A stretch of DNA of 64,000 nucleotides, taken from positions 245,458 to 309,457 of the forward strand of contig JBFWJS010000003.1 of NCBI GenBank assembly GCA_050253075.1, in the 5' to 3' direction. The notes beneath the pieces are model-generated. The model ran no database searches. It saw nothing but the letters and a program-made list of their open reading frames with translations, and was not told the origin of the DNA. The stretch is from Deferribacterales bacterium. Its GTDB lineage: Bacteria > Chrysiogenota > Deferribacteres > Deferribacterales > Geovibrionaceae. Shown here in pieces: positions 1-64,000 of the stretch; the stretch's first letter is position 1; every line of letters begins with the position of its first letter. The translations under genes and the position numbers were made by a program.

Positions 1-1432
1 CGGGCATTATCCTATAATCGCCCGTTCCAGCAGTCTTCTGGAAGACAGCTTTGAAAGCTCGTTTGCGGGTAAGTACGAGAGTAAATTCTGCATACTTACA
101 GGCGACGAAGACAACATGCGCAGGCAGCTTTCGGACATTTTCAAGGCGGTATACGCCAGTATGTTCAGTCAGGAAGCGGTCAAATACAGACGCTTTTATG
201 AGATAAAAGGGCGTTCGGACATCATGTCTATCATCATTCAGCGTGTGTCGGGCGTTTTCAACGGAAACTATTATTTCCCTCACCTCGCAGGGGTAGGGCA
301 GTCATACAATTCATATATATGGGATAGAAAGATAGACCCAGAATCAGGTCTAATCAGGCTGGTCTCGGGGCTGGGTACAAAGGCGGTGGATAACGAAGGG
401 GGCGACTACGCAAGGATGATCGCTCTGAACAGACCACACGACTATCCAATGCCCGGGATGGAAAACAGGCGGGCATTCTGTCAGCGTGCTATGGAGGTTG
501 TGGATACCTATGCGAACAAGGTGCGTGAGGTAAAACCCGCAGACCTTTATGACGAGGTGGACACTGCCCCGTTTATGAAATACATCGCAGCCAGAGACTT
601 TGAGATAGAAAAGAAGCTGAACGGCGTGATAAACAGCGGGATAAAAGCATGGTACATATCCCACGACCATGTGATACAGAATACGAACGTGCTGGAAACC
701 CTCGGTAAGATCATGAAAACTCTCGAAAGGGCATATGAGCACCCAGTTGAGATAGAGTTCACCATCAATTTCAAAGACGACCGTAAATACCGCATAAACA
801 TACTTCAGTGCAGACCTGTACAGGTTCAGCGAATAGGAAATGCCGTGGTGCAGGGTGGAAGTGCTTCGGAATACGAAGTTTTCCGTGCGAAGGGGACATT
901 CCTCGGCGGAAGCAACTCTCTCACCGTGGATACGGTTGTTTATGTGGATTGGGACGAATATATCAAGCTGTCTTCGGACGATAAGAGGTACTGTGCAGAG
1001 ATCATCGGCATATTAAACGACAGGGTAGAGGCCAGAGGGCTTAACTGTCTGCTGATGGGCTACGGCAGATGGGGCTCGAGCGTAACGGCGCTGGGCGTAC
1101 CGGTAGTTTTCAGTCAGATAGACAGTATGAAAGCAGTAATAGAGATAGGACACATAGAGAAAGGTATGGTGCCGGAGTTGTCCTACGGCACCCATTTTTT
1201 CCATGATGTTGTTGAGTCGAAGATAAGCTATATCTCCGTGCTTGACAACGACGAGACATTCCACCTCAGCAATACGATAACAAAGCGCCATAACATGATA
1301 CGTAAGGCACTGCCCGACACGAAAGGCTTTGAAAAAGTGATAAAATACTATCGCTTTCCGAAAAGACCTCTCAGGCTCGTCACCGATATCAGCAGTAACG
1401 AAGTGGCTATCTACAGAGCGAAAAGGCTCTAA
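1..1432 (+). CDS. PEP/pyruvate-binding (PPDK N-terminal) domain protein, 5' end outside window
   Basis: The frame is open from base 2 (GHYPIIARSSSLLEDSFESSFAGKYES), giving the RSSS.LED...FAG.Y motif; later GLGTKAVD and EIEF...ILQCRP motifs; no phospho-His or pyruvate domain seen. Confidence 0.8.
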   Translation, partial: GHYPIIARSSSLLEDSFESSFAGKYESKFCILTGDEDNMRRQLSDIFKAVYASMFSQEAVKYRRFYEIKGRSDIMSIIIQRVSGVFNGNYYFPHLAGVGQSYNSYIWDRKIDPESGLIRLVSGLGTKAVDNEGGDYARMIALNRPHDYPMPGMENRRAFCQRAMEVVDTYANKVREVKPADLYDEVDTAPFMKYIAARDFEIEKKLNGVINSGIKAWYISHDHVIQNTNVLETLGKIMKTLERAYEHPVEIEFTINFKDDRKYRINILQCRPVQVQRIGNAVVQGGSASEYEVFRAKGTFLGGSNSLTVDTVVYVDWDEYIKLSSDDKRYCAEIIGILNDRVEARGLNCLLMGYGRWGSSVTALGVPVVFSQIDSMKAVIEIGHIEKGMVPELSYGTHFFHDVVESKISYISVLDNDETFHLSNTITKRHNMIRKALPDTKGFEKVIKYYRFPKRPLRLVTDISSNEVAIYRAKRL

Positions 1433-1701
1433 GCCTCTTCCTCTTCCTCGCCTTCTTCTTCATCAAGCTCAAGCTGATCAGTATCTATAAGAGCAAGGTC
1501 GCCGGCTGTAATAGCAAGACCAACCTCTATACAGTTATAGATGAATTCTTCGAAAGCCATGTTGTTTGTTTTTGCAGCTTCGTTAACGTCTGCAAACATT
1601 TCTTTGTCCATAGCGAAAGCAAAGTTCATAAGATCAGGATTTTCGTTCTGTTCTGAATTGCATCCGCAAGAGTTTTTATCATCACCGCCACAGCAGCTCA
1701 T
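1429..1701 (-). CDS. small acidic hypothetical protein with N-terminal CC...CxC and poly-Glu tail
   Basis: 90-aa ORF with GAGGTG Shine-Dalgarno upstream. Confidence 0.7.
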   Translation of the reverse strand: MSCCGGDDKNSCGCNSEQNENPDLMNFAFAMDKEMFADVNEAAKTNNMAFEEFIYNCIEVGLAITAGDLALIDTDQLELDEEEGEEEEEA

Positions 1702-1787
1702 AACTCACCTCGTAAGATTTTACTAGGGTTTTAACAGGTTTTAGGTAATAATGCAAACAATGAATAGTAAATAATATGTGGTGATCT

Positions 1788-2573
1788 ATGCGTGTTTCAG
1801 CAGTTCAGATTATGCTTTCGGACAGCAAAGATGGAAACCTGTGCAAGGCTTTGTCGTATATAGATAAAGCATCAGACAGCGATCTTGTCGTCCTGCCGGA
1901 GATGCTGATGGGAAAACGCACGGGGACCACCGAACTGTATCATCTGGCAGAGGATGCGGAGAACGGAAACTTTGCAAGCGAACTGCGTGAAGCGGCCGTG
2001 AAGCACGGCGTGGATGTCTGCACATGCCTGTGGGAAGACTCGGGCAGTGATAAAGTCTACAACACCGCAATGGTTTACGGCTCAGACGGCAGCATAAAGG
2101 CGAAATACCGCAAGCTGCACCTTTTCGATGCTCTCTCAGTAAAGGAATCCGATCATATGCTCATGGGCTCGGACATGCCTCCCGTATTTGAATGTGCAGG
2201 GGTTAAATGCGGTCTGTCCATATGCTACGACCTGCGTTTTCCTGAGATATACAGAGAGCAGGTCTTCAAAGGCGCAGAGCTTTTCATCATTCCTGCCGCA
2301 TGGTATGCGGGGGAGATGAAGGTTGCGCACCTGCACACTCTCCTCTCTGCGAGGGCTCTGGAGAACACGTCCTATACACTCTGTGCGAATCTGTGCGGAG
2401 ACAGTTTCAGCGGTAATTCGGCGGTTTTTGCACCATTCGGCGAGATGCTTGCCTCTGCTTGCGGTGAAGAAAATGTCATATCATCCGACATAGATGTCAA
2501 ATATGTCGAAAACATCAGAGAAAAACTTCCCTGTCTTGCGAATATCCGTAAAGATATGTTTTATAGACAGTAG
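1788..2573 (+). CDS. carbon-nitrogen hydrolase (nitrilase/Nit1-like amidase)
   Basis: Catalytic E-K-C triad motifs LVVLPE, YRKLHLFD, ICYDLRFPE; ARALEN. Confidence 0.9.
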   Translation: MRVSAVQIMLSDSKDGNLCKALSYIDKASDSDLVVLPEMLMGKRTGTTELYHLAEDAENGNFASELREAAVKHGVDVCTCLWEDSGSDKVYNTAMVYGSDGSIKAKYRKLHLFDALSVKESDHMLMGSDMPPVFECAGVKCGLSICYDLRFPEIYREQVFKGAELFIIPAAWYAGEMKVAHLHTLLSARALENTSYTLCANLCGDSFSGNSAVFAPFGEMLASACGEENVISSDIDVKYVENIREKLPCLANIRKDMFYRQ

Positions 2574-2697
2574 TTTATAGAATATTTTGATAATAGCTTA
2601 AATGTGAAGTTTTGTTGTTTCCTCTTTATTATTCGGTTATAATTACACCAAAAATCAATCCTTTCTTAATTTTGGGCATAATCAATAGGAGATTACA

Positions 2698-5600
2698 ATG
2701 CGTGCTTTACTAGTATCAGTTCTGATCACACTGAGTTTCATCCTTTCCGCGTGTGGTGGCGGGGGAGGCGGAAGCAGTGATCCGGGCGTCAGGGTTTCCC
2801 TGGGGCTTAATTTCGACAAATCACGAGCTGCAGCAGACGGATTTTATGTCAGTAATACAAAGATAGATTCTGTCACTGTCAGCTACACAAACAACGCTGG
2901 TTCCAGCGGTTCGAAAAATGTGACCGCACAGGCCGCGGACGGCTCTGTGGAACTCAACGGTCTTGTTCTTAATTCTACTTACACATTTACTGTTCTCGCT
3001 ATGGCAGAGGGGAATGTGCAGGCATGTACGGGCAGTACATCCGTGCTCATAGCCGAAAATGAAGAGAACACGGCGACTATAGAGTGTGTCTTCGTAGACA
3101 GTCTGGCAGTGGGGAATGCCGTTTATGATTTCGTAGAGACGCTCATGTCTGCGAATCCTACAGCGGCAAACATAGACCAGTATGTCGCAAACGATTTCGG
3201 CACATACGACGGCTATAACAGAGCTCAGTTCATAGCTGATCTGCTCGATGAGCCGGGCTTTGCTTTCACAGACCCTACAGTACAGCTCGAGAGTGTAGAG
3301 GTTTTCACAGGTGTCGCGAGGGCGGCAGCCACAGAATCACTTATTAAGTTTCACTTCAGCGACGGATCAGTTGCCGAGGAGTATGTCGGACTTGTTAAAG
3401 AAGACGGCAAATGGAAACTGACAGGTAACGGAAAGCTCTATGAAGCAGATATAAATACACAGGCTTACTATATCATCCCTCATTCGGCTTCACCGCCTGC
3501 AAGCCTTTTCTACTCAGGCGTTGCCACAGAATTTTACGACCCTGCAAATGTAGTCAGCGGTATCGATGTTTCAGCTACTCCGATGTCGGAGACCTACTCA
3601 TTCGTTAGGGCTACATGCACAGACTGCGACGGATTTACTATCGATTATCCATACACGCTGGATACTCCGTATTTCTTCTCTGATCATTACATAGACCTGT
3701 TTGAAGGCGGTGCAAACGCAGCAGTGGCCGCAGATCAGCAGTACACGCTGAACACTACCTATACAAACAGCACTCAAGATACATTTAATCTGACGGCATA
3801 CGGAAAGCCTGTGCAGACAAGCCTTTTGGATACTACATACTTTCCTCTGCTCCCTTCTACGACAAGCCAGAACATAGCCGAATACATAGCAAACGCAAGC
3901 TATACATTCACTCTCATAAAGCCGACGGCATACGATGCACAGCTTATCGAGATAGACCTGCAATACAGAGACTACTACGGCAATTACGGTGATATCGAAG
4001 GTTTGATACCGCTTAATGCGAACACTTTCACAGTGGATTTCTCTGAGCTTGCGGGCAGCTTTATTACCGACGCATCGGTATTCATCAGTGCATACGACAG
4101 CGAAGGACGTGTCTTCACTACTGTTATAGAGCTGTACTACGACGCAGGCACTGCGACACTCAGCGCATCGGGCTACACGGCTCTCGCCGATGCTATCAGC
4201 AAGATGTCTACGGCTCAGCTTGCTACTTTCTCAAATATTGTCAGCTACTCAAGCGACCCGGGCGTGCTTAATATCCTTTCAGAGATAAGCGATGCCGCAT
4301 CCTTAGGACTCACAGCATATGACGTGAGCGGGGCTTACGGTGCCTCTCTTTTGAGAGCCGGTCAGGTGTCTAACCCGTATACATCAGGCACAGCGCAGTA
4401 TATCGCTTATGAAAACCTTATAGATGCTTTCTATGATCTGCTTTCATCTAATCCTGATGTTGCGATGGACATTGCAGTTTTCGTAACGGAGCTTTCAGAT
4501 GATGGATTCCAGTCTCTCGGCGTTCTGCTCGGCATAGCAGATGAGGAAGGATTTGCTGTTTATGCACAGGTTCTTTCAGGCTCCCTTGATGAGATCATCG
4601 CAGATGTCGAAGCGCATACAGGAACAACTGTAGAGCCCGACGACGGCTATAATGTTGAAGAAGGCCTTGACTATGTGGAAGTTACAGACGGAAGCACATT
4701 TTTCAACCTTTATGCTACATCAGGCGTGCTTACATCAAACGGTGCAGTCCTTTGTAACTCAGGAGCCTACGCCTCTATATACGTAGAAAATGAAGAAGGC
4801 GGCGAACTCTATGCCATAAACAGCACAGGAGACCAGATCCCGCTGTGTAATGCGCTTAGAACGATAGATAACCCTTCAAGTAACTATAACGGCTACAGCT
4901 ATGTCGTCCTTACAAATATTGACGACATGAGCTATCTCCAGAACAGCATCGTCATGATGCTGAACCCTGAAGGCGCAATGGTATGGGCAAAGGAATATCC
5001 TGCCTTAGCACCAGTAATGGTAAATGATGCGGAGCTGAGCGGAGACAACCTGCTCGTGCTCTATACCGATACAAACGACAATGCAGGCGGATTCATTTAT
5101 GAAGTTCTCCCTGACGGTTCTACAGGCATGTCCAGTATGATCAGCGGTGAGGACTCTCTGTCTTCAAATCCTGTCGGCAGCGTACAGTTTAACGACCTTA
5201 TCCTGAAAGACGGCGTATTTGCCATACTCGGTACCGGACGTGTAGACGGCGGAGACTATCTTGAGCCGTTAGTATTTTACGGAACATATGCCACAACTAC
5301 GACCACAACAATGGTCGCAGGCGGCGGACTGCTCAACCATTTCTACTCTGTGGAGATGAGCGGTGATTTCTCCGGTCAGTTCTATTCCGGTACTTACAGC
5401 GGTACCGATCTCATAATGTCAGCCTTGCTCACAGGTCAGGGTGAAACAGTAGCTATATCTAAGCTGGATACAACAACAGGCACATTCTATAATGCGATCT
5501 CTTTCGGTGAAACTATCCCGGAGGATGCTCTGGTTGTATCTGCGCCTGATTCCACAGGTGTTACGGGTAACTATCTTTTTACTAACTACATCGACGACAG

Positions 5601-6024
5601 GGCAGAGATTCTGAAATTCTCATTCGACATAGACGGCGAGCTCGTTATGGAAAATAACGCTCAGTTCGACCTGTACTCTGAATACGGTCTTTCACCGGAC
5701 ATCTATGCCGTCACCTCAGACGGCGATGGGCATCTCTTATTCGCAGGAGGCATGACGACAGAGTTTTCTACAGACCTTCTCATGGGTGCGATGAGTGCAG
5801 ATGACCTGACGATAAACGATGAATATACACCGGGTACTCAGATGGACTATAATTTTGATAAAATGGCGGACGTAAACCCGGTGAACACTCTGACAGTGAC
5901 ACTGACACCGGACGTGTTCATTAATCCCGGCGATATCGTGGATATCGCAGATATTATATCCCTTGATAATTACATCGTAGATGTGAACCCTGCGATGAGT
6001 ATTATCGTAAACATGCTGATGTAA
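2698..6024 (+). CDS. large acidic surface lipoprotein of unknown function (1108 aa)
   Basis: AGGAG SD; lipobox LSAC followed by a poly-Gly/Ser linker; beta-rich, D/E/T/S-rich. Confidence 0.8.
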   Translation: MRALLVSVLITLSFILSACGGGGGGSSDPGVRVSLGLNFDKSRAAADGFYVSNTKIDSVTVSYTNNAGSSGSKNVTAQAADGSVELNGLVLNSTYTFTVLAMAEGNVQACTGSTSVLIAENEENTATIECVFVDSLAVGNAVYDFVETLMSANPTAANIDQYVANDFGTYDGYNRAQFIADLLDEPGFAFTDPTVQLESVEVFTGVARAAATESLIKFHFSDGSVAEEYVGLVKEDGKWKLTGNGKLYEADINTQAYYIIPHSASPPASLFYSGVATEFYDPANVVSGIDVSATPMSETYSFVRATCTDCDGFTIDYPYTLDTPYFFSDHYIDLFEGGANAAVAADQQYTLNTTYTNSTQDTFNLTAYGKPVQTSLLDTTYFPLLPSTTSQNIAEYIANASYTFTLIKPTAYDAQLIEIDLQYRDYYGNYGDIEGLIPLNANTFTVDFSELAGSFITDASVFISAYDSEGRVFTTVIELYYDAGTATLSASGYTALADAISKMSTAQLATFSNIVSYSSDPGVLNILSEISDAASLGLTAYDVSGAYGASLLRAGQVSNPYTSGTAQYIAYENLIDAFYDLLSSNPDVAMDIAVFVTELSDDGFQSLGVLLGIADEEGFAVYAQVLSGSLDEIIADVEAHTGTTVEPDDGYNVEEGLDYVEVTDGSTFFNLYATSGVLTSNGAVLCNSGAYASIYVENEEGGELYAINSTGDQIPLCNALRTIDNPSSNYNGYSYVVLTNIDDMSYLQNSIVMMLNPEGAMVWAKEYPALAPVMVNDAELSGDNLLVLYTDTNDNAGGFIYEVLPDGSTGMSSMISGEDSLSSNPVGSVQFNDLILKDGVFAILGTGRVDGGDYLEPLVFYGTYATTTTTTMVAGGGLLNHFYSVEMSGDFSGQFYSGTYSGTDLIMSALLTGQGETVAISKLDTTTGTFYNAISFGETIPEDALVVSAPDSTGVTGNYLFTNYIDDRAEILKFSFDIDGELVMENNAQFDLYSEYGLSPDIYAVTSDGDGHLLFAGGMTTEFSTDLLMGAMSADDLTINDEYTPGTQMDYNFDKMADVNPVNTLTVTLTPDVFINPGDIVDIADIISLDNYIVDVNPAMSIIVNMLM

Positions 6025-6121
6025 AAGAATTGTTTCAGGAGAGTTTAATTCCTTTAACAAGTTTTGCAAATATTTAACATTCGTTTAAAACAAACTGTGC
6101 TATCTTTTGTGTGAAAAGAGC

Positions 6122-6150
6122 GGGGTGGTAAATTTACCGCCCCTTCTTTA
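6122..6150 (+). terminator. palindromic hairpin with T-rich tail (terminator or attenuator)
   Basis: GGGGTGGTAAATTTACCGCCCC followed by TTCTTT, between the lipoprotein gene and a small Zn-ribbon gene. Confidence 0.4.
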
Positions 6151-6177
6151 CCTGTTATGTAAATCAGGAGATAGATA

Positions 6178-6390
6178 ATGCCTAAAATGTCATTCAAATG
6201 CAAAGAGTGCGGAGAGAAGATCGTAGTAAAAGAGCCGGGCATGGCTCGTTGCGAAGAGTGCGGTTCGATCTACAAAGCTTTCTTTGAGATCAAAAAAAAA
6301 AGTGACAAAGAAGTAATCTCTAAAGCTGTTAAAACTCCGGAAAACAAAGAAGCCTCTGAGAGGGTCTTTGGAGACCACAAGAGCGCATAA
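6178..6390 (+). CDS. small zinc-ribbon protein
   Basis: AGGAG SD; CKEC-x13-CEEC motif; Lys-rich tail. Confidence 0.65.
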   Translation: MPKMSFKCKECGEKIVVKEPGMARCEECGSIYKAFFEIKKKSDKEVISKAVKTPENKEASERVFGDHKSA

Positions 6391-6559
6391 GCTCAGGTCT
6401 TGCCTTTGCTCCGCCTTTCCGGCGTTTTTCGTTTTTAGGGTTTAATGTTTGAGGTTTATATTCCTATCTGGCTGTACTGCTGTAATCTGATTCAGATGAT
6501 TAGCAACCTAACGATACCCTGACTGAAAACCAAGCACAAACAGTTTAAAATACCTTTTA

Positions 6560-7372
6560 TCAGAAAGGGACTTCGTTCAGTATTGCACCGAGCTTGCTAA
6601 CGGCTTTCTGCACTTTCTGCTCGTTCAATATCTTTTCCTTATCTTTCATCACGGCTTTCAGGTCGTCTCCGAGGGTCTTTTTCAGCTCGTCTGCTGCTTT
6701 CATTATAGCCTCGGGTTTATCCTTTTTCGCCATTACCAGCTTCAGGGTGTCGGAGTATTTCTTCATCTCGGGGATCTGCTTTTTGATGTTTGAGACGAAT
6801 GCATCGGTGGCCTCTACGGCTTTTCTGGCTGTGATGGCTTCTTTCATCCTTTCCACATATCTCTTAGACAGAGCGAGGAAGTCGTTCATAACGGACAGGA
6901 TGCCGTTTAAGGTGTCTTCTGTTATCTCTGTGGTCTCTGCCAGCATATGTGTGGCAACGCTGTCCATACTGCCTGCTATGGCGTGTGAGACGTTAGACGC
7001 TACATCGGCACCGAACTCATTCACGCCGAAGAGCGGGTTGTTTCCCACCACTATGTCAAAGTTGGCGAATGCTTCCATAAAGTCTGCATCTGCCATGTAT
7101 GGTCCCATCTTTCCGTAATATTTAGTGACGTCATGACCGAGCATCTTGCCTATCTTTGTGCTGAGTGCCTTGAGTTCTGCATCGGTGGAAAACCTTGTGC
7201 AGAAGTCGTCTGAGATCTTCTCAAGGTCTTCGTACTGGTTTTTTATCCCTTTGCTGCATGTATTTATAGCCTGCATCAGTTCTTCTTTGCCTGATGCCGC
7301 CTCAAGGTCTGAAATGTATTGCTCAGCTATTTTAAGCTGCTCCTGCATGGTGCGGAGTGTCATGTCGCTCAT
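6560..7372 (-). CDS. hypothetical helical protein with internal tandem duplication
   Basis: 270-aa ORF, GAGGA SD, 33 bp downstream of heme O synthase on the same strand. Confidence 0.7.
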   Translation of the reverse strand: MSDMTLRTMQEQLKIAEQYISDLEAASGKEELMQAINTCSKGIKNQYEDLEKISDDFCTRFSTDAELKALSTKIGKMLGHDVTKYYGKMGPYMADADFMEAFANFDIVVGNNPLFGVNEFGADVASNVSHAIAGSMDSVATHMLAETTEITEDTLNGILSVMNDFLALSKRYVERMKEAITARKAVEATDAFVSNIKKQIPEMKKYSDTLKLVMAKKDKPEAIMKAADELKKTLGDDLKAVMKDKEKILNEQKVQKAVSKLGAILNEVPF

Positions 7373-7405
7373 AATGTCCTCTTTGAAAATTTGTGTCCGA
7401 TGATT

Positions 7406-8239
7406 CTAGATGATTATTCGGTCAACCACAAGCATAAGGAAGAAAATAACCATACTTATGTTCAGAATATGAAAGGTTCTGGCGGTGTACTGCCTGTTTA
7501 AATACAGCGCAGCAGCGAATGCCAGAGTAATCAGGACATGTGCAGTTATTACGGATGAATATTTGTAAATGTCTGATATAGGGATGAGAAGCAGTGCGCA
7601 TATATAAGCTGTCAGCCATATCTTTATGAAGAGGTCGCTCTTTGTCTTTCCGTATGTGCCGGAGAGAGTTTTGAAACCTGCGGTCTTATAGTCCGTCTTA
7701 TACTTTTCAGAGAGGAGGGCGAAGTGCGGCGTCTGCCATACATAAAGCACGGCGGCGACAAGGAGTATGCCCGTTGTTTTGATCTCTCCCCCTGTGACGG
7801 CATAGCCCAGCACGGGCGGTATCGCACCTGTTACAGAGCCTATCAGCAGTGCGAAAGGCGTCACCTTTTTCAGCGGGGTATATATTAGATTATACACCAG
7901 CAGGGTAAAGGGGATGAATATCAGGGCAGACATATTATGCCCCAGCAGCATGAACGCAGCCGAAAGGGCAAGCATCACGGCTGATATCCGCAGTACGCTT
8001 TTACCGTCTACCGTGCCCGAGGGGATAGGTCTGTCTGATGTACGGCTCATGACGGCATCTTCCTCACATTCCTGATACTGATTCAGAGCGGAGCATCCCG
8101 CAGAGAGGAATAGTGCGGAAAGTACGGCGAAGACGTGCGTTATGTGCAGGTTTGAATCAAAAAGGCAGGCCCCTGCAAAAGCTGAGAGGCCCACCATAAG
8201 AGAAACTTTTGGTCTGAAGAGCTGCAGTGTGTTCTGCAT
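7406..8239 (-). CDS. cyoE: protoheme IX farnesyltransferase (heme O synthase)
   Basis: UbiA-family motifs LNQ...D..MSRT..RPIPSG, YTPLKK, WQTPHF; position in the oxidase operon. Confidence 0.9.
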   Translation of the reverse strand: MQNTLQLFRPKVSLMVGLSAFAGACLFDSNLHITHVFAVLSALFLSAGCSALNQYQECEEDAVMSRTSDRPIPSGTVDGKSVLRISAVMLALSAAFMLLGHNMSALIFIPFTLLVYNLIYTPLKKVTPFALLIGSVTGAIPPVLGYAVTGGEIKTTGILLVAAVLYVWQTPHFALLSEKYKTDYKTAGFKTLSGTYGKTKSDLFIKIWLTAYICALLLIPISDIYKYSSVITAHVLITLAFAAALYLNRQYTARTFHILNISMVIFFLMLVVDRIII

Positions 8240-9450
8240 CAGTCCTTCAGCGTACTTATGTATTCTATGAGAGCTTTTATCTGCTCGTCATCCAGATAGT
8301 CATACGGAGGCATAGACTCGTCAAAGCCTTCGACGATATATTCAGCCGGATGTGTTATCGAGCTTATGATGTATCTCGTATCCGCTTTAAGCTGAATCTT
8401 CTCGCCGTCTTTCACCGCTGTGACGTCTCTGTCTATCAGGTTTTTGAAGCTAGGCCCCACGAGGACACTGCCGTCGTCGGAGTGGCATCCCATACAGCCT
8501 TCGTTCTCGGCTATGACACGTCCTTTCTCACCCGGCTTGTCTACTTTGACACCGCCGTTTTTAAAGAACTCTATGAGCTTTGTCATATCCTCTTCGGAGA
8601 CAACGCCTTCGTATGGTGGCATCATATCTTCATAGTTTTTGACTATTTCGGATGAAGGGTCGTATATCGCCTTTCTGATGTAGGCATCGTCGGCTGAGAC
8701 GGTTTTTTCACCTTCAGGTGTGACGATGACTGTCTCTCTGCCGTAGATGTCTTTCAGCGTCGGTCCTACGAGCTCTGTGCCGTCTATGCTGTGACAGTCG
8801 AGGCATCCCTGAGTCTCGAGTATGGTCACTGCCTCAGGCTTTGCATCGTCTGCTGCCGTGTCGCTTGCGGATACCCACTGCTCATACTCTTCCTGCGGAA
8901 CAACAACGACCTTCGACAGCATGAAAGCGTGCCTTACGCCGCAGTATTCGGCGCAGAGGATGTCGTACTCTGCCTTATCTCCTGAGTTAAACCACACGTA
9001 TGTCTGCATGCCGGGCACAGTGTCCATCTTTATGCGGTATGCAGGTACATAAAAGCTGTGTATGACGTCCACGGATGTCATATCGAGTTTCACGGGAGTG
9101 TTCTCGGGTACATAGAGCTCTTTGGAGGTCTTACCGTTAGGGTATTCGAACTTCCAGCTCCACATACGGGCAGTCACTTTCACTTCCATAGAGTCGGCAG
9201 GCGCATCACGCAGACCTTTGTATCCCTCCCATCCGAACCAGAACATAGCCAGTACGATGAGGGTAGGGATGATCGTCCATGTGAGCTCCGCCACAACATT
9301 ACCTTCTATCTCAGAAGCCTCTGGGTGCTTCTTATGATGATATTTAAAAAGGAAATAAACGGCTACGAGTGTTATCAGTATCATTATGGCAAATGAAATG
9401 CCGAAGATGAACTGAAACGCCGTGTCCACTTTGCTTATTGTTTCTAACAT
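8239..9450 (-). CDS. coxB: cytochrome c oxidase subunit II with two C-terminal c-type heme domains
   Basis: DVIHSF and CuA motif CAEYCGVRHAFM; two CxxCH (CLDCH, CMGCH). Confidence 0.95.
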   Translation of the reverse strand: MLETISKVDTAFQFIFGISFAIMILITLVAVYFLFKYHHKKHPEASEIEGNVVAELTWTIIPTLIVLAMFWFGWEGYKGLRDAPADSMEVKVTARMWSWKFEYPNGKTSKELYVPENTPVKLDMTSVDVIHSFYVPAYRIKMDTVPGMQTYVWFNSGDKAEYDILCAEYCGVRHAFMLSKVVVVPQEEYEQWVSASDTAADDAKPEAVTILETQGCLDCHSIDGTELVGPTLKDIYGRETVIVTPEGEKTVSADDAYIRKAIYDPSSEIVKNYEDMMPPYEGVVSEEDMTKLIEFFKNGGVKVDKPGEKGRVIAENEGCMGCHSDDGSVLVGPSFKNLIDRDVTAVKDGEKIQLKADTRYIISSITHPAEYIVEGFDESMPPYDYLDDEQIKALIEYISTLKD

Positions 9451-9457
9451 CTTACAC

Positions 9458-9745
9458 CTACCTGTATGCCACGTCGAAGAACGTCATGCCGATGAATATC
9501 GCCAGTATCAGAAAGCAGATGAACACGAACAGCTTAAGCGTGCGGTTCTCATACTTCAGATGCATGAAGAACAGTATGACGAAGAGCGACTTTGTTGTGG
9601 CCAGTGCAAGGGCAACGGCAACATTCATGAAGCCGAGGTCTATCCTTGATACGCCGACGGTTACGGCTGTCAGAAAAAGGAGCATAGCGAGTACAGCAGA
9701 GGCTGTCTTCACGCTCATGATATGATGATTTTCTTTATGTCCCAT
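9458..9745 (-). CDS. coxD: cytochrome c oxidase subunit IV
   Basis: Three TM helices; K..LV..FFMHLKY motif. Confidence 0.85.
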   Translation of the reverse strand: MGHKENHHIMSVKTASAVLAMLLFLTAVTVGVSRIDLGFMNVAVALALATTKSLFVILFFMHLKYENRTLKLFVFICFLILAIFIGMTFFDVAYR

Positions 9746-9757
9746 TTCATGCCTCCT

Positions 9758-10357
9758 TTATATGACCAGGTAAAACAGCGGGAAGAGGAATATCCATATA
9801 AGGTCAACCAGGTGCCAGTAGAGCCCTGCGTTTTCCAGCATAACGAAATCCTCGCTGTTTACTCTGCCTTTTTTCATAAAGTAGATCACAAAGCTGATCA
9901 CTACTCCGCCTATGATGACGTGGAGTCCGTGCAGACCCGTCATCAGGAAATACAGCCCGAAGAAGATTATCTCACCCTTTGGCAGCGTGAGCAGGTGCTC
10001 AGAGTTTGGATAAATGCCGTGGTGAAACTTTGCGCTCCACTCAAAGCCTTTGTTAACCAAAAAGAGCAGTGCCATGAATATCGTCAGGTAAGAGAACATT
10101 ATGGCCTTCTTCTGCATGCCCCGCTGAAGGAAAGATATGGCGAGAGCCACAAAGTAACTGGATATAAGCAGCACGACAGTGTTCAGACCGCCGATGAAAG
10201 CATCCAGCTCTTTTCCCGCTTCGTGGTATTCCGTCGGGTATTTCGAAAGGTATACCGAATAGAGCACAAACATTCCGCCGAAAAGGAGCACTTCCGTAAA
10301 GAGGAAGAGCCACATGCCGAGTTTTGCGCCCTGATAGTCTTTATGAACGTTACTCAT
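9758..10357 (-). CDS. coxC: cytochrome c oxidase subunit III
   Basis: GMWLFLFTEVLLFGG, TGLHGLHV, GLYWHLVDLIWIFLFP; start set at the ATG overlapping the coxA end. Confidence 0.92.
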   Translation of the reverse strand: MSNVHKDYQGAKLGMWLFLFTEVLLFGGMFVLYSVYLSKYPTEYHEAGKELDAFIGGLNTVVLLISSYFVALAISFLQRGMQKKAIMFSYLTIFMALLFLVNKGFEWSAKFHHGIYPNSEHLLTLPKGEIIFFGLYFLMTGLHGLHVIIGGVVISFVIYFMKKGRVNSEDFVMLENAGLYWHLVDLIWIFLFPLFYLVI

Positions 10358-11978
10358 CTCTTTCAACCCCCTTATAATTGTAAGGGCCTTTTGAGGTGTC
10401 AGGCTCTTTGTCAAAGTTTAAAAGAGGCGGAGGCGAAGGGATGAACCACTCGAGGGTTGCACCGCCCCAAGGGTTTCTTCCGCATTTTGGTCCGCTCTTT
10501 ATGCCTCTGTAGAGGTTATAGAACATAAGGATGATGCCCACCGCCAGTATCCACGAGCCTATGGTGGAGATAAGGTGTCCGTTGGTGTACTGAGGGAGAT
10601 AGTCATAATATCTCCTCGGCATACCCTGAAGCCCGATGATGAAAAGCGGGAAGTACAGCAGGTTGAAGCCTATCATGAGGATTGTCCATGCTGTTGTCGC
10701 TACGTTCTTGTTATACATACGTCCGTATATCTTCGGAAACCAGAAGTGCATAGCACCGAAAAGCCCGAAGCCTGTACCGCCGAATATCACATAGTGGAAG
10801 TGGCTGACTACGAAGTATGTGTCGTGTACGTGTACGTCTGTACCGGCAGAGCCGAGTACCAGACCTGTGAGACCGCCTATGGAAAAGAGGAATATGAATC
10901 CCAGTGCGTAGAGCAGAGGCGGCTCGATGAATATAGAGCCTTTATAAAGCGTCGCCACCCAGTTAAAGACCTTTATGGCCGAAGGTATGGCAACGATGAA
11001 TGTCAGCAGGGAGAAAATCATGACCGCAGTGTCGCTCATGCCCGATGTGAACATGTGGTGAGCCCATACGAGAGAGCCAGCAAATGCTATCATCAGGGAT
11101 GAAAATGCGATGGCCTTGTATCCGAAGATAGGCTTACGTGCGAATACGGGGATGATCTCGCTCACAACACCCATAGCGGGCAGAACCATGATGTAAACCG
11201 CTGGGTGGGAGTATATCCAGAAAAGGTGCTGGTAAAGGATAGGGTCGCCCCCCTTCGCAGGGTCAAAGAGACCGACACCGAGGATACGCTCTGCCATGAT
11301 CAGCAGCACCGTGATACCGAGTACGGGAGTAGCCAGAACCTGTATCCACCCGGTAGCATAAAGCGACCATGTGAAAAGGGACAGCTTCTTCCATCCGAGC
11401 CCGGGGGCACGCAGACGGTGGATCGTGGTGATAAAGTTCAGACCTGTAAGGATGGATGAGAATCCAAGTATAAAAACGGCAAACACGGCAGTGTTTACGT
11501 TTGTAGTGGTGAACTCGCTGAAAGGCACATAGAATGTCCATCCCGTATCAGGAGGTCCGTCGCCTGTGAAAAGCGAAAGTATCGCCAGCAGAGTACCGAT
11601 AACATACAGCCACCATGAGAGCAGGTTAAGCCGTGGGAAAGCCACATCCTCCGCACCAAGCTGTATAGGCATGATGATGTTTCCGAATGCCGCAGGAATG
11701 CTCGGTATCACCACGATGAAGATCATGATAACCCCGTGCAGTGTGAATACGGCATTATAGGTCTGTGCGTCCATTATTGTCCTGCCCGGAGCGATGAGCT
11801 CCAGCCTGATGGCGAGCCCGAGGCACAGGCCGATAATAAACATTCCGAGCACCATATAAAGATACATAAGTCCGATGCGCTTATGGTCTGTGGACAGTAT
11901 CCAGCTTAGGATACCTTTTCTGTTACTGCCCGAATCTTCAAAGAATGTCGGAAGTGGGGAATTCGTTCCGTTTTGCAT
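10350..11978 (-). CDS. coxA: cytochrome c oxidase subunit I, A2 family
   Basis: STDHKRIG, HGVIMIF, YSHPAVY (A2-type YS motif), VWAHHMF, HDTYFVVSHFHY, GMPRRY. Confidence 0.96.
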   Translation of the reverse strand: MQNGTNSPLPTFFEDSGSNRKGILSWILSTDHKRIGLMYLYMVLGMFIIGLCLGLAIRLELIAPGRTIMDAQTYNAVFTLHGVIMIFIVVIPSIPAAFGNIIMPIQLGAEDVAFPRLNLLSWWLYVIGTLLAILSLFTGDGPPDTGWTFYVPFSEFTTTNVNTAVFAVFILGFSSILTGLNFITTIHRLRAPGLGWKKLSLFTWSLYATGWIQVLATPVLGITVLLIMAERILGVGLFDPAKGGDPILYQHLFWIYSHPAVYIMVLPAMGVVSEIIPVFARKPIFGYKAIAFSSLMIAFAGSLVWAHHMFTSGMSDTAVMIFSLLTFIVAIPSAIKVFNWVATLYKGSIFIEPPLLYALGFIFLFSIGGLTGLVLGSAGTDVHVHDTYFVVSHFHYVIFGGTGFGLFGAMHFWFPKIYGRMYNKNVATTAWTILMIGFNLLYFPLFIIGLQGMPRRYYDYLPQYTNGHLISTIGSWILAVGIILMFYNLYRGIKSGPKCGRNPWGGATLEWFIPSPPPLLNFDKEPDTSKGPYNYKGVERDE

Positions 11979-11990
11979 AATTGAACCCCG

Positions 11991-12914
11991 TTATTTTCTT
12001 TTTTTGCCGCCGAAAAATAAAAATCCGGCAAATATAAAAAGGACAGTCAGGACAACGAATCCTGAAACCTTCATTACATTAAATACATACTTCTTGCCCT
12101 CAGGGTCGTAGTTGAAACAGTATGCGACGAGCTTTTTAACGCTCAGTCCTGTCTGTTCCTTACCTGCTTCCACTGCGGCCATTGTCAGCTCAAACGGTAG
12201 AATGTCCGTGCCGTAGAGGTATCTGACGATCTTGCCAGTGGGGGATACCGCCATGACGGCCACAGGGTGAGCGAAGTCTTTGCCCCTGCGTAGGAAGCGG
12301 AAGCCGACGGACTCAGTGAATTTGAGGATATTCTCTCTATCGCCCGATAAAAAGAGCCATGCCTCTGGAGGGATCTTGCCGTCTGCGGCTTTCATATAGT
12401 TGACCTTTTTCTTCGCTGCTATTTCAGGAGTATCGTTCTCGTCGAAACTGATAGATACCACCTGAAAGTCTTTCCCCGGTGTCAGTTTTACCTGTGGGAC
12501 GACATCGGCGAGGCTGGTCTGCAGAAAGTTGCACACATTCGGACAGTCGTAATAAACAGGCGCGAAAATGGTCGGCTTATTTATGATGTCAGAGAGCTTT
12601 ATGGTCTCTCCTGTGGATGTAGTGAAAACTGCATCCTGATCGACATATTCACCGAGCTTTTCTGTTACGCCTATTTTGGTCTGTTCCTCTACCGTGGCTT
12701 CTTTATGTACGTGCTCAGGCGAATCCATATCCATGTCTTCGTGGTCTGCATGCTCGTCCATTTCCTCGGCTTTTACCATGTCTTGACTGCCGTGGTCAGA
12801 CATCTCGGCCTTATCGCCGTGCCCCGTATGCTCAGTTTCGTTCATGGCATAGGCTGGGAGGTACAGCGATATTGTCAGTAATAAAACTGCTAAAAAGATA
12901 ATCTTATTTCGCAT
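11991..12914 (-). CDS. SCO family copper chaperone with His/Met-rich N-terminal extension
   Basis: CPNVC copper motif, conserved His (FAHP), signal peptide, C-terminal TM. Confidence 0.88.
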   Translation of the reverse strand: MRNKIIFLAVLLLTISLYLPAYAMNETEHTGHGDKAEMSDHGSQDMVKAEEMDEHADHEDMDMDSPEHVHKEATVEEQTKIGVTEKLGEYVDQDAVFTTSTGETIKLSDIINKPTIFAPVYYDCPNVCNFLQTSLADVVPQVKLTPGKDFQVVSISFDENDTPEIAAKKKVNYMKAADGKIPPEAWLFLSGDRENILKFTESVGFRFLRRGKDFAHPVAVMAVSPTGKIVRYLYGTDILPFELTMAAVEAGKEQTGLSVKKLVAYCFNYDPEGKKYVFNVMKVSGFVVLTVLFIFAGFLFFGGKKRK

Positions 12915-12921
12915 AAGCAAA

Positions 12922-13227
12922 TTAGAATTTAGAGATATATTCGGCTACTGCTTTTATCTCGGCTTCAGACAATCTCTTTGCCTGACCTGCCATGATAGCC
13001 TTTTTCTCTCCGCCGTATGTGCCGTCAGCGTAGCCTTTCAGCTTTTTCTCAAGGTCCGCTGCGGACTGGCCTTTAACCACTGCAGAGGCGATCTTCATAG
13101 CTGCTGTTGATCCGTCAGCGCCGTGGCAGCCTTTGCATTTGGCATAGATTGATGCTCCGTCTGCCGAAGCGATGGCAAACATTGCGATGGACAGGATGAA
13201 AGTCAAAGTTATAACTGTTTTTTTCAT
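12922..13227 (-). CDS. monoheme cytochrome c553-like
   Basis: Signal peptide, CKGCHG, GTYGG...M axial Met; GAGGTG SD. Confidence 0.9.
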
Positions 13228-13341
13228 AATACACCTCAATAAAAAAACTAATACGTATTACACAAGTATTAACCTCTAAACGTGAACAGTCAACTGAAGT
13301 TATCATGTTGATTGAAACTTGTATCTATTATTTATAGTATT

Positions 13342-13971
13342 TTACATCAAATCCAGTACGGCTGATGTCATCTCAAAACTGTCGTTTTTCAGACCGTGTT
13401 CACCCAGTGCCGATGCGAGGGCGATGAACGCTGTGTCCATAACGCTCTTTTGCATAATATTCATAGGTATCAATATGTTTTCATTCAGTGCAAGCATGGT
13501 CATAGCCTCTTTGCATGCACCTGAATCAGCCGATGTAACAGACCTGCATATGAGCGGACGGACGGGGTATATGTCGCATGCTCCTTTTTCATTAAGAAAT
13601 GCACACGGTTTGTTTGCGAGTATCCTTTCATCTTCTTCGAGATATTTAATGTGTTTTGCTAAAGTTTTCATTTTGAATATCTGTTCGTCGAGCTCGGGGT
13701 CTGCTTTTGTCTTCATAAGAAAGTTTTTTATGATGACGGCCTCAGGCATCAGAACAGACACATTAACCCGACAGCATGTGGAGCATCCTGCCTTGCAGTC
13801 CATATGCTTCAGCTCTGCTTCGGAAACGTTCTTTTCGGCGTAAGCCTCTGCTTTTTCAAAGATTTCCTGCATCATCATGCACAGGTTAAGCTCCGCTTTC
13901 GGGCTGGATAGATAGGATTTGGCGATATTCTTAATCTCTCCGCTAAGTTCTTCAATATTATTTCTAATCAT
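13342..13971 (-). CDS. YkgJ-family cysteine-cluster protein
   Basis: CKAGCSTCC and PCAFL..GACDIYPVRPLICR motifs; start approximate. Confidence 0.85.
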   Translation of the reverse strand: MIRNNIEELSGEIKNIAKSYLSSPKAELNLCMMMQEIFEKAEAYAEKNVSEAELKHMDCKAGCSTCCRVNVSVLMPEAVIIKNFLMKTKADPELDEQIFKMKTLAKHIKYLEEDERILANKPCAFLNEKGACDIYPVRPLICRSVTSADSGACKEAMTMLALNENILIPMNIMQKSVMDTAFIALASALGEHGLKNDSFEMTSAVLDLM

Positions 13972-14058
13972 TTGTATATGTCCTTGTTTAAGGGTAACAA
14001 GGCAGGAGAGGGGTTTCAAGGGAAGATTGATGTTTAAAATATTAACTATAGGTAAATG

Positions 14059-15630
14059 CTATGCGTCTTCATCTTCTTCAAAGTTTTTACTGCATTGAAG
14101 CTGTCTCGGGATGTGCAGGGTGAAAGTAGAGCCCTTGTCCACTTCGGATGTGATGTCCAGCTTTCCGTTGTGTCCTTCTATGATGCGTCTCACTATGGAG
14201 AGACCGAGCCCCGTGCCGGAGAACTGTGCTTTCACGTTTGTTCCTCTGTAGAAGCGTTCGGTGACCTTTGCTATCTCTGCTTCGGGGATGCCTGCGCCTG
14301 TGTCGGAGACATGCAGCTGCTTATGGGTTTCATTGTCTGTGTAGCTTATCTTTATGCTTCCGCCGTGTTTGTTGAATTTTACGGCATTGGATATAAGGTT
14401 TGTCACCACATGCTTGAACGATTCGCCGTCCACGCACAGGAATGACTCGTCAGGGATGTTTATTTCGATACTCAGGTTTTTATCTGCGATGTCTTTCTCG
14501 TGGAGCTGTATCATATCCTCTACCATATTCTTTATCTCCACAGGGATAAAGTGGTAAGGGTGCTGGTTACTTTCGAGTCGGGAGAGGGTGATTATTTCGC
14601 TGAAAAGTGTGTTCAGCAGCTTTGCACTGCGGTTTACTGCATCGAGGGATTTCGTCCTCATCTCCAGATTACAGTCCAGCCCCTGCTGTTTTAAAAGGTC
14701 AGAGTATGCGATTATCTTTGTCAGCGGTGTCCTCAGCTCGTGGGAGAGCGAGTCCAGTATGTCTGTTTTGAATATATTGACGCTTTTCAGCTCTTCGTTT
14801 CTCTCTCTCAGAGCTTCCATTGCGGATGTGTACTGGGATGAAACTTTCCTTAGCTCGGCTTTCAGATGGTCTTCATTTTCAAGGATGCTGTGACGCATCA
14901 CTTCGAATGCTTCTGCAAGCTCCTCTATTTCGTCCCCCGTTTTTACATTGAGCTGATGGGAAAAGTCCCCCTCTTTATATGATGATGCCGCTTTGGTCAG
15001 GTTGTCTATGTTTTTGAGTACGACAGCTTTCAGCAGGAAGACCATAGTGACGACTATCCCGAAGAATGAGAATATCCCCACCATGAAGTAGTTCCGGTTG
15101 TTCTGCTCAATTGCTGCCTCTATCTCCTGCATAGGCAGGGTTATGGATATACCTCCACGGAGGTCTCCCACCTGATACCCCTGATAGTCGTGGCATTCGA
15201 GACACGCTTCATTTACATACAGCGGAGCCATATATCTGTAATAGTTCTGATCCCTCATTCTTACCACTTCGCTGTATTCCCTGTTGTTTGCCGTGCGGAA
15301 TTTATGCATGGCCCTCAGCTCGAAGTCGTCAGGGGCATTATCGGGGTTTATCAGCATGTCGCTGGTGATGTGAAAGCGGAAATCTGTCATTACCTTTGCA
15401 TATTCAGAGAGCTCTTTTGTAGCCACAGCGGGGACGGGGACTATCTCATCCCTGTTTTCGGCGACCCATTGCCTTGTGACCACGAGCATTTTGAAGAGGG
15501 TCTTTGCCTGTGCATGAGCCTGCTGCATGAGAAGCTCTTTCTGGCTGACCCAGAAGAAATTTATACTGGCAAGCACGATGATAATTGTGACAATAGTAAC
15601 GCTTAATATCAGTTTGCCGGTTAGTTTCAT
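14059..15630 (-). CDS. sensor histidine kinase with periplasmic heme-c-binding (DUF3365/Tll0287-like) domain, HAMP, HisKA and HATPase
   Basis: NPDNAPDDFE...YRYMAPL...ACLECH...GDLRGGIS; SHELRTPL; NLISNAVKF; GTGLGL. Confidence 0.92.
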   Translation of the reverse strand: MKLTGKLILSVTIVTIIIVLASINFFWVSQKELLMQQAHAQAKTLFKMLVVTRQWVAENRDEIVPVPAVATKELSEYAKVMTDFRFHITSDMLINPDNAPDDFELRAMHKFRTANNREYSEVVRMRDQNYYRYMAPLYVNEACLECHDYQGYQVGDLRGGISITLPMQEIEAAIEQNNRNYFMVGIFSFFGIVVTMVFLLKAVVLKNIDNLTKAASSYKEGDFSHQLNVKTGDEIEELAEAFEVMRHSILENEDHLKAELRKVSSQYTSAMEALRERNEELKSVNIFKTDILDSLSHELRTPLTKIIAYSDLLKQQGLDCNLEMRTKSLDAVNRSAKLLNTLFSEIITLSRLESNQHPYHFIPVEIKNMVEDMIQLHEKDIADKNLSIEINIPDESFLCVDGESFKHVVTNLISNAVKFNKHGGSIKISYTDNETHKQLHVSDTGAGIPEAEIAKVTERFYRGTNVKAQFSGTGLGLSIVRRIIEGHNGKLDITSEVDKGSTFTLHIPRQLQCSKNFEEDEDA

Positions 15631-16343
15631 TTCTTTATTTTATACCCTACGCCTGAGACAGTTTTAACTATGTCAGGGTTCTTCGGGTTTATCTCTATCT
15701 TCTGGCGCAGGTTTTTGATGTGTACATCAAGGCTGCGTGACCATGAATAGATAGAGTTTTTCCCCCATATATCATTTACTATATTATCTCTGGAGAGAAC
15801 CTGTCCCGCCTTACCTATGAAATAGAGCAGGATGTCGTATTCCTTCGGAGTGAGGTTCAGCTTCTCTTCGTTTACAAAAACCTGCCTGCTGGCTTTATCT
15901 ATCAGCAGGTGATGGAATGTGATGCTCTCTTCCGTGTCGCCGTTTGCGCTTTGGTCGCTCTTTTCCGTACGGCGGAGAATAGCCTTTACCCTTGCTATCA
16001 GCTCTATGTTCTCAAAAGGCTTTGTCATATAGTCGTCAGCGCCGTATTCGAGGCAGACAACTTTATCAGACACATTATCTCTGGCGGAGAGGATGAGTAT
16101 AGGCACGTCCAGCTCGCCTCTGATTATCTTACATATCTGCTGTCCGTTTATATCGGGCAGGTTAAGGTCGAGGATGATCAGGTCAGGCGTCTTTTCCCTC
16201 GCAAGGGCAAGGCCTGTAATGCCGTTCGGTGCTGTGCTCACGTCATAGTTTTCCAGCGATAGGAGCAGCCTCAGCACCTCTAAGATATCCGGATCGTCGT
16301 CGATGACCAGAACTTTCGAGTTCGTATTTATATTCATATTCAT
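15627..16343 (-). CDS. OmpR-family response regulator
   Basis: Receiver domain (DD, DLNLP, GADDYMTKPF) plus winged helix (SRSLDVHIKNLRQK, TVSGVGY); overlaps the kinase start. Confidence 0.93.
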   Translation of the reverse strand: MNMNINTNSKVLVIDDDPDILEVLRLLLSLENYDVSTAPNGITGLALAREKTPDLIILDLNLPDINGQQICKIIRGELDVPILILSARDNVSDKVVCLEYGADDYMTKPFENIELIARVKAILRRTEKSDQSANGDTEESITFHHLLIDKASRQVFVNEEKLNLTPKEYDILLYFIGKAGQVLSRDNIVNDIWGKNSIYSWSRSLDVHIKNLRQKIEINPKNPDIVKTVSGVGYKIKK

Positions 16344-16514
16344 TTGGCAACCTTTAATAAACTCTATTTGTTTTACACCATTATATTAAATTTTTGTCTG
16401 TTAAAAAAGTAAAGATGACTTCTTTACGACATTTACATTTGTGCAACATATTTTACACCTTCTTTTAATTCTTATCTTTATGATTTGCTTTAGTTACATC
16501 AGGAGGTATTCTAA

Positions 16515-18143
16515 ATGAGAAAGTATTCATTTTTGCCGAAAGCAGGACTTTTTCTGATCGCAATGGTGATGATGCTTGTAGCCAGCACAGCAATGGCTGT
16601 GACATACAAAGACATCGAACTCGATGCCGAATCAAAGAAATGTGTTACCTGCCACGAGAAAGAGCGTATCGCTCCTAAGGTTCACGACCAGTATGCTGAA
16701 AGCAAGCATGCTCAGAACGGCGTTGGCTGTCTTGACTGTCACTCTGCCGAAAAAGGAGATTTCGACGCTTTTGCTAAGAACGGCCACCCGGTCGTAGCTT
16801 CCCACCCTACACCGAAAGACTGCGCAAGCTGTCACGAGAAAGAGGTTGAGGAGCACACAAAATCTAAGCACGCTTACCCATTCTGGCTTTACGCTGCAGC
16901 TGACAGAGCTGTATTCGAGCCTATCATCGGTACAAAGCAGGGCTGTGAAGCTTGTCACAACCTTTCAGCTATGTGGCCTGACGGATCAGTCGGTGAGTGC
17001 GATATATGTCACACAAAACACTCTTTCGACGTATCTGTAGCACGTAACCCTAACACATGCGGTGAGTGCCACCTTGGTCCTGACCACCCGCAAAAAGAGA
17101 TCTACTATGAATCTAAGCACGGTAACATCTTCGCTGCTAAAGGCGGAAACTGGGACCTCAGCTATGACTCTTCTGAAGTAGACAGAATCCCAATAGAAGC
17201 ACCTGTATGTTCTACATGTCACATGGACGCAGTTCCCGGAACAAAAGTGAAATCTACTCACAACGTTTCAGAGCGTCTCGCTTGGGAAGCTCAGGCTCCA
17301 TGGTCATACAGAACTATCTGGTTTGAAGAAGAGCTCGGCTCATGGGAGCAGAAAGCAGACCGTATGAAAACAGTATGCTACACATGTCACGCTCCTACAT
17401 TCATAGACGAATACATTCTTGCTTACGACCTCGTAAACCTTCAGTACAACGAGATCCGCAGACAGTTCGTATACTGGACAAAGAAATATGAAGCAGCAGG
17501 ACTCATCAAAGTTCTCAAAGATGAAATAGTAGCAACAGGCGAAACAAAACAGTTCTCTAACACTGTACTCAACGCTTCTTGGTACACAGCTGCATCTGAG
17601 ATCATGTACAACTCATGGCACCACGAAGGTAGAAGATTCCGTATGGGTTCCGCTATGGCTGCTGCAGACTATGTTCAGTGGCACGGTATCTGGGAACTCC
17701 AGCACAACCTTCAGGAAATGATCGCTTGGGGTGCTGAGCACGGTATCGAAGAAGCTAAGAAGATCTACGAGTCTGATTCTCCGGCTAAGTTCTTCACATA
17801 CAAGCTCTACGATATGCCTGGTTCACTCTACGCTGTAGTTACACCTGAGCAGTACTCTGTTCCTGCACTTTACAAAATAGTGCCTGACTACTGGCCAAAA
17901 GTTAAAGCTAACGTTGAAACTGCTTACAAAGCAGGCATGATCACTAAAGCTGCATGGGAACTTTGGCTGAACAGATACAACAACATGGATAAATACATGG
18001 GTACAGAATACCCAGTGCATCCAGTCTACAAAGACTACGATGAAAGAAGAAAGAAAGAGCTCGTTGGTCCTGACTCTGCTCTGTCTAAAGTGATCGGACT
18101 TAAACTCCCATCACCATCACCGGCAGAAGAACTGATCAAGTAA
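16515..18143 (+). CDS. octaheme cytochrome c, hydroxylamine oxidoreductase family (reductive epsilon-Hao-like)
   Basis: Signal peptide; eight CxxCH motifs; CHLGPDHPQKEIYYESKHG; WHHEGRR and DYVQWHG. Confidence 0.85.
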   Translation: MRKYSFLPKAGLFLIAMVMMLVASTAMAVTYKDIELDAESKKCVTCHEKERIAPKVHDQYAESKHAQNGVGCLDCHSAEKGDFDAFAKNGHPVVASHPTPKDCASCHEKEVEEHTKSKHAYPFWLYAAADRAVFEPIIGTKQGCEACHNLSAMWPDGSVGECDICHTKHSFDVSVARNPNTCGECHLGPDHPQKEIYYESKHGNIFAAKGGNWDLSYDSSEVDRIPIEAPVCSTCHMDAVPGTKVKSTHNVSERLAWEAQAPWSYRTIWFEEELGSWEQKADRMKTVCYTCHAPTFIDEYILAYDLVNLQYNEIRRQFVYWTKKYEAAGLIKVLKDEIVATGETKQFSNTVLNASWYTAASEIMYNSWHHEGRRFRMGSAMAAADYVQWHGIWELQHNLQEMIAWGAEHGIEEAKKIYESDSPAKFFTYKLYDMPGSLYAVVTPEQYSVPALYKIVPDYWPKVKANVETAYKAGMITKAAWELWLNRYNNMDKYMGTEYPVHPVYKDYDERRKKELVGPDSALSKVIGLKLPSPSPAEELIK

Positions 18144-18166
18144 GCGAACTTTCGCTAAGATAAATT

Positions 18167-18193
18167 GCGGGGGGCTTAACCGCCCTCCGCTTT
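18167..18193 (+). terminator. intercistronic hairpin or weak terminator after the octaheme gene
   Basis: GCGGGGGGC-ttaacc-GCCCTCCGC followed by TTT. Confidence 0.5.
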
Positions 18194-18221
18194 ATAAAAA
18201 CTCTAAGAAGAGGAGTATGAA

Positions 18222-18746
18222 ATGAAAAAAACACTTATTTTTATAATTTTTATGGTTGCCGTTGCAGGAATAGTAGGCGTTTCCGCTTTTAACAAAAATC
18301 TCGAAGATGTTGTCGGCTATGTCGACGGACAGGCTGTGAAAGCAGCTCAGCTTCAAAACTATGTAAACGAACTTCTCGGTTCAAACTATCAGAAAAAGAT
18401 GGACACGGCAGAAGGACGTCAGGAGCTTTTCAACCACTACGTAAACAGAAAGCTCTTACTTGAATATGCGAAAGAAAACATTGAAACAGAAGACAGCTTT
18501 GTCGTGTCCCATACTATGGGCGAAGTTTCCGAAGAGACAGCACTCATCAGCGCAGTGCTTAAAAAGGAAGTTAACGATAAAGTTCAATATACAGAAGAGG
18601 ATGTCAAAGCTCTTATGGCTGCCGATACCCGATTCACAAACATGCAGGATGCAGAGAGAGAGGTTATCTCACAGAAACGTGTAGAGCTCTTCTATACATT
18701 CATGGAAAAAGTTAAATCGAACCACAAGATAGAACTGGCTGGGTAG
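18222..18746 (+). CDS. exported SurA/PrsA N-terminal-like chaperone lacking a parvulin domain
   Basis: N-terminal TM or signal; VVGYVDGQAV...ELFNHYVNRKLLLEYAK and C-terminal KVKSNHKIE patterns typical of PpiC-type foldase N/C domains. Confidence 0.55.
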   Translation: MKKTLIFIIFMVAVAGIVGVSAFNKNLEDVVGYVDGQAVKAAQLQNYVNELLGSNYQKKMDTAEGRQELFNHYVNRKLLLEYAKENIETEDSFVVSHTMGEVSEETALISAVLKKEVNDKVQYTEEDVKALMAADTRFTNMQDAEREVISQKRVELFYTFMEKVKSNHKIELAG

Positions 18747-18790
18747 AGAAAGCTAGTTTTTTCAGACAATATACTCCTTCTTTTATGTCT

Positions 18791-18827
18791 AAAGGGCAGG
18801 CATCCTTCGGGATGTCTGTCCTTTTTT
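18791..18827 (+). terminator. Rho-independent terminator
   Basis: AAAGGGCAGGCATCC-TTCG-GGATGTCTGTCCTTTTTT. Confidence 0.8.
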
Positions 18828-18865
18828 ATTATCTAAGATAACTGATCAGTTTATTAATATGATAC

Positions 18866-18903
18866 GTCACTCTGATAAAGGCGAAGCCTGACGTGAGAGT
18901 CTC
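18866..18903. repeat. REP-like palindromic repeat (GTCA-family)
   Basis: GTCACTCTGA...GACGTGAGAGTCTC; similar to the copy at 61596-61635. Confidence 0.65.
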
Positions 18904-18978
18904 GGGATGGCGGAGTATCTATAAAAAAAGGCGGACCCTTTAGAGCCCGCCTTGTCAGATATATTTAGGTATATCCGA

Positions 18979-20661
18979 TTACTTGGTCTTAAACTTATCA
19001 ACCAGCAGGTGAAGATCGTCAGCCTGCTGCTGAAGGTCTACGACAGTCTTGGTGATCTCGTGTACGGCAGTAGAGCTCTGCTCTATACCTGCGGAGATGA
19101 CCTGAGCGTTGTCGTTGATGTTGTTGATAGCTGTCACCTGCTCTTCGATAGAGCCTGTGATGATATCGTTTGTGGTGTGGATAGACTGTACAGAGTTAAC
19201 TATCTGCTCGAAGATCTCTTCGGTGGCTTTGATAGTCTCTGCGCCTTCCACAACTTTATTGGTCGCTTCTTTCATATCTTTATTAGCGTTTGTTGTCTCA
19301 TTCTGAAGGCTTACGATGATGGACTCAATCTCTTTCGTAGCTGATTGTGTCCTTTCAGCGAGCTTTCTTACTTCGTCGGCAACAACGGCGAAACCGCGTC
19401 CATGCTCGCCCGCTCTTGCTGCCTCGATGGCTGCGTTAAGTGCGAGGAGGTTTGTCTGGTCTGCGATGTCGTTGATCACGCTGATGATGTTTCCTATCTC
19501 TTCTGATGAAGCAGACAGGCTGTTGATTGTCGTACCGAGTTTCTCAACTTTTGCTTTGATAGCCATAACTTCCTGAACAGAGCTGAGCAGCTTGCCTTTA
19601 CCTTCAGAGGTAAGTCTGTCTGCATTCGCTGTCTGGTCGTTTGCCTCTTTCAGAGCCAGCATAACCTCATTAGAGGAAACACTGATCTGCTCTGTTGCGC
19701 TGGCTACGGAAACAATCTGGGAAGACTGATCCTGCATTGTGACGGAGAGTTCCTCTGTGGCGCTCGCCAGCTCTGTACTGCCTGATGCGACAGACTGAGA
19801 GCTCTCTTTCACTATGGAGATAATGTCGTTCAGTTTATCAATGAAGATGTTGAAGTGCGTAGACATAGCACCGACCTCGTCATTGGAAAGAACAGGCAGA
19901 GACTTCGTAAGGTCGCCTTCACCCTCGGAAACAGCTTTGAGGAAAGTGTTTGCCATTACGATACTCTTTGTCATAAGGCTGCTGAGGAAGTATGCAATAC
20001 CCACAACGCCTACTATGATTATTATAGCTATTATAACGACAGTAGTAACAAGTGCGCTGATCTGCTTATGAAGAACAGCCTCTTTCTCTGCTACTATGTC
20101 CTGAATGTCGTCGATGTAAAAGCCTGTACCGATCATCCATTTCTACTTATCCAGACCGATAGCATAGCTTAGCTTTGCCACGTCAGCGTTTTTAGAAGCC
20201 TTCGGCCAGACGTACTCAACATATCCGCCGCCTTTTTTAGCTTCGTTCACCATCTCTTTGAAGAGAGGCACGCCGTTGCTGTCCTTATAGCCGGACATGT
20301 CTTTACCTATCAGCTCAGGTTTTACCCTGTGAGCCGTGATAATAGCGTTAAAGTCTGTTGCAAATACGTAGCCGTCGTCACCATAGTGAAGAGACATAAG
20401 TATCTTTGCTGCTTCTTTTTTAGCAGCTTCGTCATTTGCATCTGCGTTGTCATAAATGCTTTCAATAGACGAATAGGCCAGGTCGATATAACTCTTCAGC
20501 TCAGTCTTTTTACTTGCGATCATTAAACGTTCAAATGACTCTATCTCATTGTCACCCAACTTAGTAATTTGGAAATAAAAGAAGACAGCCATTATGAGCA
20601 CAGTAAGAATAACTGGTACTGCTGAAAGAAGTATCACTTTGAGTTTGATGCTCATTTGCAT
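18979..20661 (-). pseudogene. methyl-accepting chemotaxis protein (sCache_2-HAMP-MCP) interrupted by one in-frame TAG
   Basis: Two ORFs in the same frame read [14 protein letters not shown]; the stop at 20143-20145 replaces the expected Trp; the C-terminal part has [38 protein letters not shown]. Confidence 0.8.
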
Positions 20662-20841
20662 TACACACCCCGAACGGAAATTGAATTATTGTAATCTCAC
20701 AAAGATTATACACTATATATAAAGAAAGTTAAGGTTATTTTAATAATGTATTTATCTTCATGCTTGTGTTTGTATATATTATTATCTCTTTTACGGATAA
20801 TGCAATGGTTAATAACTTAAATTAAACAAAAAAAAATACAT

Positions 20842-22188
20842 TTAAGCATTCAGGACGTTTATGAAGTTGTTGTTTTGTTGACAGACTCTATTGGAGAAAA
20901 TGTTGTCTCTGAATTCGTTGAACTCGTCCATTGCCTCATTCTGAAAAGCTCTGCGTGCTTCGAAGACCACGTCATAGTTTTCAATGAGAATCTCAAGGAT
21001 CTCTTCGTCCAGCTTCCCTTCTTCGCACATGTTTTTCATCATTGCTATAAGGTTATCTTTCGGTTCGCACTTTCGGTAAGGGCGTTCCTCCGTCATAGCG
21101 GTGAAGATGTCTGCGATGGTCATTATCCTGCTGCCTGTACAGAGCTTTTTCCCTCCGATGTGGAAAGGATAGCCCGAGCCGTCGAGGAACTCATGGTGAA
21201 ATGAAGCCCAGTCCTTGATAGTTTCGAATATCTGGAATGAGTTAAGGATAGTATATGTGAAGTATGGATGCTTTCTGACCGTCTGCATCTCGTCGTATGT
21301 AAGTTTGTCATTTTTATAAAGTACTTCTGAAGGTATTGCCAGCTTGCCTATGTCGTGCAGATAGCCCGCTATCATCGATGCCTTTGTTTCCAGCTCGTCC
21401 ATGCCGCACAGCTTCGCCAGCGTGCTGGCTACGGCTGCCACCCCTGCGGAGTGTGTGGCAGTGAATATGCAGCGGAAGTCGATTATGCGGCTGAGGAGCT
21501 TCGCAGTCTCCAGCATGTCGTCCATGTCCATATTCATATGTGTAAAGTTAAAGCCGTATTTTATGAGTGGATATTTCTCCTGCTCCTCGATGTCGAACCA
21601 GAAGTGTTCCTTATCCGCCATCCTGAGGAAGGCTGCTATATGCCCGTGGTGAAACTTGTTTTCGCCCGAGCGTCTGATACGTTCGATGACGTATTCTCGC
21701 TGTTCGAGGGCAGGTTTGTCCCTGTGGAGCAGAATGTCCACCCTGTCTGCGAGGTGTATCACGTGTGCAAGCTCAGGCACTTCTTCTTTCCCGCCGAGCA
21801 GGTTGTCCTCTATTTTATAAGGAGTATGATGATACTTGACCAGTTTTGCGACGTCGGGGAAAATCTTGAAATCCTTTAAAAGGTAAAACCCTACCAGAAC
21901 GTGGCTGAGCTCCTTTTCATAGGTTTCTTCCTCGCCTGCGAGCTCGTGGAACTCTTTCTCCACCACGACGCCTATGTCGTGTATGAGTGACGCAAGGATG
22001 ACATTTTCGATCTCTGCGTCGCCGTATCCCATCTCTTTGGCTATGCTGCCCGCTATGAAAGCGACCCGCTGATGGTGATTATTTATCAGAGGATTAACGA
22101 GATCGAGAGCTTTAGACAGAGCGTATGCAATGTCGAACGTTGTCGTAATGTATTTATCGTAAAACTGATTTTTACAAGTTATTTTCAT
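20842..22188 (-). CDS. double HD-GYP domain phosphodiesterase
   Basis: Two HDIG motifs; HHEFLDGSGYP; ADIFTAMTEERPYR. Confidence 0.9.
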   Translation of the reverse strand: MKITCKNQFYDKYITTTFDIAYALSKALDLVNPLINNHHQRVAFIAGSIAKEMGYGDAEIENVILASLIHDIGVVVEKEFHELAGEEETYEKELSHVLVGFYLLKDFKIFPDVAKLVKYHHTPYKIEDNLLGGKEEVPELAHVIHLADRVDILLHRDKPALEQREYVIERIRRSGENKFHHGHIAAFLRMADKEHFWFDIEEQEKYPLIKYGFNFTHMNMDMDDMLETAKLLSRIIDFRCIFTATHSAGVAAVASTLAKLCGMDELETKASMIAGYLHDIGKLAIPSEVLYKNDKLTYDEMQTVRKHPYFTYTILNSFQIFETIKDWASFHHEFLDGSGYPFHIGGKKLCTGSRIMTIADIFTAMTEERPYRKCEPKDNLIAMMKNMCEEGKLDEEILEILIENYDVVFEARRAFQNEAMDEFNEFRDNIFSNRVCQQNNNFINVLNA

Positions 22189-22305
22189 AGGATAATTTAT
22201 ATCATAACCTGCACTAAAAACAACCTGAAAAAAAGCCTAAGAACGGTTGAAAACATTACAGAAGTGTTCTAATATTAGCATCCGATATAAATCTCAGGAG
22301 ATAAG

Positions 22306-23757
22306 ATGAGCAATTCAGACATACGTGTCCGTTTCGCACCCTCACCGACAGGATATCTGCACGTGGGCGGAGCGAGGACAGCACTTTTCAATTACCTTTT
22401 CGCTAAAGCTACAGGGGGCAGGTTCCTCCTCAGGATAGAAGATACCGACAGAACCAGATTTCAGGAAGATTCTCTCAAGGAGATTTTCGAAAGCCTTAGA
22501 TGGCTCGGGCTCGAGTGGGATGAAGGTCCTGAAAAGGACGGCGGATACGGTCCGTACATTCAGTCTGAAAGGCTCCCGATATATAAAGAACACGCAGAAA
22601 AGCTCCTCGCCGAAGGACATGCCTACAAATGCTTCTGCACATCCGAACGCCTCGAAGAAATGCGTAAGGAAAAAGAAGCACGCAAAGAGCAGCACGGCGG
22701 ATACGACAGACACTGCCGTGACCTCACCCCTGCGGAAGTGCAGGAGAATATCGACGCAGGCAAACCTTATGTAATAAGGCTGAAAGCTCCGCTGGACGGC
22801 GCTATCGCCTTTGAGGATATGGTGCGCGGCATCATCGAGACACCTGCAAATATGATAGACGACACCGTCCTGCTGAAAACTGACGGATTCCCCACATATC
22901 ACCTTGCATCCGTCGTGGACGACCATTTTATGAAGATATCCCACGTTATGCGTGGAGACGAGTGGATAGCATCCACCCCACGCCACGTACTTCTCTATAA
23001 AGCATTCGGATGGGAAGCACCTATATTCGCACACCTTCCCGTTATCCTCTCTCCATCAGGCGGAAAGCTCTCAAAGCGTAAAGGCGCGGCTTCCGTTATG
23101 GATTATAAAAAAGCGGGCTACCTCCCCGAGGCGCTCGTGAACTTCCTCTCTCTCCTCGGCTGGAACCCCGGCGACGACAGAGAGATCATGCCTCTGGCGG
23201 ATGTTATCGAGGCATTCTCGGCTAAAAAGATATCATCAAAACCCGCAGTCTTCGACGAGCAGAAGCTCGAGTGGATGAACGGCCAATATATGGAGAACTA
23301 CCCTGCCGAAAAGATAGCCGAAGAGGTTATTCCTATGTGGCAGGAGAGGGGGCTCGCAGTTGACGATACTGCGTATGCCGTTGGCGTTGTTAAACTCCTG
23401 CAGAACAGATGTAAAAAAGTGACAGAGCTCGCCGAAACAGCAGACTACTTCTTCAAAGACCCTGAAGGGTATGACGAGAAGCAGGCAGGAAAGCAGTTCA
23501 CCTCAGCGGTGAAACCTGCTCTGGATAAGCTGGTGGCGGCTCTCCCTGCGCTCAGCGGATGGCAGAGGGATATGGTCGAGGCCGTATTCAAGGCTGTCGC
23601 TGCAGAGCTCGAGATGTCACCCGGTAAGATAAACCCTGCGGTAAGGCTCGCCGTGACAGGCGTGGGCGGTGGCCCTGACCTTTTCGATATGCTTAACCAT
23701 CTCGGACAGGACTGCACGATACGCAGGATCAAAAAAGCATCAGAATTTATAGGATAA
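22306..23757 (+). CDS. gltX: glutamate--tRNA ligase
   Basis: [26 protein letters not shown]. Confidence 0.97.
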
Positions 23758-23761
23758 ACAG

Positions 23762-25435
23762 ATGGAAGAGATAAAGGCTTCTAACTTTATAAAAAATATA
23801 ATCAGAAAAGACCTCGAAGACGGGAAGAACGACGGACGTGTACACACACGTTTCCCGCCTGAGCCGAACGGATATCTGCACATCGGACACGCAAAGTCCA
23901 TATGCCTGAACTTCGGCGTTGCAGGGGAATTCGGCGGAAAGTGCAACCTGCGCTTTGACGACACAAACCCTGTGAAGGAAGATACCGAATACGTCGAATC
24001 CATTCAGGAGGACGTGAAGTGGCTCGGCTTCGACTGGGAAGACAGGCTCTTTTTCGCATCCGACTATTTCGACAGGTTTTATGAGCTCGCCGTGCAGCTT
24101 GTGAAAGGCGGCAAAGCATATGTGGATAACCAGACCCCCGAAGAGATCAAGCAGAACAGAGGAACTCTTCAGGAGCCCGGTACAGACAGCCCGTACAGAG
24201 GCAGAACACCAGAGGAAAACCTCGAACTGCTGGAAAAGATGAAAAACGGAGAATTCGCCGAGGGTGAATGTGTACTCCGTGCAAAGATAGATATGTCATC
24301 TCCGAACATGAACATGCGTGACCCTATCATCTACCGCATAGCCCACGCAGAACACCACAGAACAGGCGACAAGTGGTGCATATACCCTATGTACGACTTC
24401 GCCCACGGGCTGGAGGACTCCATAGAGGGGATCACACATTCCATATGTACCCTTGAGTTCGAGGACCACAGACCCCTTTACGACTGGTTCCTTGAGGAGC
24501 TCGGTGTTTTCCACCCGCAGCAGATAGAATTTGCCAGACTGAATCTCACATATACAATGATGAGCAAGCGTAACCTGCTCACACTGGTGAACGAAGGGTA
24601 CGTCAGCGGATGGGACGACCCGAGGATGCCTACCATCGCAGGCCTCCGCAGAAGGGGCTATACACCTGCATCTATCAGGAACTTTTCCGAGATGATAGGT
24701 GTTTCCAAAGCGAACTCCATCGTGGAGTACGCACAGCTCGAATACTGCGTTCGTGAAGACCTGAACAAGGTTGCCCAGAGGGTGATGGTGGTCACTGACC
24801 CGCTGAAGGTCGTGATAACGAACTACCCCGAGGACAAAGAAGAGCTCCTCGATGCTGAAAATAACCCTGAGAATGAAGCAGACGGAAACAGACAGATACC
24901 TTTCTGCCGTGAGATATATATAGAGCGTGACGACTTCATGGAGAACCCTCCGAAGAAGTACTTCAGACTTGCCCCAGGGCAGGAACTGCGCCTCAAACAC
25001 GCATACTACATCACATGTGATGAAGTGATAAAAGATGAAAACGGCGAGATAGTAGAGCTGAGATGCTCATACGACCCTGCCAGCAGAGGCGGATGGACAG
25101 ACGACGGCCGAAGAGTGAAGGGGACAGCCCATTGGGTTTCCGCCAGACACTACATAGAGGCAGAAGTCCGCATGTATGATCACCTATTCACAATACCAAA
25201 CCCCGGACGTAAGAAGAAGGGTGAGGTATTCACCGATAATATAAACCCCGACTCGCTTCAGGTAGTGAAAGCCTATGCCGAGCCGTCACTCGCAGACGTG
25301 AAACCTATGCAGAGCTATCAGTTCCTGCGTATAGGATATTTCACCGGCGATAAGGACTCTACGGCGGGCAAGCCTGTTTTCAACAAAACAGTAGGCCTGA
25401 AAGACACCTGGGCAAAGGTTCAGGGTAAAGATTAA
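23762..25435 (+). CDS. glnS: glutamine--tRNA ligase
   Basis: [37 protein letters not shown]. Confidence 0.97.
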
Positions 25436-25441
25436 ACAGAT

Positions 25442-25468
25442 AAGCCGCTCATTTGAGCGGCTTTTTTT
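25442..25468 (+). terminator. Rho-independent terminator after glnS
   Basis: AAGCCGCTC-ATTT-GAGCGGCTTTTTTT. Confidence 0.85.
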
Positions 25469-25517
25469 ATGTACTTATTATGTCATTCTGAGCGTAAGAA
25501 GAGAGCCTGTTAAAACC

Positions 25518-25814
25518 TTAAAGAAAGTGTCTGAAAATGTTGATGGCCAATATTCCCGCACCGAGGCATACGAGCAGGTTCATCCTGCGCAGTGCCAGTA
25601 TCAGCACCACAACGCAGGAGAGGTATTCCGCAATTCCGCCGTTTATGATGTCGGGGATGATGATGGATATGATGATAGCCACAGGGATGCCCGAAAGAGC
25701 AGCCTTAAATCTGGGCGTCATCTGAAACCTGCTGGCGATGAATATGCCCGAGGCTCTTGTTATGTATGTCGCTATCCCCATGCCGAGGATGGTCAGTATG
25801 CTACTTGTGTTCAT
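25518..25814 (-). CDS. AzlD-family membrane protein
   Basis: MGIATYITR motif; overlaps the AzlC gene. Confidence 0.8.
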   Translation of the reverse strand: MNTSSILTILGMGIATYITRASGIFIASRFQMTPRFKAALSGIPVAIIISIIIPDIINGGIAEYLSCVVVLILALRRMNLLVCLGAGILAINIFRHFL

Positions 25815-26478
25815 ATGAAATCCATCCCGCTATACCGCCTGCGATACCGCCCGCCAGTATGTACCATTTGCCCGCCACCAGCTTATACGTGATAACGGCG
25901 AATATGACGGCTGCTGCTATTATAGGTATGTCCTTTCTGCCTCTGTAGCTGCCTACTGCGATGGTTAGGAACATAGCCGTAAGGGTGAAGTCTATGCCTA
26001 TGGCCTCAGGCGAAGGAACGAGAGCCCCCATAGTGCGCCCGAGCATAGCCGACGACAGCCATAGAACATAATTTATAACACCTGTGCCGAGCAGAAACCC
26101 AATCCGCTGACGCCCCTTTGAAAACTCGCTCATGGAGAGAGCCCATCCTTCATCTATCATAAAGAAAGATGAGAAATATACAAACCACGGCTTCTCGTTC
26201 ATTGCATAAGGATAAACAGATGCAGACATGATCATGTGTCGTAAGTTTATGATAAGTGTAGAAACTATAAGCATAAATATAGGCAGTGGATGCTGCCACA
26301 GGTCTAGTGCCAGTATCTGTGAAACACCCGCATATACCACAAGACAGGACATTATTGTCTCCGGCGTTGTGAGGATATTCTGGGTGAGTATGCCGTATAC
26401 CACGCCGTATGTGCCTACGCCGAGGGCAAGGGGGAAGCCCATTACTATACCGTTTTTGAATGATTGAAAATTTGTCAT
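25801..26478 (-). CDS. AzlC-family branched-chain amino acid permease
   Basis: VYAGVSQ, INLRH..MSAS, IDEGWA, GIDF motifs. Confidence 0.88.
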   Translation of the reverse strand: MTNFQSFKNGIVMGFPLALGVGTYGVVYGILTQNILTTPETIMSCLVVYAGVSQILALDLWQHPLPIFMLIVSTLIINLRHMIMSASVYPYAMNEKPWFVYFSSFFMIDEGWALSMSEFSKGRQRIGFLLGTGVINYVLWLSSAMLGRTMGALVPSPEAIGIDFTLTAMFLTIAVGSYRGRKDIPIIAAAVIFAVITYKLVAGKWYILAGGIAGGIAGWISYEHK

Positions 26479-26524
26479 GGTGAGAGAATATATCACAAAA
26501 ATCGGGAAGGATTGAATAAAATTG

Positions 26525-27325
26525 CTATTTTCTGACTATGCAGCTCGGCGGTGTACCGTATATCTTTTTATAGGCTCTGGTGAAGTGCGCCTGATCGGCG
26601 AATCCGCACTCTGTCGCTATGTCTGCTATGGTCGTATCCGTGGTGAATATCATCCTGCGGGCACGCTCTATCCGCAGTATGTTCAGATATGCGTGGGGTG
26701 TGATGCCTGTTGCTTCTCTGAATGAACGGATGAAGTGAAATTTGCTCATGTTGGCGTTGGATGCCAGCTCGTCCAGAGTCAGTTTTTCCGATGAGAGGGC
26801 ATTCATCTGTTCTATCGCTTTCTTTATGCCGTATGGATTGGCATAGAGCTTCTGTACGCTTCTTTCGCTCTCCTTTGCAAAGAGAAGTCCCAGCAGGGAC
26901 TGAAAGGACTGCTCACGCTCCATGTCGCAGTCTGCGTGCAGTATGCCCGAATATATCTTTTCAAGCTCCTGCCTGTATTCCGTGTCGTTCTTTATGGCAC
27001 CGCCGAAGACCAGCTCTTTGGTGTTCAGCTCGTTTTCTGCTATGAATTTATCTGCTGTTTTTATGTCGAATAGTATCACCAGCTGATTCCAGCCTTCTTC
27101 CGTCAGGCTTGTTCCGCTGTGTACTTCGCCCGGGTTCATCACGGCGAGGTTAGACCTGTCGAGCACGCCTTTTTCATGTGCTGTAGCAAAGTTTTTTGCT
27201 CCGCCTGAGAGCATTGCCACAGAGTATGTCTCATGGTAATGCTTGGGGAAGTAATGATACTTCTGATCCGTATACAGTAGGTGAGTGTTGTTGCCGTCGA
27301 GGGACAGGGTTTTGACAGGTTTCAT
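26525..27325 (-). CDS. AraC-family transcriptional regulator
   Basis: Cupin FPKHYHE..NPGEVH; HTH SKFHFIRSF...GFADQAHFTR. Confidence 0.92.
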   Translation of the reverse strand: MKPVKTLSLDGNNTHLLYTDQKYHYFPKHYHETYSVAMLSGGAKNFATAHEKGVLDRSNLAVMNPGEVHSGTSLTEEGWNQLVILFDIKTADKFIAENELNTKELVFGGAIKNDTEYRQELEKIYSGILHADCDMEREQSFQSLLGLLFAKESERSVQKLYANPYGIKKAIEQMNALSSEKLTLDELASNANMSKFHFIRSFREATGITPHAYLNILRIERARRMIFTTDTTIADIATECGFADQAHFTRAYKKIYGTPPSCIVRK

Positions 27326-27945
27326 CTTTTACTGAGTGCGAGGGCAACCCCGAGCCCTATCAGGACAGTGCCCGCCACCTTGTTTAAAATACCTGAGCCG
27401 TTATCCTTCTTTTTAAGCAGTTCGCCTATCTGCCCTGAAAAGAGGGCGCATGACGAAAATACTATGAATGTGCATATGATGAATACGCATCCGAGCAGAG
27501 CCATCTGCATCGCCTCGTGTCCGTTCTGCGAGCGGATGAACTGAGGGAAGAGGGCGATGAAGAATATCGCCACCTTCGGGTTCAGTATGTTTGCCGTTAC
27601 GCTTTGTATGAATACGGTTTTAGGAGCGAGCAGCTTATTATCCTTTGCGGCTTTGGCTGCTCCGCTCTTAAAGATCTTTATGCCGATGTAGATCAGATAC
27701 AGCGCTCCCGCTATCTTTATCGCCGTGAATGCCACCGCAGATGCCTTTATAATGGCGGATACGCCTACAATGGCTAGTGTGGTGTGCACTATATTTCCGA
27801 GAGAGAAGCCCGCAGCGGCAGCCATTGCCGATGCACGCCCCTGTGTGAGTCCTCTTGTTATCACATAGATGATGTCGGGGCCGGGGGTAGCCGCCAGAAG
27901 TATGGCGGTAGTAGCGAAAAGTATTATCTGATCTGTCTGAAGCAT
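27322..27945 (-). CDS. LysE/RhtB-family amino acid exporter
   Basis: TPGPD, GALYLIYIG, NILNPKVAIFF. Confidence 0.9.
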   Translation of the reverse strand: MLQTDQIILFATTAILLAATPGPDIIYVITRGLTQGRASAMAAAAGFSLGNIVHTTLAIVGVSAIIKASAVAFTAIKIAGALYLIYIGIKIFKSGAAKAAKDNKLLAPKTVFIQSVTANILNPKVAIFFIALFPQFIRSQNGHEAMQMALLGCVFIICTFIVFSSCALFSGQIGELLKKKDNGSGILNKVAGTVLIGLGVALALSKR

Positions 27946-27948
27946 GTA

Positions 27949-28974
27949 TTACTCCGGCTGTGCAAGGACAGCGTGTTTTTTAGTATAATAGACAGAATCT
28001 GTGGTGAGAACATCCCACTCGGCTTCTTTCAGCAGTACTGCACAGTCGCCGACAGACATCCCTCTGCCTTCCTCTGTTTTTTCCTTAGTATCTCTCGGGT
28101 TGCCTCCGCTCTCTGCCCAGAAGAGGTTAGCCCCTGCATATGCTCCCAGTACATTAGGCTCGTGGGTGCAATTGCCTATTACGCTTCTAGGTGTGGCGAG
28201 CCTTGTGACGGCGACTATCTGAGCAATGCGCAGCTCGGATATCATTCCGTATTTCTCAAGCTCGGAGCCCGGGATGGTGATGCGCCTCATAGCTCCGCTG
28301 AAAGCAGGGTCGAATGACGCAGCAAGGAGTATGTGTTCAGCTATCTGTTCGTTTGTGTGCTCGGGTCCTATCGGCTCTACGCATGTGCCGACGATGAGGC
28401 CTGCATCCTGAAAGTTTCTTATACTTTTAAGGCGCTGGTTTACAGATACCTTTGTGGATGAGCCTTCGCCCATTCTTATGGCGTGGTATACGCCGTGATA
28501 GCCTGCGTCCTTCATCTGCTGGGCACGCTTTTCGGACATATCGCCAACGTTAGCCACCATGTATGCGTTGTTCTTCATGGATTTTTTAACCTCTTTGGAG
28601 ATCTCCATAAATTTGCCGAAGTCATAATTTGCTGTCGTCATGAGAAAAACTGATGAATTCTCAGGTGTATCGTCAAATGCCTTCGCATATTCAAGACACT
28701 GCTCCACCGTGAGCTCTATCGGGTCTTTGAAAATGTCGTATTGGGAAGCAAATGAGCAGAATTCGCAGTTAACGGGGCATGGGGCAAGGTTCAGAGCGAA
28801 CTGACCGTGCACCTCTGCCTTATTTTCTGAAAGCTCACGGGAAAGCCTGCCGGCTTCGCCCATTATAAGAGCTGTTTCGATCGATGTTGTTGGGAAAGAG
28901 AGCATCTCCACCACTTCTTCTTTGGTGAATTGTTCTCCGCTGCGGGCTTTTTTGATAATATCATGTACGTCCAT
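27949..28974 (-). CDS. radical SAM protein (BioB/HydE/PylB-like TIM barrel), function unknown
   Basis: CPVNCEFC (CxxxCxxC); C-terminal AGAN motif; GGAGG SD. Confidence 0.8.
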   Translation of the reverse strand: MDVHDIIKKARSGEQFTKEEVVEMLSFPTTSIETALIMGEAGRLSRELSENKAEVHGQFALNLAPCPVNCEFCSFASQYDIFKDPIELTVEQCLEYAKAFDDTPENSSVFLMTTANYDFGKFMEISKEVKKSMKNNAYMVANVGDMSEKRAQQMKDAGYHGVYHAIRMGEGSSTKVSVNQRLKSIRNFQDAGLIVGTCVEPIGPEHTNEQIAEHILLAASFDPAFSGAMRRITIPGSELEKYGMISELRIAQIVAVTRLATPRSVIGNCTHEPNVLGAYAGANLFWAESGGNPRDTKEKTEEGRGMSVGDCAVLLKEAEWDVLTTDSVYYTKKHAVLAQPE

Positions 28975-29044
28975 ATAATAACTCCTCCGAAATCATAACG
29001 CATTATATCCATTAAGGAGAAATATTCAAAACAAATCGTAAAGG

Positions 29045-29926
29045 CTATGTGAGCATATGTTTGTTAGTTATCGCTTTGGTCATTGCATCCAGTGCCGTGG
29101 ACGATATATTCCACCTGTGCCAATAGAGCGGAGTTTCGATGGTGTGCGGTGCAAATGCATCTCTTAAAAGACCTTTTTGTTCCAAACCTGCGCACTGCAT
29201 GTAGGGCATCATGCCTATGCCGAAGCCTCTGAGCACCGCATCGATATATTTGCTGAAGTCGGGCATATACATAAAGGGGAATTCCGTCGGCGGGTTTTTA
29301 AATGCCTTTTTGAATATCTGATGCTGAAGGGTATCCTTGTCGTTATAGATAATGACGGGTACGTCTCTGAGCGTCTCGGCGGTAAAGCCGTTTACGAAAT
29401 GCTTTTCATAAACATCGGGAGATGCGTACATCTTATACGTCATGACGCCGAGCAGGGTGCAGCTGCACGACTGGAAAGGTTTGCTCCGTGTGCTGATACA
29501 TGCTGAAACTTCACCGTCCTTCATCATACGGTGTGTCTCTTCCTGATCGTCTACGTATAGCTGAAGGAGGATATTATTCCTCTTTACGGTTCCTTCCACA
29601 GCGTCGAAAAACCATGTGCAGAGGCTGTCTGCGTTCAGTCCTATGGACACGGCCGTATAGCCTGCGGAGTCCTTATGCAGGAGCCTGTTGTCCAGCTCGG
29701 TTTCGAGCATCTGCACTTTCTTAAAGTGTGTGATGAGCTCACGCCCTGCGTCGGTGGGCTCCGGTGGATTTGAGCGGACGAGGAGTATCTGTCCGATGGT
29801 CTCCTCCAGCTGGCGCACTCTCTGCGACACGGCAGACTGTGTGAGGTGGAGCACCTTTGACGCCTTTTCAAATCCGCCGTTTTCCACGACAGCCGTAAAT
29901 GCTTCTAAAAGTTTATAATCATGCAT
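29045..29926 (-). CDS. argP: ArgP/LysG-type LysR regulator
   Basis: LHLTQSAVSQRV, NADSL..WF, PLYWHRW; divergent from an ArgO-like exporter. Confidence 0.88.
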   Translation of the reverse strand: MHDYKLLEAFTAVVENGGFEKASKVLHLTQSAVSQRVRQLEETIGQILLVRSNPPEPTDAGRELITHFKKVQMLETELDNRLLHKDSAGYTAVSIGLNADSLCTWFFDAVEGTVKRNNILLQLYVDDQEETHRMMKDGEVSACISTRSKPFQSCSCTLLGVMTYKMYASPDVYEKHFVNGFTAETLRDVPVIIYNDKDTLQHQIFKKAFKNPPTEFPFMYMPDFSKYIDAVLRGFGIGMMPYMQCAGLEQKGLLRDAFAPHTIETPLYWHRWNISSTALDAMTKAITNKHMLT

Positions 29927-30031
29927 AAATATATATTAGCAAATCTTATGAGATATAAAAACAATTAATTTTACTTTTTAGAAAACGGCCTGTATCTTAG
30001 CGACCAGAGTAATAACAGGGAGCCTTTAAGG

Positions 30032-30634
30032 ATGTACTACACAGCCTTTCTGACAGGGATGGGAACCAGCGCAGGGCTTATCATAGCCATAGGTGCGCAG
30101 AATGCGTATCTGCTGACCCAGAGTGTTCGAAAGAACCACCACATAACCATAGCATTGATTTGCGCAACATTTGATGTTTTGCTTATATCTGTCGGTGTGG
30201 CAGGGGTCGGTACATTCTTAAACGGCAACCCGCTGATGATGAATATCGCCGCATGGTGCGGTGCCCTGTTCCTCTTTACTTACGGCTTTATGTCTTTCCG
30301 CTCTGCCTTTCGCAGTAACAGCCTGAATGTGCTGAACAAGGCTGACGACAGCCTGAAGAAGGTCGTGGTGACTACTCTCGCCGTGACACTCCTTAACCCT
30401 CATGTATACATAGACACCATTGTGCTGATGGGTGGTATCTCCGCACAGTTTCAGGACAACGGCAGGCTTTACTATGCCATAGGTGCGTGTGTCGCCTCAT
30501 GTCTGTGGTTTTACCTGCTTGCATTTGCGGGCTCAAGGCTGCAGTCTTTCTTCAAAAGACCCTTCACATGGAAGATGCTCGACGGTGCCGTCGGCCTCAT
30601 TATGTGGTCTGTGGGAATATCTCTAATTATATAG
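30032..30634 (+). CDS. argO: LysE/ArgO-family arginine/lysine exporter
   Basis: LIIAIGAQNAY, TLLNPHVYIDT. Confidence 0.85.
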   Translation: MYYTAFLTGMGTSAGLIIAIGAQNAYLLTQSVRKNHHITIALICATFDVLLISVGVAGVGTFLNGNPLMMNIAAWCGALFLFTYGFMSFRSAFRSNSLNVLNKADDSLKKVVVTTLAVTLLNPHVYIDTIVLMGGISAQFQDNGRLYYAIGACVASCLWFYLLAFAGSRLQSFFKRPFTWKMLDGAVGLIMWSVGISLII

Positions 30635-30686
30635 ACTTTAAATTTTTCTCTTATCTGATATATTTATATGCAAAAGGTATGAATAT

Positions 30687-32027
30687 ATGATCGATATCAG
30701 ACGTGAACATCAGCTAAACGAAGGCATTACATATTTCGGCGGTCCCGTGATCTATTGGATGAGCCGTGATCAGCGTGTCCGTGACAACTGGGCACTGATA
30801 AAGGCGATACACCTCGCAGAGAGCAGACAGTCGTCTGTCGCCGTCGTTTTCTGCCTTATGCCGAACTATCCCAATGCGCAGAATCAGCACTTCCGTTTCA
30901 TGGCGGAGGGGCTTTGTGATGTAGATCACGAGCTCGAAGAACTTAAAATACCTTTCTTTATGCTCAGCGGAAATCCTGCGGAGGAGATCGTGAAATTCGC
31001 CCGTCAGGTCGGCGCAGGAGCTGTTGTCACAGACTTTTCCCCTTTGAAATTCAGCAGAAAGATGAAGAGCGACCTTGCAGACGTGCTGGATATCCCATTG
31101 ATAGAAGTAGATGCCCACAACATCGTGCCGTGCAGGATGGCAAGCCATAAGGAAGAGTTCGCCGCACGCACCATCAGACCGAAGATAAATAACCTTTTGC
31201 CTCAGTTCCTCGTGGATTTCCCCGATTTGAAGAGGCAGAAATTTGAGTGGAAGGGACACTCTGCCCACATAGACTGGGACAGGGTGATAGAGTCCTTCGG
31301 CGAGCCGAACAGGTTTTATCCCGCCGGGGTGAAGGCTGCGGATGATGTTCTGCGGAAGTTCCTCACCGGCCCGCTTAACGGATATAATGTAAAGAGGAAC
31401 GACCCGACGCTGAATCATCAGTCTCACCTGTCGCCTTATCTGCATTTCGGCAATATATCCGCACAGAGATGTGCTCTGGATGCCAGAGATGCCTTCTGGA
31501 GCGATGAGGACATAGACGCCTTTCTGGAAGAGCTGATAATCAGGCGGGAGCTTTCCGAAAACTATTGTTACTATAACGAGAACTATGACTCTGTGGAGGG
31601 GGCGCACGACTGGGCGAAGAAGACCATCGAAGCCCACAGGAACGACACAAGGGAATACATATACGGATATGACGAATTTGAACAGGCAAGGACACACGAC
31701 CCGCTGTGGAACGCAGCTCAGAAGGAGATGACCGTCACAGGGAAGATGCACGGATACATGCGTATGTACTGGGCAAAGAAGATACTGGAGTGGACGCCTG
31801 ATGTAGAGACGGCATTTGCCGCTGCGCTGTCGCTGAATGATAAATACTCTCTGGACGGGCGTGACCCGAACGGATATGTCGGCGTGGCGTGGTCCATCTG
31901 CGGGGTGCACGACAGAGCCTGGTTCGAAAGACCCGTATTTGGCAAGATACGCTATATGAACTTTAACGGATGCAAATCAAAGTTCAGCGTTTACACATAT
32001 ATAAACAATATAGAGAAACTGAAATGA
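30687..32027 (+). CDS. phr: class II CPD (deoxyribodipyrimidine) photolyase
   Basis: YWMSRDQRVRDNWAL, VDAHNIVP, SPYLHFG, GKMHGYMRMYWAKKILEW, DGRDPNG. Confidence 0.93.
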   Translation: MIDIRREHQLNEGITYFGGPVIYWMSRDQRVRDNWALIKAIHLAESRQSSVAVVFCLMPNYPNAQNQHFRFMAEGLCDVDHELEELKIPFFMLSGNPAEEIVKFARQVGAGAVVTDFSPLKFSRKMKSDLADVLDIPLIEVDAHNIVPCRMASHKEEFAARTIRPKINNLLPQFLVDFPDLKRQKFEWKGHSAHIDWDRVIESFGEPNRFYPAGVKAADDVLRKFLTGPLNGYNVKRNDPTLNHQSHLSPYLHFGNISAQRCALDARDAFWSDEDIDAFLEELIIRRELSENYCYYNENYDSVEGAHDWAKKTIEAHRNDTREYIYGYDEFEQARTHDPLWNAAQKEMTVTGKMHGYMRMYWAKKILEWTPDVETAFAAALSLNDKYSLDGRDPNGYVGVAWSICGVHDRAWFERPVFGKIRYMNFNGCKSKFSVYTYINNIEKLK

Positions 32028-32461
32028 AAAAAGATTATAACGATAATGAAATGCTCAATATGCGTCTGGTACATGCCATATATAACGGCATGAAAAATAT
32101 GCGCAGGAAAGAGTATGAAAAGATAAAGGAAACAGGGGTTACCTTTGCACAGTTTGAGGTTTTGGTGGTGGTGTATCACTTCCAGCCGATGACTGTGAAT
32201 GCGATAATAGACAAAACGCTGTCAACCATAGGTAATATATCTCTGGTGATAGCGAACCTTGTGAAGGAAGGATATCTGGACTCTGTGCCTGATCCAAAGG
32301 ATAAGAGGTCGAAGCTGATATCCCTGACTAAAAAGGGGGAGAAATTCATGGACGACTTCTTCCCTGAGCATCTTGAGAATCTGGATAATATCTTCGGCAT
32401 TTTCTCCAAAGAGGAGAAAGAAGTACTGCTGTCACTCATGCGCAGACTGAGAATTAGTTAA
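32024..32461 (+). CDS. MarR-family regulator
   Basis: TFAQFEVL...LVKEGY...DPKDKRSKLISLTKKG; ATGA overlap with phr. Confidence 0.88.
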   Translation: MKKDYNDNEMLNMRLVHAIYNGMKNMRRKEYEKIKETGVTFAQFEVLVVVYHFQPMTVNAIIDKTLSTIGNISLVIANLVKEGYLDSVPDPKDKRSKLISLTKKGEKFMDDFFPEHLENLDNIFGIFSKEEKEVLLSLMRRLRIS

Positions 32462-32551
32462 GTAATTAAAGTAAAAAATCACATCTCCATTAAAAATTCA
32501 TAATTGATTATAACGATGGTTGCGTTACAATCAAAATATGGAGGTGTGAAA

Positions 32552-34816
32552 ATGAAAAGAATAATCAGTACGCTGATCTTGTGCAGCTTTCTCATATACG
32601 GCTGCGGAGGCGGAGGCGGAAGCAGCAGTGGAGCGGTAGACGACTCAGGCGGAAGCTCGGTCAGCTCCGGCGTTGCAGTCGACCCATATCTTAAAGATGC
32701 GATATTCTGTGTGGATATCGATCAAAACGGCATCTGCGGTGCAGATGAGCCCGAATCTACCCCTAGTGACGAAAACGGTGTATTCACTTTCGATAACTAC
32801 GAAGTTCAGGAAGGGGACATCATCCTGATGAAATCAGCAGGCACACACAACGGCGTGCCTTTCCAATACGCTAAAATGATCGCAGTGTATCAGGGCGGAG
32901 ACCTCATAGTTTCCCCGCTGACAACACTCCTTGCGAAGAGCCTCGACGCTGCTCAGATCGTAGCTCTTTTAGACCCGATTGGCACATACGGACTGACAGC
33001 AGACCTCGTCAGCATGGACCCTGTAGAGATAGTGGAGTCTATCGGTACAGAAGTTCTGACAGATGCGAACCTCGCAGCCATCAGAGCATCCATCGGCGCA
33101 TACATGCTGCTCCGTATGATAGATGCTAATCCTGCCCTTGCAGACCTTTCAGGCGACGACCTTGTGAACAATGACGACGTCAAAGACCTCGCAAGCAACA
33201 TGATGGCTATCGTTGCAGAGGCTATCACTGTCGAAAGGATAGAAGACTTCCAGACTATGGTGGATAACTCAGGCGTGGACGGACTCCCCGCTGTGGACAT
33301 CATGGACATCATCTACACAGCAGTGACCATATGCGACTATGCACTTGAGCTCGGTGAAGCCGAATTTGAGGCAAACGGAAACGTGAACGGCGTTATCAAC
33401 GCTATGAACTCATTCAAAAATACTCAGATGACAGCCCTTATCGATGAGGTAGGACCTAATCAGTATGTATACAGACTTAAAAGAGAACACGGCATAAACA
33501 TTCCTAACGGCGTGCCTTTCAGCACTGTGGACTTCAATGCATGTTCTCAGGGACTCCACATCGGCGGAAACGGCAGACCAATGTGCTACGGCGACGATGA
33601 AGAAACTGAAGCAACAGATGAGGAGATAGCCGAGGCTGTTGCCGATGCTCCTGAGATCAAGTTCGACTTTGACGAAGCATCATACACACCGCCTGCGGGC
33701 GCAGGTGATGCCAGAGCATCCAGCAGGATAGGCTTTGGTACAAATGCTGTCGGTGCATGCTATGTTTACGGCATCAGATACAACGCAAGCGAATTTGTCC
33801 CTAATGCGGACTATCTCAGATGTGTGGTTTCTGAAACTGCCGAAGCAGGCTACCTCGAAGGTATCAGCGAAGGCGCAGTTTACCTTAAGCTCACAAATTC
33901 TGATAATCAAAATCACTTTGCTAAGCTCACATACTCAAACGGCACAGCCACAGCAGACATCTGCTACAACCAGAATATGGCAGCCGACTATGCACCTGTA
34001 AAACAGAATGCACGTGTAACTGTGACATACTCCGAAGACGGCTATGTCGTAAACAGCACGATGCTTCTGGACAATAACTGGAACGGCACTCCTGAAGGGC
34101 TTGTGGAAGAAGGTCTTAAGATCGATGCTTCTGCCAGCGTTTCCGAGAGCGAAGGCGAGATGTATAGCTTCATCATCCACTTCCTTAACGAGCAGGGGGC
34201 AAACTGTGCGGATCTTCCTTCCGGTTCTTCCGCAACAGCCACAGACGACCAGTGCTTCCTCAGATACGAAGGAAACATATACTACGGACTCAGTGAAAGC
34301 GACGTCAGCTTCAGCAAGTATGACGGTCTCTTTGTTGAAAAAGTGTATGACGGAGGCCCCGGCGCATTCCTTGCGGGCGGATCAGTCTCTGCCGTTATCA
34401 GCGGCGGAAGTGCTTACTCCAGATATGCAGGCCTGACAACAGATACAGTATCATTTGACCTTGGTACACCTGAAAGCGAAGCCTGGACAGCCAGCAGTCT
34501 GCTTATCGATGCTCTGAGTTCCCTCGGGGCTGTTTTCGGCGAAATTCCGCTGCCTGAGAGAACAGTTACAATACCGGCTATCGAAGATGCTTGGGACTGC
34601 TCGGCAGACGCTTTTGTCACAGTCGATACAGACAGTATCGCAGGTATGGCTGATTGTGTAAGTGACAGCTCGCTTATAAACTTTGTCGGTGCCGCTGACC
34701 TTACAACATGTTCCGAAGGTACAGACAGCCCGACATTCCAGCAGCTTATGGATAACTACAGATGTAATGATGAAGATCCGCTTACGCTGAATGCCAACAT
34801 GTGCGCACCGGATTAA
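32552..34816 (+). CDS. large acidic Cys-rich lipoprotein of unknown function
   Basis: GGAGG SD; lipobox IYGC plus poly-Gly; VDPYL..A..CVDIDQNGIC..DEP motif (DxDxNG). Confidence 0.8.
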   Translation: MKRIISTLILCSFLIYGCGGGGGSSSGAVDDSGGSSVSSGVAVDPYLKDAIFCVDIDQNGICGADEPESTPSDENGVFTFDNYEVQEGDIILMKSAGTHNGVPFQYAKMIAVYQGGDLIVSPLTTLLAKSLDAAQIVALLDPIGTYGLTADLVSMDPVEIVESIGTEVLTDANLAAIRASIGAYMLLRMIDANPALADLSGDDLVNNDDVKDLASNMMAIVAEAITVERIEDFQTMVDNSGVDGLPAVDIMDIIYTAVTICDYALELGEAEFEANGNVNGVINAMNSFKNTQMTALIDEVGPNQYVYRLKREHGINIPNGVPFSTVDFNACSQGLHIGGNGRPMCYGDDEETEATDEEIAEAVADAPEIKFDFDEASYTPPAGAGDARASSRIGFGTNAVGACYVYGIRYNASEFVPNADYLRCVVSETAEAGYLEGISEGAVYLKLTNSDNQNHFAKLTYSNGTATADICYNQNMAADYAPVKQNARVTVTYSEDGYVVNSTMLLDNNWNGTPEGLVEEGLKIDASASVSESEGEMYSFIIHFLNEQGANCADLPSGSSATATDDQCFLRYEGNIYYGLSESDVSFSKYDGLFVEKVYDGGPGAFLAGGSVSAVISGGSAYSRYAGLTTDTVSFDLGTPESEAWTASSLLIDALSSLGAVFGEIPLPERTVTIPAIEDAWDCSADAFVTVDTDSIAGMADCVSDSSLINFVGAADLTTCSEGTDSPTFQQLMDNYRCNDEDPLTLNANMCAPD

Positions 34817-34837
34817 GCTGAGATATTTTAAAATGAT

Positions 34838-34867
34838 AAAGCCCCGTCTTACGGCGGGGCTTTTTTT
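34838..34867 (+). terminator. Rho-independent terminator
   Basis: AAAGCCCCGTC-TTAC-GGCGGGGC-TTTTTTT. Confidence 0.85.
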
Positions 34868-34888
34868 GTTAAAGCAAAATATTTTCTT

Positions 34889-35025
34889 GTCATCCTGAGC
34901 CTGCTTCGGCAGGTGTGGGGATCTCAAACCCTTGGTCAGCATGAATTCACAGTCACAGTGACGATATGTCATTGCTTGCCGAAGGTTATGAGATTCTTAC
35001 GTCGCCCGTGGCTCCTCAGAATGAC
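34889..35025. repeat. inverted pair of REP-like repeats
   Basis: GTCATCCTGAG..GGATCTC (34889-34925, +) facing GTCATTCTGAG..AGAATCTC (34990-35025, -). Confidence 0.7.
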
Positions 35026-35099
35026 TGTTTTAGTTAACTGCCATTATATGAATATTTTCAACATATCTTTCGCACGCTTTGGTTTTTCGAGGGCTTTTT

Positions 35100-36242
35100 T
35101 TATAGCGGGCTTTTAGTTTTAAATTCTGTAAAGTGCAGAAATACACTCAGGGCAGAGCCTTCGTGCGTGTATTCCGCATGACCTTTGAAATTATTTTCCA
35201 AAAGTTTTTTGATGAACATTAATTCCATTTCAGCATCGTCTTTGACTCTGGTATAGCTGATCTTCACAGTCAGCAGTCCGTCGTTTATCATATGCTCAAA
35301 GGTGATCTTATTGTTCTCTTTCCCTTCGATTATACCGAGGGTGATGAGGTGGCGGATGAGGAACTGATAAAGCTCTTTGTCGCCGCTGATGACCACATTC
35401 CCTTTGTTACATCCGTGGAAGCATTTTTTCGTACCCGTACCGCATCGAATCTTAAAATTTTCTGTGATGTCGATGAACGTCTCGGTGATGATGTCGCCTA
35501 GTGCATGACAGTTCAGGCTGACGTGTGTTTCGGTCTTTTTCAGGATGTCGTTCAGTCTCTCTATGTTGTTAAACATGGTCTCAGAGATGTTTATGATATC
35601 CTCGTCTGAATCGTTAGAGTAGAAGACCGCCATCTCGTCGATGGATTCAGACAGCCTCGATATCTCGTTGAAAACCTGCCTTGTGGCAAAGTTCATATAG
35701 TATTTTGTAAGGCTGCTGTCTTCGAACTGTTCCTTTATGTCCTGAGTGAAGAGCGAGATGCTGTTCAGAGGCTGTCTCCATGTGTGCATGGATTCAGATA
35801 TGATTTGTCTGACTATCTCGTTGTCGTCGCTCTTGTTCTCCAGCTTTCTCTGCTTATACTGGGCTGTGGTATCGTATATCTTCACTGTGTATATTTCGTC
35901 ATCTTCTATAACTTGATAACACGCCGTGAGGAACATCCAGTAAGAGCTGTCCTCGGAATATAAGGGGAACTCATAGGTGAAGCATCTGGTAAGGTCGCCA
36001 TGCAGCTCTTTCAGACCCTTTATGATGTTATGGATGATCAGCTCGTCTTCGTGCAGATACTCCGACATAAGGTCTCTGAGCGAGATATTCTTGCCCTCTG
36101 TAAGTTTTGTCTGTAATATCTCTAGTAGAGATTTGAAAGAGTTATTCACCCAAAGTATATCTAACTCTTTATTTAACAGAACAATCTTTTCCGGGCTGTT
36201 TGTGTAAGTCCTAATAATATGTTCTTGAACGTTGATTTGCAT
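35100..36242 (-). CDS. PAS-like + HisKA-like protein with degenerate ATPase domain (pseudokinase or phosphotransferase)
   Basis: N-terminal PAS-like segment (IVLLNKELDILWVNNSF); H-box HTWRQPLN; no N/G1/F/G2 boxes visible. Confidence 0.7.
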   Translation of the reverse strand: MQINVQEHIIRTYTNSPEKIVLLNKELDILWVNNSFKSLLEILQTKLTEGKNISLRDLMSEYLHEDELIIHNIIKGLKELHGDLTRCFTYEFPLYSEDSSYWMFLTACYQVIEDDEIYTVKIYDTTAQYKQRKLENKSDDNEIVRQIISESMHTWRQPLNSISLFTQDIKEQFEDSSLTKYYMNFATRQVFNEISRLSESIDEMAVFYSNDSDEDIINISETMFNNIERLNDILKKTETHVSLNCHALGDIITETFIDITENFKIRCGTGTKKCFHGCNKGNVVISGDKELYQFLIRHLITLGIIEGKENNKITFEHMINDGLLTVKISYTRVKDDAEMELMFIKKLLENNFKGHAEYTHEGSALSVFLHFTEFKTKSPL

Positions 36243-36503
36243 GCGGAGTATAATATCTGAATTAAATTTTTTTTCAATCAGAAATTACTTAACATTTGAT
36301 AAAAAAGACAAAATAAGTATAGTAATATAAATGGCTGTTAATATTAACTTTTGCGGACTATCTGAAGATAAAAAGTATCATATAAAATTTTGATAGTTAT
36401 CAATGCTTTGAGCATTGATGCGGGTGTGATGCGAGAAAATTAACGTATAATAAACCTAACAAAAAATTGGTAAGTATATTTAACTACCCGGCGATGGAGT
36501 GTA

Positions 36504-36767
36504 ATGGCAGAATTCACGGTAAAAATCGTCGATCAGCGAGCCACCTCTGGTATACTCTGAGGTGATTGTCCTCTTTTAATTAAGAGGCACCTCATAGGTC
36601 TATGGGGTATAGACTCGGTCGACTTTGACCTACAGACTGCGACCTTTCATGTTGTGTCCCGTGTGACACATGCAGGTGCTCTGCGCCTTATTATCAGCAG
36701 AGGGTTAAATGCCTTATCTAAAATACATTTCAAAGATTTCAAAGTTTATTCCATAGAGCCGAAATAA
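36504..36767 (+). CDS. probable selenoprotein: HMA (CopZ/MerP-like) domain with UxxC, 87 aa
   Basis: GGAG SD, ATG 36504; hand translation MAEFTVKIVDQRATSGIL-U(TGA 36558)-GDCPLLIKRHLIGLWGIDSVDFDLQTATFHVVSR...EPK-TAA; SECIS-like hairpin follows; terminator directly after the stop. Confidence 0.72.
36589..36608 (+). promoter_or_regulatory. putative bacterial SECIS element
   Basis: Stem ACCUCAUA/UAUGGGGU with apical GGUC loop 36 nt after the UGA; the AGGUCU core matches the E. coli fdhF SECIS apex. Confidence 0.62.
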
Positions 36768-36790
36768 AAAAAGGCTCCGAAGAGCCTTTT
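36768..36790. terminator. bidirectional Rho-independent terminator
   Basis: AAAAAGGCTC-CGAA-GAGCCTTTT between convergent genes. Confidence 0.8.
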
Positions 36791-36791
36791 G

Positions 36792-37346
36792 TCATTGTAT
36801 CATAAATATCAGGAAAATGACCGGTATGGCAAAGCCTGCCGTGGTCAGCAGTATGCCTCTCCGCATAGTCTTCTTTCTTATCATCAGGAGCCCCGATATA
36901 GCCAGATAGGCGAGGAGTACGGCATAAATATCTGCTGCTATTGTCCATGCCCCCTTCGGCTTATTCAGGTGCAGATAGTTCAGCTCATACAGGATAGGGC
37001 GCTTTTCAAATTTTATTATGTCTACACGCCCGGTGGGGAGCGATATGTCTATCGTGTTATCCCCTGCGAATATGCGCATTACCTCCGGCGACATCATAGA
37101 CACATTCTTAAACTCGCCGTAATCGCCGAGCTCTGCCATCTTTTGTCTCACCAGATTCATATCGGGCTGTACGTTCATAGGCACTGGAGTCACCTGTGCG
37201 AAGCTCCGTTCTATCTTATAGCTGGGGTTGAACTCTCTGGATAAATGGTTCACCGCGACACCGCTTATCGCATATAAAAGTGTCAGTCCGATGCAGAGGA
37301 ACCCTATGTCCCTGTGCAGTATATAGTTTATCTTACGCCAATTCAT
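36792..37346 (-). CDS. PepSY-associated TM-helix membrane protein
   Basis: LHRDIG...YAISGVAVNH and LNYLHLN...W...AD...AISGL. Confidence 0.8.
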   Translation of the reverse strand: MNWRKINYILHRDIGFLCIGLTLLYAISGVAVNHLSREFNPSYKIERSFAQVTPVPMNVQPDMNLVRQKMAELGDYGEFKNVSMMSPEVMRIFAGDNTIDISLPTGRVDIIKFEKRPILYELNYLHLNKPKGAWTIAADIYAVLLAYLAISGLLMIRKKTMRRGILLTTAGFAIPVIFLIFMIQ

Positions 37347-37347
37347 T

Positions 37348-37806
37348 TTATTCTATTACAGCTCCCAGACCCTGTACACGATAGAGCTTCATTGGCTCTT
37401 TCACTGTGGACGGGTCGAATTTTACGCCTTTTTCATACGCCTGATGTTCATAGTATTCGATGGTCTCTTCGAGGTCAAAATCAAGCTCTTCGACTATTCC
37501 TTCGACCTTTGCTGTGCGGCCTCTCGCCTCCATAGGGAATACTATTACTCCGTCGATGACCTTTACTTCCATCTTTTTGAATGCTTCATCGCTGGCAATG
37601 TCTATCCAGCATCCTCTGGCTGCGCAGACGTCTATCACCATCCCCTGAACCTGAACACGTTTGCCCAGATATTTTTCAGGATGTGCGTTTATCTCGGATA
37701 TCTTTGTAGTGCTGTTCAGCTTCAGCGGCTCTCCGAGAAAGATAGGTTTCGCATATGCAGTAACGGATGCAAGGATAAGGGCTAGAATGATTAGATATTT
37801 TTTCAT
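37348..37806 (-). CDS. DUF4920-like exported protein
   Basis: Signal peptide; VQVQG.V.DVC..RGCW motif. Confidence 0.7.
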   Translation of the reverse strand: MKKYLIILALILASVTAYAKPIFLGEPLKLNSTTKISEINAHPEKYLGKRVQVQGMVIDVCAARGCWIDIASDEAFKKMEVKVIDGVIVFPMEARGRTAKVEGIVEELDFDLEETIEYYEHQAYEKGVKFDPSTVKEPMKLYRVQGLGAVIE

Positions 37807-37875
37807 TATGCTCTCCGAATAATAATTTCTACTTTTTCAAATGTCTTTTGGGATCAAATATACGGAAGAGAACCG

Positions 37876-38256
37876 CTATGCCGTGATATCTCTCTCAGGG
37901 ACAACCTCGAGCCACCATCCGTCGGGGTCGCTGATGAAGTAGAGTCCCATTGCGATATTTTCATAGCAGATGCAGTCCATCTCTTTGTGTTTTTTATAAA
38001 ATCCGTCGAAGTCGTCCACACGGAAAGCGAGGTGTATCTCGTTGTCTCCGAGGTTGTACGGCTCTTTTCTGTCACGCAGCCATGTGAGCTCTATCTCCAT
38101 GTCTGACATGCCGTCTGTGAGATACACAAGGATAAAGTTCCCCTCGGGGTGCTCATACCTGCGTTTTTCCTTCATGCCGAGGGCTTCGTCATAAAATTTA
38201 AGGCTTTTTTCCAGGTCTAATACATTGATATTCGTATGGATATACTTGGCTTTCAT
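37876..38256 (-). CDS. VOC family protein (lactoylglutathione lyase-like)
   Basis: HTNINVLDLEKSLKFY, ELTW, HLAF, FISDPDGWWLE. Confidence 0.88.
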   Translation of the reverse strand: MKAKYIHTNINVLDLEKSLKFYDEALGMKEKRRYEHPEGNFILVYLTDGMSDMEIELTWLRDRKEPYNLGDNEIHLAFRVDDFDGFYKKHKEMDCICYENIAMGLYFISDPDGWWLEVVPERDITA

Positions 38257-38265
38257 CTCTTCTCC

Positions 38266-39225
38266 TTAAAACCGCTTAGAAATTTTTAATAATACGATCT
38301 GTGCAGCGAGAACGGCGACGCAGACAAGGCTGAAAACTTTGAATCCGTTCATGCTGGCAGCTCCCGGGATACCCCCCAGATTCACTCCCAAAAGCCCCGT
38401 AAGGAAGCTGAGCGGGAGGAACACCGCTGTCATTATAGACAAAAGATACATGTTTTTGTTCATCTTTTCTCCCGACACGGCGCTCAGATCGTCTTTAAGG
38501 ATGTGGCATCTGTTTGTGATGGATTCCAGCTCTTCCAGATACCTTCTGGTTACGTTTATGCTTTCTGTTATCACTATTCTGTCGTCTTCGGTGAATGTGT
38601 TTGTCTTTATGGTCATCAGCTTCACCAGAGCGTCTTTCTGTGGTGAAAGGTATCTGGCAAAGGATACGGCGGCACGGCGCACTTCGGATATTGTGCCCCT
38701 TTTGTTCAGGTCTGTATGGTCTATTACATGGCACTCGAAGTCATACACCCAGTCATTCTTTTCGGATATATATGCCTCTATCCTGTCGGTGATCAGCTCT
38801 ATGGCGTATGAGAGGAATTCGCCCTTATTCGCAGGGGGGAATTCTCCGTGGAGCACTTCCACCATGTCCTTTATGATATGTATCTCTTTCAGGCTGGTGG
38901 ATATTATGCGATTCTTCTGTATGAACATCCTCATGGAGAGCATGTCGTATGGCTGTTCGTCACGGCTGGTATTCACCGCACGCAGGTTCAGCAGAACCCC
39001 GTCGGGGAAGACAGTGGTTCGTGGGCGTGTGTCTTCATCGGTGAGACTCTCTATTACGGGTTCGTCGAAATCGTGCTCATAAAGCCACTTCTGCGTGCTG
39101 AGACTCTCTCTGTAGAAGTGTATCCAGTGCAGGGTGTAGCTGCCGTCCTCCGGCATCTTGTCCCCAATGTTTTCCCATTTGCCTTCTTTGGTCAGTATCA
39201 GGTTCTGAAGTATAAAATCACTCAT
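38266..39225 (-). CDS. ZntB/CorA-family divalent cation transporter
   Basis: TRPR, LNLRAVN, FLPLSFLTGLLGVNLGGIPG. Confidence 0.88.
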   Translation of the reverse strand: MSDFILQNLILTKEGKWENIGDKMPEDGSYTLHWIHFYRESLSTQKWLYEHDFDEPVIESLTDEDTRPRTTVFPDGVLLNLRAVNTSRDEQPYDMLSMRMFIQKNRIISTSLKEIHIIKDMVEVLHGEFPPANKGEFLSYAIELITDRIEAYISEKNDWVYDFECHVIDHTDLNKRGTISEVRRAAVSFARYLSPQKDALVKLMTIKTNTFTEDDRIVITESINVTRRYLEELESITNRCHILKDDLSAVSGEKMNKNMYLLSIMTAVFLPLSFLTGLLGVNLGGIPGAASMNGFKVFSLVCVAVLAAQIVLLKISKRF

Positions 39226-39356
39226 AAAACACCATGTAAATATTTATCCCTAAGTATCTCGACTTTTAAGCTCTCCGTCAACGGTACTTTTAAGCTATTG
39301 ACTAGTTTGCCCCGACATATTATTTTTTATATATTATATTTATTCAGGAGCAGTTA

Positions 39357-39797
39357 ATGCGATTTATTTTATTGATAGTGTTTGCACTATTTTCCTTTAA
39401 TGTTTATGCGGACGGAATGCCGACCCTGAACATGGACCAGCTCATGACAGAAGTTAAATCCCACAGTGCCAAGACAATGGTTGTTTTCTGGGCTCCGTGG
39501 TGTCCATTCTGCATGAAAGAGCTGAAGATAATAAGAGACAACCCTGACTTTGTGAAAAACAACAATCTGCAGGTCATCGGGCTCACCAAAAAGCCTGATA
39601 AGAGCAGAGCAATAGCATTTGTGGAAAAAGAGAATATGCCTTTTAAATTCTTCATCGGAGAGCAGGAAATATATGACCGTCTCCAGAAGATAGACGCTGT
39701 GCCCCTTACTCTGGTATACGGCAGCGACGGCAAGCTCCTGGACTATGAATACGGAAAGCAGAGCGTGGAAGACCTTGCTCTGATGCTGGAAGATTAA
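39357..39797 (+). CDS. TlpA-like exported thioredoxin
   Basis: Signal peptide; FWAPWCPFC; cis-Pro AVP. Confidence 0.85.
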   Translation: MRFILLIVFALFSFNVYADGMPTLNMDQLMTEVKSHSAKTMVVFWAPWCPFCMKELKIIRDNPDFVKNNNLQVIGLTKKPDKSRAIAFVEKENMPFKFFIGEQEIYDRLQKIDAVPLTLVYGSDGKLLDYEYGKQSVEDLALMLED

Positions 39798-40990
39798 TCC
39801 ATCTTAATGAATATACACTTAAGGTAGGCTCCCTCGGGGAAGCCTATCGGGTGGTCTATGGCGTGGGCTGTGCGCTTTATCTCGCTGTATCTTCTGCCTG
39901 ATGCTTTTACGGCATTGATGACAGCGGTGAAGAATTCGTCCTTAGACACCCTTGCCGAGCATGAAGCGGCGACCAGTATGCCGTTTTGTTCTATCAGTTT
40001 CACTGCGAGCTTATTCAGCTTTTCATAGGCTTTCAGTGCGCCCGGTACGTCCGGCTGCTTCCTTGCGAAGGAAGGCGGGTCTACTATCACCATGCCGAAT
40101 TTACGTTTCTCGGCTGACAGTCTCTCCATCTCCTCAAATGCGTCTCCGCATATTATCTCATGTGGAGTGGTGAATCCGTTCAGCTCATAGTTCTGCACAC
40201 ATTCGTCCAGAGCAGGCTTTGATATGTCCAGGCTGGCTACCTTTTTAGCTCCGCCCTGCGCCGCATAAAGGCTGAATCCGCCTGTATAGGCAAAGATGTT
40301 CAGCACGGAGAGTCCTTCTGACATGTCGCCCACGAGCTTTCGGTTGTCCCGCTGATCGAGGAAGAAGCCTGTCTTCTGGCCTTCTACGGGGTCTGCATAG
40401 AATTTTATGCCGTTTTCAAAGAAGGTCACAGGTTTTGAAATCTTATTTCCGAAGACGACAGAGCCGTCGGGGATATCAGAGAATTCCTTAACGGTACGGC
40501 TCATCCGCAGGACTATCCTTTCGGGTTTTATCAGTGCTATGAAGATGTCTTTCAGTGTTTCCAGATGTGGGAGCCAGCATGTGCTGTCCAGTTTTATCAC
40601 GAGGGTTGTGTCGTATATGTCAGCGACAACTCCCGCCAGAGCGTCGTTTTCACCGTTTACAAGTCGGTATCCCGTTGTCTGCGGGTCGTTTATCAGCTTC
40701 GCACGTTTATCTATACTTGCGCTTATCCTGCCTGTCAGCCACTCTTTGTCCAGTATTATCTGTTTGCCCGAGTGGAGCACACGCACCACTATTGGGGAAT
40801 GTGCATCGTACAGACCGATACCGGCAAACTGACGCTTGCTGTCGTAGAGTATGGCTATGTCGCCTGAATTACCCTGCTTGTTCATCCTTTCCACAGCTTT
40901 GTCATAAAGCCACGGATGACCCTTGCGGACGACCTGATGCCCCTTATAAGTGAGAATGATAGAAATAATGTTGTCTGATATAGCTCCCAT
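39794..40990 (-). CDS. RlmI-type SAM-dependent rRNA methyltransferase
   Basis: GHPWLY PUA domain, GQKTGFFLDQRDNR, FAYTGGFS, DPPSFA. Confidence 0.88.
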   Translation of the reverse strand: MGAISDNIISIILTYKGHQVVRKGHPWLYDKAVERMNKQGNSGDIAILYDSKRQFAGIGLYDAHSPIVVRVLHSGKQIILDKEWLTGRISASIDKRAKLINDPQTTGYRLVNGENDALAGVVADIYDTTLVIKLDSTCWLPHLETLKDIFIALIKPERIVLRMSRTVKEFSDIPDGSVVFGNKISKPVTFFENGIKFYADPVEGQKTGFFLDQRDNRKLVGDMSEGLSVLNIFAYTGGFSLYAAQGGAKKVASLDISKPALDECVQNYELNGFTTPHEIICGDAFEEMERLSAEKRKFGMVIVDPPSFARKQPDVPGALKAYEKLNKLAVKLIEQNGILVAASCSARVSKDEFFTAVINAVKASGRRYSEIKRTAHAIDHPIGFPEGAYLKCIFIKMD

Positions 40991-41028
40991 TGGGAGATAT
41001 TAGATGTTTTTAACGAAACAGACAACAG

Positions 41029-41364
41029 CTATATAGCGACGTCTGCCATTCTCAGGTTTTTAAGTGTCTGTGTGACAACCAGAGCGGTCTTTGCCATAGA
41101 GATCATCTGCCTCAGATCAAACTCGGGAGTGATACATACGGGAATGTCCGTGTTCAGACTGACGAATTCCCATACGGAGGCGTCAGCGTCGGCAGGCTTC
41201 ATTGTGTAATGTTTCTGCCCGTCCAGCGACGTCGTCTGGTCGTACCTCAGAGACTGCAGCCTGTAGAGATAGCCGAATGCAGTCCAGAGCTCTTCGTCCG
41301 TGAAAGATGATGTGTGTGCAACCTCAGCTCCGCCGATGGTTGTTTTTCTCAGTTCATTTGTCAT
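41029..41364 (-). CDS. hypothetical protein
   Basis: 111-aa ORF filling the intergenic space. Confidence 0.55.
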   Translation of the reverse strand: MTNELRKTTIGGAEVAHTSSFTDEELWTAFGYLYRLQSLRYDQTTSLDGQKHYTMKPADADASVWEFVSLNTDIPVCITPEFDLRQMISMAKTALVVTQTLKNLRMADVAI

Positions 41365-41406
41365 ATAATGAATATCGGAGATATATTTTAGAATATAAGC
41401 AGATTA

Positions 41407-41946
41407 ATGTTCGGAGTGTGTAAAATCTTGAAGATAAACATCGTATACGCAAGCAGATACGGATCGACAAAACAGGTGTCGGAGCTTATAGGCAGGCACA
41501 TGCCCAATGGAGTGAATGTCCTGAGCGTGGCAGACGCAGGAGCTTTAGACTGTGACGTTATCATACTCGGCTCTGGGATATACGCCAATAAGATGCTCCC
41601 TGAGATGGAGGACTTCATCAGCAGCAATCAGGAAACCCTGAAAGAGAAGAGGGTGGGGCTGTTCGGCGTTGCCATGCGCACAGAGCCTGTGGAGAGGCGT
41701 GGCAAGCTGAGCGGAGGCGTGCTGATATTCGACAGGTATCCTCTGGATCCTTTTGTGAAAGGTATGCTCCACGGCAGGCGTGATTTCTCCGTACTGACGG
41801 ATGAAGACAGGGGAGGGCTGGAGAGGTTTTACAACACCATAGGACTGAGCGAGGAAGAAAAGGCGAACCGCCGAAAGCTGTGTGATGAAGTTTCCGAGGA
41901 AGAGTGCGCTAAGTTTGCAAGGGATGTTATCAGCTCTTTTAAATAA
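41407..41946 (+). CDS. flavodoxin-domain protein (HemG/Flavodoxin_5-like); start may be TTG 41428
   Basis: IVYASRYGSTKQV and IILGSGIYA motifs. Confidence 0.75.
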   Translation: MFGVCKILKINIVYASRYGSTKQVSELIGRHMPNGVNVLSVADAGALDCDVIILGSGIYANKMLPEMEDFISSNQETLKEKRVGLFGVAMRTEPVERRGKLSGGVLIFDRYPLDPFVKGMLHGRRDFSVLTDEDRGGLERFYNTIGLSEEEKANRRKLCDEVSEEECAKFARDVISSFK

Positions 41947-42006
41947 AAAAAACTCCCGCCGATCTGAGACCAACGGGAGCTTATTTATAGATCAGCTTAG
42001 AATATA

Positions 42007-42492
42007 TTAAGCGAGCTTTGCAGAGATTATCTTCTGCTCTTCACGAGGTCTGTCCATCATGTCTGTTTCGACCTGCTCGAGCTTTGTCACGTTTTCCATA
42101 CCTTCGACAACCTTTCCGAAGATAGTATGACGGTGATCCAGCCAGTCTGTAGGCACTGTCGTGATGAAGAACTGGCTTCCGTTTGTACATGGACCGGAGT
42201 TTGCCATTGCGAGCAGTCCGGGCACGTCAAATACGTAGTCGTCGTGGAACTCATCCTCGAACTGATCGCCCCAGATGGATTCGCCGCCGTAGCCTGTGCC
42301 TGTGGGGTCGCCCCCCTGAATCATGAAGCCCTCTATGATACGGTGAAAGATTATACCGTCGTAGAATCCGTTTTTAACGTGTGTGGTGAAGTTCTCCACT
42401 GCTTTGGGAGCAATTTCGGGGAAGAGCTTAAACTTTATTTCGCCCTGTGTGGTTTCAAAAATTACAAATTGTTCTTTAGCTTTTTTAGCCAT
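42007..42492 (-). CDS. cytoplasmic cyclophilin-type peptidyl-prolyl isomerase
   Basis: [29 protein letters not shown]. Confidence 0.93.
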   Translation of the reverse strand: MAKKAKEQFVIFETTQGEIKFKLFPEIAPKAVENFTTHVKNGFYDGIIFHRIIEGFMIQGGDPTGTGYGGESIWGDQFEDEFHDDYVFDVPGLLAMANSGPCTNGSQFFITTVPTDWLDHRHTIFGKVVEGMENVTKLEQVETDMMDRPREEQKIISAKLA

Positions 42493-42505
42493 TGTGTATC
42501 GCCTC

Positions 42506-43039
42506 TTACTTTTTAATGTATGCCTTGATTATCTTCTGAGCGTCAAAAGGCATGTCGTATCTATCAGTTTTCACCTTTGAGATGCGCTCGACGACATCGT
42601 ATCCGTCTACAACGTATCCAAAGATGGTGTGTTTGAAATTAAGGTGGGGTGTTGTGGCGACAGTTATGAAGAACTGGCTGCCGTTTGTACCCGGGCCGGA
42701 GTTTGCCATAGCGAGCATACCCGGCTGGCTGAATGTATAGTTTTCGTTGAATTCATCCTCAAAAGGCTTGCCCCAGATGGACATCCCGCCTCTGCCTGTT
42801 TCGGAAGGGTCGCCCCCTTGTATCATGAACTTATCTATAACTCTATGGAATGCTATGCCGTCATAGTATCCGTTCTTTACATGTGTGACAAAGTTTTCCA
42901 CTGCTTTCGGAGCAACAAGCGGAAGCATCTTGAGAGTGATCTTCCCCTGATTTGTTTTAAGGACTACAAATGTGTCCTTGGCGTATACGGCTCCTGTAAG
43001 GAGTATAAAAGAAGTGATGATTAACAGAAGTTTTTTCAT
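42506..43039 (-). CDS. exported cyclophilin-type peptidyl-prolyl isomerase
   Basis: Signal peptide plus the same cyclophilin motifs. Confidence 0.93.
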
Positions 43040-43120
43040 GCCTGCCCTCGTATTATTGTTTAAGTTGGATTTTAGCCTGTTTATGGAGAAAATCCAGAAT
43101 AAATTGAGGGCAGGATGATA

Positions 43121-44746
43121 TTATATCTTTTTGACCTTGATGTTGTATTTCTTGATGCGATAGTTCATCTGGCGCACTGTCATGTCCAGCATGCGTGCTG
43201 CCTTCGCCTGTACCCAGCCTGCTTTCTCAAGAGCCTGTACCACACGCTCTCTTTCGTCCATGTCTCCGCTGATGAGCTCTTCGTCTGCCTCACGGGCATG
43301 ATGAGGCGCTTCGGGCACTCCGCCTGTCTGAGGCGTTATGGAGACAGGTGCTCCCGAGAGCTGCTCCTCCATAAAGTGAGACATACACATCTCGCCTCGC
43401 ATACAGGATATATGGTCGGTCTTTATCATGCCGTCGCCCGCTTCAAAAGCGGATCTTTCCAGACAGTTTTCCAGTTCCCGTATATTACCGGGGTAGTTAC
43501 AGTGCATAAGAGCCTGCAATGCCTCGGGTGCTATGCTGAAGTCTTTGTCATAGCGTTTGCTGAGGTTTTTCAGTATGTGTGCGGCTATTTCGGGGATGTC
43601 CTCTTTACGCTTGCGCAGAGGGGGGAGGAATATAGCGAACACATTCAGCCTGTAGTAAAGGTCGAGCCTGAATTCGCCGTGCTGTACTGCTGCCTCGAGG
43701 TTTTTATTTGTCGCTGCGAGGATGCGCACATCGACCTTGACGGGTTTGTTCCCGCCGAGCTTTTCGACAACCTTATCCTGAAGCACACGTAGCAGCTTGC
43801 TCTGTGCCTCCATCGGCATGTCGCCTATCTCGTCGAGGAATATGGTTCCGCCGTCGGCCTGTTCGAATTTACCTTTCTTTTCACCCGCTGCACCCGTGAA
43901 TGCACCCTTAGAATAACCGAAAAGTTCGCTTTCGATCAGTTCGCCCGGGATAGCGGCGCAGTTTACTGCTACGAAAGGCTTCTTGCTGCGTGGGCTGTTA
44001 TAATGTATGGTTTTTGCCACTACCTCTTTACCTGTTCCGCTTTCGCCCCTTATGAGCACTGCGGAGTCAGAGGCCGTGACCATCTGTATCTTTTCCATCA
44101 CCTTGCGCATCAGGCGTCCTGAGCCAACGAGCCCTTCGAACTGATACTTCTTGGACACTTCGCCCATCAGCTTCAGCTTTTCCTGCTCTATGCGTGATTT
44201 CTCTTCCTGAATGGCTTCCATCTCACTGGTGAAGAACTGCACCTTATGCAGAAATGACGCCATGAGAGTGGCTATCATCTTGAGTATATCCACATCTGTG
44301 GTGATGCTGTAAATCTTAGAGACGACCTTATCCACCGCCAGTACTCCATAGGTCTTACCCTGATGGTTTATAGGTACGGCGATGAAGCTGATCTCTTCCT
44401 CTTTGACCTGCCTTCCGAGCTTGTTGAGGAACATCGGCTCTTTCGAAACATCGGGTATGAGTATAGGTATGCCGAAACGGAACACCTTGCCCACTACACC
44501 TTCGTCTGCGGTGTATCTGACATTCTTCACCGGGCCTTCGTCACTGTCCAGTCCGATGGATGCTTCGACTACGAGCTCTCCTGTATCTTTGTCCTGCAGG
44601 AGGATGATGCCTCTTTCCATAGATAGAGTATCAGACATCTGTAACAGCGAGCGGTACAGCGAGTGCTGTATCATGTTAGAACTGTTCAATATGACGCTGA
44701 TCTCATAAATAGTGTTCAATGCTGTTTTGTAATAATTTGCGTTCAT
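43121..44746 (-). CDS. nifA: nif-specific sigma54 activator NifA (GAF-AAA+-HTH)
   Basis: [25 protein letters not shown]-terminal [22 protein letters not shown] typical of NifA; nif context. Confidence 0.92.
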
Positions 44747-44820
44747 GTTTCCCTTTCGAGCAATGTATATGCCATGTGTTGTGTCTATGGCTTAAATATA
44801 GCACTATCCGGCTTAGAAAG

Positions 44821-44836
44821 TGTCATAAACCTTACA
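44821..44836. promoter_or_regulatory. NifA UAS-like site near the nifA start
   Basis: TGT-CATAAACCTT-ACA (TGT-N10-ACA). Confidence 0.45.
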
Positions 44837-44973
44837 AAGCCTATTTGTGACGTTTCGCCATTATAAAAAAATTCACTATACAGATAAAGCAAAATAGAAC
44901 ACTGCTCATAATTTCATCAAATATAGTCTATTTTTTGAGCGGTATCGGGTGTCTGAATCCTTGTAAGGATTTA

Positions 44974-45078
44974 TGTTACATTCTTAACATTATATTGTAC
45001 AGATAATTACACAAGACTTTTTTTATTTTGTTAAATCATTGATAAATATAGATGTGTAAAACTGGCACGCTCCTTGCA
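44974..45078 (+). promoter_or_regulatory. NifA/IHF/sigma54 promoter of fdx-nifZ
   Basis: TGT-N10-ACA at 44974-44989 and 44996-45011; IHF consensus TATCAATGATTTA (minus strand, 45032-45044); TGGCAC-GCTCC-TTGCA at 45063-45078. Confidence 0.85.
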
Positions 45079-45124
45079 TGTATGAAGTCGAAATTTAAGT
45101 ATCAAAAATAGAAGGAGTTTAATT

Positions 45125-45388
45125 ATGGCTTTTGTAACTGGAACAAAGAAAAACGGATCTTCATGGACACCGCAATTCGTAACTAGTATCGATAAAGAGG
45201 TCTGCATCGGCTGCGCCAGATGTTTCAAATCCTGCGCATACGGTTGCCTCGGACCATACGAAATAGAGGAAGAAGACGATGCGAGAATGATCATGCAGGT
45301 AACAAACGATGGTAACTGCATCGGCTGCCGTGCATGCTCTAAGGCATGCCCAAAAGGATGTCTCACACACGAACCACTGGAGGCTTAA
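45125..45388 (+). CDS. fdxB: nif-associated 2[4Fe-4S] ferredoxin (ferredoxin III type)
   Basis: WTPQFV..ID...CIGCARCFKSC and CIGCRACSKACP. Confidence 0.85.
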   Translation: MAFVTGTKKNGSSWTPQFVTSIDKEVCIGCARCFKSCAYGCLGPYEIEEEDDARMIMQVTNDGNCIGCRACSKACPKGCLTHEPLEA

Positions 45389-45389
45389 T

Positions 45390-45662
45390 ATGGCTCTTAC
45401 AATCAACTCTAAGGTCAAGGTCAATAAGATCATCCGCGACGACGGCACATGTGCCGGATGCAGCAGAGGTGATGAAATAGCATATGTCGGTCAGGAAGGA
45501 TTTATCTGTGATATTCAGGATTTCCTCTTCCAGCCTGTATATGTCGTACATTTTATGCACTCTAACAAGCGCATAGGTTTCCGCGAAGGCGAGCTCACCG
45601 TTATCGAGCGCTTCGACGATGAAACAGAGACCTGGATAAAAGTAGAAGAGGTAAACGCCTAG
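45390..45662 (+). CDS. nifZ: NifZ family protein
   Basis: KVKV.K.IRDDGT..G..RG...G..G...Y.VHF....IGFRE.EL. Confidence 0.8.
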   Translation: MALTINSKVKVNKIIRDDGTCAGCSRGDEIAYVGQEGFICDIQDFLFQPVYVVHFMHSNKRIGFREGELTVIERFDDETETWIKVEEVNA

Positions 45663-45726
45663 CATCTGCTTTTGAGTAAATCAGTTCAGACTGATAGAAA
45701 CTTAGAGAGTAAGGTTTTGAGAATTC

Positions 45727-45760
45727 AAAGGCGCGGTGCTAATGAGTACTGCGCCTTTTT
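45727..45760 (+). terminator. Rho-independent terminator after nifZ
   Basis: AAAGGCGCGGTGCT-AATG-AGTACTGCGCCTTTTT. Confidence 0.8.
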
Positions 45761-45792
45761 GTTTTCAGTTGTAGGGCATCGTTTAGATATAA

Positions 45793-45987
45793 GGCTAAGA
45801 TTGCTTCACTGCGTTCGCAATGACTAAAAAACGCAGCGAGAGGTAAAATTCTTGAGGACGAAGAATTTTACTTAGTAATTGTTGTTTGAATTATTAATAT
45901 GCCGGGCTGAGATGCCCGTTGTGATGAGCAAAAAGCGAAATGGTTGTTTTCCTCTGGCTAAGATTGCTTCACTGCGTTCGCAATGAC
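45793..45987. repeat. two exact 32-bp direct copies of a REP-like repeat
   Basis: GGCTAAGATTGCTTCACTGCGTTCGCAATGAC at 45793-45824 and 45956-45987. Confidence 0.85.
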
Positions 45988-46171
45988 AAAACCTTGAATC
46001 CAGAAAGGATTCCACGGAGCGAGCTGAGTCAATTAGAGTTTACATGCAGGATGCATGTCACGGAGCGAACCGCAAGAGGCTTTGCCTCTGGAGGTTTCGG
46101 CGGAGTGGGAACGAGCCTTGCTTTTAACAAGGCGAGAGACTGAATTATTTTTCTAGGACAGAAAAATAATA

Positions 46172-46990
46172 TTAATAATATGTCACTTCCGTGTCGTACC
46201 GCCCGCCGAGGACAAGGTATTCCTTTTCCCCTGCGAATTTAACATTCGGCAGTATCTCCGAGAAGAAGACTATCTTTGTATAAGGTATGTTTGACTTCAG
46301 GATGTAGTCGCCGAAGGAAGAGGCGATGTCTCTGTCTGAGGTGAAGGATACCAGAGAGTTCTGCTCTATGCAGATCATCTTATCCTCCAGTTCTTTAACA
46401 ACCAGATGCTCTGAGAGGTCGTTTACGCCTCTGTAGAGTGTCAGCTTAGGGAGTTTATCTGAGTAAAACGACTCAAGGATGACCTGTGTGTAGGTGTACA
46501 GAAGATCAAGCTGATGAAATATAAGGTTTTTGTTCAGCCTGTGATCCATCTTCTCCACCATATATTCATAGTATTCTTCAGAGTTCATGTCGGGGATGAT
46601 GTCTTTGTGAAAGAATGGAGTGATGCCGAAGCGGCTCTCTACCCAGCCTTTCATGACAGCGCCTTCGATGCTGTTGGAGTCGAAGAGCCAGCCTTTTAAA
46701 AGTCTGGAATAGCTTCCCATCTTTTTACCGTTGTGCTTTTCGTTCAGGGAGAAGAGCGAATCCATAGAGCATGTGAAGATGTATGCGGCTTCTTCGATAT
46801 TATCGGCTTTCTTAATGGCTTTAAAGATTTCGCCGTAATATTCCCACACGCCGCTTATGGTGATGGGGAGAACCTTCTGGTTATACTCATTGCTGACGAA
46901 CATTCCAGTGGGGATATTTATCAGGTTTGTGTAATGGTAAAACCTTTTTAAGTCTTTAAGTTTATTGATAGACTTCTTTTTGATGCTCAT
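46172..46990 (-). CDS. draT: NAD(+)--dinitrogen-reductase ADP-ribosyltransferase
   Basis: SY.RLLKGWLFDSN..EGAVMKGWVESRFG, QLDLLY, LYRGVND, SFTSDR..A..FG, GEKEYLVLGG. Confidence 0.93.
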   Translation of the reverse strand: MSIKKKSINKLKDLKRFYHYTNLINIPTGMFVSNEYNQKVLPITISGVWEYYGEIFKAIKKADNIEEAAYIFTCSMDSLFSLNEKHNGKKMGSYSRLLKGWLFDSNSIEGAVMKGWVESRFGITPFFHKDIIPDMNSEEYYEYMVEKMDHRLNKNLIFHQLDLLYTYTQVILESFYSDKLPKLTLYRGVNDLSEHLVVKELEDKMICIEQNSLVSFTSDRDIASSFGDYILKSNIPYTKIVFFSEILPNVKFAGEKEYLVLGGRYDTEVTYY

Positions 46991-47027
46991 GATAATGAAT
47001 AATGAAATAAGTTGGCAGAGTTTGCAA

Positions 47028-47921
47028 ATGAAAAATGATATAGAGGCGAATGTTATTGCTAGTTATCTCGGTCTCGCCGTGGGGGATGCTCTGGGTGCGA
47101 CAACGGAATTCATGACTCCGAGAGAAGTACGTGCGACATATGGGGTGCACAATAAGATCATCGGCGGGGGCTGGCTCCACCTGAAAGCTGGGCGTGTCAC
47201 AGACGACACAGAGATGAGCCTTGCTCTTGGTGACAGCATTGTCGAGGCCGAGGGATTCAGCATCAACAAGGTGGGCGACCACTTTGTTACATGGATGCGG
47301 TCGAAGCCTGTGGACATAGGCAGCACCGTAAGGAAAGGGCTCAGGGAATATATGCTGCAGGGGATAACGATTCAGGAAGAATCGGATCTGTCGGCCGGAA
47401 ACGGCGCGGCGATGAGAAACCTCCCTATCATCATATATTGTCTGAAAAAGTGGGACTACTTCGAACAGATGACACGCATGCAGTCTCACCTTACACATAA
47501 TAATAAGAAGTCTGACCTTATCACACTCTGCTTTGGCGAGATGACAAAGACACTGCTGGAAACAGGGGATAAGCTGCAGGCTCTGAACATAGCGAACAAG
47601 CTAATAAGGCTTAACCCGAAATTCTCCTATTCTACATATAAGGGCGAGGCTTCGGGATATATAGTGGATACTTTCAAGACTGTCATGCATCACTTTGCAG
47701 ACAGCTCTGATTTCGAAGAGACAATGCTGCGTGTGGTGAATCAGGGCGGCGACGCCGACACAAACGGAGCGATAGCAGGTATGCTGGCAGGTGCCCTTTA
47801 CGGCATAGACAGCATACCGTCCAAATGGCTGAAAAAGATCGACCAGACTGTCGTAAAAGATATTAAAATACAGACAAAGAAGCTGCTCGAGCTTCCTGTG
47901 AGGTACAGTGATGAAGTTTGA
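47028..47921 (+). CDS. draG: ADP-ribosyl-[dinitrogen reductase] hydrolase
   Basis: GLAVGDALGATTEFM, VTDDTEM, AGNGAAMR, VNQGGDADT; start approximate. Confidence 0.92.
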   Translation: MKNDIEANVIASYLGLAVGDALGATTEFMTPREVRATYGVHNKIIGGGWLHLKAGRVTDDTEMSLALGDSIVEAEGFSINKVGDHFVTWMRSKPVDIGSTVRKGLREYMLQGITIQEESDLSAGNGAAMRNLPIIIYCLKKWDYFEQMTRMQSHLTHNNKKSDLITLCFGEMTKTLLETGDKLQALNIANKLIRLNPKFSYSTYKGEASGYIVDTFKTVMHHFADSSDFEETMLRVVNQGGDADTNGAIAGMLAGALYGIDSIPSKWLKKIDQTVVKDIKIQTKKLLELPVRYSDEV

Positions 47922-48357
47922 AACTGCAAATCTGATAGAATTCCTTGAATATTATCCCGTGGTAATTACCACAAACGGAACAGTGAAAAAAGACGGCAAA
48001 GCGAACCTCGGCAGGGGTAACGCTAAAGAGATAGGTAAGGTTTACGCATGGCTCAGCGATAAACTGGGCAAGCTGATAACCGAAAAAGGAAACCACGTAC
48101 ATTATATAGATAAGAATCTGGTCAGCTTCCCTGTGGAGGAAACATGGACATCCTATGCAGACATCAGACTTGTGGAACGCTCTGCCTGGGAGCTGAGAGA
48201 CCTTGTGGATGAAAAGGGCTGGGACAAGATTTATATGCCTCTCCCCGGGTGCGGCGGCGGCGGACTGCGTCCTTCGGATGTTATCTCCGTGCTTGCTCCT
48301 ATACTGGACGACAGGTTCATCGTTTTGAATAAAGGTGAAGTGCCGGCACTTCTGTAA
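47911..48357 (+). CDS. macrodomain-like (ADP-ribose-binding) protein
   Basis: ITTNG...LGRG.A, SFPV...W...AD...V..S, MPLPGCGGGGL motifs resemble TARG1/DarG-type macrodomains; overlaps the draG end. Confidence 0.65.
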   Translation: MKFETANLIEFLEYYPVVITTNGTVKKDGKANLGRGNAKEIGKVYAWLSDKLGKLITEKGNHVHYIDKNLVSFPVEETWTSYADIRLVERSAWELRDLVDEKGWDKIYMPLPGCGGGGLRPSDVISVLAPILDDRFIVLNKGEVPALL

Positions 48358-48428
48358 AAAAACTTACAATTTCTTCATAAAGTGCTATCATTGACACAAT
48401 ATATACATTGATTTTGTCGGTGGTGCAG

Positions 48429-49190
48429 ATGATCCGTAATATTACAGCCAAGCTCCGCAGGGAGTATACTGACAATAGAAAGATTTTGGCTGAGACAGTT
48501 TTTTTAATTCTTGTATCGGTTCTGACAATCATGCTTTTTGATATCTTCAATGTCACTGAAGCATTCTACGAATTCACAAGAAACCATGAGGAATATAACC
48601 TTGACGAGGTGGTCTTCGCACTTTCCGTCATATCCTTATACCTCATGATATTCGTCACCAGAAGATTCCTCGAACTCCGCAGATACATCATAAAGGCGAA
48701 TACGGATGCCCTCATCGGTATTTTCAACCGCCGTAAGGGGAGCGAGATCATCAATGATGAAATGACAAAAGCGAAAAGAAGAGGCAACAGGGTCTCTCTT
48801 ATAATGTATGATCTGGACAATTTCAAAAAGATAAACGACTCACTCGGACATAATATCGGCGATGCCGTTCTGAAAGATGTCGCATCTCTGGTTGATTCCG
48901 AGATACGTGTCAGAGATTCCCACATCAGATGGGGAGGGGAGGAGTTCATCATCCTCTGCCCGGATACAGACCTCGACGGAGCGACAAAGATTGCCGAGAG
49001 ATGCAGACGCATCATAGACGAGACAGAGATAGTTTTCGGACGTCCTGTGACAGCCAGCTTCGGCGTTATAGAGATAAAGCTGGAGTCTGACCTCCGTGAC
49101 AACATCGAGATACTGGACAAGATGCTCTATAAGAGCAAAGAAAGCGGAAAGAACAACGTCATCTGCAGTCTTGCAGACGGCTGCAGGTAA
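48429..49190 (+). CDS. membrane-anchored diguanylate cyclase
   Basis: Two TM helices; DLDNFKKINDSLGH..GD; RVRD I-site and GGEEF. Confidence 0.88.
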   Translation: MIRNITAKLRREYTDNRKILAETVFLILVSVLTIMLFDIFNVTEAFYEFTRNHEEYNLDEVVFALSVISLYLMIFVTRRFLELRRYIIKANTDALIGIFNRRKGSEIINDEMTKAKRRGNRVSLIMYDLDNFKKINDSLGHNIGDAVLKDVASLVDSEIRVRDSHIRWGGEEFIILCPDTDLDGATKIAERCRRIIDETEIVFGRPVTASFGVIEIKLESDLRDNIEILDKMLYKSKESGKNNVICSLADGCR

Positions 49191-49218
49191 CACACCTACC
49201 ACATCCCAATACGTGCTT

Positions 49219-49362
49219 TGTAATTATTGTTACAATCATATGTCAGGTTGCAAAATGTCGTAATTGTCATGTTTGTAACATTACAAAACACACGACAAAA
49301 CATTACACTCAAAAGTGACAATCCTTAATTATCAATGATTTAAAATTTGGCACGCATCTTGT
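49219..49362 (+). promoter_or_regulatory. NifA/IHF/sigma54 promoter of nifH
   Basis: TGT-N10-ACA at 49219-49234, 49265-49280 and 49270-49285; IHF TATCAATGATTTA 49330-49342; TGGCAC-GCATC-TTGT 49348-49362. Confidence 0.85.
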
Positions 49363-49369
49363 TATATAG

Positions 49370-50272
<903 letters not shown>

Positions 50273-50320
50273 GCACCAATTAAAACCGACTCTGAATTTA
50301 ATTAAATATATGCTCCTCTG

Positions 50321-50338
50321 CTCCCCCTTCGGGGGGAG
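50321..50338 (+). other. intercistronic stem-loop between nifH and nifD
   Basis: CTCCCCC-TTCG-GGGGGAG. Confidence 0.55.
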
Positions 50339-50367
50339 ACAGTGGGAGACTGTAAAGAGGTAATAAA

Positions 50368-51810
50368 ATGTCTAAGAAGAACGTACACGAACACGGCGTT
50401 GAGGTGATGGAAGAGATCCTCAACGGATATAATGATAAAACAGCGAAAGACAGAAAGAAAAAACTCGATGTTGTGACAGCTGATGACGTTAAATGCGGAA
50501 TCAACGCCAACAGAAAGATCCGTCCCGGTGTTATGTCTATGCGCGGCTGTGCATATGCCGGAGCTAAAGGGGTGGTTTTCGGACCTATCAAGGATATGAT
50601 ACATATCTCTCACGGTCCTGTCGGCTGCGGTCAGTACTCATGGGCTGCCCGTCGTAACTTCGCTAACGGTATCGCAGGTATTGATAACTATGTTACAATG
50701 CAGATCACTTCCGACTTCCAGGAAAAAGATATCGTTTTCGGCGGCGATAAAAAACTTACAAACCTTATAGAGGAAGCAAACACACTTTTCCCACTTAACA
50801 AAGGTGTATCTATCCTCTCTGAGTGTCCTATCGGTCTTATCGGTGACGATATCGAGGCTGTTGCAAGACAAACAGCTAAAACAATAGAGAAGCCTGTTAT
50901 TCCTTGCCGTTGTGAAGGCTTCCGCGGTGTTTCACAGTCACTCGGACACCACATCGCAAACGACTCCCTTAGAGACTGGGTATACGAGAAAGACCTCGAA
51001 GGCGCTGCTTTCGAAGCTTCTCCATACGACGTAGCACTTATCGGTGACTACAACATCGGTGGTGATGCTTGGGCTTCCCGTATGATACTCGAAGACATGG
51101 GTCTTAACGTTGTCGCACAGAACACAGGTGACGCTACAGTAAGTGAGATCGCTAACACTCAGAGAGTGAAGGTAATCCTCATCCACTGCTACCGTTCTAT
51201 GAACTACATCTCAAGATACATCGAAGAGAAGAAAGGTATCCCATGGGTAGAGTTCAACTTCTTCGGTCCTACTCAGATCGTTAAATCTATGAGAAAGATC
51301 GCTGAGATGTTCGACGACAAGATCAAAGAGCAGACAGAGAAAGTTATCAAAGAAAAATACGAGCCTGCATTCAAGAAAATTCTTGATAAATTCAAGCCTA
51401 GACTTGAAGGCAAAAATGCAATGCTCTTCGTTGGTGGTCTTCGCCCAAGACACACTATCCCTGCTTTCCGTGACCTCGGTGTTGAGGTTGCTATCACAGG
51501 TTACGAATTCGCACACAATGACGACTACGCTAGAACACTGGAATATGTTGAAAACACAACATTCATCGTAGACGACATGAACGAATACGAACTGGAGAAA
51601 CTTATAGAGAACTTCAAACCTGACCTTATCGGTTCCGGTATCAAAGAGAAGTACTCTACACAGAAAGCCGGTATCCCATTCCGTCAGATGCACTCATGGG
51701 ACTACTCCGGTCCTTACCACGGCCTCGACGGTTTCGCAGTATTCGCAAGAGACATGGACATGGCAGTAAACGGCCCTGTATGGGACAAATTCACTGCACC
51801 ATGGAAATAA
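50368..51810 (+). CDS. nifD: nitrogenase MoFe protein alpha chain
   Basis: [45 protein letters not shown]. Confidence 0.98.
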
Positions 51811-51827
51811 TTTAGGGAGTTAATACA

Positions 51828-53339
51828 ATGAGCGATAAACTTAAAATTCAAGACCACGTTTCACTTTTCAGCCGTCAAGACTACATTGACATGTTCGAAA
51901 AGAAGAAACAATACGAGAACGCTGAGACAGATGCTAAAGTTCAAGAGATCCTTGAATGGACAAAAACTGAAGAGTACAAGAAGATCAACTTCGACAGAAC
52001 TGACCTTGTTGTAAACCCTCTTAAAGCTTGTCAGCCACTCGGCGGTATATATGCTGCTATCGGATTTGAAGGAACAATGCCTTTCGTACACGGTTCACAG
52101 GGCTGCGCTTCTTACTTCCGTTCACACTTTATACGTCACTTCCGTGAGCCATTCCCGACATCATGCGACGCCATGACAGAGGATGCAGCGGTTTTCGGCG
52201 GACACAACGCACTTTACCTCGGACTTCAGAACACACACGAGCTGTTCAAGCCTGAGATGATCGCTATCGTAACTTCATGCATGTCAGAGGTTATCGGTGA
52301 CGACCTTAACAACTTTGTTAAGAATGCTAAAGCTGAGGGGTACATCCCTGAAGACTTCCCTGTGACATACGCTCACACACCATCTTTCGTCGGCTCCCAT
52401 GTTGTCGGATACGACGCTATGATGACAGCTATCCTTAAGCAGCTCGGCGAAGTTAAAGAAGAGAAGCACGATAAGATCAACGTTATCATGGGATTCGACA
52501 CATACATCGAAAACTTCAACGAAGTTAAGCGTATATTCGAACTCTTCGGCGCTGAGCTTACACTTCTTTCCGACCCTACAGAGGTACTTAACTCACCTGC
52601 TGACGGACATTACAAAATGTACTACGGCGGTACACCTCTCGCAGATGTTAAGGATGCTCCTAACGCTAAATCTGCGATCCTTATGCAGAAATACTCCATG
52701 ATCAAGACAAAAGAGCTTCTTGAAGGATGGGGACAGAACGTTAAGGTTGTAAACCCTTACGGTCTCGAAGGAACTGACCAGCTTATCATGGCTATCGCTG
52801 AGCTGACAGGCAAGCCTATTCCTGCTCAGATAGAGAAAGAGCGTGGTCTCCTTGTGGATGCTATCACAGACTCTTACTACTGGACACACGGCAAGACCTT
52901 CGGCATCAACGGCGACCCTGACTTCGCACTTGCCCTTACAAGATTCGTAATGGAGCTCGGCGGCGAGCCTGTACACGTACTCTGCACAAACGGCGGTAAA
53001 GCATGGGAGAAAGAGTGTAACGAACTTCTCGCTAGCTCACAGCTCGGTGCAGACGGCAAAGCATACCCACAGAGAGATATGTGGCACTACCGTTCACTCC
53101 TCTTCACAGAGCCGGTTGACTACATGATAGGAAACTCCTACGGTAAATTCCTTGAGCGTGACACAGGAACACCTCTTGTACGTATCGGTTTCCCACTTCA
53201 GGACAGACATCACCTCCACAGATATCCTACACTCGGATACAGAGGCGGTGTACAGATGCTGACTTGGATCGTTAATGAAATCCTCGACGACGTAGATTTC
53301 AAAACAAAGGACACAACAAGCTACGACCTTCTGAGGTAA
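51828..53339 (+). CDS. nifK: nitrogenase MoFe protein beta chain
   Basis: KACQPLG, HGSQGC, TSCMSEVIGDD. Confidence 0.98.
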   Translation: MSDKLKIQDHVSLFSRQDYIDMFEKKKQYENAETDAKVQEILEWTKTEEYKKINFDRTDLVVNPLKACQPLGGIYAAIGFEGTMPFVHGSQGCASYFRSHFIRHFREPFPTSCDAMTEDAAVFGGHNALYLGLQNTHELFKPEMIAIVTSCMSEVIGDDLNNFVKNAKAEGYIPEDFPVTYAHTPSFVGSHVVGYDAMMTAILKQLGEVKEEKHDKINVIMGFDTYIENFNEVKRIFELFGAELTLLSDPTEVLNSPADGHYKMYYGGTPLADVKDAPNAKSAILMQKYSMIKTKELLEGWGQNVKVVNPYGLEGTDQLIMAIAELTGKPIPAQIEKERGLLVDAITDSYYWTHGKTFGINGDPDFALALTRFVMELGGEPVHVLCTNGGKAWEKECNELLASSQLGADGKAYPQRDMWHYRSLLFTEPVDYMIGNSYGKFLERDTGTPLVRIGFPLQDRHHLHRYPTLGYRGGVQMLTWIVNEILDDVDFKTKDTTSYDLLR

Positions 53340-53343
53340 TCCT

Positions 53344-53553
53344 ATGAAGGTAACACTAAATAAAAAAGGGGACGTATACTCAGTATACGTCCCTAAAAAA
53401 GATCTGGAAGCAATAGTAGTAGAAATCGAGCAGAAGGGCGTATTCGGAGGACTTTTTACTCTGAATAACGGGTGGATACTGGAATTCGCCGAACTGGAAG
53501 AAGAGCCCGAACTGCCGCAAACATTTAACGCAACGCTTGTAAGCAGAGGTTAA
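53344..53553 (+). CDS. nifT: NifT/FixU protein
   Basis: YVPKKDLE...GG...L.NGW...LP.T. Confidence 0.88.
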   Translation: MKVTLNKKGDVYSVYVPKKDLEAIVVEIEQKGVFGGLFTLNNGWILEFAELEEEPELPQTFNATLVSRG

Positions 53554-53714
53554 TAGAGAAACCTTCTATCTGTCATGCTGGGGGTCGGGCTTTCAGCCTT
53601 CCTCAGGGTGACACATAAAAAGTTTCTGTAATAGCTGAATGTATTGTCGGGGAGCTGACAATACAGATGAGAGAGTAGTACCTACAGCTTTTTTATCGTT
53701 CTAGGGAGTGCAAT

Positions 53715-55079
53715 ATGAAGCTTACATTACAGACACTGGTTAATGAGCCGGGTTGCGACCACAATCAGGCTAAATCAGATAAAAAGAAAAAAGAAGGGTG
53801 CAAAAAACCGACTCCCGGTGCCACAGCGGGCGGATGCGCATTTGACGGCGCACAGATCGTCCTGCTTCCGGTTGCGGATGCTGCCCATCTCATACACGGA
53901 CCAATCACATGCTGCGGCCACAGCTATAACAACAGGGGCACACGCTCCACTGTGGGCGACATGCACACATACGGCTTTACCACCGACATGTCCGAAATGG
54001 ACATTATCTTCGGCGGGGAACAAAAGCTGAGAGATTCCATAAAGTACATAGCAGAAAGATATAAGCCAAAAGCTATTTTTGTATACTCGACCTGCGTCAC
54101 AGCCATGATAGGCGAAGATATAGACCAGGTCTGTAAAGAGACTTCCAGTGAGGTGAGGCTGCCTGTGATCCCGGTAGACTCCCCCGGTTTTGCGGGCAGC
54201 AAAAACCTCGGCAATAAGTTTGCGGGAAACTCTGTAGTAGAACACGTAGTCGGAACGATAGAGCCAAAGTCCGTTCCGGAGAATTCGATCAACCTGATAG
54301 GGGAGTATAACATAGCGGGGGAGCTGTGGCAGGTTGAACCGATACTCAAAGCAGTGGGCATAAACATCCTCTCGAGGATAACAGGAAACGCCACATACGA
54401 AGAGCTCGCCTATGCGAACAAAGCTCAGGTGTCCGTGGTGATATGCAGCCGTGCGCTGATATCCATCGGGCGTCAGCTCGAGGAAAAGTACGGCATACCA
54501 TACCTCGAAGGATCCTTCTACAGCATGAAGCAGACAAAGGAAACCCTTCTGAAAATAGCCGATGTGCTGAAAAACGACGAACTCAAAGAAAGAATAGAAA
54601 AATACTGTGCAGAGAAAGAGAAAGAGACATACGCCGAGCTCGCTCCCTATCTGCCGGTGCTGAAAGATAAAAAGGTGCTCGTTTACACAGGCGGAGTGAA
54701 AAGCTGGTCTGTGCTCCATCAGCTCGAAGAGCTCGGTATGGAGGCTATCAAATCAAGCACCAGAAAGTCCACTGAAGAGGATGTGGAGAGGATTCTCGAC
54801 CATTTCGACGGAAATGAGGACGGTCTCCTCCCAAAAGCTACAGGCAAGAGCATGCTTGCCCTGCTGAAGGAACGCAAAGGCGACCTTTTCCTCGCGGGCG
54901 GCCGAAACATGTATAACGCTATGAAAGGGCAGGTTCCCTTCCTCGACGTAAACCAGGAGAGGCACTTTGCCTATGCAGGCTACGAAGGGATGGTGGAGCT
55001 GGCGAAGCACATGGTGTGGACTCTGGAATCACCCGTGTTTGACATAGCACACAGCAAAGCACCATGGGAGGCAGAATAA
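53715..55079 (+). CDS. nifE: FeMo-cofactor biosynthesis protein NifE
   Basis: GGCAFDGA, HGPITC, TCVTAMIGEDI, YTGGVKSWS, DVNQER. Confidence 0.96.
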   Translation: MKLTLQTLVNEPGCDHNQAKSDKKKKEGCKKPTPGATAGGCAFDGAQIVLLPVADAAHLIHGPITCCGHSYNNRGTRSTVGDMHTYGFTTDMSEMDIIFGGEQKLRDSIKYIAERYKPKAIFVYSTCVTAMIGEDIDQVCKETSSEVRLPVIPVDSPGFAGSKNLGNKFAGNSVVEHVVGTIEPKSVPENSINLIGEYNIAGELWQVEPILKAVGINILSRITGNATYEELAYANKAQVSVVICSRALISIGRQLEEKYGIPYLEGSFYSMKQTKETLLKIADVLKNDELKERIEKYCAEKEKETYAELAPYLPVLKDKKVLVYTGGVKSWSVLHQLEELGMEAIKSSTRKSTEEDVERILDHFDGNEDGLLPKATGKSMLALLKERKGDLFLAGGRNMYNAMKGQVPFLDVNQERHFAYAGYEGMVELAKHMVWTLESPVFDIAHSKAPWEAE

Positions 55080-56386
55080 TGGTTAAGACTATCGAAAAGC
55101 CTCTGAGCATCAACCCTCTGAAAAAGAGTCAGATAATGGGCGCAGTGTCCGTTTTCCTCGGTATAGAGGGGTGCATGCCTCTCGTACACGGCTCACAGGG
55201 CTGTATGGCATTTACAAAGAACTTCCTGACACAGCACTTCCGTGAGGTCACCCCTATGCAGAGTACTGCTGTGTTCGACATTGCTACTATCCTCGGCGGG
55301 GATTCAAACCTGCACGACGGACTGAAGAATGTAATAGAAAAGACAAAGCCTAAGATAATCGGGCTCTGCACATCAGGCATGACAGAGACCAGAGGCGACG
55401 ACATAAAAGGGACTCTCATGAGATTCAGAGAGCAGTTCCCCGAATTTGACGAAACAGTTATCGTGCCGGTCCTCACACCCGACTTTGTCGGTGATGCTGA
55501 GACAGGCTATGCAGAGGCTGTGGCGCAGATTCTCAATGTCGGCGTAGATGTAGAGGCTAAGAAAACATATAAAGACAACCGCAGGATAAACATCCTCGCA
55601 GGGATGCACCTGAACGCCGCAGATATCGACTGGCTCCGCAGGCTGTTTGCAGATTTCGGTCTGGATACATTTGTCCTGCCTGACCTCGCCTCCACAATGG
55701 GCGGTCAGGTGACAAGGTTCTACAGCCTCCCCGAAGAGGGCTCAAAGCTCGAAGATATCAAAACGGCAGGATGCGCTGATTTCACCATCGCAGTCGGCAG
55801 CAGTATGGAAAAAGCTGCGGATGTGCTCCTTGAGAAATGCAGCGTTCCTTATAAAAAATTCGACACACTCACAGGTGTGAAAGCAACAGACGAGCTCCTT
55901 AGCTGGCTGATGGACTACACAGGCAAGCCTGTCCCCGAGTGGGTTAAGATAGAGCGCAAAAGAGCGCTGGACGCCATGCTGGACGCACACTTCAGCTTCG
56001 GCGGGAAAACATGCTCCATAGCTGCCGAGCCTGACCTTGCTTATAACCTGGGCAAGATGATCAGTGAGGAATTCGGCATAAAGCTGGAGACCGTAGTTTC
56101 AACTGCGAAAGAGGGACTCTTCACCACGCTGGATGCTGAAAATATCATCTGCGGAGACATGGAAGACCTCGAAGACAACATCGGCAAATCCGACTTTGTC
56201 ATAGCAAACTCAAACGCAGGCAACATCTGCCACAGAAAAGGACTCCCATTATATAAAGCAGGATATCCGATAAAGGATATGTTAGGCCATTTCCACAGGC
56301 ATTTCATAGGCTACAAGGGGGCTGTGATGCTCGCTTTTGACCTCGGAAATATTTGTCTGGAAAAGGACATCCACTCATCACACTAA
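55079..56386 (+). CDS. nifN: FeMo-cofactor biosynthesis protein NifN
   Basis: NPLKKSQ, HGSQGC, ETRGDDI, DAMLDAHF; TAATG overlap with nifE. Confidence 0.95.
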   Translation: MVKTIEKPLSINPLKKSQIMGAVSVFLGIEGCMPLVHGSQGCMAFTKNFLTQHFREVTPMQSTAVFDIATILGGDSNLHDGLKNVIEKTKPKIIGLCTSGMTETRGDDIKGTLMRFREQFPEFDETVIVPVLTPDFVGDAETGYAEAVAQILNVGVDVEAKKTYKDNRRINILAGMHLNAADIDWLRRLFADFGLDTFVLPDLASTMGGQVTRFYSLPEEGSKLEDIKTAGCADFTIAVGSSMEKAADVLLEKCSVPYKKFDTLTGVKATDELLSWLMDYTGKPVPEWVKIERKRALDAMLDAHFSFGGKTCSIAAEPDLAYNLGKMISEEFGIKLETVVSTAKEGLFTTLDAENIICGDMEDLEDNIGKSDFVIANSNAGNICHRKGLPLYKAGYPIKDMLGHFHRHFIGYKGAVMLAFDLGNICLEKDIHSSH

Positions 56387-56397
56387 AGGAGACAGAC

Positions 56398-56769
56398 ATG
56401 AAAATCGCATTTTGCACAACTGATATGGAAACAATAAACCAGCACTTTGGTCAGGCTGATAAAGTGGCTATCTATGATATAGACGACAAAGAATACTCAC
56501 TCGCAGAAGTCAGAGAGTTCGTGCCTATCGACCCTGAGAAAGGCGACCATAAGGTAGACACAGAGACAAAAGCCATAGCACTGAAAGACTGCGCAATCCT
56601 TTATGTCGCTGAGATCGGCGGACCTGCTGCTGCACACGTTATAAAAAATAAGATTCACCCTATAAAAGTCGCAGAACCTGTGGCTATCAAAGAGATACTC
56701 GACGCTCTGAAAGCGAAACTCGGCGATAATCCTGCACCGTGGCTTAAAAAGGCAATGTTAAAGGGATAG
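56398..56769 (+). CDS. nifX: FeMo-cofactor carrier NifX
   Basis: MKIAF.T.D...INQHFG, IGGPAAA, PWLKKA. Confidence 0.92.
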   Translation: MKIAFCTTDMETINQHFGQADKVAIYDIDDKEYSLAEVREFVPIDPEKGDHKVDTETKAIALKDCAILYVAEIGGPAAAHVIKNKIHPIKVAEPVAIKEILDALKAKLGDNPAPWLKKAMLKG

Positions 56770-56773
56770 TCCT

Positions 56774-57196
56774 ATGCAGAAATTCATGGAGACACTGAAC
56801 GCAAAGCTGCGTGCCCACGATGCTTACGGCGTGTGGAAAAAGCTAGACGATGCGACAGTTATATCAAGGCACTATGTCCTCAGCAAAGAGGATAAGAAGA
56901 AGATAGACGTATACGGCAGGATGCCCGATGATGTCATTGCTAAGATGCGCCTTTACTATGAGGCTGTTGCACAGACGGTAGAGTGGCAGACAGGGAAGAT
57001 GGCCATAACAATGCTGGACATCAATACCGAAGGCTTCGGCCGTGCACTCGTCGCTTATGAGGACGCTATCCTCTGCCAGAGGGTGCATCGAAACGCACAT
57101 AAATTCGGCTTTAAAGACCTCGAAGATATCGAGAGCGACGGCGAAAAGCTCGTTGCTGCGTGCCTTAAGAAATTGTCTGAGATGCCCGAAGAATAA
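56774..57196 (+). CDS. NifX-associated protein (DUF269)
   Basis: RAHDAYGVW, EGFGR, HKFGF...GEKLV. Confidence 0.85.
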   Translation: MQKFMETLNAKLRAHDAYGVWKKLDDATVISRHYVLSKEDKKKIDVYGRMPDDVIAKMRLYYEAVAQTVEWQTGKMAITMLDINTEGFGRALVAYEDAILCQRVHRNAHKFGFKDLEDIESDGEKLVAACLKKLSEMPEE

Positions 57197-57234
57197 TTCT
57201 GGATACTTTTTTCTTTTATATATGTTCAGGAAGA

Positions 57235-57260
57235 GGGCGGCTCAATGAGTCGCCTTTTTT
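57235..57260 (+). terminator. Rho-independent terminator of the nifENX operon
   Basis: GGCGGCTC-AAT-GAGTCGCC-TTTTTT. Confidence 0.8.
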
Positions 57261-57263
57261 CGT

Positions 57264-58202
57264 TTAGGTGATTATTCGGCTGACAATGCCGTCACGCCCT
57301 TGATTCTTCACTTCGTAAATTCCTTTATCTGCCTCGATTATAAGCTCTTCCACTTTGTTGCTGATGTTCATTGTGATGTCCATACGCATGGATACCACGG
57401 ATATGCTGAGTGACGTGCCGAAGTTTTTCTTTTTCTGGTAGTGTCCTCTGAGCCTGCCTGCTGCCTTTACGGCGGCTTTGAGGTCTGCCCCGGGCATTAT
57501 AATGCCGAATTCGTCCCCGCCGAATCTGAATGCGGTGTCTTTATCTGCACGCACGATAGTCAGCATGGTGTCTGCAAGAGTTCTGAGGACTTTGTCCCCT
57601 GATGCATGGCCGTATTGGTCGTTGACCTCTTTGAATTTGTCACAGTCCAGCATTATGAGCGACATATACTCGCCCTTTGGAGCCAGCTTTTCTGCTTCTT
57701 TCAGGAGACAAGCATCAAAATATCTCCTGTTGTAGAGACCTGTCAGGCTGTCTTTTATAGCCAGATCCTGCATCTTCTGCGCCTTGTCTTTACTCTCGTT
57801 AAGCATCTTTATCAGCATGCGGTTCTGCCCTCGGATGTGATTTCCCACCAGCTTTAGATTACGCAGAAAATCTATGAAAGCGTTTTCGTCCTCACGCTGG
57901 TTCGGCAGGGCAAAGTATGCCATATAGTTCCCTTTACGGATGTTTTTACAAAATTCAGATGCCTGCCTCAGGCTTTTGCCGATGAGCAGATATTCGATCA
58001 GTCTGGATACATTCGGCAGGACAATTATCATAAGCAAGACCAAAGCCGTCAGAGCATGCTGACCGGGTTTTACTATTCTTGACTCATAAAGATATATGAC
58101 CGTACAGATAGGTACGATCGCAAGGATGAAATAAGTGAAAGCTATCTTTTTCCGAATGCTGTAAGATATTTTTATCTCTGTGTTTGAGTGTTTGCCAGTC
58201 AT
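57264..58202 (-). CDS. membrane-anchored diguanylate cyclase
   Basis: Two TM helices; DSLTGLYNRR, DKFKEVNDQYGH, RFGGDEF. Confidence 0.9.
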   Translation of the reverse strand: MTGKHSNTEIKISYSIRKKIAFTYFILAIVPICTVIYLYESRIVKPGQHALTALVLLMIIVLPNVSRLIEYLLIGKSLRQASEFCKNIRKGNYMAYFALPNQREDENAFIDFLRNLKLVGNHIRGQNRMLIKMLNESKDKAQKMQDLAIKDSLTGLYNRRYFDACLLKEAEKLAPKGEYMSLIMLDCDKFKEVNDQYGHASGDKVLRTLADTMLTIVRADKDTAFRFGGDEFGIIMPGADLKAAVKAAGRLRGHYQKKKNFGTSLSISVVSMRMDITMNISNKVEELIIEADKGIYEVKNQGRDGIVSRIIT

Positions 58203-58245
58203 TTTCCCGACCTTTAAATGAATAATTCAGAGCACTTCATTAAAT

Positions 58246-58264
58246 GATAATGAGAATTGATATC
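58246..58264. promoter_or_regulatory. Fur-box-like site upstream of the diguanylate cyclase
   Basis: GATAATGAGAATTGATATC, 15/19 match to GATAATGATAATCATTATC. Confidence 0.5.
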
Positions 58265-58389
58265 AATAAATGAGAGTGAAGTCAAGTAGAGATTCAAAGG
58301 GATTTAAGTTTAATCTTTGCGAGCTTCGGACACTAAAAAAGGCGATGTGAAAACACCGCCTTCTTCAGAATGCCTACAGTGGATTTATA

Positions 58390-59508
58390 CTAAGCAGGTT
58401 TACTGCATAGTTTGCTGTATAGTCCTATCACCTGAGCCTTATTCAGCACAGATTTGTTCTTTCTGGCGAGCTTCTTCGCCTCGTGCAGCAGCCCTGTGAG
58501 CTGAAAGTCCTCGAGGAAGAGTCCTTCCTGATCGAGTATATATTTCAATACCGCAAGCCCTGACTGGTTGCCGAACACAAGGTTACGCTTCATATTCAGC
58601 TCAGACGGGTCGAAGGGCTCATAGTTCTTAGGGTTTTTAAGAACTCCGTCTGTGTGTATGCCCGATTCGTGGGTGAACATGAACTCTCCGATGACTGGCT
58701 TCTGAGGGTCGAGGGCTCTGCCCGCTGCCTTTGCCACATATTCAGAGAGGGATCTCATATTCTGTGTATCGAATGTATCCTCCATGCCGTATACATGTCT
58801 GGATGCCATTATGATCTCTTCCAGCGGTGCATTCCCCGCACGCTCGCCGAGCCCCATCACGGTGGTGTTGACGTGTGTGGCTCCCGCCTTAACGGCTGCC
58901 ATAGCGTTTGCTGTCGCCATGCCGAAGTCGTTGTGAGTGTGCACCTCTATGTCCATTTTCGTTATCTCACGTATCTTCTTTGTGAGCTCGTATGTTGTGA
59001 AAGGGTCGAGTATGCCGACAGTATCGCAAAATCTGAACCTGTCTGCACCGTGTGCTTCGATCACCTTTACATATTCGGCGAGGAAGTCGAAGTCCGCACG
59101 GGATGCATCCTCTCCTCCGACGGATATATAAAGGTCGTGATTTGCGCAGAAGTCGAGAACTGATTTCACCTGATCGAGTATCCATTCCCTCGTCTTATTC
59201 AGCTTTGTATGTATCTGTACATCCGACATAGGCAGGGATATCTCTATGGATGTAGCCCCCGCTGCTATGGACGCTTGCACATCGCCTATCAGCGCTCTGT
59301 TCCATGCTATTATGCGTGCATCCAGCCCGAGCTCCAGTATGGATTCAAACATGCGTGACTCGGCTCTGCCCATAACGGGTATGCCCGCTTCTATCTCCTG
59401 AACGCCGATAGCGTCGAGATGTTTTGCTATTGTCAGCTTTTCCTTACGGGAAAAGGCGACACCCGGGGTCTGTTCCCCGTCTCTTAGTGTAGTATCGTCT
59501 ATTATCAT
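58390..59508 (-). CDS. nifV: homocitrate synthase
   Basis: DTTLRDGEQ, HTHNDFGMATAN, GLGERAGNA, FTHESGIH; nif context. Confidence 0.93.
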   Translation of the reverse strand: MIIDDTTLRDGEQTPGVAFSRKEKLTIAKHLDAIGVQEIEAGIPVMGRAESRMFESILELGLDARIIAWNRALIGDVQASIAAGATSIEISLPMSDVQIHTKLNKTREWILDQVKSVLDFCANHDLYISVGGEDASRADFDFLAEYVKVIEAHGADRFRFCDTVGILDPFTTYELTKKIREITKMDIEVHTHNDFGMATANAMAAVKAGATHVNTTVMGLGERAGNAPLEEIIMASRHVYGMEDTFDTQNMRSLSEYVAKAAGRALDPQKPVIGEFMFTHESGIHTDGVLKNPKNYEPFDPSELNMKRNLVFGNQSGLAVLKYILDQEGLFLEDFQLTGLLHEAKKLARKNKSVLNKAQVIGLYSKLCSKPA

Positions 59509-59533
59509 CTTAAGACTCCCATCTTAATAGATT

Positions 59534-59622
59534 GTCATCGCGAATGTAATGAAGCGATCTTGCAAGTATATTTTCTCCCAGTAGTTGGAAGACTGCTTCG
59601 TCGATGTCTCCCTCGCAGTGAC
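59534..59622. repeat. inverted pair of REP-like repeats
   Basis: GTCATCGCGAATGTAATGAAGCGATCT (+) facing GTCACTGCGAG..GAAGCAGTCT (-); a third partial copy at 59668. Confidence 0.65.
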
Positions 59623-59760
59623 GTTATAGCAATGTATTGCAATCGGCATGCCAGTTGCTCTTTATGAGTCATCCTGAACGGAGTGAATGAACTGAAACCT
59701 ATATACATTAATGGGTTCAGCCTTTTTATGACGACAGAGAGATGAAGAGAAAGTAAGGAT

Positions 59761-59882
59761 TGTAACATTACAGACATTACACAATGTCAGGTACGCTGTC
59801 AGACAATTGTAACAAACATGACACTGACAAAAATGCTGAAACCCTTGATATCAGCGGGTTGTGGTTTTGGCACAAAGGTTGC
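59761..59882 (+). promoter_or_regulatory. NifA/sigma54 promoter of nifB
   Basis: TGT-N10-ACA at 59761-59776 and 59808-59823; TGGCAC-AAAGG-TTGC 59868-59882. Confidence 0.85.
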
Positions 59883-59905
59883 TTTGTAAAAGGCGGAGGC
59901 AGAAT

Positions 59906-61246
59906 ATGAGAAAAGACGAAGTAAAAGCCAAGATTGAAAAGCACCCTTGCTATTGCAAAGATGCCCATGATAAATACGCAAGAATACACCTTCCCGTTGC
60001 TCCTGCGTGTAATATACAGTGCAACTACTGTAACAGAAAATATGACTGCTCCAACGAATCAAGACCGGGCGTAACCAGCGGTGTACTTAACCCTGAGCAG
60101 GCTCTTGAAAAAGTTATAATGATAGAACAATCACTCGACAATCTCTCTGTTGTCGGTATCGCAGGCCCCGGAGATGCACTGGCTAATCCATCGGCTACAT
60201 TCGAGACACTCCGTCTCTTAAAAGCATACAAACCTGAGCTCATCCCGTGCATCAGCACAAACGGTCTCGCTCTCCCTGACTATGTGGACGAGATAGTAGA
60301 GCTCGGCATCAGCCACGTAACAGTAACAATGAATGCAGTAGACCCTCTCGTGGGTCAGCAGATATACAGCTGGATACACTTCGAAGGTGTTACATACCGA
60401 GGTGTTGAAGCAGCCGCAAAGCTCCTTGAGCGTCAGCTCGAGGGCATCAAGATGCTCACAGACAGAGGCATACTCGTTAAGATAAACACTGTCCTCATCC
60501 CGGGCATCAACGACAAGCATATAAATGAAGTAGCTAAAAAGATAAAAGAGCTTGGTGTTTTCATACACAATATCCTGCCTCTCATGAGCAAGCCCGAATA
60601 CGGCACAAAATTCGCCAAAGACGGCGTACCTGAGCCTGATATCAAGATGATAGCCAGAGCAAGGTTCGACTGTGCCGAGATCATGGGCGGATTCGACAAT
60701 GTCATGCAGCACTGCCGTCAGTGCAGAGCAGATGCAATAGGCAAGCTCGGACAAGACTTCGACATGAATCAACTAAGCGACGAGATCATAAACAACTCCT
60801 CAGCGGTAAAGGCACAGGTGATGAGTTCACATCGTGCCTTTACTTCTAAAAGCATGGAGCAGACATCATCCCGAGCCACAAGAAGCAAGATGACCGTGGT
60901 TGCTGTCGCTACAGAGAATAAATATATATCCGACGTCACATTCAAAAATGCCAGAACCTTCTATGTTTACGAAGTTTCGGGCTGGGGTGCGCATCTCAGA
61001 GAGATCAGAACCCTGAATTATGACGATTCCGATGCCTGTATAAAACTTTCAGGCCACCTTAAGAATGTACTGGAACTTCTCGAAGGATGCTCTGTTATGG
61101 TTTGCAGCGTTGCAGGAAAGAGCGCTGTGACAGAAATGTCTAAGCTGGGTATCACAATAGATACTACATGTGGTTATAAAGGACTGGAAGAAGCCGCTTA
61201 CCACGCCGGTATGAAAATACTGAAGGAAACAAAAGTTACAGCGTAA
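59906..61246 (+). CDS. nifB: FeMo-cofactor biosynthesis radical SAM protein NifB
   Basis: HPCY, CNIQCNYC, ESRPG, AGPGD, HCRQCRADA; C-terminal NifX-like domain. Confidence 0.96.
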   Translation: MRKDEVKAKIEKHPCYCKDAHDKYARIHLPVAPACNIQCNYCNRKYDCSNESRPGVTSGVLNPEQALEKVIMIEQSLDNLSVVGIAGPGDALANPSATFETLRLLKAYKPELIPCISTNGLALPDYVDEIVELGISHVTVTMNAVDPLVGQQIYSWIHFEGVTYRGVEAAAKLLERQLEGIKMLTDRGILVKINTVLIPGINDKHINEVAKKIKELGVFIHNILPLMSKPEYGTKFAKDGVPEPDIKMIARARFDCAEIMGGFDNVMQHCRQCRADAIGKLGQDFDMNQLSDEIINNSSAVKAQVMSSHRAFTSKSMEQTSSRATRSKMTVVAVATENKYISDVTFKNARTFYVYEVSGWGAHLREIRTLNYDDSDACIKLSGHLKNVLELLEGCSVMVCSVAGKSAVTEMSKLGITIDTTCGYKGLEEAAYHAGMKILKETKVTA

Positions 61247-61584
61247 TGAAAAAAGATGGGAGTCTTGATATGTTACAGCAAAATCTGAGTGCAAACTCTG
61301 AGTCGGCGCAGATCGCCGCACTTATGAAAAACGACGGATACAAAATGATAAAAGGCGTGTGTGAAGACATCGATGTCGGAAACATTACAACAAGCATGCA
61401 TATCCGCTCGGGAAAGAGACTGATATCCCTGCTCATCCCAAACGGTGAAGCAAAGGCATCAGGTGCAGAGGTCGGTCAGCCTATCTACTGCATGATAAAA
61501 GGCAAAGATATCTATGTATTCAGAGACATCAAATACATGATGACAAAACTGCTGGAAAAAGACGGAAAACAGATAATCGTTTAA
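61246..61584 (+). CDS. TOBE/molybdate-binding-like domain protein
   Basis: IKG...I..G......SG...ISL.I.......GA.VGQ.IY.MIK pattern of TOBE domains; TAATG overlap with nifB. Confidence 0.55.
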   Translation: MKKDGSLDMLQQNLSANSESAQIAALMKNDGYKMIKGVCEDIDVGNITTSMHIRSGKRLISLLIPNGEAKASGAEVGQPIYCMIKGKDIYVFRDIKYMMTKLLEKDGKQIIV

Positions 61585-61595
61585 CAAATATAGAA

Positions 61596-61720
61596 GTCAC
61601 TCTGAGGAACACTGAAAGTGTGACGTAAGAGTCTCAGACCCAAGCTTATAGGCTGGTTATTAAGTAATTGATAAACAAAGGCTGAGATCCATACGCCTGC
61701 AGTTGCAGGCTCAGGATGAC
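61596..61720. repeat. inverted pair of REP-like repeats
   Basis: GTCACTCTGAG..GACGTAAGAGTCTC (61596-61635, +) facing GTCATCCTGAGCCTGC..GCAGGCGTATGGATCTC (61684-61720, -). Confidence 0.7.
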
Positions 61721-61826
61721 AATCTGAAATGTCTTCTATTGCGGGGCAGCTATCGGCACTGTGTCACCCCAATCAAGCCCGTTGCCGTGTGCGATGGGGG
61801 GCGGTTCACCCCCCACCCCGATTTTT

Positions 61827-63236
61827 TTATATTTCGTACACTCTTATAAGGTTTGTCGAGCCTGCGGAACCCAGAGGGATACCGCTCGTTATGACGATCT
61901 TATCACCTTTTTTAGCAAATCCTTTTGATACGGCGAGCTGTGCAGCTCTGGAGAACATCTCCTCCGCATCTTCGAATCCTTCGGACAGCCCCGGTATCAC
62001 ACCCCAGGATATATTCATCTTACGATAGGTAGCAAGGTTCGGCGTGAGCCCCAGAATAGGGCATTCAGGGCGGAAGCGTGCGACGCTCCTAGCTGTGAAG
62101 CCTGAGTTTGTATATGCTATGATGGCTTTGGCTCCGAGGTCTTTGGCGAGCCAGCTCGCAGACCTGCCCACAGCCCATGCCACAGTCTTGTCCGAGACGT
62201 GTTCTTCGCTAGATATGTTCAGGTTGTACTGTATGTTGTTTTCCGTTGTGCGGGCTATCCTGTCCATCACGGCGACAGCCTCCACGGGGTATTCCCCCGC
62301 TGCGGTCTCCTCAGACAGCATTACGGCGCATGTGCCGTCGAATATGGCGTTTGCCACGTCGGTACACTCCGCACGGGTAGGGCGATAGTTCGACACCATG
62401 CTCTTGAGCATCTGTGTGGCTGTGATGATCACTTTCCCTTCCTTGCGGGCGGCTTTGATTATCTGCTTTTGTATCACAGGCACTTCATAAAGCGACATTT
62501 CGACACCGAGGTCTCCACGGGCGACCATTATGCCGTCCACCATGTCCAGTATCTCTTTTATGTTTTTCACCGCCTGCGGCTTTTCTATCTTTGCTACCAG
62601 CAGGGGCTGATTCTTATCACGTTTTATCATGTCGCTGATGACGACGAGGTCTGCGGCATTACGCACAAATGAGAGCGCAACGACATCCACTCCTTTCATC
62701 AGCCCGTATTTGAGGTCTGCCTTATCCTTTTCGGTGAAGGCTACAATGCTGAGCTCGGAGGAGGGCATGTTCACCCCTTTTTTGGTATAGGCTGTCCCGC
62801 CGTTCAGCACTCGGCATGTTACATTCTCGCCTGTGATGTCCTCCACCATGATGTCCATAGCACCATCGGCAAGTAGTATTCTGTCGCCTATGGATAGATC
62901 CTTCGCCAGAGAATCATACTGCACGGGGATGACACCTTCCTTTGCGTGGGCTTCGGCCGCTATCACGCATGTGTCGCCTGGCTTGAGAACTATCCCTTCC
63001 TCCGGGAGTGTGCCGAGGCGTATCTTCGGCCCGCAGAGGTCCTGTAAAATGCTGACGCATACGCCTTTTTCGTCGGCTATCTCACGTACGAGGTCTATCA
63101 TTTCTCCGTGGCTTTCGTGTGTGCCGTGGGAAAAATTCAGGCGGACGACATCGAGCCCCGCATCTATCATATTCGAAATAGTTTCTCTATCGCATGAAGC
63201 AGGTCCCAGAGTCGCTACTATTTTGGTCTTTCTCAT
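61827..63236 (-). CDS. pyk: pyruvate kinase
   Basis: TKIVATLGPA, RLNFSHG, MVARGDLGVE, TATQML.SM. Confidence 0.97.
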   Translation of the reverse strand: MRKTKIVATLGPASCDRETISNMIDAGLDVVRLNFSHGTHESHGEMIDLVREIADEKGVCVSILQDLCGPKIRLGTLPEEGIVLKPGDTCVIAAEAHAKEGVIPVQYDSLAKDLSIGDRILLADGAMDIMVEDITGENVTCRVLNGGTAYTKKGVNMPSSELSIVAFTEKDKADLKYGLMKGVDVVALSFVRNAADLVVISDMIKRDKNQPLLVAKIEKPQAVKNIKEILDMVDGIMVARGDLGVEMSLYEVPVIQKQIIKAARKEGKVIITATQMLKSMVSNYRPTRAECTDVANAIFDGTCAVMLSEETAAGEYPVEAVAVMDRIARTTENNIQYNLNISSEEHVSDKTVAWAVGRSASWLAKDLGAKAIIAYTNSGFTARSVARFRPECPILGLTPNLATYRKMNISWGVIPGLSEGFEDAEEMFSRAAQLAVSKGFAKKGDKIVITSGIPLGSAGSTNLIRVYEI

Positions 63237-63361
63237 TGTTTTCTCCGTATCAATAAACATATTAAAAGAATAAGTGATGTTTCATTAACTTACAAGACTA
63301 CTTTGATCATAGAAATATTAAGTTAAAGTTTGTCTATACGGCATTAAAGATACAAAAAAGC

Positions 63362-63395
63362 TTGACATCTCTTATTGATAATGATAATCAATATT
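63362..63395 (+). promoter_or_regulatory. sigma70 promoter with overlapping Fur box
   Basis: TTGACA at 63362; GATAATGATAATCAATATT at 63377-63395 (17/19 to the Fur consensus). Confidence 0.75.
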
Positions 63396-63419
63396 ATAAA
63401 GTTTATTTGAGGTACTATT

Positions 63420-63746
63420 ATGAAGGTAAGTGTAGTCGGCGGACTTGCACGCAGAGAAAAGGAATACGAGCAGGCATTGAAAAAAGTAGGATTCAAGGCG
63501 AAGGTCTTCAATACTAAGTCGGCACGCATGGACGAGTCTCTGAAATGCTCCGAATGCGTAATACTGCTTACAAAGCTGTCCAGCCACAACATGGCAAACG
63601 CAGCTAAAAAAATATGTAAGAAACATAACATACCTCTGGTATGTCTTGATAAAACAAGCCCTGAGTCAGTAACATGCGCTCTGGCAGACTATATAGAATG
63701 TGATACTTGTGAATTTGCAGCACTCTGCGGCAGGAGAGCAAATTGA
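63420..63746 (+). CDS. DUF2325-family protein
   Basis: VSVVGG, VILLT..SSH.M...AK...K....P; C-terminal CxxCxxxxxC. Confidence 0.75.
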   Translation: MKVSVVGGLARREKEYEQALKKVGFKAKVFNTKSARMDESLKCSECVILLTKLSSHNMANAAKKICKKHNIPLVCLDKTSPESVTCALADYIECDTCEFAALCGRRAN

Positions 63747-64000
63747 GCGTGGATGCAAACCTCAGACTGTTCTCTCACATGGTATACGAATATAAAAAGG
63801 GTGTACGCAGGCTCGCCATGTATACCTGCGACGACCATGAGTGCAGATTCTGTGTTAAAAAACTGGAAAAGAGCGGCATAAGCTATATGGTGACAAAGGC
63901 GAGAGACGGGAAGACAAATATCTTCTTCGGAGACTGCCCGTGTATCAGCATCATAGAGAGCTTCGGTAAAGACAGGCTGAACGAGTTCGACGCGAAGGAA
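63743..64000 (+). CDS. DUF2023-family protein, truncated by the window end (not in the ORF track)
   Basis: TTG start after AGGAG; hand translation ...FSHMVYEYKKGVRRLAMYT...TNIFFGDCPC... Confidence 0.75.
   Translation, partial: MSVDANLRLFSHMVYEYKKGVRRLAMYTCDDHECRFCVKKLEKSGISYMVTKARDGKTNIFFGDCPCISIIESFGKDRLNEFDAKE

What the first reader, a model, noticed from the sequence alone, without database searches (positions are those of the whole stretch)
36496..36790. Hidden selenoprotein: HMA domain with a Sec-x-x-Cys metal site and a SECIS-like hairpin
Seen: in the apparent 550-bp gap there is a gene with SD, ATG (36504), one in-frame TGA at codon 19, TAA (36765) and a terminator. Read through, it gives GIL-U-GDC-PLLIKRHL.GL.GIDSVDFDLQTATFHV. 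That lines up with the HMA pattern GM-x-CxxC...I...L..L.GV..V.VDL....A.V, with the TGA at the first Cys position. An 8-bp stem with a GGUC apex lies 36 nt downstream. Established: bacterial SECIS elements sit within the CDS just after UGA and carry a G-led apical loop (E. coli fdhF: CAGGUCUG); UxxC HMA-type selenoproteins (MerP-like) are known but rare. Inference: a cytoplasmic Sec-containing Cu/Hg chaperone or sensor that standard gene callers would miss.
Basis: partly seen in the sequence, partly recalled or inferred. Interest (0 to 1): 0.85.

Follow-up and report, generated by a model that had tools for sequence, protein, structure and literature searches.

The report
Hidden selenocysteine metal-binding protein gene
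A small gene in an apparent gap has an internal "stop" codon that very likely encodes selenocysteine, giving a predicted metal-chaperone-type protein of a family we did not find in the catalogues checked; its relatives appear to carry two, one or no selenium atoms at the predicted metal site.

Summary
Observation confirmed. An 87-codon ORF (36504-36767, +) has one in-frame TGA at codon 19 (U-G-D-C) and an 8-bp GGUC hairpin 36 nt later. The genome has selA, selB, selD and tRNA-Sec. Of 68 phylum genomes, 8 keep the TGA and 7 have Cys; all 8 show Sec machinery. A hairpin stands in the same register in 7 of 7 TGA genes tested and 0 of 7 Cys genes, with 4 of 8 pairs compensated. The predicted fold is HMA (pLDDT 90). 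A metagenome scan gave 40 relatives, 38 with two TGAs (UxxU) and one covarying hairpin. The family scores far below the known HMA selenoprotein model NF041115 and has a 6-residue loop insertion. Selenocysteine reading about 0.9; soft-metal chaperone/buffer role about 0.6; thiol-redox role is the main rival; no copper or mercury specificity shown. This copy is divergent and absent from three congeners. HMA selenoproteins are a known kind, and this scan noted several other HMA-Sec families on other DNA. New variant of a known kind.

The parts
36496..36499 (+). Shine-Dalgarno-like GGAG, 4 nt before the ATG
   Evidence: sequence
36504..36767 (+). 87-residue ORF read through one TGA; predicted HMA (ferredoxin-like) fold
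36558..36560 (+). In-frame TGA, codon 19, predicted selenocysteine; first position of UxxC
   Evidence: TGA in 8 and Cys in 7 of 68 phylum genomes; kept in a strain from an independent study
36567..36569 (+). Cys22, second position of UxxC (TGA in 38 of 40 metagenome relatives)
36589..36608 (+). SECIS-like hairpin: 8-bp stem, loop GGUC at 36597-36600, 36 nt after the TGA
   Evidence: consensus model in PMC13188914
36558..36594 (+). Competing fold in naked mRNA: the TGA region 36558-36564 pairs with 36588-36594 around an inner hairpin 36570-36587 and masks the SECIS 5' arm; predicted only, not seen to be conserved
36769..36790 (.). Terminator-like hairpin shared with the convergent PepSY-TM-like gene; called on the minus strand
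36296..36323 (+). One of three sigma70-like consensus matches on the plus strand of the scanned region; weak evidence in AT-rich DNA
   Evidence: 6 sites on both strands against 2.3 expected

Best explanation
The gene has an in-frame TGA followed by a conserved hairpin, and it very likely makes an 87-residue selenoprotein, predicted to have an HMA fold, that likely binds a soft metal or metalloid ion through a Sec-x-x-Cys pair. Steps: (1) shown in DNA: start, TGA, open frame, hairpin, Sec machinery. (2) Inferred from the known bacterial pathway: a ribosome reaching the UGA melts a competing fold, the GGUC hairpin forms, SelB delivers Sec-tRNA, and translation continues; without selenium an 18-residue peptide would result. 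(3) Predicted: the protein folds beta-alpha-beta-beta-alpha-beta with U19 in the first loop and C22 at the start of helix 1. (4) Inferred from fold and from neighbours of relatives: it works as a small cytoplasmic chaperone or buffer for Cu(I), Hg(II) or As(III)-type ions, the selenolate giving tighter or faster binding than a thiolate. Which ion and which partner are not shown. Step 2 about 0.9, step 4 about 0.6.
For: selA 524 bits, selB 293, selD 339 with its own TGA, tRNA-Sec 68.8, all over cut-off. TGA ends 451 of 1,510 long ORFs here, so it is a normal stop otherwise. 8 of 68 phylum genomes have the TGA form, 7 of 68 a Cys form (same 15). 7 of the 8 have selA and selB; the eighth (G035, 87% complete) has tRNA-Sec and TGA-selD. 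G-loop hairpin of -8.0 to -12.5 kcal/mol at 35-36 nt in 7 of 7 TGA genes tested (G035 left out; same 72 nt as G029), none better than -1.5 in 7 of 7 Cys genes. 4 of 8 pairs changed on both sides, 91% of cells paired against 38-54% when slid. It meets the published bSECIS model: 16-37 nt, 3-9 nt loop with G, <= -7.5 kcal/mol (PMC13188914). Hairpin probability 0.42 naked, 0.95-0.97 with 9-18 nt after the UGA blocked. This copy has no Met after the TGA, so a restart cannot explain it. Model pLDDT 90; best matches are HMA domains, Z 9.0, rmsd 2.4, 72 aligned; the family profile hits 44 PDB sequences, nearly all HMA. A strain from another study keeps the TGA; both in-gene differences are synonymous (n = 2). 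7 of 19 metagenome clusters have metal or arsenic genes within 4 kb: MerT-HMA plus ArsR, CopA, CusA, HMBD, MerA-like, arsenosugar cluster, ArsP. In G000 and in the Cys-form loci the gene lies before a ZntB-like gene.
Against: No expression or selenium data. 8 of 19 metagenome clusters have AhpC/TSA or thioredoxin-reductase-like neighbours instead or as well, and 5 have neither. In 4 genomes the gene sits between housekeeping-type genes. G000's copy is not next to a Cu or Hg pump; no ArrA match and no MerA over cut-off in G000; it has a separate, better-scoring CopZ-like gene. The 36-nt spacing is at the edge of the model and an outlier here: four other candidates in G000 have 17-25 nt. In G035 the hairpin has probability 0.00-0.25 in full context. 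All 4 compensatory cells come from one row (G000), and the structure was derived from that row. This copy is on a long branch (3.67), has lost the family's GM, has a weak codon-usage score (0.003 against 0.13-0.26 for four neighbours) and was not found in the 3 other genomes of its genus. Pfam HMA is below cut-off.
Confidence: 0.6

Rival explanations
1. It is a real selenoprotein with the HMA fold but works as a small redox carrier: UxxC/UxxU cycles between reduced and selenenylsulfide or diselenide forms, passing electrons or sulfur between a flavin reductase and a peroxiredoxin-like or sulfurtransferase partner.
For: 8 of 19 metagenome clusters lie next to AhpC/TSA and/or Pyr_redox_2 genes, in several as Prx-like, gene, reductase-like in one row. 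In G022 the gene follows a TtrA-like molybdoenzyme and a rhodanese. The family differs from CopZ/MerP by a longer first loop and a Pro after the second Cys. Most bacterial selenoproteins are thought to be redox proteins (PMC9312934, abstract start).
Against: The fold matches are metal-binding HMA domains, not thioredoxins; 7 of 19 clusters lie with Hg, Cu or As genes. The clusters are related marine genomes, so neighbour counts are not independent.
Confidence: 0.25
2. The family is a genuine selenoprotein family, but this copy is a fading relic: inherited at the photolyase-ZntB interval, under relaxed selection and little expressed.
For: Long branch, 17-30% identity to family members and loss of GM, weak codon usage, not found at the same place in G002 and G003 nor elsewhere in G001-G003. 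Some metagenome copies are cut short (L061, L083).
Against: Frame, ribosome site and terminator intact; all 8 stem pairs kept through 4 double changes that also change amino acids; confident fold; 2 of 2 strain differences synonymous.
Confidence: 0.11
3. The TGA is a true stop (nonsense mutation, or a leader peptide with restart at the next Met) or is read as Trp.
For: In relatives a Met follows the TGA and databases start the protein there; some database proteins show W at this place.
Against: The TGA recurs in three families of the phylum and in 40 metagenome loci; the part before it is the first strand of the fold and continuous in Cys forms; this copy has no Met there; P0080's W is a TGA in the matching stretch of L070, so W is a gene-caller artefact; TGA is a common stop in G000; the hairpin follows the TGA forms only.
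Confidence: 0.04

Closest known systems
NCBIfam NF041115 UxxU_metal_bind, 'metal-binding (seleno)protein' (listed as putative mercuric reductase, UxxU, in PMC13188914 and PMC9312934)
   Same: Small stand-alone HMA-type protein with Sec at the CxxC site; best NCBIfam hit of this protein.
   Different: 19.8 bits against a cut-off of 95; 11 metagenome relatives score 19.6-43.5. Where the match spans the loop, the family has six extra residues (40 residues on 34 positions; 68 on 62). This copy is UxxC.
CopZ / Atx1 / MerP metallochaperones (Pfam PF00403)
   Same: Predicted fold and place of the two ligands.
   Different: Sec for the first Cys; GM separated from the motif by six more residues, and lost in this copy; Pro after the second Cys; long second helix; below Pfam, CopZ and MerP cut-offs; not beside copA or a mer operon in the window.
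Sec-containing cation-transporting P-type ATPase (TIGR01525, UxxC) and MerT/CopZ fusion selenoprotein NF045683
   Same: Sec in heavy-metal transport proteins; UxxC motif listed for the ATPase (PMC13188914 table).
   Different: Those are membrane proteins; this is a free 87-residue domain. One relative scores 21 bits on NF045683 against 375.
'Mercuric transport protein MerP' selenoprotein of the GOS survey (PMC2398784)
   Same: Name and marine origin suggest overlap with the UxxU relatives.
   Different: The two supplement sequences carry a UC motif unlike this family, and searches for this family's motif in the four supplement files found 0.

Membership tests
Bacterial SelB-dependent selenoprotein gene | selA, selB, selC, selD in the genome | tested here: met
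   all over curated cut-offs
Bacterial SelB-dependent selenoprotein gene | TGA conserved in relatives and aligned to Cys in others | tested here: met
   8 TGA and 7 Cys forms among 68 genomes; Cys form P0038
Bacterial SelB-dependent selenoprotein gene | In-frame SECIS: 16-37 nt spacing, 3-9 nt loop with G, <= -7.5 kcal/mol | tested here: met
   36 nt, GGUC, -8.0 to -8.8 kcal/mol; model from PMC13188914; covariation
Bacterial SelB-dependent selenoprotein gene | Selenium found in the protein | not testable with these tools
   needs 75Se labelling or MS
HMA domain (PF00403) | beta-alpha-beta-beta-alpha-beta fold | tested here: met
   pLDDT 90; Foldseek E 3e-4 to 1e-2 to HMA chains; Z 9.0, rmsd 2.4, 72 aligned
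HMA domain (PF00403) | Two ligands x-x apart at loop 1 / helix 1 | tested here: met
   U19 in the loop, C22 at the start of helix 22-31; aligned to CxxC of PDB HMA domains
HMA domain (PF00403) | Pfam gathering score 24.8 | tested here: not met
   21.0 bits; three relatives 14.4-20.2
HMA domain (PF00403) | Metal binding | not testable with these tools
   needs in vitro binding
NF041115 UxxU_metal_bind | Score of 95 bits or more | tested here: not met
   19.8 bits; relatives 13.6-43.5
NF041115 UxxU_metal_bind | UxxU motif | tested here: not met
   UxxC in this copy; UxxU in 38 of 40 metagenome relatives
CopZ copper chaperone | CopZ model cut-offs and linkage to a copper ATPase | tested here: not met
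   14.1 of 91 and 12.1 of 85 bits; flanking genes are not ATPases; CopA beside relative L039 only
MerP | Export signal and mer operon context | tested here: not met
   No hydrophobic leader by inspection; no mer genes among the neighbours scanned; no MerA over cut-off in G000. Relative L091 follows a MerT-HMA gene
NF045683 MerT/CopZ fusion selenoprotein | N-terminal MerT membrane domain | tested here: not met
   87-residue single domain

The most novel reading that the evidence does not exclude
An uncatalogued HMA-fold family forms a natural UxxU / UxxC / CxxC series in which one hairpin decodes two UGA codons 9 nt apart (31 and 22 nt spacing), while the single-Sec lineage uses a hairpin at 35-36 nt, the far edge of the known range; in this genome the hairpin is masked until a ribosome reaches the UGA, so full-length protein would be gated by ribosome position and selenium supply.
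Probability: 0.25. Interest if true: 0.7.

Novelty: new variant of a known kind. Interest (0 to 1): 0.48.

Why it matters
It adds a missed gene and a family that annotation pipelines truncate or mistranslate. Natural two-Sec, one-Sec and no-Sec versions of one small soluble domain, including Cys versions in Sec-capable genomes at the same chromosomal interval, allow a direct test of what selenium adds to a metal site. Its two covariation-supported hairpin positions give test cases for how far from the UGA a bacterial SECIS can work, and whether one SECIS can serve two close UGA codons; E. coli's sits 11 nt from the UGA (PMC8659212). Sec in HMA sites is already known, so this extends a known theme.

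Tried and rejected
Single-sequence searches found nothing; only profiles reached relatives. The Lentisphaeria hit L029 is a chance match. 17 of 57 metagenome pattern hits scored 14.3 bits or less and were dropped; L084 was dropped later as cut by its contig end, leaving 39 loci in 19 clusters. The pattern demanded TGA then Met-Gly, so it cannot give the Sec-to-Cys ratio at the first position. Of 114 neighbour ORFs listed 90 went to Pfam; others were scanned or left out as likely shadows. Eight further 'stop inside' rows were fetched: seven were ordinary CopZ genes with their normal stop, one a chance match. No remnant in the G002 gap. The tree does not resolve ancestry: P0001 groups with the UxxC forms at 89/76 on a long branch. 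No RNA holder listed. Whether the metagenome hosts have Sec machinery could not be checked; taxonomy of database hits could not be looked up; no language-model atlas comparison was obtained. A TusA-like sulfur carrier was considered because of the Cys-Pro (topology recalled, not from a call) and set aside since the predicted order of elements is HMA-like; TusA not being listed does not exclude it. Haft and Tolstoy 2025 (PMC12013261) is not held; bioRxiv supplements are closed; the BSepDB supplement held only a genome list, so BSepDB contents and GenBank/RefSeq Sec annotations of relatives are unchecked. Paper searches gave no description of this family. No complex prediction was run.

Full report
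Observation. Between a minus-strand kinase-like gene (35100-36242) and a convergent PepSY-TM-like gene (36792-37346) lies an ORF from ATG 36504 to TAA 36765-36767 with one in-frame TGA at codon 19, giving U-G-D-C. An 8-bp stem with loop GGUC starts its loop 36 nt after the TGA; 140 of 19,870 random in-gene codons of this genome have an equally good G-loop stem in the 16-37 nt range. The downstream hairpin 36769-36790 is terminator-like, called on the minus strand.

Sec machinery. The genome (99.9% complete) has selA, selB, selD with its own TGA, and tRNA-Sec, all above curated cut-offs. TGA ends 451 of 1,510 ORFs of 300 codons or more, so the code is standard. A survey of read-through candidates gave 77 rows, mostly noise; four carry motifs I recognise from memory as SelW-like, UXX-star, HesB-like and peroxiredoxin selenoproteins, with loops GGUCU, GGU, UGGAU and GGUC at 21, 23, 25 and 17 nt (labels not tested by HMM). 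The loop here is typical for the genome; the 36-nt spacing is not.

Relatives in the phylum. A four-sequence profile found the gene in 15 of 68 genomes: 8 with TGA at the same codon (this genome, 4 of 4 in genus g7, 3 of 3 in g11) and 7 of 7 in sister genus g4 with Cys. A 32-sequence profile returned the same 15 at 65 bits or more, then ordinary CopZ and ATPase domains at 36 bits or less. Source names put one g7 copy in Deferribacter thermophilus and two g4 copies in Seleniivibrio woodruffii. selA was found in 28 and selB in 27 of 68 genomes; 7 of the 8 TGA genomes have both, and the eighth, 87% complete, has tRNA-Sec and TGA-selD. All 7 Cys-form genomes also have selA and selB, so the Cys form is not forced by loss of the machinery. 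Kin are not independent, so these are three lineages, not eight events.

The hairpin follows the TGA. 7 of 7 TGA genes tested have a G-loop hairpin of -8.0 to -12.5 kcal/mol at 35-36 nt; none of 7 Cys genes has one better than -1.5. Between this gene and the other six, 4 of 8 pairs changed on both sides while pairing was kept, although the amino acids changed too; 91% of cells pair, against 38-54% when slid. Caveat: all four changes come from this one row. The hairpin meets the consensus given in PMC13188914 (passages read). In naked RNA a rival fold pairs the UGA region with the hairpin's 5' arm (probability of the hairpin 0.42); blocking 9-18 nt after the UGA, as a ribosome would, raises it to 0.95-0.97. 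Five relatives form it with high probability either way; G035 does not (0.00-0.25), which counts against a uniform picture.

Wider family. A DNA pattern scan of metagenomes gave 57 loci; 40 scored 29.8 bits or more on the profile, 17 scored 14.3 or less and were dropped. 38 of the 40 have a second TGA (U-M-G-U-P), 2 have UxxC; many have a hydrophobic leader by inspection; two are cut short by a stop. Their hairpin sits five bases earlier, loop UGGAN, 31 nt from the first and 22 nt from the second UGA; in 19 sequences 98% of cells pair, 4 of 5 pairs show double changes in 10 cells, and the Leu codon in the hairpin is CTG in 19 of 19. In protein databases the family is mangled: of 26 hits I fetched, 9 begin at the Met after the TGA and 8 show W at the Sec place; P0080's W is a TGA in the matching stretch of L070. 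Sec machinery of these hosts is unchecked.

Protein. The model has pLDDT 90 and the order beta-alpha-beta-beta-alpha-beta. Foldseek and VIA-align rank HMA domains first (Ccc2a Z 9.0, rmsd 2.4, 72 aligned), and the family profile hits 44 PDB sequences, nearly all copper/zinc/mercury HMA domains. The family differs from CopZ/MerP by six extra residues between GM and the first ligand and a Pro after the second. This copy has lost the GM, is 17-30% identical to the others and sits on a long branch.

Context. Here the gene stands alone between photolyase and a ZntB-like gene; the Cys genes of g4 lie in the same interval and orientation in the two long loci fetched, so they are likely positional orthologues (pairwise E 8e-5). 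It was not found in the three other genomes of the genus; in G003 the two flanking genes are adjacent. In g11 it precedes a PhnD-like binding protein, kinase and regulator, behind an ArrA-like operon (1,156 bits, under the 1,600 cut-off) or a TtrA-like gene and rhodanese. In g7 it lies between genes I read as uvrB and a penicillin-binding protein (labels by inspection). Of 19 metagenome clusters, 7 have Hg, Cu or As genes within 4 kb, 8 have AhpC/TSA or reductase-like neighbours (one has both), 5 neither. A strain from an independent study keeps the TGA, and its two in-gene differences are synonymous. Codon usage is weak.

Mechanism. Shown: the DNA anatomy, machinery, conservation and covariation. 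Inferred: SelB-dependent Sec insertion (about 0.9). Predicted: HMA fold. Inferred: soft-metal or metalloid chaperone/buffer (about 0.6), with a redox carrier (0.25), a fading copy (0.11) and a true stop (0.04) as rivals.

Comparison and novelty. Sec in HMA-type sites is known: NF041115 (UxxU), the UxxC P-type ATPase (PMC13188914, passages and part 2 of section 7; PMC9312934, passages) and NF045683. This family scores 13.6-43.5 bits on NF041115 against 95, so it works like these but is not a member. I found it in none of: those two tables as far as read, PMC12013277 (passages), PMC1976440 (passages and section 12), bioRxiv 2022.07.06.499078 (passages), PMC2398784 (passages and supplement search), PMC13326102 (passages; supplement only a genome list). 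PMC12013261 and bioRxiv supplements could not be seen and may bear on novelty. Earlier notes of this scan report several other HMA-Sec families in other genomes (unchecked), none alike by sequence. Verdict: a real, likely functional selenoprotein gene of a new variant of a known kind; interest 0.48.

Noticed in passing
G000 C1:679566(-), C1:660750(-), C1:39357(+), C4:29075(-): Four further likely selenoprotein genes with in-frame TGA and G-loop hairpins at 17-25 nt (SelW-like, UXX-star, HesB-like, peroxiredoxin by recalled motifs).
   Followed up: no
window 35100-36242 (-): 380-aa sensor-kinase-like ORF with no Pfam or NCBIfam hit; 44-52% identical in three congeners, with two TAA inside the match in G001.
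   Followed up: partly
window 32504-34816 (+): 770-aa acidic, lipoprotein-like ORF without Pfam hit; a similar gene lies at this interval in G001.
   Followed up: no
L020-L026 (genus g4): Cys-only versions have no NCBIfam match; five end in one or two extra Cys residues that could be additional ligands.
   Followed up: no
L027 3-7738, L111 5401-13650: The same gene + binding protein + kinase + regulator block follows an ArrA-like operon in two genomes and a TtrA-like gene with rhodanese in a third.
   Followed up: partly
L091 3361-4957: MerT-HMA fusion directly followed by a UxxC family member and, two genes on, an ArsR regulator.
   Followed up: partly
L046 2731-8026: UxxU member between an arsenosugar cluster (ArsS, ArsM-like, two glycosyltransferases), an AhpC/TSA gene and a reductase-like gene.
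   Followed up: partly
L061, L083, L067: Family copies that stop or diverge shortly after the UxxU motif; broken genes or assembly errors.
   Followed up: no
window 36494-36565 (+): A short out-of-frame ORF starts just before the ribosome site and ends at a second TGA right after the Sec codon; probably chance.
   Followed up: no
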